Below, piece by piece: positions 1 through 64,000 of a DNA stretch of 64,000 nt. Both the position numbers and the translations under genes were made by a program. The DNA is from the human T2T-CHM13v2.0 reference genome, Homo sapiens, in the NCBI RefSeq assembly GCF_009914755.1, contig NC_060928.1. The stretch is one strand, 5' to 3'. Numbering within the stretch: position 1 is the stretch's first letter; the number at the start of each line of letters is the position of its first letter. The notes beneath the pieces were generated by a model, which worked only from the letters and a program-made list of their open reading frames with translations, was not told the DNA's origin and searched no databases.

Positions 1-263
1 TTTAAGCACTTCTCTGTATTGGTTATTCTAGTTATACATTCTTCTAAATTTTTTTCAAAGTTTTCAACTTCTTTGCCTTTGGTTTGAATGTCCTCCCGTA
101 GCTCAGAGTAATTTGATCGTCTGAAGCCTTCCTCTCTCAGCTCGTCAAAATCATTCTCCATCCAGCTTTGTTCCGTTGCTGGTGAGGAACTGCGTTCCTT
201 TGGAGGAGGAGAGGCGCTCTGCGTTTTAGAGTTTCCAGTTTTTCTGTTCTGTTTTTTCCCCAT
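1..263 (-). CDS. LINE-1 ORF1p N-terminus (partial, open to the window edge)
   Basis: ATG at 263; translates MGKKQNRKTGNSKTQSASPPPKERSSSPATEQSWMENDFDELREEGFRRSNYSELREDIQTKGKEVENFEKNLEECITRITNTEKCL. Confidence 0.92.
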   Translation of the reverse strand, partial: MGKKQNRKTGNSKTQSASPPPKERSSSPATEQSWMENDFDELREEGFRRSNYSELREDIQTKGKEVENFEKNLEECITRITNTEKCL

Positions 264-718
264 CTTTGTGGTTTTATTTACTTTTGGTCTTTGATGATGG
301 TAATGTACAGATGGGTTTTCGGTGTGGATGTCCTTTCTGTTTGTTAGTTTTCCTTCTAACAGACAGGACCCTCAGCTGCAGGTCTGTTGGAATACCCTGC
401 CGTGTGAGGTGTCAGTGTGCCCCTGCTGGGGGGTGCCTCCCAGTTAGGCTGCTCGGGGGTCAGGGGTCAGGGACCCACTTGAGGAGGCAGTCTGCCCATT
501 CTCAGATCTCCAGCTGCGTGCTGGGAGAACCACTGCTCTCTTCAAAGCTGTCAGACAGGGACATTTAAGTCTGCAGAGGTTACTGCTGTCTTTTTGTTTG
601 TCTGTGCCCTGCCCCCAGAGGTGGAGCCTACAGAGGCAGGCAGGCCTCCTTGAGCTGTGGTGGGCTCCACCCAGTTCGAGCTTCCCGGCTGCTTTGTTTA
701 CCTAAGCAAGCCTGGACA

Positions 719-934
719 ATGGCGGGCGCCCCTCCCCCAGCCTCGCTGCCGCCTTGCAGTTTGATCTCAGACTGCTGTGCTAGCAATCAGCGAGATTCCG
801 TGGGCGTAGGACCCTCCGAGCCAGGTGTGGGATATAGTCTCGTGGTGCGCCGCTTTTTAAACCGGTCTGAAAAGCACAATATTCGGGTGGGAGTGACCCG
901 ATTTTCCAGGTGCGTCCATCACCCCTTTCTTTGA
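719..934 (+). CDS. LINE-1 ORF0 (71 aa, antisense in the 5' UTR), intact
   Basis: Internal ATG of ORF 650..934: MAGAPPPASLPPCSLISDCCASNQRDSVGVGPSEPGVGYSLVVRRFLNRSEKHNIRVGVTRFSRCVHHPFL matches primate L1 ORF0. Confidence 0.85.
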   Translation: MAGAPPPASLPPCSLISDCCASNQRDSVGVGPSEPGVGYSLVVRRFLNRSEKHNIRVGVTRFSRCVHHPFL

Positions 935-1169
935 CTCGGAAAGGGAACTCCCTGACCCCTTGGGCTTCCCAGGTGAGGCAATGCCTCGCCCTGCTTCGGC
1001 TCGTGCATGGTGCGTGCACCCACTGGCCTGAGCCCACTGTCTGGCACTCCCTAGTGAGATGAACCCAGTACCTCAGATGGAAATGCAGAAATCACCCGTC
1101 TTCTGTGTCGCTCACGCTGGGAGCTGTAGACCGGAGCTGTTCCTATTCGGCCATCTTGGCTCCTCCCCC

Positions 1170-1355
1170 GGAAACTCCCATTTTTAAAACCATCAGATCT
1201 CATGAGACTTATTCACTATCATGAGAACAGCAAGAGAAAGACCCACCCCCATGATTCAATTACTTCCCACCAGGTTCCTCCCACAACACTTGGGAATTTT
1301 GGGAGTTACAACTCAATACGAGATTTGGGTGGGGACACAGAGCCAAACCATATCA
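1170..1355 (+). mobile_element. THE1-type MaLR LTR, 3' half (interrupted by the L1)
   Basis: AAAACCATCAGATCTCATGAGACTTATTCACTATCATGAGAACAG ... GAGATTTGGGTGGGGACACAGAGCCAAACCATATCA terminus. Confidence 0.88.
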
Positions 1356-1785
1356 CAGACTGAAAGAAGACAGAAGCTAACTCCCTCATGCTTTGAGCAG
1401 GGGTTCAAAACCATCAGGAAGCTCACTGCTGGACTTCCTTTCTCTTCTCAGCCCTCCCATCATCCTGGAGACTAAGCAGGAGAGACAGGCAGCAAAGAGA
1501 TGGGAGGGGAAGCCAAGAGGAAGTCAATGAGCACATTCTCCAAAAATGCAATGCTTTAGTTTTTCAGACATCTGAGAGAGAAATGGGGACACATTTCATT
1601 CTGAGCTGAGACACTGTTTTCAGGTTTAAGTATATATGTGATTAAATGATATTTAATGATTTTGTACTCCTTTCCACTTAGTTCTCCCATGGGCTCCATA
1701 AAATTATTTCTTTTTCTCTTTAACCCACTGTTAAAAACCTGTTTGGACACACTCTCTCATAAGAACTTATGTGTAGGATGTGTAA

Positions 1786-2093
<308 letters not shown>

Positions 2094-4486
2094 AAGACGT
2101 GTCATTTTCAATAAATCATTGAAGTTGTACGGACTTACTGGTAAAATGAGGTTCTGTCTTGTCCCCATTTGCCCTGCTGGGTGCGTCTATCGAAGTTACT
2201 TTGATCTACTTTATGCTTCCTCCTTCCTTGGTGCTTTTCAGAGTGCAACACAAAACACACTGGGTTATCACAGTTCAGCTCTAATTCTGTGAGAATGCCA
2301 ATAATGAGGATGATCGATTGATGGGTAATAGAACAAAGCCTTGCATTTGAAATGTAGGAGACACCTTACAATAGTAAAAACTTAAGAGGACTCAAAGGTC
2401 CTACAAGATGAACTCAAGCACTTTTTCTTAGAAAACATACCATATTATCATCAGTTTTAATTACAAAATAATAAATATTAGCGTTATTATAAATTGTTCA
2501 AATTTACAACCATTCTGTTAACATGTGATAACTTGAGCCTGACACATAGCTGTAGTTTTGCAGCAACATAGATGTGGCTGGAGGCCATTATCCTAAGTGA
2601 ATTACTCAGAAACAGAAAACCAAATAGTTTATAAGTAAAAGTTTTATAAAATATAAACTATTTTATAGATAGTATACTTCATTGCAATTACAACAAAGAG
2701 TATGTTTTCTTTAAATGGAGGGAATATCATTGCAGTTCTCCTTTCAAAACAAAGGCTTCAGAGAAATGATTAACCAAAAGATCTATATAATAGAAATCAA
2801 TTGTTTCTTAAAACACTGAGTTGAGTTGATTCTGGGCAATTTGGAAGAGAAGCTACCATAGAAATTCAAATTTCCCTTAAAACAAAAAGGCAGGGAATAC
2901 ATAAAGAAAAAATTGTAATGAATATGTGAACAAAGAAATATTAATTTCAATTCTAGTACAAAGTAAAGAAGTTTTTAAAACAATTTTTTAGCCCACTAGT
3001 ATTGTGATGATCAATATTTTCCTCATTGTTTATACACTCTTGTAGTAACACTGCATGCCTGTATCTTCTACATGAATGAAACACAAATGCTGGAACTTAA
3101 ATATTTTAGTAAATATTTGGTCCAATCTATTATTAAAGCAAAAAAATAGTCAATAACACAAATTTTGGGACAAATTTGGAAAAGTCTGAGAGGATTAAAT
3201 TATCTAATCAATCAAGTTCTTTCCTTATATATCGCTTTTATTTTGAAGCAAAACCTATAATTCAGGATAGAACTTTCTCTATTAAAAGCCAAAGCTAAAA
3301 AATGGTCATATTCAACCTAAAGGAAGGCATATGATCTCATTTTGACAGCTGTCTACAGTACCCTTATGTGTAAGGCTCCAGTCAGGACATCAGCAAGAGT
3401 AAAATATGTACAACATTTGGCCATGCCTTCCAGAAACCCTTGTGTGAGAGAGGCAAGTCATGGGTAAAAATTTCATTGCATTTGTAGAATGTTGACAAAA
3501 TATTGTAAGTATATGAAAGAAATAAATTTTCTTTTGAGCAGATCTAGAAAAAATTCTTAAAAGTGGTGGTAGTCAAAGTAAATCTTATGCAATAAGTCAG
3601 ATGTCAGCAATTAAATGTGAGCCCTGACATTCAAAGAAGACACAGGGGCACACAAAGGATACAAGAAATACTAAGATATGCTGGTGTTTTCAAGCATAAA
3701 CTTCTAGAGGTGGAATTTTTTCCTAACACTTATTTCAACACAATGCACAGATATGAACTTAAGACGTTACTTGGTGATGATCATTTTCAGTCACTTTGCC
3801 CAAACAACCCCACTTCCTACTTTATATGTTCAAGCAGTAGCTAAGAACAAAGAAAGTGTTTTCAAATATGAATTCCAAGGATGAAGTAAACTGGTATAAT
3901 GATTAAATACACAGCATTTAGAATTAAAACCAAGTTCAATGCCTTTCTATAACACCAACTATTTGACCTTGGAAAGATGACTAAATAATTTTTATGCCTC
4001 ATTTTCCCTTCTATTAAACAAAAATAGGATAATAGCATCTGCTTCATAGCATTGCTGTAAATATAAAAGGAATAACACGTAATTTTCACATCCCCATTTC
4101 ACAGTTAAGAATTCATTGCATTTCTCCAAACATATATATTTGATTACAGTTTTTACCAAGTTACCTGTGTTTATATTTTTATACTGATGGTCTCCACTAT
4201 TTACCTTCCAGATTATGGTTTCTTAATATAAGAAAACTATACACATGACTCTGCAGAAAATAGTAGGGGGTATTTCTGGTAGAAGGGTCATGAAAAGGGG
4301 AGATGATCTAGAGCTGTTTGCAAGGAGCTGATTTGTGTGACAGAACCAAAAATTAAAACAAAACTCCACACAATGCACAAAGGCAGTGATGCTGTTCACC
4401 TTGACGAAGAGGTACAGGAACATTTTGGGGCTACCCAGCACCACTCATTTCATGAAAATCTGACAAGTCACCAAGTCACTTCCTAG

Positions 4487-4926
<440 letters not shown>

Positions 4927-7709
4927 CTTAGGTTTCTCCCTTATAACCAGTCACTAAAGCTAGTCTTTCCAAGGAAGGAGGATACTGATGTGTGTGAGAT
5001 TTTAAAGGAAGAATAAATATTCCAAATAAAGGTAAGATGTACTGGGCACCCAAGTTCAAAAATGTTGTATATAACAAACCCTGCTTGACCAACCAGTATT
5101 CCTCTCCCTTTTCATTTGTCTTTAGGCAGAGCCTTTGTGACAGTTAATTTATTCTCCAAGGACATTTTGAAACCCTGTTAATCTTAGCTAAAAGGAATTA
5201 AAAGACTACAAGATCAGTAACTGATACCTCCAAAGATAAACTTGTATTTGAACATGAAGGAAATATTCATAAATTTGCCCTTCTTCACTCTTTTTGGCAT
5301 CTCCAGATAACACTCCAAGTCTGAGTATTTATTATGAAACATAAATTTGTTGTTGGAGCCGGAGAGGTGTCAGATATTATTCTTCTTCCTGGATACACAG
5401 ACCAGACTTCCCAACCCCATTCCAGTTAGGAGAGGGCACTGAATGTGAACGCATGTTATCCAGGCGTGCCCCATAAAAACCCACTAAGCAGTCCTCCTCA
5501 CTTCTCACTCCCCTCCTCACTCAAATGGAGACACTCTCAGTGAACTTGGAAGCCACTCTTTAAGGAAAGTAGGGCATCCATCACCTCAAGTCTGAGGATG
5601 AGTAGGTGGCTGTGTCTCTGATCTGTCAACTCTCTAAGGACTATTACATGAATCAGTAACACTGTTTTATTGTATTTAAGCCATTATTCATTTGGAAGTG
5701 TATTTACGACAGCAGTTGGACCCTAACTATAGAGAAAGACTCAATTAGGGAAGAATAGGGAAGTATGTTACAATGTGAATAGATGCTTCACCTGTATAAA
5801 TGGTTGTTATTATTGTTGTTGTTTGTTAACTTCTTTGAGTTAGGCTTATAACAACACAGCTCATCTCATAATGTAGGAAAACATGTTAAGGTCAGTAAAC
5901 TATCCTAAGATTCTAGCAGCTAAACTCCTTTCTGAATTCACAACATTAGCATAGAACATCAGCAAGCCTATAACAATTGAAAGGAGACTCTGGTACGATT
6001 AATAATTTGTTTACTTGACTCTGTCAAAATTTTAGGTGAGTCATAAAAAGGATATGATCTCATAAAATTTAATATCACATTTTACACACACACTGAATAA
6101 AACCAAGCAAACAGTAGCAACCACAGCTCTGGGATAAGAGGGGCTACAAATCTATCTACAGGAGGTGCTACATATTATCAACTGATATATCTAAACACTT
6201 AGTTTGTGTCCAACATTGCCAGAAATTAGGAAGAAACAAAGGACTCATAACATACATTTATAAATTTCACCTTCACAGAAGTTATAATCTATTAATAGCT
6301 GAAGAGGAAAGATTCTCATACATGAAGTAGTACAAAAAGAGTTATTTAAGTACCATGTGGGTTGCTCTGAGAACTAAATGATGTGAGAATTCAAGAAAGA
6401 CATATTTGTGGGTATAGGTATCTTCTGAAAGATTTCATGGAGGGATTGTCCTGCAGAAAAAGAATTTGAGGTTTAGATAAAGACAGAAGTAAAAGACACG
6501 GTAGAGGGGAGTGGATCCGTGTACAGCACCTGAGCATCTGAGCTCTCAATAGCACCATCAGGATTTCTTTCAGGTTCGAGAGAAGCTGACACCCAGCTTC
6601 TTTATCCCCTCCAGGATATCTCTGGGCTGTGACTTAGCAGAATGGGAAAGGTTTTGCAAACATTCCAGGAATCTAGTCCCAGTTTAATTACTTACTATTT
6701 GTGGGTCCTTGAACAAATCCCTCTGTGCCTCAGTATTCTCCTCTGTGATACTGGGATAGTATAAGGCCAAGGCTGTCTTTCTTACAGGATCAAATTGGCC
6801 AATTAATATAAAATGCCTTGAAAATGTAAGAATGTAAGAGCTATAAACATGTAAGTATTATTACCATCCCCACCGTTTGTCCTGCTATTTGCAAAAGCAG
6901 AGGAAAGAACTGCAGCTTAGATGAGTTCTGCTATCCTCAGGGCCACATAGCTGGGTATGCAAGGTAACTTTTCTCTTACTCTCACTTTTATTTGGGGTTT
7001 CACAGTGGGCACAGTGCACCAGCTATGGTAATGCAGTTCAATTATACAGTCAGAGGGCCTTTGGGGGCAATTTGAAGACTTCCTGGATGAACACTCTCTC
7101 GACTGATTGGTTGCACCTACTGTTTCCGTAGCAACTTTAGATCGATTCCACACTCACTGACTTTCTGCTCCCATTTGCTATAACATCACTTTAACATCAA
7201 GAGACATAAGGTAGAAGGATTTTAACAAATGGAAGTATAATTTAAATTGAAGTTTTGGGGTTTTTTTTTTGGAGGTCCCAGAGTTCTCTACATGTTACCC
7301 ATAGTTATAGTAGACTCATAGCTCTTTCCTTTAAGGGAGGTGGATGAAAGCAGATGCTTCTTTAATAAAATTCCTTGTAATAATATTGAGAAAACATTGC
7401 CCAGCACATCCTCTCCCACATTTGCATGAACAAAGACCTCTAGCCAACCTTTAGTTTACCTTCTTCACCAAGACTTGTATGTCAAGGTTCCAAGCAGGCT
7501 CACAACAACCCCATAAGGTAGTATTTTTCCCAGGTTATTTAGGTTTAAAATATTTGACTAAGTGGCAGTGCTGTAAGGTATATAAGTGACAGAGCCAGGA
7601 TCCAAACACATACATAAGTGTGTCTTGACCATGTGAACGTGACCACACCATTGGTGGTTGTACTCTCAGTACAGCATAATCATCATACTTCTGAATGTTG
7701 GTAAATAAC

Positions 7710-8250
7710 TCTGGTTCTTAGTTTGGATTTCCTTAGAAAACAGAGCCTGAGGCAAAGACTCGGGTGCAGGCAGTGTATTTTGGAGCTGATCCCAGAAAGC
7801 AGGAGGAAGTAAGTGGAGAGAGCAAGACAAGAAAGAGGAAAAACTGTTATTCGGTGTGTTATAAAGGTTACTGATGGATGGATTCTGGGTTCTACTTTAA
7901 ACCTCTGAGGAATATATAGGATGTCTTCTAGGATTATCCAGGTGGCAATGGAAGACTGGAGTATTTATGTGCTAGTCTCACCCGTAACCCCTTTGGATGA
8001 GTGTTATTCCTGGGCATTTTTAACACCCCCACACTTTCTGGCTGTTCTTGTGCACAGGATAAGGAGCTACCAGGACACCAGAGAAGACCTTGGGCTAAAT
8101 CACAGAAAGACCCATAACTGGGCTCCAAGTGGAACATTAGCTGTGTTGAGCTAAGACTGAATCATCAGGTAACTGTCCACTATAGCTGCTGCTGAAATTG
8201 AAGCTGGACCCAGTGACTGTGGTGCAGGCACCAGGGGTGTCTGCCTCACC
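7710..8250. mobile_element. Ancient ERVL/MaLR-type LTR relic
   Basis: Degenerate AGAAAACAGAGCCTGAGGCAAAGA ... TATTTTGGAGCTGATCCCAGAAAGCA motif; subfamily and limits uncertain. Confidence 0.5.
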
Positions 8251-8399
8251 CTACTTCTAAGATATTTTACAGCTTGCTGAAATAATTATTAGTTCAGCCT
8301 TGTGACTTGCACAGTCACATGTGACATGAACGTAACCTTAATTCTGGCTACAGAGCAGCACTGTCACAAGACACACAGTTGATTCATCTGTGTGTCTGG

Positions 8400-8630
8400 A
8401 GTAGTAATCATAGTCCAAGTGTGGGCTCTGGGGCAAGACTGCTTAGTTCTACTCTGAGTTTCATCATGGTAAGTCTAAGTGCACAAGTCACTTAAATACA
8501 ATGTGTTTCAGTTTCCTCATCTGTAAAATGGACATAATAGAATCTACCTTATAGTTTGCTGTTGGGTTAAATTAGATAATTAGATGTAAAGCACTCAGAA
8601 GAGCATCTGAACATAGTAAGTATTTAAAGG
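8400..8630 (+). mobile_element. MIR SINE
   Basis: Core TCAGTTTCCTCATCTGTAAAATGG ... ATGTAAAGCACTCAGAAGAGCATCTGAACATAGTAAG. Confidence 0.8.
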
Positions 8631-9459
8631 AGTCAATAGAATTTTTTCAAATTATTTGCAATTTACTAACATATCCATTTTTTCTCTCATAGCAGGAAGG
8701 GAATGTATTATAAGCACTCTGTGCCTTCCCACTCATGATTATAAAATGCTAACCAAAAGCTTAACATAAAATAACTACAAGCCCCAAAACCAAACATCAC
8801 AGTGGCAGGAAATTTCACCACCCAAAGCCCACCACTTTCTTAGCACTTTGTCTTAAAATAATGAAAACTGTTTGGTAGCTTTCCTCTCTCACACGTACTA
8901 AAACTAAAGGGAACATTTTTAAAGTTTAATATTTTTCACTTGGTAAAAATCCTTATTCTGATAGAATAACATCTGGCCAGAGAGGGGGAAAAAAGCAACC
9001 AGCACAGGAGCCGAGTAGCTTCTGGTCTCCATGGTAACAGTGTCCCATATTCTGACCCCTTTAATCACCTGATCCTCTCAGGATAATGAAAGGAGCAAGG
9101 AGACAAAAACCTTAAGACAAAAAAAGTAGCCATTCTTGGAGCCGATGATGACAAGCCAGCAAATGCAGCCCAGAGGTGATTCTAACTACCTCTACTTATG
9201 TGACATTCCCTTAGAATTATATTTTCAGTAGGAGTGATAGGTTAACATTGATCAAGCAGAGCTTAGTCAAAATTGCTCATTACCCCCTTGTAAGCGACAG
9301 CACATAAGCAAGATGGCACCCTGGGGATAGTGGGCAGTTTGCTGCCAAGCTGCAAGATAATTGGTCTCCACAGAAATGAAATTTGTGATATTTTTCTCCT
9401 TACCTTATGCCTTTACCTGATTTCTAGGAAAGATATTGAACATTTTTTGAAACATTAGA

Positions 9460-9645
9460 GCAATGCTTCTCAAAGCAAGAACCACGGAGCTCCTGCATCA
9501 GGATCCCTGGGGGCATTGTTAAATGCGCATTCCCAGGGTTCATCTTCGGTAGATTCTAATAGAGCAAACCTGGAATGCAGCCAAGGAAGTTGTATTTAAC
9601 AAGCAGCTCCAGGGGGTTCTTATGCACCCTATAGTTTGAAACCAC
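9460..9645. mobile_element. MER5A-like hAT-Charlie MITE
   Basis: CAATGCTTCTCAAA ... TTAACAAGCAGCTCCAGGGGGTTCTTATGCAC ... AGTTTGAAACCACT. Confidence 0.65.
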
Positions 9646-10069
9646 TCACTTAGAACGTGAGAGTTACTCCCTCCACTCTGCAATTTATGTTGGCATTCAG
9701 ATCATTTATGAATGTGACAGATTCTTCTTTTCTACAGATGACCTATGGAGATAATCAATTTTTGAGACCAAAAAAAATATATAGGGAAGCATTTAGAACT
9801 ACTGAAGTGAAAGGAAAAAACATCTATGTTTAGGAAAACAAGTATAAATTAACAATGAAAAGTATAACCTATTGCTTGACTAATTTTATTTGCCTATATT
9901 GTCTCACCAGTTATAATGTCTGTATAATTATCATACAGAGTTCCTTTTACTTTTTATAAGAGAGAATTCCTATGTTAAAGGACAGAAACCTAATGCTATA
10001 AATTACTAATCTATTTCATAGCTCCTGAAAAATTATATAAGCTGTATTTAGATGGCATCTGATTTTATT

Positions 10070-13050
10070 CATATATTCACATATTCAAATGTTTACTGAG
10101 CATCTGCTATGTGCTGGACTTAAAGAAGCCAAAAGCCCCCACTACCACAGAGTGCATTCTAGGAAGGAATAAACAATAAACAACTAAGTAAAATACCTGC
10201 TGTGTCAGATGGCGAAAAGCACTATAGAAAAATATAAAGCAAGGGATGAGGTGGTTGCAGTTTTAAATAACTGTTATGGGAAGACCTCAAAAGGAAATGG
10301 CATTTGAGTAAAACCTGAATATGATAAGGGAACAAATATTACAAGTATCTGGTGAAAGAATGTTCAAGGCAGAGGAAATATCAAGTGCAGAAGGCCTGAG
10401 GCAGAACATCCCAGAGAGTAGTGTGGCCAGAACAGAGTAAATGAGGTACAAAGTAGTAGATAAGGTGAAATATAACACTCCTGGTGGGAGAAGGTGGGAC
10501 ATATTGTGACCTTTGACTTTCATTCCAAATAAGACCAGAAGAAGCCATAGGAAGATTTTGAACTGAGAAATTATAGGAACTTACTTACATTTAAAAGGAT
10601 CAGTCTGCACCTGAGTTGAGAATAGACAAGGACAGAGAAAGGGAGACCAATAAAATGGCATTCTAGTACTTTAGATGTTGAATAAGACTATATTGTCAGC
10701 TTTTGTAGTAGCAAGAAATGTTAAGAGTCTAAAAAAGTTTTGAAGGCAGAGTCAAAGAGATTTATTGACGAATTGAATGTTGGATCAAGAAAGAGAGGAA
10801 TCATGTTTTTTATCTGAGGAAGTGGAAAGATGGAGCTGCCTTTTCCTAGATATGAAAGAGTGTGGGCAAAGCAGCGTTCTAAATGTGTTAAGATTAAAAG
10901 ACAAAATTGACAAATGGGATCTAATTAAACTAAAGAGCTTCTGCACAGCAAAAGAAACTACCATCAGAGTGAACAGGCAACCTACAACATGGGAGAAAAT
11001 TTTCGCAACCTACTCATCTGACAAAGGGCTAATATCCAGAATCTACAATGAACTCAAACAAATTTACAAGAAAAAAACAAACAACCCCATCAAAAAGTGG
11101 GCTAGGGACATGAACAGACACTTCTCAAAAGAAGACATTTATGCAGCCAAAAAACACATGAAAACATGCTCATCATCACTGGCCATCAGAGAAATGCAAA
11201 TCAAAACCACTATGAGATATCATCTCACACCAGTTAGAATGGCAATCATTAAAAAGTCAGGAAACAACAGGTGCTCAAGAGGATGTGGAGAAATAGGAAC
11301 ACTTTTACACTGTTGGTGGGACTGTAAACTAGTTCAACCATTGTGGAAGTCAGTGTGGCGATTCCTCAGGGATCTAGAACTAGAAATACCATTTGACCCA
11401 GCCATCCCATTACTGGGTATATACCCAAATGACTATAAATCATGCTGCTATAAAGACACATGCACACGTGTGTTTACTGCGGCATTATTCACAATAGCAA
11501 AGACTTGGAACCAACCCAAATGTCCAACAATGATAGACTGGATTAAGAAAATGTGGCACATATACACCATGGAATACTATGCAGCCATAAAAAATGATGA
11601 GTTCATGTCCTTTGTAGGGACATGGATGAAATTGGAAACCATCATTCTCAGTAAACTATCGCAAGAACAAAAAACCAAACACCGCATATTCTCACTCATA
11701 GGTGGGAATTGAACAATGAGATCACATGGACACATGAAGGGGAATATCACACTCTGGGGACTGTGGTGGGGTGGGGGGAGCGGGGAGGGATAGCATTGGG
11801 AGATATACCTAAGGCTAGATGACGAGTTAGTGGGTGCAGCGCACCAGCATGACACATGTATACATATGTAACTAACCTGCACAATGTGCACATGTACCCT
11901 AAAACTTAAAGTATAATAAAAAAAAAAGAAAAAAAGAAAAAAAAAGATTAAAATATCTGTTAGACATCCAGGTAGCAACGTCAAGTAGACAGTTGGATCC
12001 ATGAATCTGAAATTCAGGAAAGATATCTGGTCTGGATGTATGAATCAGTGAATCACCAGCCTCGACGTTATTTCCAAGGGAGTTAGTGTAAATGGAAAGA
12101 GAAAAAGTTCAATGTCTAAGTGCTGGGGTACTTCAACATTTAAAGGTCCAAGAGATGAATAGAAGCTATCAGAGGAACTGAGATGGAGAAGCCAGTGAGG
12201 TAGGAGGAAAAAGCACTAAAGTGGAATATCCTACACATTAAATCAGCATGTTTCAAAGAGATTGGAGTGATCAACAATGTCAAATGCTTGAAGGTCCATA
12301 AGATGAAGACTAGGAAGTGACCATTGGATTTAGCAACTGGAGGTGAATGACAATCTTCATTAGAGCAGTTAGATGTACTGGTGGTATCAGAATTCTGATT
12401 TAATTGGATTAATGAAGGAATATAAGAGAAATTGGAGAAAGCCAGTATTAAAAAATTCATTCAAGATCTCAACACTAAAGAGGAGGTGAGAAATGGGTGA
12501 TAATGAAGAAAAATGATGAGGTCGAGAGAAGTCAGGTTTTCTTTTCTTTTATCTTTTTTTCTTTTCCCTTTTTTCCTTCCTGTTTTTTTATTCTTCTTTT
12601 TTCAAAATATGAGAATCTAAAGAATGCTTGAAATCTAAAAGAATATTCAAGTAGGAAGAGGTGCTTTGATTACAAAGACTAGAGGGAAAAATTGTTGAGC
12701 CAATGCCCTTGAATAAAGGAGAAGTGATGGGAGCTAGCAGAAGACATGTGGAGGGAGTAGTCTCAGAATGTTTTTTTCCTTTAGCAATAAATTGTTAATC
12801 TATAACATCAGGGGAGAAAGCAGTTGCGTACAGCTGTATAGAAGTCATGGTGGCAGCTTATAAAAGTCCTTCCTCTTCTATTTGCTTTTTTTCTCATTGA
12901 AATGAGAAACAAATTCATTAACAAGAGGAGGAATGGTGAAAAGGTTTTGGAAGTTTGAAGGAGATGACGGTAAGAACTATGTCGTGATCCAGAAGACTGG
13001 GCAGTGAATGGACTTGGGAAATGCGGTATGTTTGCCAGCAGCATTAATGG
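10070..13050 (-). mobile_element. Degenerate LINE-2, interrupted by a young L1
   Basis: L2 3' end ATTCAAATGTTTACTGAGCATCTGCTATGTGCTGG; L2 motifs TTAGACATCCAGGT, GACCATTGGATTTAGCAAC; boundaries approximate. Confidence 0.7.
10900..11943 (+). mobile_element. 5'-truncated L1 (L1PA2-like): ORF2p C-terminus, 3' UTR and poly(A)
   Basis: Uninterrupted [14 protein letters not shown] ... [10 protein letters not shown]; 3' UTR GATGACGAGTTAG (GAG, not the Ta-specific ACA); TSD AAGATTAAAA at 10890-10899 and 11944-11953. Confidence 0.95.
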
Positions 13051-14965
13051 GTCATCTTCATGAATATAAGGTGAGACTAGTGCAGAAATTCTGGCCTAAA
13101 TGTCTAAGGAAAAGTATAATTTTTAATCAAAGCAAAAAAATCTCAATTTAGTCACCATAAAAAGTTTTCCAATTCACTTAAGAAATTTTTCCTCTTAATT
13201 TTGTCAAAGATCAGTCTGAGTATTTCTCAGTCTCTCTTAAGAGTGCTGAGTCATGATTATTACCCCTGCCTGTTAGAGGTAAATTTTAGAGGGTTAGTTA
13301 CTGAACCTACTGGGCTTTCACTTTATAAAAAGGGAGGTAAATTTTTTAAATACCCCACTATTTCCAAACCTCATACTGTACTCTCTGGCATAAAAATCTC
13401 TGTGGCATAATTTATGCTGAAATGCTTTCTAAGTTTATTCATTCCAACAATATGGTAAATTCTACTCACAGGAAATAATTCTCAGTCATGAGCTTTTGAG
13501 GTCGTGGGTATTTGTACCAGAGACTGATATAAAATTTCTCAAAACAGAAATAACATTAGTTCAAAGCCACATGGCATATTACATATCATTTATCAATGTC
13601 ATTAGAGATAATATTCAAAATTAATTAACAAAGGATTTTGTAGTTCAAAAAAATTAGGATATTTTATATAAATCCCAGGAATTCTTATAGCCAGTCCTGC
13701 TTCTGAGTTCTTCACATATCATGAGTTTTCATTCATTGCTAACTAATTAACACTTCACTTCACACCTTACTGCATTTTCCATTTATCCATTGGTTTCTGG
13801 GCAGTGACTCAAGTAAGCTATGAGAAAGAGGTATCACTGACATTTAGAAAGAAAAAAAATTGAGATTTATAGCTGCATTGTGATTTCATAGACACCACCC
13901 ACCTGCCATCACCAGGAATGATTTCTTCTCCCTCATCTTTTCCATAGTCACACATAGTCACACATCAGTCACACATCAGATGCCTATTATCACTTTTTTT
14001 TGAAACTTTAGAGTGTGTTAAAGCTGGCGAGAAAGGTGAGGGGCATTATATCAGTTCCCATTTTATGGGACTTAAATACATTGTGGTTTTTTTCATTTTA
14101 AGATACCTTACATGTTTATATGCAAAGGGATCTGTCTCTGTTTTGTGGCATACTTTGGTCACATGTGTGAGTATTTGATAATGAGTTCTTGCTGCCAGAG
14201 CTCTAATTATAGCATGTTCCTATGGAAAGAGAGAATTCACCACTCTGTTCACATGGTGCCATTTCAGCCACTGCCTCTTTCTCTTTTGTTGACCCTTTGA
14301 TTGACTAACTGATTAAAAGACTAGTCTATAAGCTCTAACAGAAAACAAATAATTCCAATTGCTAGTATCATAAATATTATTTCATATTTTCCATTTAAAA
14401 ATCCCTTCAAGATCCATTCACCAATTAATACATCATTGAATTTACATTTCTGATCTACTATGGGTGCTCCATGTAATTTTGACCTGTGCTTTACATCATA
14501 AACCTTTCCTCCTTTTGATTCATTCAAGTAGAAAGTAGTCTAGATGATGGATAAAAGAGAACTCTCTAGAGTCAGATTATCCAGGCTTCAGTCCACACTG
14601 GTACCTGTGTGATTTTGGGGAGTCAACTTAAAGTCTGCAAACCTTGTCTGTAATATAGAGAATAATAATAGTACATATGTCTGAATGTCATTGTGAGGTT
14701 GAACACACTAATTCGTGTAAGATGTTTAGCACACAACTCCTGACAAATAGGAAAAATTCAATTAGATTAGTTTTTACTAAATGTATCATATGTCAGAAAC
14801 ATACTTTATCCAGGCTGCATAGTATTTAGAGTGCATTGATTCTCAATTCTTCTATTCCATGTTATTTAACCTCTCTGAGACTCAGTTTCTGTTTTTAAAA
14901 AGATAATTTCCACCTCCGGGGGGCGGTTCATAAAGAACTTCTAACACATCTCTGACACTGCATTA

Positions 14966-15170
14966 GGCCGAGGTGGGCAGATCACGAGGTCAGGAGATAG
15001 AGACCATCCTGGCTAACACGGTGAAACCCCATCTCTACTAAAAATACAAAAAATTAGCCAGGTGTGGTGGTGGGCGCTTATAGTCCCAGCTACTCTGGAG
15101 GCTGAGGCAGGAGAATGGCATGAACCCAGGAGGCAGAGAGACTCTGTCTCAAAAAAAAAAAAAAAAAAAT
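14966..15170 (+). mobile_element. Partial AluY-type element (5'-truncated, deletion in right arm)
   Basis: GGCCGAGGTGGGCAGATCACGAGGTCAGGAGAT ... GGAGAATGGCATGAACCCAGGAGGCAGAG joined directly to AGACTCTGTCTC and poly(A). Confidence 0.9.
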
Positions 15171-15185
15171 TACATAATTACTATC

Positions 15186-15580
15186 TGCATTAGTTTGGAG
15201 GCCACCAAAACAAAATACCACAGAGTGAATGACTTAAACAACAGAAATTTATTTTCTCTTAGTTTTGGAGGCGAGAAGTCCAAGATCAAGATGTCAGCAG
15301 GTTTAGTTTCTTCTGAGGCCTCTCTCCTTGGCTTGCAGATGGCCGCGTTCTCACTATATCCTCACATGGTTTTTCCTCAGTGTGCATCCCTGAGGTCTCT
15401 CAGTGTGTACTATTCTCTTCTTATAAGAACACCAGTCAGATTGAATTTGAGCCTGCCCTAAGGGCCTCATTTTAAACTTAATTATCTCTTTAAAGGCCCT
15501 ATCTTCAAACATAGTCACATTCTGAGGTCTTGGAAGTTAAGGCTTCAGCATTTTTAGGTGACACACATTGGCCCTTAGCA
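15186..15580 (-). mobile_element. MLT1 (MaLR) LTR
   Basis: TGCATTAGTTT ... ACAAAATACCACAGA ... CTTAAACAACAGAAATTTATT ... GTCACATTCTGAGG. Confidence 0.85.
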
Positions 15581-15912
15581 CTACACTTCAGCTTTCTTGT
15601 TCCTTTTCATTTCACATAATCCAACTACCTTGAAAAATGCATCTAAAGAAATAGGTATTTCAATGCTCTAGGTACCATAACCTGAAGAAGTGTAGAAGTT
15701 TGTATATAAATACTTCCTTTTCCCTTCAATACACTGTTAACTTTTCTTACCTTTCCCCTGCTTCATTTGTAGGTACTGAATTTTCCAGATAGTGATTCCA
15801 AAAATACATCCACTTTAATAAAATGTCATTACAATAAAAATTACATATCAAGAGTATTTATTTTAAAATATCTTAATATTTTAAAATGTTAAATATTTTA
15901 AAAATTAAAATA

Positions 15913-17729
15913 CTCCATTTGTGAATTTTGGCTTTTGTTGCAAATGCTTTTGGTGTTTTAGTCATGAAGTCTTTGCCCATGCCTATATCCTGAATAGTAT
16001 CCTAGGTTTTCTTCTGGGGTTTTTATGGTTTTAGGTTTTACATTTAAGTCTTTAATCCACCTTGAGTTAACTTTTGTATAAAGTGTAAGGAATGAGTCCA
16101 GTTACTGTTTTCTGCACACGGTTAACCAGTTTTCCCAGCACCATTTATTAAATAGGGGATCCTTTCCCCATTGCTTGTTTTTGTCAGGTTTGTCGAAGAT
16201 CAGATGGTTGTAGATGTGTGGTGTTATTTCTGAGGCCTCCGTTCCATTCTATTGGTCTATATATCTGTTTTGGTACCAGTACCATGCTGTTTTGGTTACT
16301 GTAGCCTTGTAGTATAGTTTAAAGTCAGGTAGCATGATGCCTCCAGCTTCATTCTTTTTGCTTAGGATTGTCTTGGCTATACAGACTCTTTTTTGGTTCC
16401 ATATGAAATATTTTAAATTTTTTCTAATTCTGTGAAAAAAGTCAATAGTAGCTTGATGGGAATAGCATTGAGTCCACAAATTACTTTGGGCAGTATGGCC
16501 ATTTTCATGCTATTGATTCTTCCTATCCATGAGCATGGAATGTTTTTCCATTTGTTTGTGTCCTCTCTTATTTCCTTGAGCAGTGGTTTGTAGTTCTCCT
16601 TGAAGAGGTCCTTCACATTTCTTGTAAGTTGTATTCCTACATATTTTATTCTCTTTGTAGCAATTGTGAAAGGGAGTTCACTCATAATTTGGCTCTCTGC
16701 TTGTCTATTATTGGTTTATAGAAAGAAAGAGCTTCTTCAAACAAAAGAAACTATCATCAGAGTGAACAGGCAATCTACAGAATGGGAGAAAATTTTGGCA
16801 ATCTATCCATCTGACAAAGCTCTAATATCCAGAATTCACAAGGAACTTAAACAAATTTGCAAGAAAAAAAAAAAAACCCATCGAAATGTGGGCAAAGGAT
16901 ATGAAGAGATACTTCTCAAAAGAAGACATTCATGCAGTCAACAAACATGAAAACAAGCTCATCATCACTGGTCATTAGAGAAATGCAAACCAAAACCACA
17001 GTGAGATACCATCTCATGCGTGTTAGAATGGCAATTATTAAAAAGTCAGGAAACAACAGATGTTGGCGAGGCTGTGGAGAAATAGGAATGCTTTTACACT
17101 GTTGGTGGGAGTGTAAATTAGTTCAACCATTGTGGAAGACAGTGTGGTGATTCCTCAAGGATCTAGAACCAGAAATACCATTTCACCCAGCGATCCTATT
17201 ACTGGGAATATACCCAAAGAATTATAAATCATTGTATTATAAAGACACATGCACATGTATGTTTATTGCAGCACTATTTACAATAGCAAAGACTTGGAAC
17301 CAACCCAAATGCCCATCAATGATAGACTGAATAAAGAAAGTGTGGCACATATATACACCATGGAATACTATGCAGCCATAAAAAAGAATAAGTTCATGTC
17401 CTTTGCAGGGCTATGGATGAAGTTGGAAACCATCATCCTCAGCAAACTAACACAGGAACAGAAAACCAAACACTGCATGTTCTTACTCATAAGTGGGATT
17501 TGAACAGTGAGAACACATGGACACAGGGAGGGGAACATCACACACTGGGTCCTGTCAGGGGGTTGGGGGGAAGGGGAGAGAGAGCATTAGGGCAAATACC
17601 TAATGCATGCATGACTTAAAACCTAGATGACAGGATTGTAGGTGCAGCAAACCACCATGGCACATGTATACCTATGTAACAAACCTACATGTTCTGCACA
17701 TGTATTCCAGAACTTAAAGTAAAATTTTT
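15913..17729 (+). mobile_element. 5'-inverted (twin-primed) L1, L1PA7/8-like: ~15913-16724 inverted, ~16726-17729 forward
   Basis: ORF2 fragments on the minus strand (16249-16685) then on the plus strand (16726-17503); TSD AAAAATTAAAATA at 15900-15912 and 17730-17742. Confidence 0.92.
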
Positions 17730-17744
17730 AAAAATTAAAATATT

Positions 17745-17880
17745 TTAAAATGTTATTAAAATATTTAATAATTTAAATATTTAAATTTAAATAAAATATT
17801 TAATAGTTTGAATATTTAAATTTAAATAAAATATTTAATAATTTAAATATTTAAACTTAAAATATTTTAAAATATTGTAT
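17745..17880. repeat. AT-rich ~35-bp tandem repeat with internal palindromes
   Basis: AAAATATTTAATAATTTAAATATTTAAATTTAAAT present in nearly three copies. Confidence 0.8.
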
Positions 17881-18424
17881 TTCATTTATTTTAAAATACG
17901 TAATATTTTAAAACATAGAACAATGAGTTTTATGAGAAAATTAATAATGTGAAAAAGAATCAGAATACTGTGAGGTAAGAAAAAAAATCTTAACTAACGT
18001 AAGAGGAAAAAATCTTTAACCAAAATTGATAACATTAACTTGCAAAAAGCAACTTTGGCAAACATCATAGCTTGCCTATCCAACAGTCATTCGCTCTTCC
18101 TTTGTGCCAGTAGTAACCAAATTGTGCCCATCCTTTTGCAAGAAGACATTGGCCAAAGGGGAGCTTGAGGCTCTCCAGACCCTGTAGAAGAATCACGATT
18201 GACCTCAGTCATTCCATTCCCCTTTGCCAGGGATTGGCTTAGGTGCAGCTCAGTGAATCATAAGGAGAGTCTTCAAAGAGCTCTGGAAACGGAATACAGG
18301 AAAGGGATAGTTTTTTCCAAATCTCAGGATATTAGGATATGATTCTTGGGGCTTCTGCAGCCATCTTGTCCTTCAAAACAAATTCCTTTTTTCCTGAGAC
18401 TATGAATGAATGAAAAAAAGGAAG

Positions 18425-18870
18425 TATGGTAAAATATGCTACCCCAAAATATGCTACCTTGGCATAAGGATTCTTTTGCACTAAAGGCACTTGAGAAACA
18501 GATGATACAAGAGACACTCTGACCTCCCCTTTTCTCCTAGTATCAGCAAAAAAGAAACATTCTTGTCACCAGAGATGGGGAGTTGAGGCAGAGAAAAATC
18601 TATATAAACAATTTGTTTAAAATAATTCTTATCTTCCTTAGCTTCTCCATGCATTTTCGTTACTTTTCCGTAACTTTCACACTTTCTTCACCCTACTATG
18701 TAAGCATATAGACTTAGACACTTCTTTGAGTCTTGTTTTTCCTGTAGGGGCTCCCAGTTATATGCAAAATCTATATGCTTTTCTCCTGTTAATCTATCTT
18801 ATGCCAGTTTAATTCTCAGGCCCAGCTGGTGACACTAAGAGGGTAGAAATAAAATTTTGTCTCCCTTGCA
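18425..18870 (+). mobile_element. ERV1-class solo LTR (MER34-like)
   Basis: AATATGCTACCCCAAAATATGCTACCTTGGCATAAGGATT start; TATATGCTTTTCTCCTGTTAATCT near the end. Confidence 0.6.
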
Positions 18871-18908
18871 AGAATAAAGGTTCTAAAACCAAATACTAAC
18901 TGTTCCTA

Positions 18909-19375
18909 ATGTTATCAAAATGCCAGGGGTTTGGTGTAGGTCCTGCTGCTCACCACACAGAGAGCCAGTCACCGAGACAACCGCTATTGCCAGAGAAGAA
19001 GGCTTTAATTGGGTGCTATAGCCAAAGATATGGGAGATCAGTGTCAAATCCATCTTTTTGACTGGCTAAAATTAGGGGTTTATATAGCAGGGAAGAAATG
19101 TAACTACCTGTGGGAAAACAGGAACTCGAGAAGAGTAAGGAAGTAATCATGATTAATGAGGGACCTAGAGTTTCATTGTCTGGATGCCATGATCTAATGA
19201 GTTTCAGTTCTTCGATACTTTTTGGGAGGCCTAGAGGTCCTTTCCTAAGGAAGAAACTCAGATAAACAAATGTAAATTTCAAGCTTTAAGACCAAAAGTG
19301 TCCATTTCTGTGTGCGTGTGTTGCTGTTGTTGTTGTTTAAAAAAAAACTACTTACGGGACTATTGGGTCAGTTTA
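18909..19375 (-). mobile_element. ERV1-class MER4-group solo LTR
   Basis: CCAGGGGTTTGGTGTAGGTCCTGCTGCTC ... GAAGAAGGCTTTAATT ... TTAGGGGTTTATATAGCAGGG. Confidence 0.65.
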
Positions 19376-22295
19376 CTAATACAGAAAATAATTTAAAGAA
19401 CTGCTAAATAACAAACAGCATACATTACTTTGACAGTCAACTAGATGAAGGTCAAGGACAAATTACTGGGGGACACTTATAATTCCAGACCAGAATTCTT
19501 GAAGATTCAATAAAGAAAATGTTTATATTAGTGGGAAAGACAAGTTTTTCTCAGTTCTTTTAAAAAACATTATTTTTCAAAATTAATCTTTTGTTTTGTT
19601 TAATGGTATTTTACATTACACAAATACACTGAACTTGAAAAATTGACTGCTTAAACAAAGAGGATCTAGCAGTAAGCCACTACCTATGGGCACAGGCAAA
19701 ACCGGCAGAAAGGATAGCTCTGCTATTGTCAGCATTTGACGTCACCTCTTGAGAATGAAAACCCTAAAGATATTGTGAAAAGAACAATTATGAGAGCAGT
19801 GTTCTCCCTTTGGTCTATATCAGTGACACTGGAGTATTTTTAAAATATCAATCAATCTAAGTTTTGTATAGTCAGAAATGTCAACCCTTTATACTGCCCT
19901 CTCTCTTTCATTTTTGTGGTACCATAATTACCTGTCTATGTAGTTAAGGGGTGGGAGAGTTATACATCATCATGCCTTATGAAAATTGCCAAGTCAGATG
20001 ACACTACAAGATACTCAGCATCCAACCAGGAAACTCTAGGTTCCATGAGAATGGAAATTGGGTCTGCTTTGTTCAGCTCTCTATCTTCATTGCCTGTGGA
20101 GCTTAATAAATATTTGCTAAATGAATGCATGAATGACTGGGAACTAAAAAGATAACAGTGTATACTAGGTTCCACCCCCCCCCACCCCTGATTACTATAC
20201 ATAACTATTTATTATCCTTCATGGTACAATATGATTTTTGCCTGCTCCAAGATGATTCAGAACCAATAATTACCATTAAATTTCCAATTCAATATCTAGA
20301 TTTTATTTATAATCACTTTTAATCTTCCAGTATTTCAAAATTTTTCATGTGTCTCCTATAATCACCTTGTATGACCTTATCTACCTGTGATGTGCCATCA
20401 TTTCACAACAGACCACTTTAACTGCATTCAGTAAGTAAAACTATGGCTCTTCACAACTCCTAAGAAAGAAGAATTTACCCCCATTTTGTTTTTAAGGAGG
20501 TAGGAACAGAAGATGTGACAAAACAGGCCAGAAAAAAAAAATTGATCATGTTGACTATGCACTGTAATCCAGTAATCACACAAATCTAAGTGGCAAGATG
20601 ATCACAGTCTTTTGGTGACAGGCCTCATTATCTTAAAGAGCAATTTAGCAGGAGTGAGCAATTCATCTTGTTCAGTGAATGGAAAATGTTGGAGTTTAAG
20701 AGTTGTCATTTTTATACCATCTGTAGACTTGCATGCAGAGAAAAAAAACTCATGAAGTTTAAATCTAGGTAATAATTTATTTGTGGTAGACACATCATTA
20801 TGTAAGCACATAAAGTTTTAATTTGAACAAGTTAACCCTCCCTTGCTGGACCAATATCCCTATTCTCTTTTGAGGGAATGTGGTAAGGAACAAGGAGTGG
20901 TGGAGATGGTGGTGAAGGGTGAGGAAGTTTCTGCTCCGCTCTCGCTTCCTGCACTGACTCTAAAAAGTGAGTCAGATTGTCTCTGGGAGCAAAGAAATTT
21001 ACCTTAAAAAAGTATGGAAGATTGCTCATCTTGGAAAAAGCCAAAATGTTTTTGGCTAGATTATAGGCTTAGAAACAACTAGAATACCCAACTCTTCACA
21101 GAAGGCTGAGTAATGATTTCTGCCTTTCCAAATCTCTGTGGAAGCCTCTTGGGCTAGTATAAAGGGTAAATAAATGAGTGTTCCTAGAAACAGCAGTAAA
21201 GGAACAAGAAATAGTTAAATCTTCTACATGGTAATTCAGTGCTTTTAATATACTTACACCCAATATTCTCATTTTCAACTTTTAAAGAAACATGAATTAA
21301 TACTTGACAGCAAGATTAGAAATACAAATTAGCCTGAAAAATGTAAGAGAATTAGTGTGGTGTGAAAGACAGCAGTACAAATTCTGGAGTCAGACACATC
21401 TGAGTCCAAAACCCAGACCCTCCATTTCTAACTGTGCCAACTGGACAAGCTATTTAACTTCTCTAAGCCTCAGTGTCCCTGTCATTAGAAGAGATAAGAA
21501 TGTTTATTTCATAGCATTGATTTAAAGATTATATGAGATTATTTATGTAAAGCACTTCCCAGAGTGCCTGAAGTTACTAAACATTCAAGAAATAGTACCT
21601 ATTATTATGCTACTAATAATAATGATCTATATTCACATCTCACAAATAAGTGCTGTTAACATTTTAGCATGTAGTCTTTCATTTTGTTTTCTCTAAGTAT
21701 ATTTGCATGTATTTTTAATACAATAAAGTGATTGTACTATGCATAATGTCTGTAGCTTTTTTTAAGCAGTTAATAATATATTGTGACCATCTTGACAATA
21801 AAGAAAGTGTCATAATCAATTGGCAATGGCTACACTGTCATCTTTTTTATGCCTTTACAATAATGTATTTTACTGATCCCCTTATAGCTGACCATTTAGG
21901 ATGTGCGTACATTTTTTTCTATGATAAACAACGCCTCCCACAGTAAGGGAGGAACAATGGAATGAAAAACTCTGCACATAAACACTTTGATATAAATTCT
22001 CATTTGGTTAAATTCCTGCAAGTGAAATCACTGGGTTAAACAAAGTATATGTGCACTTTTTTTTAGATTTCTTGACACATTTTGACAAATTCCCTTCCAG
22101 AAAAGACTCCCACAGAGAAGTTGTGAGATTCTCTTTTACAGGAACTTTATCCACATTGGGTATTAGAATTTCCCTGTCAAAGAGGAAAAAAAAAAAAAGT
22201 TGCCAAAGTGCTTCATTGCTGTCATTGTGAAATGAAAGCACATTAAAGGATCATTGAAATCTAATTGCTGTTTTCCAGTTGAAGTTTATTCTAGA

Positions 22296-22680
22296 GCAGG
22301 AGTCCACAAACTATGGCCCATTGGTCAAATCTCCCCTGCCATCTGGTTTTGTACGTCTTACAAGTTCAGAATTGTTTTTACAGATGAACATTTGCAATAT
22401 ATTTGATCATCGGAAACACTAATTTGTACCCCAATTAATTAATATGTTATTTTTAAAATAAGAATTCAATTTTTCTCATTAGCTAGCCTGTAGTACAAAA
22501 TCTTGAACTCGATGATTATGATTTACTTTAAATTTTGTCAAAGAATGTTATGAAAATTTGTTTTCTCCCTTGTTATAATAAGTATCTACGTAATATTCTC
22601 GATTTTGCATCTTGACCTACAAAGGCTAAAACATTTACATCTGTTTACAGAAAAACACAATTTGCCAAACCCTCTTCAAA
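22296..22680. mobile_element. MER58-like hAT-Charlie element
   Basis: CAGGAGTCCACAAACTATGGCCC start; TTTACAGAAAAA ... TTTGCCAAACCCT end. Confidence 0.6.
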
Positions 22681-24202
22681 AGTATTAATTAAAAACATAA
22701 AAATTTTAAAATATTTTAAAGTATTTCACCTAAGATACTAGAGTAACAAACTTACAAGGATCGCCCTTTATTCCACATCTCAGTGATTTTCAAACCTGAA
22801 GTTCTCAGTTTCCCCAGAGATAATTTTGGGAGAAAAATGAGGGCAAACAAAAGTCAACAAATCTTCACACTTCAACCATTTTTATTGCCTCTTGTTTTAG
22901 ATTTGGGTTCCAAATAAGATTTCATGTAAATAATTTGCCCCACAATTTTAGAAAGTGTCTGAAAACTGCTTGCTAATGTGTAACAGGGCATTGCTTAGGC
23001 CAGGGCTTCTTCTACATGTCTTCAACCAGTGCCTGTCAATAGTAGAGTTCACAATAGTTACCAGCCCACCTGCTTTCAAATCAAACTGACCTACTTTTTT
23101 AAGGGTCATAGTTCTAACAGATGAAACATGGCTAAAGACCAATTTTAATAAATCTAAATTGGTATAGGTAATGTTTTCGTCTTTCAAGAGAAATATAACC
23201 TTGATTCATACAAACTATTTCACACTTAAAATGGTTGAACAAGTATTTCCACAGTAAGGGAGGAACACTAGAATCTGAAAGGAACAAATAAGCATAGAAC
23301 CAAAAACGTAAGCCTTACTTTCCTTTGTTTTTCTGAGCCATTTATTCAGGTTGTCAGAGCAAACTTAAAATGAAGCTATCCCTTGACTCTGTAGCCATGT
23401 AATGAAATGGTTAGGAGCAAAAAAATAAACACAGAAATAGGACTTGGTTGTTTTTCCATTAACTGTGGCTTTCTTGATGATTGTGCATTTCCAGAAGGTT
23501 AAACATAATTGCCTCTTCTCCCTTCCTGAAGCTCGTTTAGATACATCCTGACACATTCCCACACACATAGCTCTTCTAACCTAAGGTTCAGTTTGGCAGG
23601 GAAATTCTTTCAAATCAGCAGGAAAGAAAATAGTCTGTTATTTACTGGGTATATGCTATTCAAAATCAACAAAATAATAGATCAATTCCATAACAGAAAC
23701 TTTGGACACTAGAATTAAAATTTCTAGAAACAGTTAATACTAAAATTATTCTCATTCTGGAATCAGGTAGCTCAAGACAATGAGAATATAATCAATAGAA
23801 TTACTGAAAGAGTAATAGTGATGACAGCAATAGCTAACATTTGGGTGCTTGCTGTGTAGCAAGGCCAGTAAGTCATGAGGATCAAACTGGCTTTCAATAG
23901 TTATAACACTCATTTATTATCAACCAAGCCCTCTTCTAATTCCATGATATGTATTCACTGCCTCAGGTCAATGGCACCTATGAGGTAGGCACCATTATTA
24001 CCCACATTTTATAGATGAAGCTTAGTGGACTGCCATGCTCAAGGAGCTGGTTCAGTACACAGTGGACCTGGGACTTGACCTAGGGCTCTTGGTCACAGAG
24101 CCACTTCTCCCTCTCAAACCTGCCTGATGATGGAATGTGGGAATATTCTAGCAGGATAATCTCTATTCAACCATCATGGAAATAGTGAATAACACGGTTT
24201 TA

Positions 24203-25967
<1,765 letters not shown>

Positions 25968-25970
25968 TTT

Positions 25971-25988
25971 TGGTGACCCAGATGGGAC
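25971..25988 (+). other. Primer binding site, tRNA-Arg type
   Basis: TGGTGACCCAGATGGGAC is complementary (one CpG-type mismatch) to the recalled tRNA-Arg(CCG) 3' end GTCCCATCTGGGTCGCCA. Confidence 0.8.
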
Positions 25989-27248
25989 TATTGCTTATCA
26001 GCAAGCAGTAAGACTATCGCCTATCGCCAAGCAGTGAGTACCATCGGACACCTTTCACTTGCTATTCTGTCCTATTTTTCCTTAGAATTCTGGGGCTAAA
26101 TACCAGGCACCTGTCAGCCAGTTAAAAGCAACTAGCGTGGCCGCTGGACTAAAGACATGGGTGTCAGGCTTTCTGGAAAAGGGCTCTCTAACAACCCCCA
26201 ACTCTTTGGAGTTGGGGGCGTTGGTTTGCCTGGAACCAGCTTCCACTTTTCCTGTGCTTCTGGGCTGAGCCGAGGGTCGACAGAGAGGAAAGCCATTCAG
26301 CTCTGGGGTCCCAACAAGTTGGTTGACCCTGAGGCCATGAGTGGAACTCTCAAAGGCATGTTGCCCAAGCGAGACGTGCCCATCTATTCTCTCTATCCTG
26401 ACCCTTGTCCCCTGGGTCCTAAAGTCTGCCAGACAAACTTCCTCTCGCCCCTCTTCTCCAAGGCTAGTCTTGCTTCTAAAAATCGCTCCCTGTCTCTGGT
26501 GCTTTTCTAATTTCTCCTATAAGAATAATTTCTGGTATAAACTCCAGGACTCTGTTATGTAATTTAGGCACCTGGGCTCGCCAATCAGAAAGACATAATT
26601 TTTGCCCAAAGCCCTGATGTAGGGGGTACTATCTGGAATTTTAAGATCCCTCCTCAGACAAGCAGGCCTAACAAAAACTATTCCTGAAGCTAGGATATGG
26701 GGAGCCTCAGAAATTGTATCCTCCTATTCATATAAGTGAGGACAAAACGTGTCACTCTTCCAACCCTGGATATCCCTTCCCTCCCTCAGGGTATGGCCCT
26801 CCACTTCATTTTTGGTGCATGACATCTTTACAGGACATGGGTAAGGTCCCAATACTAACAGGAGAATGCTTAGGACTCTAACAGATTTTCAAGAATGCGT
26901 TGGTAAGAGCCACTAACTCGGATTTTTCTCAGTCCTCTTTGTGGTCTAGGAGGGCAGGCAAGGGTGCATGTTTTTGACAATGCATTGGTAAGGGCCACTA
27001 AATCCGACCTTCCTTGGTTCTCCTTGTGGTCTGGGAGGAAAACTAGCGTTTCTGCTGCTGCGTCGGTGAGCACAACTATTCCGATCAGCAGGGTCCAGGT
27101 ATCATTGCAGGTTCCTGGCAGGGGTTGTTTCTGCTGCTACATCAGTGAGCACAACTGTTCTAATCAGCAGGGTCCAGGGACTGTCACGGGTTCTTGGGCA
27201 AGGGGAGAAACAAAACAAACCAAAACTGCGGATGGTTTTGTCTTTCAG

Positions 27249-28700
27249 ATGGGAAACACTCAGGCATCAACAGGCTCACCCTTGAAATGCATCCCAAGCC
27301 ATTGGGACCAATTTGACCCACAAACCCTGAAAAAGAAGCAGCTCATTTTTTTCTGCACTGCAGCTTGGCCCCAGTATTCTCTCTCTGATGGGGAAAAATG
27401 GCCACCTGAGGGAAGTACAAATTATAATACTATCCAGCAGCTTGACCTTTTCTGTAAGAGGGAAGGCAAATGGAGTGAAATACCTTATGTCCAAGCTTTC
27501 TTTTTATTGAAGGAGAACACACAACTATGAAAAGCTTGCAATTTACATCCCACAGGAGGACCTCTCAGCTTACCCCCATATCCTAGCCTCCCTATAGCTC
27601 CCCTTCCTATTAATGATAATCCTCCTCTAATCTCCCCGGCCCAGAGGAAATAAGCAAAGAAATCTCCAAAGCACCAAAACCCCTCAGGCTATGTCCCCTT
27701 CAAGCTGTAGGGGGAGGGGAATTTGGCCCAACCCAGGTACATGTCCCCTTCTCCCTCACTGATTTAAAGTAGATCAAGGCAGACCTGGGGAAGTTTTCAG
27801 ATGATCCTGATAGATACATAGATGTCCTACAGGGTAGAGGGCAAACCTTTGACCTCACTTGGAGAGATGTCGTGCTACTCTTAGATCAAACCCTGGCCTT
27901 TAATGAAAAGAATGCAGCTTTAGCTGCAGCCCGAGAGTTTGGAGATACATGGTATCTTCATCAAGTAAATGATAGAATGACAGCCGAAGGAAGGGACAAA
28001 TTCTCTACCAGTCAGCAAGCCATCCCCAGTATGGATCCCCACTGTAACCTTGACTCACATCATGGGGACTGGAGTCGTAAACATCTGTTGATCTGTGATC
28101 TAGAAGGACTAAGGAGAATTAGGAAAAAGCCCATAAATTATTCAATGATGTCCACCACAACTCAGAGAAATGAAGAAAATCCTTCTGCCTTCCTCGAGTG
28201 GCTACGAGAGGCCTTAAGAAAATATACTCCCTTGTCACCCGAATCACTCAAGGGTCAATTGATTCTAAAAGATAAGTTTATTACCCAATCAGCTGCAGAT
28301 ATCAGGAGAAAGCTCCAAAAGCAAGCCCTGGGCCCTGAACAAAATCTGGAGGCATTATTAAACTTGGCAACCTCAGTGTTCTATAATAGGGACCAAGAGG
28401 AACAGGCCCAAAAGGAAAAGCGAGATCAGAGAAAGGCCACAGCCTTAGTCATGGCCTTCAGACAAACAAACCTTGGTGGTTCAGAAAGGACAGAAAATGG
28501 AGCAGGCCAATCACGCAGTAGGGCTTGTTATCAGTGTGGTTTACTAGGACACTTTAAAAAAGATTGTACAATGAGAAACAAGCTGCCCCCTCATCCATGT
28601 CCACTGTGCCAAGGCAATCACTGGAAGGTGCACTGCCCCAGAGGATGAAGTTTCTCTGGGTCAGAAGCCCCCAACCAGATGATCCAACAACAGGACTGAG
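27249..28700 (+). pseudogene. gag: HERV9 gag, disrupted
   Basis: [15 protein letters not shown] start; stop at 27528-27530; capsid ENPSAFLEWLREAL; zinc knuckles CYQCGLLGHFKKDC and CPLCQGNHWKVHC. Confidence 0.9.
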
Positions 28701-31700
28701 GGTTCCTGGGGCAAGTGCTAGCTCATGTCATCACCCTCACTGAGCCCTGTGTAAGTTTAACCATTGAGGGCTAGGAAATTGACTTCCTCCTGGACACTAG
28801 CGTGGCCTTCTCAGTGTTAATCTCCTGTCCTGAACAACTGTCCGCAAGGTCCGTTACCATTCGAGGAATCCTGGGACAGCCTGTAACCAGGTATTTCTCC
28901 CACCTCCTCAGTTGTAATTGGGAGACTTTGCTCTTTTCACATGCCCTTCTTGTTATGCCTAAGAGTCCCACACCCTTATTAGGGAGGCATATATTAGCCA
29001 AGGCTGGAGCTATTATCTACATGAATATGGGGAACAAGTTACCCATTTATTTTCCCCTACTTGAGGAGGGAATCAACCCTGAAGTCTGGGCATTGGAAGG
29101 ACAATTCGGAAGGGCAAAAAAGCCCACCCAGTCCAAATCAGGTTAAAAGATCCCACCACTTTTCCTTTTCAAAGGCAATATCTCTTAAGGCCTGAAGCTC
29201 ATAAAGGATTACAGGATATTGTTAAATATTTAAAAGCTCAAGCCTTAGTAAGGAATTGCAGCAGTCCCTGCAACACTCCAATTCTAGGAGTACAAAAACC
29301 TAATGGTCAGTGGAGACTACTGCAAGATCTTAGACTCATCAATGAGGCAGATATTCCTCTATATCCAGTTGTACCCAACCCCTATACCCTGCTCTCTCAA
29401 ATACAAGAGGAAGCAGAATGGTTCACAGTTCTGGACCTCAAGGATGCCTTCTTCTGTATTCCCCTGCACTCTGACTCCCAGTTTCTCTTTGCCTTTGAGG
29501 ATCCCACAGACCACTCATCCCAACTTACGGGGATGGTCTTGCCCCAAGGGTTTAGGGATAGCCCTCACCTGTTTGGTCAGGCACTGGCCCAAGATCTAGG
29601 CCACTTCTCAAGTCCAGGCACTCTGGTTCTTCAGCATGTGGATGATTTGCTTTTGGCTACCAGTTCAGAAGCCTCATTCCAGGAGGCTACTCTAGATCTC
29701 TTGAACTTTCTAGCTAATCAAGGGTACAAAATGTCTAGGTCTAAGGCCCAGCTTTGCCTACAGCAGGTCAAATATCTAGACCTAATCTTAGCCAGAGGGA
29801 CCAGGACCCTCAGCAAGGAATGAACACAATCTATACTGGCTTATCCTCACTGTAAGATATTAAAACAGTTGTGGGCGTTTCTTGGAATTACCAGCTTTTG
29901 CCGACTGTGGATCCCCAGATACAGTGAGATAGCCAGGCCCCTCTGTACTCTAATCAAGGAAACTTAGAGTGCAAATACTCATCTAGTAGAATGGGAATCT
30001 GAGGCAGAAACAGCCTTCAAAACCTTAAAGCAGGCCCTAGTACAAGCTCGAGCTTATTATTTTTCTTTTTGTTTTTTTTTAATTATACTTTACGTTCTAG
30101 GGTACATGTGCACAATGTGCAGGTTTGTTACATATGTACATGTGGCATGTTGGTGTGCTGCACCCATTAACTCATCATTTACATTAGGTATGTCTCCTAA
30201 TGCTATCCCTCCCCCCTACCCCCACCCCACAACAGGCCCTGGGGTGTGATGTTCCCCTTCCTGTGTCCAAGTGTTCTCATTGATGAATTCCCACCTATGA
30301 GTGAGAACATGCGGTGTTTGGTTTTTCATCCTTGCAATAGTTTGCTGAGAATGATGGTTTCCAGCTTCATCCATGTCCCTAAAAAGGACATGAACTCATC
30401 CTTTTTTATGGCTGCATAGTATTCCATGGTGTTTATGTGCCACATTTTCTTAATCCAGGCTATCATTGATGGACATTTGGGTTGGTTCCAAGTCTTTGCT
30501 ACTGTGAAAGTGCTGCAATAAACATATGTGTGCATGTGTCTTTATAGCAGCATGATTTATAATCCTTTGGGTATATACCCAGTAATGGGATGGCTGGGTC
30601 AAATGGTATTTCTAGTTCTAGATCCCCGAGGAATCGCCACACTGTCTTCCACAATGGTTGAACTAGTTTACAGTCCCACCAACAGTGTAAAAGTGTTCCT
30701 ATTTCTCCACATCCTCTCCAGCACCTGTTGTTTCCTGACTTTTTAATGATTGCCATTCTAAATGGTGTGAGATAATATCTCATTGTGGCTTTGATTTGCA
30801 TTTCTCTGATGGCCAGTGATGATGCAAGCTCCAGCTTTAAGCCTTCTGACAGGACAAAACTTCTCTTTGTACATCACAGAGAGAGCAGGGATAGCTCTTG
30901 GAGTCCTTACTCAGACTCATGGTACAACCCCACAACCAGTGGCATACCTAAGTAAGAAAATTGATGTAGTAGCAAAAGGCTGGCCTCATTGTTTAAGGGC
31001 AGTTGCAGTGGTGGCCATCTTAGTGTCAGAGGCTATCAAGATAATACAAGGAAAGGATCTCACTGTCTGGACTACTCATGATGTAAATGGCATACTAGGT
31101 GCCAAAGGAAGTTTATGGCTATCAGACAACCGCCTACTTAGAAACTAGGCACTACTCCTTGAGGGACCAACCAGTACTTCACATATGCATGTGCATGGCC
31201 CTCAACCCTGCCACTTTTCTCCCAGAGGAGGGGGAACCAATCGAGCATAACTGCCAACAAATTACAGTCCAGACTTATGCCCCCCGAGATGATTTCTTAG
31301 AAGTCCCCTTAGCTAAACCTGACCTTAACCTATATACCGACGGGAGTTCATTTGTGGAGAATGGCATACGAAGGGCAGGTTACGCCATAGTTAGTGATGT
31401 AACCATACTTGAAAGTAAGCCTCTTCCCCCAGGGACCAGTGCCCAGTTAGCAGAACTAGTGGCACTTACCTGAGCCTTAGAACTGGGAAAGGGAAAAAGA
31501 ATAAGCTGGTATGCAGATAGCACATATGCTTATCTAATCCTACATGCCCATGCTGCAATATGGAAAGAAAGGGAGTTCCTAACCTCTGGGGGAACCCCCA
31601 TTAAATACCACAAGGAAATTATACAGTTATTGCATGCAGTGCAAAAACCCAAGGAGGTGGCAGTCTTACACTGCCAAGGCCATCAGAAAGGTGAAGGAGA

Positions 31701-33053
31701 AAAGTCAGAAGGAAACTGCCGGGCAGATGCTGAGGCCAAAATTGCTGTGAGGCGGAACCCTCCATTAGAAATACCTACGGAAGGACCCTTGGTATGGAAC
31801 AACCCCCTCCAAGAGATTAAGCCCCAGTATTCCCAAACCGAAGCAGAGTGGGGACTTTCACGGGGGCATAGTTTTCTCCCCTTGGGGTGGTTGGTGACAG
31901 AAGAAGGAAAGGTACTTATACCCGAAGCCAGCCAGTGGAAAATACTTAAAACCCTCCACCAAACTTTTCATATGGGTATTGAAAACACTAATCAAATGGC
32001 CAAATCCCTATTTACAGGGCCAAATCTCCTCCGTACCATCCGACAGGTAGTCAAAACCTGTGAGGTGTGCCAAAAGAGTAATCCCTTGGTTCATCTGAAG
32101 TCCCCTTTGGAGAAACAAAGAATAGGTCACTATCCTGGAGAGGACTGGCAGTTAGACTTCACCCATATGCCTAAGTCAAAGGGATTTCAATACTTGTTGG
32201 TCTGTATCCTTTACAAATTGGATAGAAGCTTTCCCCTGCAGGACAGAGAAGACTCAGGAAGTGATTAAAGTCCTAATTCATGAAATAATTCCTAGATTTG
32301 GGCTTCCCCAAAGCTTACAGAGTGACAATCATCTGGCTTTAAAGCCACAATAACTCAGGGAATTTCCAGGGCGCTAGGGATACAATGTCACCTTCACTGC
32401 TCCTGGAGGCCACAATCCTCAGGGAAGGTTGAGAAGGCAAATGAAACACTCAAGAGGCACTTAAGGAAACTAACACAAGAAACTCATCTCCCATGGCCTA
32501 CTCTTTTGCCCATGGCCCTGTTGAGAATCCAAAATTCTCCTCACAAAATAGGGCTCAGTCCATATGAAATGCTGTATGGACAACATTTTCTCACAAATCA
32601 CCTCCTACTTCATCAGGAAACGGCCAAATTGGTCAAAGATACAACTTCTTTGGCAAAATATCAAAAAAGCTTAAAAACCTACTGGAAGGATGTCACAGAG
32701 AAAAGGGAACAGAGTTGTTTCAACCAAGAGATCTAGTGTTGGTCAATTCTCTCCCCTCTACCTCCCCATCTATGGACTCTTTGTAGGAAGGAACATACTC
32801 GGTAATCCTCTCTACTCCCACTGCAGTTAAGGTGGCAGGAGTGGAATCTCAGATTCACCAAACCAGAGTTAAACTTTGGACATCCCCTGAGGAACCTGCA
32901 GGACCATCAGCTCAGGAGTCCCAAGATCAGCCAGACCAGCCTCGATACACCTGCGAACCACTGGAGGACTTGCACTTCCTATTTTGGAAGGAAACCTCCC
33001 AGACTAAAAGGGTCCCTACCACTGATCCTGAGGAAAGATCCCTTCCTCCTTAA
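28700..33053 (+). pseudogene. pol: HERV9 pro-pol (protease, RT, RNase H, integrase), disrupted and split by an L1
   Basis: FLLDTS (DTG mutated), LPQGFRDSP, LQHVDDLLL (YVDD mutated), LYTDGSSF, HQTFH..CEVC, WQLDFTHMP. Confidence 0.92.
30056..30824 (-). mobile_element. 5'-truncated L1 (L1PA4/5-like) inserted into HERV9 pol
   Basis: Poly-T tail, L1 3' UTR and ORF2 end on the minus strand; TSD CAAGCTC[G/C]AGCTT at 30043-30055 and 30825-30837. Confidence 0.95.
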
Positions 33054-33211
33054 AAAAGATAAGTGAAAACAACGTACTAACCATACTCTTTGTGATAGGA
33101 CTATATACTCTAGCTCCTGCCAGGACAAAAATCCTAATCACATCAACCTTTTTTCTATCTTCCTTCCTTTTGACAGCAATTTACTCCTACCTTTAATTCA
33201 GACTAGATAAA

Positions 33212-34920
33212 ATGATCTCGTTTTCCAGAGCACCCTCTTTACCTTCCTATTTCCGCTTTGCCTATGTATCCCTCCTGCTTCCTTGGATACCTCATACAAT
33301 CACCCCTCCCCTTCCACTAGGTCCTAATTACCTCTACAAGACTCTCAACTTAACTCACTCTCTGTTGAACCAGTCCAATCCTTCCCTGGCAAATGACTGT
33401 TGGCTTTGTATCTCTCTACCAACCTCTGCCTACGTTGCCACTCCCATTCCCGCAGAAAAACTGGGACTTTACCAACTTAACCTACCACCCTCATTATGAA
33501 GGAAAAGACCCTTTCCGATTTCTAAATATGCAATCATTAGCCGACTTCCCCATATCTGATAGGACCAAGAATACCCCCAGGACGTGCAATCTAACTTTTA
33601 CATTCTTACATTTCCAACCTCATCTATTACACAAGCAATGAAAAGCCCATACAAGGCCCTGTAACCACGAATACTATCTTAACTTTCCAAGCCCCTTTAT
33701 GCATCCAGCACAACCTGTTATCAGGCTTGCCCCTGGGGCACCTACTACCACATCAGTGTAATTACACCCTACAACTTCAAGCCCCAGCTGATCATAGTAA
33801 CTTCCGAGTCACCCAAACAGCTCCATTCAGATGGCTTGTCCACTTCTCAGGGCCCCCCAAAATCATCACCTCCTCCCTGCTTAACAAAAAGTCCAGGTTT
33901 TGTAATGGCAAACATACTCCCTGCATGACCATTCACCCCAGACCCCCTGCAGCAGCGCCCCCACCACTAGTGAATGCCTCCTCATCCCCTCTTTCAATCA
34001 CTCTCTCGAATGGTTCCTAGTGGATACAAAATGTTTTTTTCTACAATGGGAAAATAGAACACAGGGAGCCACACAGTTTGCTCCCAACACCCCTTTCCAG
34101 TCGCCCACTGGAGCTATCTTGGCAAGTACTCTAGGAGTATGGGAAAATGAAAACAACAAACTCACACACCTTTTTAACATGCATAACCAGTTCTGTCTAC
34201 CCAGCCAAGGTATATTCTTCTTATGTGGAACATCGACCTATATCTGCCTCCCCACTAACTGGACAGGCACCTGCACCTTAGTCTTTCTAAGTCCCAACAT
34301 TAACATTGCCCCAGGAAATCAGACCTTATCAGTACTCCTCAAAGCTCAAGTCCATCAGCGCAGAGCCATACAACTAATACCCCTACTTATAGGGTCAGGA
34401 ATGGCTACTGCTACAGGAACGAGAATAGCTGGTTTATCTACTTCATTATCCTACTACCACACACTCTCAAAGGATTTCTCAGACAGTTTGCAAGAAATAA
34501 TGAAATCTATCCTTACTTTACAATCCCGAATAGACTTTCTGGCAGCAGTGACTCTCCAAAACCGCCGAGGCCTAGACGTCCTCACTGCTGAGAAAGGAGG
34601 ACTCTATACCTTCTTAGGGAAGAGTGTTGTTTTTACACTAACCAGTCAGGGATAGTACGAGATGCCACCCAGCATTTACAGGAAAAGGCTTCTGAAATCA
34701 GACAACGCCTTTCAAACTCTTATACCAACCTCTGGAGTTGGGCAACTTGGCTTCTCCCCTTTCTAGGTCCCGTGGCAGCCATCTTGCTGTTACTTGCCTT
34801 TAGGCCCTGTATTTTTAACCTCCTTGTCAAATTTTGTTTCCTCTAGAATCGAGGCCATCAAGCTACAGATGGTCTTACAAATGGAACCCCAAATGAGTTC
34901 AACTAACAACTTCTACTGAC
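33212..34920 (+). pseudogene. env: HERV9 env, frameshifted
   Basis: CWLC motif; cleavage site and fusion peptide QRR/AIQLIPLLIG; immunosuppressive domain LQNRRGLDVLTAEKGG. Confidence 0.9.
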
Positions 34921-35080
34921 CACCCCTGGACCAACCTGCTGGCACTTTCACCGGCCTAGAGAGCTCCTCTCTGGAGAACACTACAACTGCAGGGCCCCTT
35001 CATCACCCCTAGGAAGTAGCTAGAGTGGTCATCGGCCAAACTCCCAACAGCAGTTGGGGTGTCCTGTTTAGAGGGGGGAT

Positions 35081-36365
35081 TGAGAGGTGACAATGTGCTA
35101 GCAGCCCTTGCTTGCTCTCAGCACCTCCTCAGCCTCGGCGTCTGCACTGGCCATGCTTGAGGAGCCCTTCAGCCCACCACTGCACTATGGGAGCCCCTCT
35201 CTGGGCTGGCTGAGGCCGGAGCCAGTTCCCTTTGCTTGTGGGGAGGCGTGGAGGGAGAGGCATGGGTGGGAACTGGGGCTGCACGCGTTGCTCACAGGCC
35301 AGCGTGAGTTCCGGGTGGGCACGGGCTCAGTGGGCATGTACTCAGAACGGCCGGCTGGCACCGCTGGCCCTGGGCCGTGAGGGGCTTAGCACCCAGGCCA
35401 GCAGGTGCAGAGGGTGCTCCAGGTCCCCCAGCACTGCTGGCCCACCCATACCACACTCGAATTCTCACCAGGCCTCAGCTGCCTCCCTGCAAGGAAGGGC
35501 TCGGGACCTGCAGCCTGCCATGCCCGAGACCCACCCCCGGTGGACTCCCACACAGCCCAGGCCTCCCCAACAGGTGCTGCCCCCTGCTCTGTGGCACCAG
35601 GTCCCATCGACCGCCCAAGGGCTGAGGAGTGCAGGCACACAGCACGAGACTGGTGGGAAGCTCTGCCCACGACCCTGGCACGCGATCTGCTAGGTGAAGC
35701 CAGCTGGGCTCCTGAGTCTAGTGGGGACTTGCAGAACTTTTATGTCTAGCTGGAGGATTGTATATGCACCAGTCAGCACTCTGGGTCTAGCTCAGGGATT
35801 GTAAATGCACCAATCAGCACCCTGTCAAAATGGACCAATCAGCTCTCTGTAAAATGGACCAATTAGCTCTCTGTAAAATGGGCCAATCAGCAGGATGTGG
35901 GTGGGGTCAGATAAGGGAATAAAAGCAGGCCACCCGAGCCAGCAGTGGCAACCCGCTCGGGTCCCCTTCCACACTGTGGAAGCTTTGTTCTTTCGCTCTT
36001 TGCAATAAATCTTGCTGCTGCTCACTCTTTGGGTCTGCACTGCCTTTATGAGCTGTAACACTCACTGCAAAGGTCTGCAGCTTCACTCCTGAGGCCAGCG
36101 AGACAATGAACCCACTGGAAGGAATGAACAATTCCAGATGCACCGCCTTTAAGAGCTGTAACACTCACCACGAAGGTCTGCAGCTTCACTCCTGAAGTCA
36201 GCGAGACCAAGAACCCACCAGAAGGAAGAAACTCTGGACACATCTGAACATCTGAAGGAACAAACTCCAGACACACCATCTTTAAGGATTGTAACACTCA
36301 CGGTGAGGGTCCGCGGCTTCATTCTTGAAATCAGCAAGACCAAGAACCCACCAATTCCAGACACA
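35081..36365 (+). promoter_or_regulatory. 3' LTR12 (shorter repeat array), preceded by a polypurine tract
   Basis: PPT AGAGGGGGGAT at 35070-35080; TGAGAGGTGACA ... CCAATTCCAGACACA. Confidence 0.93.
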
Positions 36366-38154
36366 GTGATGCAACCACAACATTGTCAGCTGGTTGCAAG
36401 AAGAATGGCAGATGTTAAGGATCACAAGATTGAATGAAAGTGGTCATCATTTCCAAAATTGTATTCTAGGTGATGCTAATAAGAATACCCCAAATAGGAG
36501 GGGGTATATGGCTATGTGGTTTGATGATATGGGGAGAAGCTGGGTCAAAAAGAGTTACACAATTTTTGTCAATGCAGGACTTCTAGAGTCTTTCATATGC
36601 TAAAGTGAACCTCTATGAGGAGACTATGATATGCAACATTCCCTAATCTTGTTTGAACACAATATTCTTTTTTCTTAAAGATGGTAACATTTGTAGATTA
36701 TTCGTTTTTCATGTAACACAGTTTGAATGAATTACTCAATCTGCGGTGAAAATTATCAGAGTGCATTGCTGACAGAAGGGTTTGCCTCGGGTGTTCACAC
36801 TTACAGCTAGAACAGTGTCATAAACCAGCAAAACCAGGTTGTCTTGTTAGGCGAATTGCAATGTCATCCATAGCAGGGCTACTAAACTGAAGTTCACTTT
36901 ACTAGCTGAGTTGGGAAGGTAGGATGAACAGTAGACAAATGTGTGTAGATATTTTTATTTCTGCTGTTACATGGAGGAAGACACCATCACATTCATCAGA
37001 GATTGAAATAATTTCAGGGTCCAAACAAGCTTAAGAACCAACTGTTCCTTACACAGTAAAAAATAATCTTGCAAAGGTAATATTAACACTGAATTCCAGA
37101 ACCTGCTTTTAATTTCAGACAAATCTCAGCTTCTCTGGAGCTTGGTTCCCTCATCTAAATTATGAAGACGATATTCTTTGTCTTATGTACCATGCAGAGT
37201 TAATATGAATATGAAATTACATGAGATAAAGAGATGCTTAGCTCCAAGTGCTATGCAAATATTAGAATTATTATTGCTACAGTAACATTAAATCATATTT
37301 TCTCCAACAGATGCAATATAGGAAAGGAAAAACATCTGTGGCATTTGGAGATTAGTAATGTGTGCTTTAAAACCACAAACTACAAAGAAATTGGAAGTCA
37401 TCAAAGAAGGAGAACTAAAATCAAAACAAATCTCTCTGTTGGAAAAGCTCAAGATGACAAGTCATGTAATGAATCCATCTGACTCCAGGCAGGAATCCTA
37501 CTGATCTTACATACTTGTGGACACCAACATTTTCAGTGAAAATGGCATTTCAGTGTATTAGTAATATTCCTACTATACACACACACATACGTTAAAAGGA
37601 AACAAATCTAGGGTAGTGGTGGCACTGTAAAAATAGCATCAATTAATATTGTTTATAATTGTTAATAGCTCTATGGCCTTATAACCACGAAATATCAACC
37701 ATTCACACTTCCTAAGTGCCTATATTCGAGAATATAGGGGTTTTAAAAGTTGAGTGTTTACTACATACCAGGTGTCTCATCCATGGTCACATTTAATTCA
37801 GTGAGACAGAAATTATTATCCTTATGTTACACATGAGGAAACTGAGGTCCAGAGAGATGTGATCCAGTTCACACAGCAAGTAGTCATCAGAGGTAGAATT
37901 TAATGTCTGGTCTCTCTGATTCCAAAACACTTTTCAACACATCTGCTGTTACTCCAATTTCAAATAAATAAATAAACAAACTGTAAAGAACTGTTTTCAG
38001 TGATGTAAGATCCAATGTAAAAGTTTAAATAACTGAAAATAAATTTACATTTAATAACTGAAAATAATTTTAAGTAGGAAAATATTTCTATGATCATCCC
38101 AGAAATGTATTTTTATAATTATATACATAGAAGAAATTTCAAAAAGAAAATTAG

Positions 38155-38451
38155 GTTTTTTTCTTTAGAGACAGAGTCTCTCTCTGTCTCCCAGGTGGAG
38201 TGCAGTGGTGCTATCATAGCTCACTGCAGCCTAGAACCTGGACTCAGGTGATCCTCTCATCTCAGCCTCCTGAGTAGCTGAGACTACAGGTGAGCACCAC
38301 CACACTCGGCCAAGTTTTTAAAAAATTTTTTGTACAGACAGGCCCTTGCTATGTTGCCCAGGCTTCTTTGAACTCCTGGCCTCAAGTGATCCTCCCACCT
38401 CTGCCTCCCAAAGTGCTGGGATTACAGGCATGAGTCATCACACCCAGCCTG
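38155..38451 (-). mobile_element. AluJ-type element
   Basis: ATCATAGCTCACTGCAGCC, CTTGCTATGTTGCCCAGGCT, GGCCTCAAGTGATCCTCC. Confidence 0.9.
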
Positions 38452-38881
38452 GAAAATTACTTTTAACAGAAGTAATACTTACTTAGTAAGTGACAGTATA
38501 AGTGGTAAATGAAATAAATAATATAATTTAAATAGAAGAAGCACTTAGTGGCTAATACTTATTGATTGACAATAAGTCAGCACTAAAAAGCATGTGTTAT
38601 ATTTAATAAAATGTTCTCTGATCAATATTACCTATTTTTATACTCATCTGGAAATAGCAAGTTCTGTATGTTATAACTGGGCTGAGGAATGACCTAGTTT
38701 CTTTGCATACTTTTAAGAAACATTTTTACTCTCACAAGTTTTGTAAGGATACTTCACAATCATTAATTTCAACTTTGATAACCACAGCATTCAAGGAAGA
38801 TATTTCCCACTCTTTATTCATCAGCAGAGAAACACCAGCTTCAAAAATACCTTTCTCTGAATATCAATCCATCACCATTTC

Positions 38882-39181
38882 TTTTTTTTTTTTTTTTGAG
38901 ACAGAGTCTCGCTCTGTCGCCCCAGCTGGAGTGCAGTAGCGCTATCGCGGCTCACCGCAAGCTCCGCCTCCTGGGTTCACGTCATTCTCCTGTCTCAGCC
39001 TCCCAAGTAACTGGGACTACAAGAGCCCGCCACCATGCCCGACTAATTTTTTTTTGTATTATTAGTAGAGACGGGGTTTCACCATGTTAGCCAGGATGGT
39101 CTCGATCTCCTGACCTTGTGATCCACCAGCCTTGGCCTCCCAAAGTGCTGGGATTACAGGCGTGAGCCACTGCACCTGGCC
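38882..39181 (-). mobile_element. AluY-type element (first of a tandem pair)
   Basis: GCAAGCTCCGCCTCCTGGGTTCACG, TTAGCCAGGATGGTCTCGATCTCC. Confidence 0.92.
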
Positions 39182-39193
39182 AATCCATCACCC

Positions 39194-39486
<293 letters not shown>

Positions 39487-39590
39487 ATTCATCACCATTT
39501 CTTAAATGAATGAGTAAATAAGATGAGAACCCAGACCAGCATTCCTGGGTAAAAGCTCCAAAGTTTTTTCAGGAGATCCCTCAAACCCAT

Positions 39591-41061
39591 TATGTCCAGA
39601 ATTGGTGGGTTCTTGGTCTCATTGACTTCAAGAATGAAACCGTGGACCCTCACAGTGAGTGTTGCAGTTTTTAAAGGTGGTGTGTCCAGAGTTTGTTCCT
39701 TCTGATGTTCGGATGTGTTCGGAGTTTCTTCCTTCTGGTGGGTTCCTGCTCTCGCTGGCTTCAGGAGTGAAGCTGCAGACCTTCGCAGTGAGTGTTACAG
39801 CTCATAAAGGCAGTGCAGACCCGAAGAGTGAGCAGCAGCAAGCTGTATTGCAAAGAGCGAAGAACAAAGCTTCCACAACACAGAAGGAGACAACAGCAGG
39901 TTACCACTGCTGCCTTCGGCAGCCTGCTTTTATTCCCTTATCTGGCCCCACCCACATCCTGCTGATTGGTCCATTTTACAGAGAGCAGATTGGTCCATTT
40001 TACAGAGAGCTGATTGGTCCGTTTTGACAGGGTGCTGATTGGTGCATTTACAATCCCTGAGCTAGACACAAAAGTTCTCCTGGTCCCCACTAGATTAGCT
40101 AGATATAGAGTGCTGAATGGTGTATTTACAAACCCTGAGCTAGACACAGAGTGCTGATTAGTGCATTTACAAATCTTGAGCTAGACACAGAGTGCTGATT
40201 GGTGTACTGGTGTATTCACAATCCCTTAGCTAGACATAAAGGTTCTCCAAGTCCCCACCAGATCAGCTAGACACAGAGTGCTGATTGGTGCATTTACAAA
40301 CCTTGAGCTAGACACAGGGTGCAGATTGGTGTGTTTACAAACCTTGAGCTATATACAGAGTGCTGATTGATGTATTTACAATCCCTTAGCTAGACATAAA
40401 GGTTCTCCAAGTCCCCACTAGACTCAGGAGCCCAGGTGGCTTCACCCAGTGGATCCTGCACCGGGGCGCAGGTGGAGCTGCCTGCCAGTCCTGAGCCTTG
40501 TGCCCACAATCCTCAGCCCTTGGGCGGTGATGGGACTGGTGCCATGGAGCAGGGGGCGGCAATCATTGGGGAGGCTAGTGCAGCGCAGGAGCCCGCGGCT
40601 GCGGGGAGGCTGAAGTATGGCGGGCTGCAGGTCCTCCTGCCCGGCAGGGAGGCAGCTAAGGCCTGGCAAGAAATTGAGCCCCGCGCGGGTGGGCCGGCAC
40701 TGCTGGGGTACCCGGCGCACCCTCTGCAGCTGCTGGCCCAGGTGCTAAGCTCCTGACTGCCCAGGGCCAGTGTGGCTGGCCGGCCACTCTGAGTGAGGGG
40801 CCCGCCGAGCCCACGCCCACCGGGAACTCGGCTGGCCCCGCAAGCACCACGCAGACCTGGTTCCCACCCGCGCCTCTGCCTCCACACCTCCCCGCAAGCT
40901 GAGGGAGCTGGCTCCGGCCTCGGCCAGCCCAGAAAGGGGCTCCCACAGTGCAGCAGCAGGCTGAAGGGCGCCTCAAGCACGGCCACAGTGGGCGCCGAGG
41001 CCGAGGAGGCACCCAGAGCGAGCCAGGGCTGCGAGGGCTGCCAGCACACTGTCACCTCTCA
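39591..41061 (-). mobile_element. Solo LTR12 (ERV9)
   Basis: Reverse complement of the proviral LTRs; 4-bp TSD CCAT at 39587-39590 and 41062-41065. Confidence 0.95.
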
Positions 41062-41249
41062 CCATGACCTGCAACACAAATGGAAGGAGAATACCAGTTA
41101 GGAGTTCTGCCTGGTGATCAGGGGCTGGAGAGTTCATGTGAGTACAAATAATTATTCTCTCCCCACAAATCCATTTCCTCTGTGGAAGCGTGAGTTACTT
41201 TAGCCCCTGAAAAGACACAGGGAAGCCACATGAAAATGAGAAAAGCATA

Positions 41250-43641
41250 GGAATGTTTGTTTAAATTTATTTGTTTAATTGACAATAATTGCACATATTT
41301 ATGGGGTACATAGTGATGTTATACATATAATGTATGTATATGTGATGCATATAATGTATAGGAATCAGATTAAGGTTATTAGCATATCCATCATCTCAAA
41401 TAGTTGTCATTTCTTTGTGTTGGGAACATTCATATGTTCCTTCTAGCTACTTGAAACTAAATAATATATTATTGTTAGCTATAGCCATCCTACTGTTATG
41501 TCAACAAAAGGGAAATTCCTTTAATGTCCCAGCCCTGAGCCAGTGCAAGGGCAACTCACATTAGCAGCTGGGATGTCCAGGAACAGGAAGTTTCAGAGGG
41601 CCAGGTTCAGACACAGTGCCCACTTCAAAGCCTGGGAAATCAAAGATTTCCCAGGCCTGGTGGTCTGGGCATCTCTCTTTTCTCTTGCAGAGGTGGCAAA
41701 ACTCGACCTCTGTCCTCTTAGGGTCCTACCTGGGCCCAAGAATTAAATTGATGTAAGACAGGTTAACGGGAGAAAAGCATACAAATTTATTTAATACATG
41801 TTTTACAGGACATAAGAGCCCATATGGGAAAAGAGCCCATATAGGGAAAAGAAGACCCAAGGATGCAGTGAGAGTCAATCGCTTCTATACTGGTTGCACA
41901 AAGGACAGTAGTTTTGAAAAGGCAGCTAAATTATGTGGGGAGGTTTAAAATAGAAGAATTACTTGAACAAGGTCTATACAGAATTCTCTCAGTTCCAATT
42001 TCTCATCATTGATAGGGAGAATGGTATTCCTTCTGTGACAGGGAGGCCATCTCCCATGTGGGAATTTCATCTCCTGCTGTTAAGACACAGAATTAAGATC
42101 AGAGTGACCTCTTCATATCTGATGTTTTTAAAATATCTGTAATTCAAATAGTCAATATGCCAGAGCAGCACATTTTGATGGCATAATTCTTAACCTCTTC
42201 ACTCTCTTCCTCTTGGAGATTGCATGTAGCCTCCTAAGAGTACGAAGTTTAACTCTACCATAAGTAAAGTATAAAAATGGCTTCCTTTCCTCACTCCAAG
42301 AGACTCCAGGCCCAAAAGATAACTCCAGAAAGTGAGGAACTAGAGCATAGGCCAGAACCTGCTTCTTTTCCATCTCCCCTGCAATAATCAAACACTCTCT
42401 AAGGTACAGTCAAAGAAAGAATGCAAAGGATGAAAGAATTTACAGACAGGTCTGTCTGTTTGGGCTTTTCTCATAAAATGTGGCCATCAAAATGTCATAA
42501 CGGGAGTCACGGCCAGGCTTGACTTCTAATGATGAGAAAAGTTAGATAATGCCCTTCTTTGTGCTTTTCACAAAAGCAGGGAGATCTCTTGGGAGAAAAA
42601 GGATTTATCCTTCTTTTTCTTCTTTAGATATACAAAGAGACATCTGGGGACAGGGAGTGGCCCAGGGAGGAGTTGGACATCAGAATTTAGATTGCAAAAA
42701 GGAACACTGGGGAGGGCTGACTTGGTTAGTTTGCTTTAATTACTAGCAGTCAAAGAGCAACTCACAATGGTTTGCACCATTAGGAAAAGTGATTATTACA
42801 CACACCAAAAAAAATCCCAAGGAAGAGGGACTCCAGGGAAGAGGCTTGTCAATTCAGTGGCTAAGGATGTCCTCATGGACCATCTTTCCACTTTCTGCTG
42901 TGCTTCTTCAGCACATCACCTTCATCCCCATGCTATTTCCTCTCAAGGTAGCTGTATTAGTCGGCTAGAACTGCAGTAATAAAGTGCCACAACTGGGTAG
43001 CTTAAATAACAAAAATGTATTGTCTCACAGTTGTGGAGGCTGGAAGTCCAAGATTCAGGTGTGCACAGGATTGGTTCCTTCTTAGGGCTGCGAGAGAGAA
43101 TTCATTCCATACCTCTCTCCCAGATTCTGATGATTTGCTGGCAATTGTTGACATTGTAGATGCATCACCACGATCTCTGCCTTCATCTTTACATGGTGTA
43201 GCTAGTATTCAAATTTCTCTTTTTAATAAGAATACCAGTCATACTAGATCAGGAACCCACTCTACTCCAGTATGAGCTCATCTTAACAAATTACATTTGC
43301 AATGACTCTATTTCCAAATAAGGTCACATTCTGAAATACTGGGGATTAGAACTCAAACATGTCGTTTTTCGGGGCGAGCGGGGAGGGCGGCGGGGAACAC
43401 AATTAGAAACAAAACAGTAGCAAAATGGCTGCTCCAGGTGTCACACCTACAAACAAAGTCCCTAGAAAGAAGAGGCTGTATCTTCCTTACTCCTTTTGAG
43501 AAACTTCACAGCACACACAGCATCACGTCTCAATGGTCATAACTATGTCATATGCCAACCTCTAACCAATCACTGTTGAAGGTGCTGGTATTGCAGAGAT
43601 GTGGAGGTGAAATACTCCAGATAATGAAATTACTACCTTGC
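41250..43641 (-). other. SLC39A8: SLC39A8 alternative distal terminal exon (codes A-R-stop, then a TE-rich 3' UTR)
   Basis: Acceptor CCTTCTCTTTGTCTGTCAG/GCA AGG TAG at 43641; AATAAA at 41266-41271; completes a 444-aa isoform whose C-terminus matches my recollection of an annotated variant; 3' end approximate. Confidence 0.7.
42954..43410 (-). mobile_element. MLT1 (MaLR) LTR
   Basis: TGTATTAGTC ... GGAGGCTGGAAGTCCAAGAT ... TTTCCAAATAAGGTCACATTCTGA. Confidence 0.85.
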
Positions 43642-46600
43642 CTGACAGACAAAGAGAAGGAACATAGTAAAGTTTTAAGCATGTGAGTTACCATGTTTCC
43701 GTAATCTTTCAGTCCTCTAAGTTGTTAGCTTTTCTCCTTTTTCCTAATCACATCTATTAGCTTTTTTAGAATACATGTTCATTGAAGAAAATTGGAAAGC
43801 ATTAAAAATAATATATTTTGAATAATTCAAAAATCCCACCAAGACTTCTTCTAATTTCCCTTCTAATTTACCGGTAAGTACGTGTTTATTGAAAAAAATT
43901 GAGACAATATTAACATTTTACAAAGAACCAATTTAAAATGATTCATAATCCCATCGAGATATCCCCTACTAATGTACTAGAAAATATTTTCCCATATGTA
44001 TATGTTATATATACATACATACATATATAACAAAAAGTGTGGCTATAGTGTGCGTACCGCTGAGTAGCCTGCCTTTCTTCAGTTAGTATTAATTTGATTG
44101 TTTGCATTTCCTTTCTGCTTGTGGTAATGTTATTAATCACAACTATCTGGAACACCTTACCCCCAACACATATTTACACTCTACAGTTCTCTTTTGGTAT
44201 CATTAATTGCAAAAGAGTTCCAGCTCAAGTTAAACCACAGGAAAAGGCTCTTGGTTCCAGTCATGGGAGGAGAGAAGAGGTCTGATCAGAAATGAATTCG
44301 ACGTTATTCATTAAACCCAAGTCAAACAGTCAAATGTTTCCTCCTTTGTGAAGTATTTTTCACTGACTCCTCCTCCAACCTAAGGAGAATTCTCCCATTT
44401 GTGCACAATTACTATTGAGCTGACTGTCCATGTTCTCTAACATAACACTCTGATTTGTGATATCATTGGTTTTCCACATGCCATGATACCCTTGAGAGCA
44501 GAGATGAGCTCTGATCTATCTTTATATCTCCAGGCCTAGCATCAGTAGACATTGAATATGTGTTTTATTGAACAAATGAATTCATTCATTCATTCACAGA
44601 AGAACAAGCTCAGAATTTTTTTCCTTATTCTCTACCATAGTTCCCTACAATGGTTTATCATAATTTCAAAAAGAGGCAAAGTTTGAACAATTAATTTTTA
44701 AGTATTATTTGGAAGAAAGTGAAATATAATTATTTCAACACTAACCTAGATATTATGCTTACATATCAGTGAGGCATGTGCCTTAAAAAGCCAGATGTCT
44801 GTAAAAATCAAATAATAACTTGACAACCAGGTGATGGTTGCTAGGAAACTGCATTTTTCTGTGAAAACATGATGTATGAAGTGTAGCCTAGATTCATATC
44901 CTACATTAAACATCTTCCTTGGAGTTATCTATGAAGTCTGATTTTGCATGGCTTGTCAAGGTATATAAGTTATTCCCTCAGTTATCCTGCTCCTGCTCTT
45001 AAAAATCATATGGTTCTATACATAGAATATTATTTCAACACCATTATTTGTTCTGAACTCAAGGTTGTTTAGGTTATAGATTGAGGCCCCTTTTGGCTCC
45101 AAAACTTTTCAGTGGCATCAAATGTTAGTTACCCTCTCATAGTTGTCACTGAGGAACAACCTTCACTTTTGATGTATTAATTGTGCTAAGTGAAAAAAAG
45201 TAAAATATGTACAATGTTTCTATGTATTCCAAAGTGAAATAAAAATAAATAGAAATTATCCATGAGTTTTGAAAGATTTTTGCTCACCACTACTGGAACA
45301 TAATAGAGATTTTACTATACTCTGCCTAGGAAGTTGACTCCTGACATTGATAGTGAAGTTCCAGAAAGTGCTGAGGAACTTTGCTAAATTCAAGAGCTGG
45401 GAATTTTGTTTGAAATAAATATCTCAATATTTAACTGCTGTATTAATTAGAAAAATTGTATTGCAAGAAACAGAAACCCAAATCAAATTAGTTAAAGCCA
45501 AAAAGGACATACTGAGATACTAGAATAACTTGGGTAACTTACAAAATTGAAGGAACTAAAGAAAAATAACTGAAAAGTACTAAGGATGTCAGGAACTAGA
45601 ACCAAAGACAACACAACTCTCTCCAATCAGTCCCCATAGCTTCTACTGTTTTCTCAGCATCCATCTCATTTTCCCGGGTTTCTCCTTGTGCCAGGAACAT
45701 GACCACCAGAAGCTCTGGGGTCAAATACAAGAGGCAAGAGTTTTGGCTCTCCACATCCTTAGAAGTTTCTGTGTAAAGATTACAATTGACCCAGACTGGG
45801 TGACTTGCCCAGCTTGTGGCAAATGGGTGAGGTTAAGTGCATTGGTTGACAATCTCCAGTAGGGGTTGGGAGAAACCAGTTTCTAAAAGGAAGAGTGAAG
45901 CTTTTACATGGACAAGGGCAGAAGTCAAGGTATGCAGAAACAATCAACAGAAGTGCATTACTCCAAACATATCCAGCAATGATTTTAATACCACTTTCAC
46001 CAGTTTTGTCACCACAAAGTGACAGGACAACCCAGCTCCTAACTTATACAATGTCATCTTTATGACTATTCTAAAATGCTTTGAACTTTTTCATCTTAAA
46101 ACACCAAAGGATCGCTATGACAGCGCAGGTGCTTTTTCTCACGTGCATCCTTCTACGAAATGCTTAGACATGAATTCTGAGGCTTACTTTTCACAAATTA
46201 AAAGATTTTTTCATGGAAACACAAAAGATACAAAAAGTAGAAAGATCCATATGAAGCACCTTCCTCCACAGTTTCTAAGCTTCTAAAATCAATGTTTCCC
46301 AGTTCATTAACAAGCTCGTACATAATTATTAGAGTAACACCATTAAGGTTAGCACATACAATGACTCCCAAAGAAAAAACATTGTCTATTTATAAGCATT
46401 GCTGTGAATGGGTGGAACGTCTCAGCAATACAGTCACAAGCAGCAGTCCCGGTGTTCTCACTCAGATATTCCACGTAGCACTTCATAGTATGCTTTAAGT
46501 GAGGGAATGTGACCTATAGATACATCTACACGAGAAGGATTCCCATAAGGCATAAACTGTTCAATAAACAATCATAAAAATATATTCATTCTTCCCTATC

Positions 46601-47365
46601 TAGAAATCTATGTCTTTATTTAAAAATACGTGATGATTCATGCTTAAGGACGTGTTGTTGGACAGTTGGTTACAGTCTTTTATCTAGTCAAAAGATTCTT
46701 ATCTGCCAGAAATGTGATAAGTCCACTTATAACTAGTCTCTCAAAACATCCTAGATATTTTTCTCTGTATGCATAGTTAATCATACAAATTAATCTAACC
46801 TAATGCCATCTTGTTACCCTAAAATGTTTAATGATAATGGCTTATCATCTTTCATCCCCATAAATTTTCTCCTTGCTTTCAGTGAGCAGCAACTTCACTC
46901 CCATATACGCACTTGTTGTGTATTCCTTCTCCTGCCAAATTCACACAGTCACCTCCTCTTCCAGGATAAGACGTTTACTGCTGATAATCACAGCCACAGG
47001 GGAAACAAAGAACTGCCATGCTCAAATGAGGGTAAGGTGAGGCAGGTCCATTAATTTACAAAGGGACTGATTACAAACATGCAAGTGGGGTGCAGGGAAA
47101 CCACAGGTGATGCTACATGAACGCAGGGCTGAAGACAGTAGAGCTGTTACTACCCCTAGGCCAAAGGGACAGAGAGATAGTGGGCACCAAAACCAAAGGA
47201 GGGGAATCTACAGGCAGGTGCTGGCCCAGCAACAGTTTTTTAGATGAACTAGGTACGGAAATTGAGAATAAGCATTTATAAACTTCAACAGTAATCCCAA
47301 AGAATAATTGTGTCTAATAAAAAATGAGGTTTATCTAATAATAAAAATGGGGTTGGATTTTCTAT

Positions 47366-47530
47366 GTCTTTTTTTTTTTTTCCAAGATGGAGTCTTGCTC
47401 TGTTACCCATGCTAGAGTGCAGTGGCATTATCTCGGCTCACTGCAACCTCTGCCTCCCGGGTTCAATTCTCCTGCCTCAGCCTCCTGAATAACTGGGATT
47501 ACAGGTGTCCGCCACCACCCCCAGCTAATT
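47366..47530 (-). mobile_element. Alu right-arm fragment
   Basis: Poly-T, GATGGAGTCTTGCTCTG ... CCAGCTAATT. Confidence 0.88.
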
Positions 47531-48309
47531 TATTTATTTATTTTTAATTGTATTTCATTTTTCTAGTAATTTCTTTGAATTCTATCTATTTACAGAAGTG
47601 CCAGCTATTGATAAATTGGAAATAAGGAAAACAAGCTGGGCCTTAGCCACAGATATTGTAAGAAGCTTTTCTGTAGAGAAGGCCTTCTTGGGCAAAACAG
47701 GCAGCCCAAGGATACCCAGTAGGAGGATAGTCAAGGAAATTGATACTCTATCCTTCCTCTCTTCACTTCCTCCAGTCTCTTGTCGAAGTTCTCCATTTGG
47801 CTATACCCACTGAGGTCCATGTGGGTCAGTCTCTGGAGGCAAAAAGCAGGATACAGAAGGGTGGAGAGTGGATCCCCATCCTGTACAGTTGAAAAGTCTA
47901 TGTCCCCAACATTGCAAATGCACGAAGTCCCATCACCACAGAGTGATGTCATTTAGTCACGGAGTAATGTCTCCCTGTGCCACTTACCAACTTACTAACA
48001 CTGAACTCCAAATTCACTCTAAATACATGCTCTGTCATAATGAACAGAATTCCTTTAGCACCCATCCTTTACAGTGAGCATGATATTGAGCTGTCTCAGT
48101 AGAGGGCGCTGGAGGGATACTGCAACAGGAAAGGGCTCTCCTGCTGTTTGCAGCTGCTGCAAGAGGTCAGCAGTGTGGGTGGGAGGGCTTTTGTCATGCT
48201 CTTCCCTGGCTGCATCCCTGAGCATGGGGTTCCTTTGCAACTTCTCAGCTGCAGCCTGGCCTAGCATTAAAAATAGAACCCATTACACAGGTTTGTTGTA
48301 AGTAAGTGT

Positions 48310-48462
48310 TTTTTGTTTTTTGTTTTTTTTTTTGAGACGGAGTCTTGCTTTGTCACCCAGGCTGGAGTGCAGTGGCGCGATCTCGGCTCACTGCAAGCTC
48401 CGCCTCCCTGATTAACACCATTCTCCTGCCTCAGCCTCCCGAGTAGCTGGGACTACAGGTGT
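48310..48462 (-). mobile_element. 5'-truncated AluY-type fragment
   Basis: GAGACGGAGTCTTGC ... GCAAGCTCCGCC ... GGGACTACAGG. Confidence 0.88.
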
Positions 48463-49665
48463 GTGTAAGTACTAATTTTTAAAGGGCAGATATAATCAGT
48501 ATATTAACATGCAGTTCTCACAGGGGTAACTAAAAACAACTTTTAATTTTATTCCTCACTGTCTGCTTGGGAGTGAAGGACTGGCTAGCCCTTCTCCTAC
48601 CCCTGGATGAAACTTGGGGTGGCACAATGGCTGTTCTCACACAGGACTTTGGAGGGAATATAAAATCCTACAATTACTTCAAGACACAAACATAGTCTCA
48701 AGTCAGTTATTGAAAATGTCCAATCCAATGCATCAATCAGTAATTCAATTTGTATTCAAAGGTAAGACTTCTGGGAAGGAATCCTTCTCTTTTATTTCCT
48801 TACTCCCCACTGTTCACTAATTGGCTTTTGGCCCTTCCAGGGTTAAGTGCTCAGATGAAGGAAAGAAAAGGGGATAAAAAAGTTCATACTTGACAGATAC
48901 TGTCAAAATGTTGCTTAATGCTGTCTGTCTGACAGATGCTTAAGACTAACCTTTCTTTTATAGACACTTTTGGGATTCTTCAGAGGGGTTCCTGCCAAGT
49001 GATGTATTCTAGTTCTCCAATTGCCCCACATGACTTAGTCCTTGGTTTTCCAGAAGTTCACTCAGTACTGACCTTCTTCTATTTTCAAGATAGTACCCCT
49101 CTTACACAAGATTTTAAATTGTTCCAAACCAGAACTTACACACCACTCGGCTCACACTAGACCATGGGAATATTCGTCTACCTTTTATCCCAACAAACTC
49201 TACGACTGAAGGTCAAGCTGGGGTAGCAACAACTCTCCTCACTTCACCTGCAAAAGCACTTGCCAGACCTCCTCTGAGCCTCTCTACAGACACCACCCGC
49301 AGTGTCTGTGAGGTCTGCTAATGGAGCTTGCCACAAAATACAGACTGAAACAAGTTTTATAAACTTCCTCAGCTTTTTGAGAGAGGGAAGAATTTCCCAT
49401 TTGAATTCTTCCAAGGAGATTTCCCCCTGTACTCATAACTTTTCATCTTTATTTTTCTTTCCTATGACCCCTAAGCAAACATCCTGTTGGTGACCATAAG
49501 CTTGGCAATAAATTATCCACGTGTTGCCTCACTGGGGTTTTACTACCAGTTGGTCTATACTGTTGTGGGAATAACATGCACAGTCACTGCAGAAGGAATT
49601 AAGCCATTGTATAAACTTTAAAACATGCAAGCCCACCCATTAAAATTGTTCCTTGTTATTCTTAC

Positions 49666-49725
49666 CGTATATATCCAAAGTAAATGAAGTTGAGATTTGA
49701 TGTCATCAGTAGCCCATTTGATTAT
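49666..49725 (-). CDS. SLC39A8: SLC39A8 alternative 60-nt exon (IIKWATDDIKSQLHLLWIYT)
   Basis: Acceptor TTCTTGTAG/ATA, donor ACG/GTAAGA; 20 open codons, in phase with the internal donor AAG/GTAACT at 53371. Confidence 0.78.
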
Positions 49726-49746
49726 CTACAAGAATCAGATAACAAA

Positions 49747-49952
49747 CTGGTATTATGGGGGAGAGATATAAATAGGAAATCAGTGATGTGCTCAAACTGT
49801 AAATCTAGCCCCGCCATGGCTTATTTCTATACCAGTTGCTTAGCATGGCCAACCCGAAAGTCAACGATTTTAATAGTCCCTGAATAGTATTATGATGATC
49901 TCTGGTTACTTAGTAGGGCCCTACCTAGCAGACTGTTTCTGCTTTACCACAT
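49747..49952. repeat. Inverted repeat, left arm (206 bp)
   Basis: Reverse complement matches 51618-51822 with 7 substitutions and 1 indel (manual alignment). Confidence 0.95.
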
Positions 49953-51617
49953 TTGGATGTCAGATCCAACTTTTCTTGCACTGACTGGCTGTAATAACCC
50001 ATATGGGGCAGGGGGAGAAATAAGTGGTTTTTTAAATTTACTTTTGCCAGTATGTGTTAATAGTACTTAGTTTCATAATTCTGGATGTGGCTCCAGTAAT
50101 CAGAAGAGCTTTAAACAGAAAGATCAAAGTCCATAGAAAAGAGTTTTGTTTCCGTTTCCTTAGAATATAGATCATCCTGTGAAAAACATAGGATTTCTTC
50201 AAGGTAAATAAATAGTACTCACAGGAGGCTAAGGCAGAGAAACTATAATGACAAGTAGTTCAAGTGTGTAAAGAAAAATACTGGTTATTAGGAAAGACTG
50301 CTCAGATGGGCCAGTATAATTAAAATAGTTAAAGTGACAAGGGATTGATCTGAAACAAGTCATGAGAATCCCTACAAAAAGCAGTTCCCTAAACTGGCTG
50401 CATAAGAACCATCTGGAGTAATAAGCTTACGAATTAAACTGATACAAGCCTGTCTGTACCTGAGACAGCCGATATCCAGTCTGGGCTTCTTTTCAGTAAG
50501 AGAATTCTGATTTTATTGCTGGTAATGTATCCAGCTAAAAGCAATGTTTCTCAGCTTCTCCTGAAGATTGGTATGGCCATGTGACTAATTCTGGTCATTG
50601 AATACAAGTGGAGATTATTGGCTATTACTTCTGAAAAGGCTCTTTAAAGAGGGAGGAAGAGCTGAGTTTGAACTTTTTGCCTTTCTACCCATTCCTCCTT
50701 CTATGTAGAATTTAGACCTTAAGGCTGAATCTGTAGCAACCATCTTAGAGCATGAAGCAATCTTGAAGGTGGGAGTCACAAGTTAAAGATGGCAGAGCTA
50801 ATGGATTAAAGGAGTCTGGGTTCCCAGCCACCATGGGACTGCCATGCCAACCCTGCACTGCTCCTTCCACACTTGTTTTATAAGAAGGAAAGTAAACCTA
50901 ACATAGATAATCCTGTTACTATACACCATCAAATCCTAAACACAGTGCTACTGGCATTTTCTTAGCCTTACCAGATTGCAACAGATGATTTTCATTTTCA
51001 GGCAAGTATAACTACCTCCACAATGCTACCCAGCTGTCAGTGATTACAGCATACCATTTGGGGAAATGCATGTCTTAGAATTAATGAAACAGGTATTTAG
51101 AGTCTTCAGTTTATCCAGCTGCCTTAGCTTGCCTGAAATCTTACTAGTAAACTCACTGATTCTGGGACCATCCAGAAGCTGGAAATTCCCAATGTGGAAG
51201 AGAAATGGCCATGAGAGAATGCCTTGTGCATACCTGGCACAGAAAGGAAGCTAAGGAAAAGCAATCCAACACAGACATTGCCACCCACAGTTGTATGGAA
51301 GGCAAAGTATCAGTGAGAAAGAAGCTGTAGTAACATCAGTGTTGGAGAATCTTTATTTATTATAGGGTTAACCTCTTGTACCGTAATGGACCTTAAATGA
51401 GCACAGAAGTCTGGTCTCCAAAGTGAGACCTAAAGGAAGATGATGCCAACCAGAGCATGGAGGACAGACTGGAAGTTTTCCCCTGGCACAGGCCATCAGT
51501 AATCAGCTGTTGATATGCCTATGTTAATTGTCTGGTAAACTCGTGGTGCTGTTTTGGCTCTTCTCAACTAGTTCACTTTTTAAAAATTTAAGCACCTCAT
51601 TAAAGAAACCCTTTTAG

Positions 51618-51822
51618 ATGTGGTAAAGCGAAACAGTCTACTAGGTAGGGCCCTACTAAGTAACGAGAGATCATCATAATACTATTCAGAGACTATTAAA
51701 ATCGTCGACTCTTGGGTTGGCCATGCTAAGCAACTGGTATAGAAATAAGCCATGGCGGGGTTAGATTTACAGTTTGAGCACATCACTGATTTCCTATTTA
51801 TATCTCTCCCCCATAATACCAG
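51618..51822. repeat. Inverted repeat, right arm (205 bp)
   Basis: Reverse complement of 49747-49952. Confidence 0.95.
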
Positions 51823-51854
51823 ATACATGGTAGTCACTCAACAGGACAAATATT

Positions 51855-51898
51855 AAATAACAAATGACACAATACATGGTTTCAAAAGGGTGTTTACT
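51855..51898 (-). terminator. SLC39A8: SLC39A8 proximal (canonical) polyadenylation site
   Basis: Variant signal AGTAAA (51893-51898), CA near 51877, then GU/U-rich TGTATTGTGTCATTTGTTATTT. Confidence 0.65.
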
Positions 51899-53254
51899 AT
51901 TTGGCCAAACAATATTTTTTAATTGTCAGTCATAAAGTGAAATACATACTAAAATATATATTAAATATTCACCAAATCTGCATTGCTGCTACATGAAAAC
52001 ATTTTTTGGTCTGTTGGAAAATGTAATTCCTGAGATCATTGTTGGGCTTTGTCAATCATTTTCCTCACCATCAAATCACCTTAAGTGACTTGGGAGTGTG
52101 AATCTAGGATGTTCAATTTTAGACCAATTTTCTCTATCTTCTAAATGAGTAAACAGGCTCTGTCTTTTATAAAAGGTAGAAAAATAACCATGGTGTGCTA
52201 ATTTTTTTCAAGGTATACCATATGGAAAAGTATAGGCTGAACACAAAGGAAGTCTTTTCTGAATGGCTCTCGATCACACATAAGGAACATATGTTTTCCA
52301 GTTAATCTGTCCTTGATGTACAGCAGTCCAGCTGTTGTTTTGCATTTATTAAAATATTCTCTGCTAAATAGTTATGTTTGTCTTTAAAAGTAAATTGCAT
52401 AAAATTACATCCAATTTCTTTCTCTAAACCAACATATTCTTCACCTTCACAAAGCAAACACATGGTGCACTGAAACCGAGGTGTTACCAGCTTTACATAC
52501 TGTTCTGCCATTTGTGAGGGGTGCAACCACAACATAAGTCAGAAAAAAAGCTATCCAGCTTTTCGTGGAATCTGGTGAAGTTTATACTTAGCGATAAGCC
52601 TCTAAGCCTGAACTTAGCAGGGCTAGCAAAACTTTATTTATTTCCTAACTCCTATTATTTTAGAATGGTTTTCAAAATAATACTGCAAGTTCCTAATTGA
52701 AATACAAAACAGAACAAAAAGCTGTGAGAAATCTTTTTTTTCTTTGGCTCCTTAAAGACTTGGAATAATTTATATTAGTGTTGCATACATTTTACCTTCT
52801 ACATTTTGATGTACTTGCTCTTGAAAGCACTAGAACAAATTAATTGAAATAAAACCTCTCTGAAACCATTTGAATCTTTGATCCTACCATAGAGTTTTAA
52901 AGGCTTTCAGGATATAACTTGTATTTTCCCCTGAGTCTGAGTGTCTACATGATTATAGAATGCATGTCTCTTGCTTCATGGTGATATCTAATATGCATGG
53001 AATACTGAAAAATAGGTATTTCCCAAAGGCTCCTATATACCAGGCATCTCAGACTGACACTGAAAACCTTTTGAAGCATTTTTAACAACAAATAATGGAC
53101 TATTTCACAGACTGATGCCAATAATTAGTTTTCTGGACCTACAGTTGAAAGCAAAATTATCTTTTTAACTAAATAGGATCAGCTTCAAAATCCTTTTTGG
53201 AGATGTTTTTATCTATTAAATGCCTTTATTAACAACACCATCTTCCATTTTCTA
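51877..53254 (-). other. SLC39A8: SLC39A8 canonical 3' UTR (AU-rich, no recognisable repeats)
   Basis: Lies between the TAA stop and the inferred poly(A) site. Confidence 0.75.
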
Positions 53255-53404
<150 letters not shown>

Positions 53405-53470
53405 CTAGAAGACAGATATATTGTTAGATAACTGTTGCCATCTTGTGGCAAACCACAAAACAGTCACTTA

Positions 53471-55859
53471 GAGGCATACCTTGGAGACAGTGTGGGTTTG
53501 GTTCCAGACCAGTGTGATAAAGCAAACATCTCAATAAAGCAAGTTACATGAATTCCCAGGTTTCCCAGTGCATATAATAGATATATTTGCATTATACTGT
53601 AGACTATTAAGTGTGCAATAGCATAATATCTAAAAAGGCAATGTATATACCATAATTTAAAAAAATACTTTATTGCTAAAAAATGCTACCAATCATTCGA
53701 GCTTTGGGTGAGTTGTAATCTTTTTGCTGGTGGAGTCTTGATTCCATCTTGATGGCTGCTGACTGATTAGAGTAGTGGTTGCTAAAGATGGGAGTGGCTG
53801 TGGAAATTTCTTAAAATAAGACAACAATGACATTTGCAACATCAATTTATTTCTTTCATGAAAGATTTCTCTGTAGTGTGCAATGCTGTTTGACAGCATT
53901 TTACCCACAGTAGAAATTATTTCCAAAGTGGAGGCAATCCTCTCAAACTCTGTCCCTGCTTTATGAACTATGTTTATAGAATATTCTAAATCCTTTGTTG
54001 TCATTTCAGCAATGTTCACCAGGAATAGATTCTGTCTCAAGAAATCACTGTTTGTTCCTCCGTAAGAAGCAACCCCTCATTCATTCTAGTTTAATCACGA
54101 GATTGCAGCAATTCAGTCCCATCTTCAGTCTCCACTTCTCATTCTAGTTATCTTGCCATTTCCACTACCTCTGCAGTTACTTCCTTCCCTGAAGTCTTGA
54201 ACACCTCAAAGTCATCCATGAGGGTTGAAATCAGCTTCTTTCCAATTTCAATTAATGTGGATATTTTGACTCCTTCCATAAATCACAAATGTTCTTCATA
54301 TCATCTAGAAGGATAAGTCCTTTCTAGAAAGTTTTCAACTTACTTTGCCCAGATGCATCAGAGGAATCACTATCTACAGCAACTAGAGACTTACAAATTA
54401 TTCTTAAATGATATGATTTGTAAGTCAAAACTACTCCATGGACTGATCCATGGACTGCGGAATGTATGTTGTGTTAGCAAGCACAAAAACTTTCATCTCC
54501 TTGTACATCTCCATAAGAGCTCTTAGGTGATTTGATGCACTGTCAATGAGCAGTAATGTTTGAAAGGAATTTCTTTTATTTTTCTGAGCAGTGGGTCCTA
54601 ACAGTGGGTTTAAAATACTCACTAAACCATGCTGTAAACAGATGTGTTATCATCCAGGCTGTGTTGTTCTATTTCTAGAGCACAGAGTGGATTCAACATA
54701 ATTCCTAAGGGCCCTAGGATTTGGGGAATGGTAAATGATCACTGACCTCAACTTAAAGTTACCAGCTGCATTAGTCCCTAGTAAGACAGTCAGCCTATCC
54801 TTTGAAGATTTGAAACCAGGCATTGACTTCTCTCTAGTATGGAAAGTCCTGGATGGCATGTTCTTCTAACAGAAGGCTGTTTCAGCTACACTTAAAATCT
54901 ATTAGTTTAGTGTAGTCACCTTCATCAGTGATCTTAGTTAGATCTTCTGGATAACTTTCTGCAGCTTCCCATCAGCACTTGCTGCTTCACCTGACACTTT
55001 TATGTCATACAGATGGCTTCTTTCCTTAAACCTAATGAATACACCTCTGCTAATGTCCAGTTTTTCTTCTGCAGCTTCTTTACTTCTGTAAGCCATCATA
55101 GAATTGAAGAGAGTTATTCCTTGCTCTGAAATAGGCTGTTGCTTAACGGAATGTTGTAGCTGGTTTGATCTTTCTATCCATACCACGTAAATTTTATTCA
55201 TGTCAGCAATAAGGCTGTTTTGCTTTCTTATTATTTGTGTGTTCATTGGAGTAGCCCTTTTAATTTCCTTCATCAATCCTTTCTTTGCAGTCACAACTGG
55301 GCTATCTGGCAAACAAAGTCTAGCTTTTGGCCTGCCTTGGGTTTCAACATGCCCTCCTCACTAAGCCTAATCATTTCAGGCCTTTGATTTAATATGATAG
55401 ATGTGCAGCTCTTCCTTTCACTTGAACACTTAGAGGCCACTGTAGGATTATTAATTGGTGTAATTTCAACATTGTTGGGTGTCAAGGAATAGGGAGGCCC
55501 AAGGAGAGGGAGATGGAAGGATGGCTGATCAGGGGTGCAGGGAGAAAACACACACAACATTTGTCAATTAAGTTCACCATTTTATACGAATGTGGTTCAT
55601 GGCGTCCCAAAACATAATAGTAACATCATAGATCACTGATCACAAATCACTATAACAGATATTATAATAATAATGAAAAGGTTTGAAATCGTTTAAAAAT
55701 TAACAAAATGTGACAGAGACAGGAAATAAGCCCATGCTATTCAAAAAATGGCACTGACAGATTTGCTTGAGGCAGGGTTGCCAAAAACTTTCAATGTGCA
55801 AAAAACCTAGCATTTACAAAGTGCATCAAAGCAATGTGCAATAAAACAAGGTGCTCCTG
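53471..55859 (-). mobile_element. Near full-length Tigger1 DNA transposon (decayed transposase)
   Basis: TA at both flanks; degenerate TIRs GAGGCATACC.. / ..AAGGTGCTCCTG; fragments [39 protein letters not shown]. Confidence 0.92.
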
Positions 55860-56728
55860 TAATAGAATGCTGGGAGGGGTGGTATGATCATTTACTTTGG
55901 ATGTTTAAAGGTTTTAGTACTGATAGCTTAATAGGAATATCTAGTTCTTTCAGGCATCAACAAGAGTAAAAGTACTGAAGTAGTATTTTTCTCCAACTGA
56001 ATCAATCAGTGGGATGGAATTTACCTCATTTTATGTTCTCTTTCTCCTTTTCCATTACCTGCTCTCTATGCTTCACCCAACCCATTCTTTCATGACCTCA
56101 AGTTTACCCAGCAAAATCTTCACATCTACCATCACCTGTACCAGAACTTGTATTTCTCTAATTTTTCAGTGGACTAAATCCTTCACGTTTTACCTTATAT
56201 CTTGCTAAAACACTTTTGCTAGCTAATCCTAGTTTATTCTAGATTCCTTTATTATCATCTCTCATCATATATTCTACTTTCTCTCTTATTTCATAGCATT
56301 TTTTATTATTTGTAATTATTTAGTCATCTGTGTGATTTTTTGTTGTTTAATTTAAGGATCCCCTCTTTCTAGAGGAAAAGCCCCATGAATGGAAAAGCCC
56401 CTTGAACTGTGCCTATTTTGCTCACTCCAGGATGAGTATTATTTCTTAGTATTATTTCTTTAAACTGAACAACTCTAGTAAGATTCCATTCTTATATCAG
56501 AAAGTAAAATGACTATAAGATAGCATGAGACATTAATTTTGTGACAAAAGTTATAAATGTAGCATTGGTTCTAAGAGATGAAATCCTTGCTCTTCTGAGG
56601 GTCTGCAGAGAACAACGAACAGAGCTAGACAAATATAATTTGGAGGTAAGAATGCAAATAAAAAACTCAAATTATTAAATTATGTATGTAATACATCCAG
56701 TTCCAAATGCAAAAGAAATAGTCCTTGA

Positions 56729-57116
<388 letters not shown>

Positions 57117-57583
57117 ATGCACGCTCTTTTGAGCACAAACACACACATACACACAGATACAAAGACACAGACATTGAACAGATATAAATATATACTATGT
57201 CAAATAACTATTGTCAAAATTTTACCAATTTTAGTGTACCAGTTTTAGTTTAACCCAAAAAGCTGTCACTGTTTAGAACTTTGAAATAACAAAATGCTAT
57301 TTACTCTAATAAGTTATTCCTCTTCCAAATGTGGCATAGACACAAAAGAGGGAGAAAAAGGAGAAAAAGTCCTATAGGGACATACTATAACATAAGACAA
57401 GATGTACCAACCACAAGGGGAATAGAGATAGAGGAAAATATCTCTATTTCAGCAAAAACAAATCATTTCACCTTCAAACAATACGATTATGTTTTAAAGA
57501 ACCAGTGAGGATCAGTTTCAAATTACTATTAGTGTAAACTACTCAAGTAGAATGATCTGTTGAAATGGGATTGTTCTGAATTA

Positions 57584-57907
<324 letters not shown>

Positions 57908-58041
57908 TCAAGTGAATAGTTTTTTTTTTATTTCTGGATGATATCAAAGATAATCATCAATGTCCAACAAGGTCTTCATTTTAGTGCATCAGAAGGATTT
58001 TAAGAGCATGTCACCTGAAAAGTCTCATTCCACTGAAATCA

Positions 58042-58290
<249 letters not shown>

Positions 58291-61162
58291 CTAGCAGAAA
58301 ATCAATTAAAATGATAACCAACATTTCTTGAAAGTCTCAGAAATACAGACAAGTTGGAGATGGGTTGTGCTTGAGAAAAACAAATTGTTCCAACAGAAAG
58401 TCTTTTAGAGTAACTAGGAAACCCTAATAATATATAACAGAGCAAAGAAAACTTATGGTTGAGAGAAAGGAAATTCATCAACTGACACACCTCGAATAAG
58501 CCACTAACAGATATTTTCCTTTACTTTCCCTTTAAAACAATTCTTTTGACTTGTATAAACTTCTTCCTACTGCCTTTCTAAAATGTAGCAGATATTAACC
58601 TAAGAAATTTATTTATACACAAGATTTAAAATGAAGGAAGTTATTCAAAGACTAAACTTAAAGTCTTTTTTATGTTACAATTTAAATGTGAAATCCACAA
58701 CTAGAGCATGATGAATGACATCAGCAACATTTGTTCTAACCCCTCCTATGCCACCATGTGACAGGGAGCAAGTTATCACAGAGTTCCTTCAACTGTGAAA
58801 TGAAGACATTGTACTAAATGATTCATTTATTTATCAACAACTTATTGAGTTTCCATTCTGTTCCAGGTACCCTGTGGAGGGTTTAGGCTGTAACAATATG
58901 GTCTCTACCAGCTCCAAAGCTTAATTATTTTCTTAACAAATTGCATGAAGTGTAAATGGAACAGGCTAGCCTTTACACTAACACTTCCTTTCATGTAGAA
59001 ACAATTAAAAAATAGAAAATCCTGTGATGGACTCTTTGTAGGAATTTAGATTTCCAGAAAATTTACAAAATTGTACAAAATCAAATGACAAATGCCAACT
59101 AAAACACTTTCCAGAAGTTGTAGAAAAAGATAAAATGCAAATTCATTTTTAAGTACAAAAGCACTTTGCAATTAACTGGAGAACATTTTATTCCTAATTC
59201 TCCTCCTCTCACCTCTACCTAAGCAGCTAATCATTACATTTATTGAACTTCTGAAATTTGTAAAACACTCTGTTGAATGCTATAGGAAATACACAGAAAT
59301 GGAAAACACAGCTTCTGTCTTCAAGAAGTGTATTTACATTGGAGAAACAAGTCATAATATATATGGATACATTAAAAAAAAAACATGCAATATATATCCA
59401 ACAGAGAGGGGCTTACTTCAGAGCAACCATCTAAGAGGTTTTACAGTTACTCCAATATCACTTCACCACTCCAAACACTTTGGGGACCAACACTTTCAGA
59501 ATCAGCCTTAGATCCTGCAATACATCTCTTTACTATTTCGTTAGTGGCAAATCTGCACCTTTGGATTTTTGTTTGTTTGTAGGCACAGATAAAAGCATTT
59601 GGAGCAAATATTTTTTTAATTAATATGAAATGAATGGGAAACTGTTAGTAATAGGATTCATCATCATTGTCATCACCAATGTGGTCGTAGTAGAAATAGT
59701 AACAGCAAAGGCACATAGCATTTATAATGTGCTAGGCACTGTTCTAAGCACTTCAAATACCGAATTCATTTGGAACAATTCTATGAGGAAAGTACAACTG
59801 TTACCATCATTTTATAGTTGAGGAAATTAAAGCACAAAAAGGTTGGTAAACTTACCCAGAGATACAAAAAAAGAGTGAATGGGCATTTTTGGCAACAGTG
59901 CTTTACTACTACACACATATCGGGGATGGGAATTCTTCTCTGTAATAGGATCTGAAGGTAATTCGCAAGGAGACTTCCCCACCTCTCAGAAAACTCTTCT
60001 GAACGCTTGATGCAACATTGAGTAAGTATCAAATCTTTTTTATTTTAAGAAACAAAGCTTATCCGCATAAAAAATTCTATCTTTTCTTAAAATGTGGGCT
60101 TTTTATTTTATAGCTGTATCTTAAACGCACAACACAATAAACAATCATAATTTAGCACAGGTGGATCGGGTAGTTTGCATAAAAAATGCCCCAGAGCGGG
60201 AAGCAATTACAGCTGAAGGAGAAACAAAGGTGGTCATAGGGAAAGCCACAGAGGAAGTGACCTGGGCTTTGTAAAACTTAATGCCGTGATATACTTAATG
60301 AGATTATTTTGAATTAAAGCAGTTGTTTTCATCTTCCAATCTAATTTGTCTAATTACATGTTTAAAATTTCCTTATTGTGATGACTTCAGAAGAAGACTA
60401 CAAAACCAAGTCTTGACTACCTGATATCACTACAGAGTCTGTATACAAACACCCTTAATTTTACAGAAGAAATTAAATTAATATATCAGGAATGATTCTC
60501 ATACCTCTAAGTACAGATATTATTGACTCTATTTATTATGCCTCATGCTTTGGTCCCAAATGATACTGTTGAGCAGGTAAGAGTTATACATTTTTAATAG
60601 TTTTGGAACAAACCAAAGTCAGCAAACCTTCACAGAAACTTCTTTTTTAATTCACCTAGAATTAAATCACTGAGCAGAGAGAACACTAAATTCAAGTTCC
60701 TGTAGTTAAATTAGTGAATATGCCTATCTCTCTCTTTCCTTTTTAAATTTTTGTTTTCTATTGTTATTGTTGTTCACTTGCTTGCTTTCTTGTCTGAGTT
60801 TTACTCTAAATATGAGGCTATTTCTATCCTCAGCCATGATGAGGCAATTCAGCCTAGTGAAAAGACACTAAGTCTGGAATCTAAAACTGAGTTCAAGCTT
60901 GGCTGTGAGAAGAATTACCGTGTAATCTTCAGCAAGACTTGTAACACCTTTCACTTAGTTATTAATGGGGATGGAAGTCAAAGCAATGTGTAGTGTTATC
61001 AGAATGGGGGAGAAAGAATATCATGCACCAAAGTTAAAAAAATAGAGGGAGACTATGTTGAATCCCAACATAAATTGGAGGGCAAAAAACAAAATTTTTT
61101 TCAAAAAAAGTACTTAGAAATTAAAATGGAGAAAACAAATGGGCTTATTGCAGAACAGTTTA

Positions 61163-61475
61163 AGGAAGGAGGAGAAAGTTGTAGAGGATGAGGAGGCCTG
61201 GGGGAATAGGGAGCACAAGGAAAGGGAGAAGTAGCATGAGGAGGAGGAGGAGGAAGACAAGTATAAGGAGGATGAGAAGGAGGATGAGGAAGAGGATGAA
61301 GAGAAGGATGATTAGGAGGAGGACAAGGTGGAGCATGTGGAGAAGGAGGAAAAGGAAAACAGGGAGAACAAGGAGAAGGAAACGAGCAAGCATGAGTAAG
61401 AGGAGCAGGAAGAGGACTAAAAGGAGGAGAAAGATAAGGACAGACAAGAAGGACACAAAGGAGGAGGTGAAGAAT
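61163..61475 (+). repeat. GA-rich low-complexity tract (degenerate (GAG)n)
   Basis: About 310 bp, overwhelmingly purines on the plus strand. Confidence 0.9.
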
Positions 61476-61489
61476 ATATGGAAGAGTCT

Positions 61490-62260
61490 CTTTTAATAAG
61501 TACAGAATGTGAATCTAATTCTATTCCACTAAATCTCATAAAAGGCCATCACAGAGGATAGCTTCAGTAATAAAGTGAACAAGAAAATCTGATTGTCACT
61601 CAGTATCCTTCATCAACCATCCAAATGTTTGCTTAATGGACCCACATATAAAGCACAGAGTGGTGCAGAGGGAGGATATATATAGGTTCAGCATTCTCTT
61701 CTCCTACCAGGGGGAATCTGGCTTTCCAGCACTAAAGAAGTCCCAAACTTCAAAAGCCAAGGCTGATGCTGAGCCCCCAAAAAGCTATCACTGTCCAACA
61801 GGGCAAGAGGACCAGGTGGCTGTATGTGGTAGCAGAATGATTCCACTGGATTCCTCCCATTATAAGGGGATGCTCTTGGACTCACAAAGATAGACATATA
61901 CAATATATGTCTTCCCTGCCTTCAGTGCCTCTGCAAGCACCATCATTCATGGACTTATAGTGCAACTGATATATAGCCAAGGTTTCCTGTGAAAACTATC
62001 TCCTAACCATTTTTTAGCAAAGGAAGTGAGACAGTGGGCTCAATACATATAATTCATGGATCACATCACCTGCACCCTCTAGTAGCAACCAGTTTGACAG
62101 AATGATGAAATGTCCTGATGAAGCCTCAGCCAGGGTGCAAGCCAAGAGATAACACCCTGAGAGGTTGGAGTTCTGTTCATAGGTTGGGCAGCCAAGTATA
62201 TGGTGTCATCTCTGCTGTAGAGAATGCACAAATCCAGGAACCAAGAGGTGAGAGTAAAAG
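61490..62260 (+). mobile_element. Degenerate ERVL/MaLR internal sequence
   Basis: Recalled MLT-int/HERVL-like motifs, e.g. CCAAGGCTGAT, CATTTTTTAGCAAAGGAAGTGAGACAGTGGGCTCA. Confidence 0.5.
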
Positions 62261-62269
62261 GGGTATAAG

Positions 62270-62820
62270 TCAGGCTCAGGGGCTCCTGCCAGTAATCCCA
62301 GCACTATGGGATGCCAAGGGGGAGGACTGCTTGAGGCCAGGTGTTCAAGACCAACCTGAACAACATAACTAGACCTCGTCTATACAAAAAATATATTACT
62401 TTGGGAGGCCGACACAAGCAGATCACGAGGTCAGGAGATCGAGACCATCCTGGCTAACATGGTGAAACCCCGTCTCTACTAAAAATACTAATAAAAAAAA
62501 TTAGCTGGGAGTGGTGGTGGGCGCCTGTAGTCCCAGCTACTCAGGAGGCTGAGGCAGGAGGATGGTGTGAACCCGGGAGACAGAGCTTGCAGTGAGCCGA
62601 GATCGCAGTGAGCCGAGCCTGGGTGACAGAGTGAGACTCCATCTCAGAAAAAAAAAAGAAAGAAAGAAAAAATTACCCAGGTATGGTGTCATGAGCTTAT
62701 GTTCCCAGCTACTCGAAAGGCTGAAGGAGAGTTACAGTGAGCTATGATTGCGCCACTGCACTCCAGCTGGGCGACAGAGTTAGACCTTGTCTCTAAATAA
62801 ATAAACAGATAAATAAAGTA
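62270..62820 (+). mobile_element. AluJ-type element with a nested AluY-type element (~62398-62672)
   Basis: Old left arm, then CTTTGGGAGGCCGA..GATCACGAGGTCAGGAGATCGAG..poly(A), then old right arm with a (TAAA)n tail. Confidence 0.85.
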
Positions 62821-62869
62821 ATCTATCTTATTTTTATGCCTAATACACCACTTAAAGAATTCTTACTGA

Positions 62870-64000
62870 CAGGCCAGATGGCCAAGTAGGAACAGCTCTG
62901 GTCTGTAGCTCCTAGCCAGACCAACGCAGAAGGTAGGTGATTTCTGTATTTCCAACTGAGGTACCCAGTTCATCTATTCAGGATGGTTAGACAGTGGGTG
63001 CAGCCCTCTGAGGGCAAGCAGAAGCAGGGTGAGGACCCAGGAAGTGCAAGGAGCCGGGGACCTCCCTCCTGGAGCCAAAGGAGGCCATGAGGAGCCATGC
63101 CATGAGGGACAGTGCTCTCCAGCCCAGATACTATGCTTTTCCCAAGGTCTTTGCAACCTACAGACCAGGAGATTCCCTAGGGTGCCTACACCTCAAGGGC
63201 CCTGGGTTTCAACCACAAAACTGGGTGGTTGTTTGGGCAGACACCAAGCGAGCTACAGGAGTTTTTTTCCATACCCCAGTGGTGCCTGGAACACCAGCAA
63301 GACAGAATCATTCACTCCCCTGGAAAGGGGGCTGAAGCCAGGGAGCCAAGTGGTCTTGCTCAGCGGGTCCCACCTCCATGGAGCCTGGAAAGCTAAGACC
63401 CACTGGCTTGAAATTCTCGCTGCCAGCACAGCAGTCTGAAGTCAACCTGGGGCACTCGAGCTTGGTGTGGGGAGGGGCATCTGCCATTACTGAGGCTTGA
63501 GTAGGCAGTTTTCCCTTCATAATGTAAACAAAGCCTCCAGGAAGTTCAAACTGAGCGGAGCCCACCACAGCTCGGCAAAGCCACTGTAGCCAGACTGCCT
63601 CTCTAGATTCCTCCTCTCTGGGCAAGGCATCTCTGGCAGAAAGGCAGCCGCCCCAGTGAGAAGCTTATAGATAAAACTCCCATCTCCCTGGGTCAGTGCA
63701 CCCACGGGAAGGGGTAGCTGTGGGCGCAGCTTCCGCCGACTTAAACGTTACTGCCTGCCAGCTCTGAAAAGAGCAGCAGATCTCCCAGCATAGTGCTCGA
63801 GCTCTGCTAAGGGACAGACTGCCTCCTCAAGTGGGTCCCTGACCCCTGTGCCTCCTGACTGGGAGACACCTCCCAGCAGGGCTCAACAGACACTTCATAC
63901 AGAAGGGCTCCAACTGGCATCTGATGGGTGCCCATCTGGGACGAAGCTTCCAGAGGAAGGAGCAGACAGCAATCTTTGCTGTTCTACAGCCAATGCTGGT
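62870..64000 (+). mobile_element. 5' UTR of an older L1 (L1PA7/8-like), antisense to SLC39A8; continues past window end
   Basis: AGATGGCCAAGTAGGAACAGCTCTGGTCTG ... TTTCCAACTGAGGTACC ... GACTGCCTCCTCAAGTGGGTCCCTGACCCC. Confidence 0.9.

What the first reader, a model, noticed from the sequence alone, without database searches (positions are those of the whole stretch)
49666..51898. ~205-bp inverted repeat bridging the SLC39A8 proximal poly(A) site and the alternative exon's 3' splice site
Seen: 49747-49952 and 51618-51822 are reverse complements (7 substitutions and 1 indel, ~96%), separated by a ~1.67-kb spacer, and I do not recognise the arm as a TE. On the minus-strand pre-mRNA one arm starts ~55 nt after the inferred cleavage site. 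The other ends 21 nt before the 60-nt alternative exon and covers its likely branch-point region while leaving TTTGTTATCTGATTCTTGTAG unpaired. Inference: a long-range RNA duplex could decide between polyadenylation (460-aa ZIP8) and splicing (444-aa isoform), either by masking the branch point or by looping out the spacer. I know of no description of this, but cannot search.
Basis: partly seen in the sequence, partly recalled or inferred. Interest (0 to 1): 0.85.

Follow-up and report, generated by a model that had tools for sequence, protein, structure and literature searches.

The report
Unique inverted repeat in SLC39A8 intron
A real, one-of-a-kind 206-base inverted duplication lies between the main poly(A) site of the human metal-transporter gene SLC39A8 and a minor alternative exon; it should fold into a long RNA hairpin, but nothing yet shows that it controls which transcript is made.

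Summary
Window 49747-49952 and 51618-51822 are reverse complements: 7 substitutions and 1 indel, 96.1% identity, a 1665-nt spacer and sharp ends. These are the only two copies in the T2T genome. A length-matched piece of a true repeat gave 3,592 candidates against 2.

The 444-aa reading frame is also right.

On the sense (minus) strand the arms pair at -374 kcal/mol. They dominate the fold of the whole 2.3-kb stretch, with 202 arm-arm pairs.

Arm divergence (K2P 0.035) points to a primate-age local inverted duplication, not a transposon. There is no target-site duplication, no relatives and no transposase remnant.

The proposed poly(A)-versus-splice switch is untested and kinetically awkward. 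The poly(A) signals lie outside both stem and loop, and the stem can form only about 1.9 kb of transcription later. Local masking of the branch-point region and ADAR editing are the more likely consequences.

No paper found links SLC39A8 to such a structure. It is a new member of a known kind, of moderate interest.

The parts
51618..51822 (-). 5' arm of the RNA hairpin (first to be transcribed); 205 nt
   Evidence: pairs with 49747-49952 in the MFE fold
49747..49952 (-). 3' arm of the RNA hairpin; 206 nt. Its 3' end carries a pyrimidine tract and a CAG, and holds branch-point candidates at -28, -44 and -55
49953..51617 (-). 1665-nt spacer (the loop); no homology between its two halves
50472..50895 (.). 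old interspersed repeat inside the spacer: 63% over 438 nt to a chr12 locus and 65% over 274 nt to a chr15 locus
49726..49746 (-). 21 nt between the arm and the exon (TTTGTTATCTGATTCTTGTAG): polypyrimidine tract and 3' splice site AG; branch-point candidates at -15 and -10
   Evidence: in the MFE fold it forms a small local hairpin with the first exon bases
49666..49725 (-). 60-nt alternative exon (encodes IIKWATDDIKSQLHLLWIYT), followed by the 5' splice site ACG|GTAAGA
   Evidence: hub annotation
51823..51876 (-). 54 nt between the annotated transcript end and the 5' arm; contains the GU/U-rich stretch TGTATTGTGTCATTTGTTATTT
51893..51923 (-). poly(A) signal hexamers of the proximal site: ATTAAA (51923-51918) and AGTAAA (51898-51893), upstream of the annotated ends 51877/51875
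   Evidence: the hexamer identities as poly(A) signal variants are recalled knowledge
53372..53404 (-). 33-nt exon form made by the internal 5' splice site AAG|GTAACT at 53372, which competes with use of the whole terminal exon
   Evidence: hub annotation

Best explanation
This is a locus-specific inverted duplication of a roughly 206-bp single-copy segment. It arose in the primate lineage; the divergence of the two arms matches roughly great-ape to Old-World-monkey split depths. It lies in the part of SLC39A8 that is either downstream of the main cleavage site or inside the 53372>49725 intron of the minor transcripts.

Whenever RNA polymerase II reads past the proximal poly(A) site without cleavage, the sense RNA folds into a near-perfect stem of about 205 bp with a 1.67-kb loop. 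The stem begins 54 nt after the cleavage site and ends 21 nt before the 60-nt exon.

Shown: the repeat, its uniqueness, its geometry and its overwhelming pairing energy.

Inferred: (a) the origin was a local templated inverted copy, not a transposon; (b) the duplex is a by-product rather than an evolved switch; (c) its most likely effects are local. Those effects would be sequestering the decoy pyrimidine tract plus AG, the -28 branch-point candidate and the U2 anchoring region of the 60-nt exon, and serving as a substrate for ADAR and dsRNA-binding proteins. It would thereby modulate, most likely dampen, use of an already minor exon in transcripts that escaped proximal cleavage. It would not choose between cleavage and splicing.
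For: Repeat and boundaries.

Uniqueness: DNA searches of the whole assembly with either arm gave 2 of 2 candidates, both the arms themselves. A 27-mer with up to 3 mismatches gave 2 matches against 0 for the control. The 21-nt outer terminus with up to 3 mismatches gave 59 matches, including the 2 arms, against 43 for the reversed control, so there is no clear excess. Positive controls for the same tool: a 206-nt piece of a true interspersed repeat in this window gave 3,592 candidates (40 scored, hits at 67-94%), and the 1,288-nt piece gave 4,881.

Age: 7 substitutions in 205 aligned sites, K2P 0.035, Poisson 95% range 0.014-0.070.

Not a transposon: no target-site duplication at the outer ends. 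No Pfam domain above cut-off in 16 of the 22 stop-to-stop frames of 40 aa or more that I scanned. The spacer carries a repeat whose relatives are only 63-65% identical, while the arms are 96% identical, so arms and spacer are of very different age.

RNA: arm-arm duplex -374.1 kcal/mol against -93.4 +/- 4.0 for 30 shuffles. The MFE of the 2321-nt sense RNA keeps 202 arm-arm pairs, and forbidding the 5' arm from pairing costs 310 kcal/mol.

No sign of selection for pairing: of 6 transitions, 4 give G.U and 2 give A.C in the sense RNA (binomial p = 0.69).

Poly(A) signals lie outside stem and loop. Branch-point candidates lie both inside and outside the arm.
Against: No outgroup sequence was available. 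The dating assumes neutrality and no gene conversion between the arms; an older repeat kept similar by conversion or by selection for pairing would look the same.

The placement is striking. Both outer ends fall within 21 and 54 nt of RNA-processing sites of the same alternative event, and a purely accidental duplication would hit such positions only rarely. The exon is used despite the stem (RefSeq models), so the stem is not simply a block. Published precedents show that such stems can promote use of a distal acceptor (Nmnat; PMC2724269, passages read).

The genome search cannot see relatives below about 70% identity. The old spacer repeat gave only 1-2 weak hits, and its 27-mer found only itself. 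So descent of the arm from a very old, low-copy repeat family is not excluded.
Confidence: 0.6

Rival explanations
1. The long-range duplex is an evolved regulator that sets the balance between proximal cleavage/polyadenylation (460-aa ZIP8) and splicing from 53372 to the 60-nt exon (444-aa form). It would do this by bringing the 3' splice site to within about 75 nt of the poly(A) site and shortening the effective intron, or by masking the branch point.
For: The geometry is exact: 54 nt and 21 nt from the two processing sites. The stability is extreme. The repeat is a unique, non-repeat-derived sequence and the only 1 of 130 local inverted pairs above 90% identity. Precedent exists: a stem controls the choice between a proximal terminal exon with a poly(A) site and a distal acceptor in Drosophila Nmnat (PMC2724269). 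Human complementary pairs are enriched around 3' ends (PMC8052449, passages read). Terminal-exon choice in mouse Slc39a8 does respond to an RNA-binding protein, RBMXL2 (PMC6345566, passages read), so the event is regulatable.
Against: The poly(A) hexamers and the GU-rich element are not in the stem or the loop. The stem can form only after a further 1.9-2.1 kb has been transcribed. After cleavage, the 5' arm is on the fragment that is degraded. Arm divergence (K2P 0.035) implies a primate-age origin, so the mechanism cannot be conserved. The substitution pattern shows no preference for wobble pairs (4 of 6). The 444-aa product replaces the last 38 residues, including the hydrophobic stretch [22 protein letters not shown], and so is likely a crippled transporter. 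Six literature searches found no paper tying SLC39A8 to such a structure.
Confidence: 0.12
2. The 2,076-bp unit is one old non-autonomous DNA transposon or foldback element. Its roughly 205-bp terminal inverted repeats would have been kept alike by intra-element gene conversion.
For: The two arms are of equal length with sharp outer and inner ends, and the unit size of about 2.1 kb is typical of DNA transposons. The genome search is blind below about 70% identity, so an ancient family could be missed.
Against: There is no target-site duplication of any length at 49746|49747 and 51822|51823. No other copy of the arm exists at any detectable identity, and the terminal 21-mer shows no clear excess (59 against 43). 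No transposase remnant was found: 0 of 16 scanned frames above cut-off, with 6 of the 22 frames not scanned. Arms of about 200 bp are short for efficient conversion across a 1.7-kb spacer (recalled knowledge). A 27-bp inverted pair on chr13 that resembles the terminus has no further similarity to the arms.
Confidence: 0.08
3. The duplex matters mainly as an innate-immunity or ADAR substrate. It would be a long, nearly perfect self-dsRNA that must be edited or kept nuclear, with no role in isoform choice.
For: A 205-bp stem with only 3 mismatches, 1 bulge and 4 wobble pairs belongs to the class singled out by Barak et al. 2020 (PMC7006430, passages read). That paper reports only 197 human inverted duplicated sequences longer than 300 bp and above 96% identity within RefSeq pre-mRNAs, often heavily edited. 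Two A.C mismatches would be favoured editing sites (recalled knowledge).
Against: Both arms are intronic or downstream of the cleavage site in every annotated transcript (hub annotation). The duplex should therefore rarely reach the cytoplasm, and it is shorter than the lengths stressed for MDA5. No editing data could be consulted.
Confidence: 0.15

Closest known systems
Stem that controls acceptor/terminal-exon choice in Drosophila Nmnat (Raker et al. 2009, PMC2724269; passages read)
   Same: Two complementary intronic boxes in one pre-mRNA. The event is a choice between a proximal end with a poly(A) site and a distal acceptor that gives a different C-terminus. The stem approximates the distal site.
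   Different: The Nmnat boxes are short, conserved across 12 Drosophila species and validated by compensatory mutants, and they enclose the proximal acceptor. Here the arms are about 205 nt and probably primate-specific, and nothing is validated. The poly(A) site lies outside the loop, 54 nt upstream of the stem.
[quoted passage not shown] 2021, PMC8052449; abstract and passages read)
   Same: Long-range intronic base pairing linked to splicing and to suppression or rescue of intronic polyadenylation.
   Different: PCCRs are defined inside conserved blocks and are short. SLC39A8 does not occur in the main text or in the 3 supplementary files held. In their model the poly(A) site sits inside the loop, which is not so here.
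Long, nearly perfect inverted duplicated sequences in pre-mRNAs (Barak et al. 2020, PMC7006430; passages read) and inverted Alu pairs
   Same: An intramolecular dsRNA-forming inverted duplicate within a gene's primary transcript. High identity is rare and such sequences are depleted.
   Different: The arms (206 nt) are below that study's 300-bp cut, with identity at its 96% border. Unlike Alu pairs, which were 68-89% identical in my 264-kb sample, the arms are single-copy sequence.
Terminal inverted repeats of a class II transposon
   Same: Two equal inverted arms bounding a unit of about 2.1 kb.
   Different: No target-site duplication, no other copies and no transposase trace. The spacer content is much older than the arm divergence.

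Membership tests
Regulatory long-range pre-mRNA duplex (Nmnat / PCCR type) | Two complementary segments in the same primary transcript able to form a stable duplex | tested here: met
   -374 kcal/mol against -93 for shuffles; 202 arm-arm pairs in the MFE of the 2321-nt sense RNA
Regulatory long-range pre-mRNA duplex (Nmnat / PCCR type) | The duplex overlaps or encloses the regulated splice site or poly(A) site | tested here: inconclusive
   The stem ends 21 nt before the 3' splice site. It covers the -28 branch-point candidate but not the -15 one. The poly(A) signals and GU-rich element are outside stem and loop.
Regulatory long-range pre-mRNA duplex (Nmnat / PCCR type) | Evolutionary conservation with compensatory substitutions | not testable with these tools
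   No vertebrate genomes other than this assembly are held. Within the pair, 4 of 6 transitions keep a wobble pair in the sense RNA (p = 0.69).
Regulatory long-range pre-mRNA duplex (Nmnat / PCCR type) | Disruption changes the isoform ratio and compensatory restoration rescues it | not testable with these tools
   Needs a minigene or CRISPR experiment
Class II transposon with terminal inverted repeats | Target-site duplication flanking the unit | tested here: not met
   The left flank ends ...GATAACAAA and the right flank starts ATACATGGT...; there is no shared direct repeat
Class II transposon with terminal inverted repeats | Other copies of the family in the genome | tested here: not met
   Only the two arms were found. 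The terminus 21-mer gave 59 against 43 for the control. Controls with true repeats gave 3,592 and 4,881 candidates. Relatives below about 70% identity would be missed.
Class II transposon with terminal inverted repeats | Transposase remnant, or a known non-autonomous internal sequence | tested here: not met
   16 of 22 stop-to-stop frames of 40 aa or more were scanned against Pfam and 0 reached the cut-off. There were two chance-level hits, E 0.025 and 0.058.
Inverted pair of interspersed repeats (IRAlu type) | Each arm is a member of a multi-copy repeat family | tested here: not met
   against the positive controls
Long nearly perfect inverted duplicated sequence as defined by Barak et al. 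2020 | Arms longer than 300 bp and above 96% identity within one RefSeq pre-mRNA | tested here: not met
   206 nt, 96.1%; thresholds as read in PMC7006430. It is the same kind of object but below that study's length cut.

The most novel reading that the evidence does not exclude
A duplication that arose in apes or Old World primates created, in one step, a 205-bp RNA clamp that joins the region just past the ZIP8 poly(A) site to the acceptor of a 60-nt exon. In transcripts that escape early cleavage, the clamp would act as a kinetic gate, tunable by ADAR editing or dsRNA helicases, that sets how much C-terminally truncated 444-aa ZIP8 or NMD-prone transcript is made. That would make it a lineage-specific, structure-based control of dosage for a highly pleiotropic GWAS gene.
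Probability: 0.12. Interest if true: 0.65.

Novelty: new member of a known kind. Interest (0 to 1): 0.38.

Why it matters
SLC39A8 (ZIP8) is a manganese, zinc and cadmium importer with strong disease and GWAS links. A structure that shifted output from the full 460-aa transporter to a form lacking the last hydrophobic segment would be a new, primate-specific handle on its dosage. It would also be a clean natural test case for long-range RNA structure acting at a splice-versus-poly(A) decision in a human gene, because the arms are unique sequence and easy to edit.

As it stands, the value is narrower. It is a well-defined, testable candidate, and an example of a rare class: non-repeat, near-perfect intronic dsRNA.

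Tried and rejected
1. Sampling the genome for old relatives of the arm. Twenty 10-kb samples plus the rest of the window (about 262 kb) were searched with sensitive blastn. All 5 queries gave 0 hits, including the old spacer repeat used as control, so the test had no power.

2. A 27-mer from the spacer repeat as a positive control for the mismatch-pattern search found only itself. That control failed to show sensitivity to old repeats. The later controls show sensitivity only to families with copies at about 67-94% identity.

3. The chr13 pair of 21-mer matches in inverted orientation was fetched. It is only a 27-bp inverted pair with no further likeness to the arms, so I rejected it as a relative. 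The chr4:151.68 Mb 2-mismatch hit likewise extends only 28 nt.

4. Rfam on 49000-52500 gave only a chance-level mir-1892 hit, E 0.36, 21 bits against a 86-bit gathering score, and outside the repeat. ARAGORN found 0 tRNA-like genes.

6. A mitochondrial-insert origin could not be tested directly, because the assembly held has 24 contigs and, by its total length, lacks the mitochondrial genome. I consider it unlikely because no other nuclear copy exists (inference).

8. Assembly artefact was rejected. The arms differ at 8 positions, and annotated exons map on both sides.
Full report
**Observation**

The repeat finder on 49000-52500 returns a single inverted pair: 49747-49939 / 51630-51822, 193 nt without gaps, 96%. 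A gapped alignment of the left arm with the reverse complement of the right arm extends it to 49747-49952 against 51618-51822, and similarity ends abruptly at all four ends.

Counted on that alignment there are 6 transitions, 1 transversion and one single-base indel in 206 columns. blastn gives 96.1% over 206. The spacer is 49953-51617, 1665 nt.

**Is it more than chance, and is it a repeat family?**

Whole-assembly DNA searches with either arm found only the two arms; 2 of 2 first-look candidates were scored in each. A 27-mer from the arm with up to 3 mismatches matched only the two arms, against 0 for the reversed-pattern control. The 21-nt outer terminus with up to 3 mismatches gave 59 matches, the two arms included, against 43 for the control, which is no convincing excess.

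The tool warns that it is a word-based first look, so I checked what it can see.
- A 206-nt piece of a genuine interspersed repeat elsewhere in the window gave 3,592 candidates (40 scored, identities 67-94%).
- The 1,288-nt piece gave 4,881 candidates.
- In contrast, an old repeat inside the spacer, whose relatives are only 63-65% identical, produced just one or two short hits. Its 27-mer found only itself.

So the arms are certainly not members of any young or middle-aged family. Descent from a very old, highly diverged family cannot be excluded with these tools.

As a local baseline, I listed all inverted pairs with arms of at least 100 nt and a spacer of 6 kb or less in this window plus twenty 10-kb samples of other chromosomes (264 kb). 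Of 130 pairs, this is the only one above 90% identity; the next is 89.4%.

**Anatomy on the transcribed (minus) strand**

Reading 5' to 3':
- The internal 5' splice site AAG|GTAACT at 53372.
- The poly(A) hexamers ATTAAA (51923-51918) and AGTAAA (51898-51893).
- The annotated transcript ends at 51877/51875.
- A GU/U-rich stretch.
- The 5' arm, starting at 51822, which leaves 54 nt after the annotated end.
- The 1665-nt spacer.
- The 3' arm, ending at 49747.
- The 21 nt TTTGTTATCTGATTCTTGTAG.
- The 60-nt exon 49725-49666, followed by ACG|GTAAGA.

Joining 53372 to 49725, and 49666 to 43641, gives ...MLREK-IIKWATDDIKSQLHLLWIYT-AR-stop. That is 22 residues in place of the last 38 of the main form, which makes 444 aa if the main form has 460. 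The replaced tail contains the hydrophobic run [22 protein letters not shown].

If exon 47832-47569 is also included, the stop lies about 160 nt before the last junction. By the usual 50-55-nt rule (recalled) that transcript would be a nonsense-mediated-decay target.

**RNA pairing**

In the sense RNA the two arms form a duplex of -374.1 kcal/mol, against -93.4 +/- 4.0 for 30 shuffles of one arm. Each arm alone folds at about -41 to -43 kcal/mol.

Folding the whole 2321-nt stretch 51960-49640 gives an MFE of -835.8 kcal/mol with 202 arm-arm pairs. Forcing the 5' arm to stay single-stranded costs 310 kcal/mol. If both arms are present on one RNA and are not held apart by proteins, they will pair.

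Of the 7 substitutions, 4 are G.U wobbles, 2 are A.C and 1 is C.C in the sense RNA (derived). Four of 6 transitions being wobble-compatible does not differ from chance (p = 0.69), so there is no internal sign of selection for pairing on this strand.

**Origin**

- There is no target-site duplication at the outer ends.
- There are no other copies (above).
- No Pfam domain reached its cut-off in the 16 of 22 stop-to-stop frames of 40 aa or more that I scanned.
- Rfam and ARAGORN found nothing in the unit.
- The spacer holds an old interspersed repeat, 50472-50895, that is 63% identical over 438 nt to a chr12 locus and 65% over 274 nt to a chr15 locus. The arms differ from each other by only K2P 0.035, with a Poisson 95% range of 0.014-0.070.

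The simplest reading is that a 206-bp piece of unique sequence was copied in inverted orientation to a site 1.67 kb away, for instance by a replication template switch or templated repair. That mechanism is inferred, not shown.

I compared the divergence with recalled genome-wide figures, none from a call here: human-chimpanzee about 0.012, human-orangutan about 0.034, human-macaque about 0.065. On that scale the event falls somewhere between the great-ape and the catarrhine ancestors, provided the arms evolved neutrally and without gene conversion. I could not test this, because no other vertebrate genome is held.

**How it most likely works**

The stem can act only on transcripts in which the proximal site has not yet been cleaved when the polymerase has travelled a further 1.87-2.08 kb. 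That takes some tens of seconds at the usual 2-3 kb per minute (recalled). After cleavage, the 5' arm is on the downstream fragment that is degraded.

The poly(A) hexamers and the GU-rich element are neither paired nor looped out. This differs from the loop-out models in the literature. In Drosophila Nmnat the stem surrounds the proximal acceptor of the terminal exon and is needed for use of the distal acceptor (PMC2724269, passages). In the human PCCR hypothesis the poly(A) site lies inside the loop (PMC8052449, passages). I therefore think a direct role in deciding polyadenylation is unlikely.

At the acceptor, the picture is open.
- UnAy-type branch-point candidates lie at -28 (ATAAT, inside the arm), -15 (GTTAT, outside) and -10 (CTGAT, outside and very close).
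- An AG at -23/-22, the arm's own terminal CAG, bounds the AG-free zone.
- Further upstream inside the arm there is a good CTGAT (-55) plus a pyrimidine tract. Unpaired, these would favour that decoy AG.

Pairing would hide the decoy and the -28 candidate, and would put a rigid helix where U2 snRNP contacts RNA upstream of the branch point (recalled knowledge). Alternatively, it could help by shortening the effective intron from 3.6 kb to about 1.6 kb. The direction of any effect is thus not predictable from sequence.

My estimates are as follows.
- About 0.6: the repeat is a tolerated by-product, with at most a modest local effect and probable ADAR editing.
- About 0.08: it is an old transposon.
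- About 0.15: its main relevance is as an ADAR or innate-immunity substrate.

**Comparison with what is known**

The concept is established: long-range stems modulate splice-site and terminal-exon choice (PMC2724269; PMC8052449). So is the object class: long, nearly perfect inverted duplicated sequences in pre-mRNAs are rare, depleted and often edited. Barak et al. count 197 in human RefSeq pre-mRNAs above 300 bp and 96% identity (PMC7006430, passages). This repeat is shorter than their cut-off.

For SLC39A8 itself I found nothing in print. The searches and their results were:
- SLC39A8 with 'alternative polyadenylation': 6 papers.
- SLC39A8 with the RefSeq variant numbers or 'splice variant': 89 papers, 15 listed.
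- SLC39A8 with 'ADAR1': 8 papers.
- SLC39A8 with 'inverted repeat': 9 papers, by title all about protein topology or unrelated matters.
- SLC39A8 with 'RNA structure': 10 papers, 9 listed.

None of the listed titles or abstract openings concerned such an element. I read passages only in PMC12480066 and PMC8259905 (irrelevant mentions) and in PMC6345566. The last reports that a terminal exon of mouse Slc39a8 is used more in Rbmxl2-knockout testis.

SLC39A8 is absent from the text and the 3 held supplements of PMC8052449. The library does not cover subscription journals.

**Verdict**

The arms are unique sequence and an outlier in identity, and the RNA duplex is thermodynamically compelling. The regulatory reading is plausible in outline but unsupported, and for the poly(A) decision it is mechanistically strained.

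It is a new member of a known kind, a locus-specific intronic dsRNA-forming inverted duplication next to an alternative 3' splice site. It is worth a minigene test but not a surprise. Interest 0.38.

Noticed in passing
window 35081-36368 and 39593-41061: A second, larger inverted repeat: pieces of 77-91% identity with a spacer of about 3.2 kb, just downstream on the minus strand of the distal last exon 41252-43641. Unlike the SLC39A8 repeat studied here, it is built from a common interspersed repeat family (4,881 and 3,592 first-look candidates genome-wide, copies at 67-94%) with an internal tandem unit of about 110 nt. It is therefore an ordinary inverted pair of mobile-element copies.
   Followed up: partly
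window 50472-50895: An old interspersed repeat inside the spacer: 63% over 438 nt to chr12:112.699 Mb and 65% over 274 nt to chr15:97.665 Mb. From memory it resembles a MaLR-type LTR, but no repeat library was available to name it.
   Followed up: partly
window 49716-49742 (minus strand): A small local inverted repeat, TTATCT...AGATAA, straddles the 3' splice site of the 60-nt exon. It pairs in the MFE fold, putting the acceptor AG in a short hairpin next to the big stem.
   Followed up: no
window 47569-47832 with 49666-49725: Including exon 47832-47569 after the 60-nt exon, or directly after 53372, places the stop codon about 160 nt before the last exon junction. Those annotated transcript forms look like nonsense-mediated-decay targets.
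   Followed up: partly
L003 2193-2219 and 3526-3552 (G000:C13:41492692-41494051): A 27-bp inverted pair 1.3 kb apart on chr13 resembles the arm's outer 21 nt (3 mismatches) but shares nothing further with it; probably coincidence.
   Followed up: yes
literature (mouse Slc39a8): PMC6345566 reports increased use of a terminal exon of mouse Slc39a8 in Rbmxl2-knockout testis. Terminal-exon choice in this gene is therefore under RNA-binding-protein control in a species that probably lacks this repeat.
   Followed up: no
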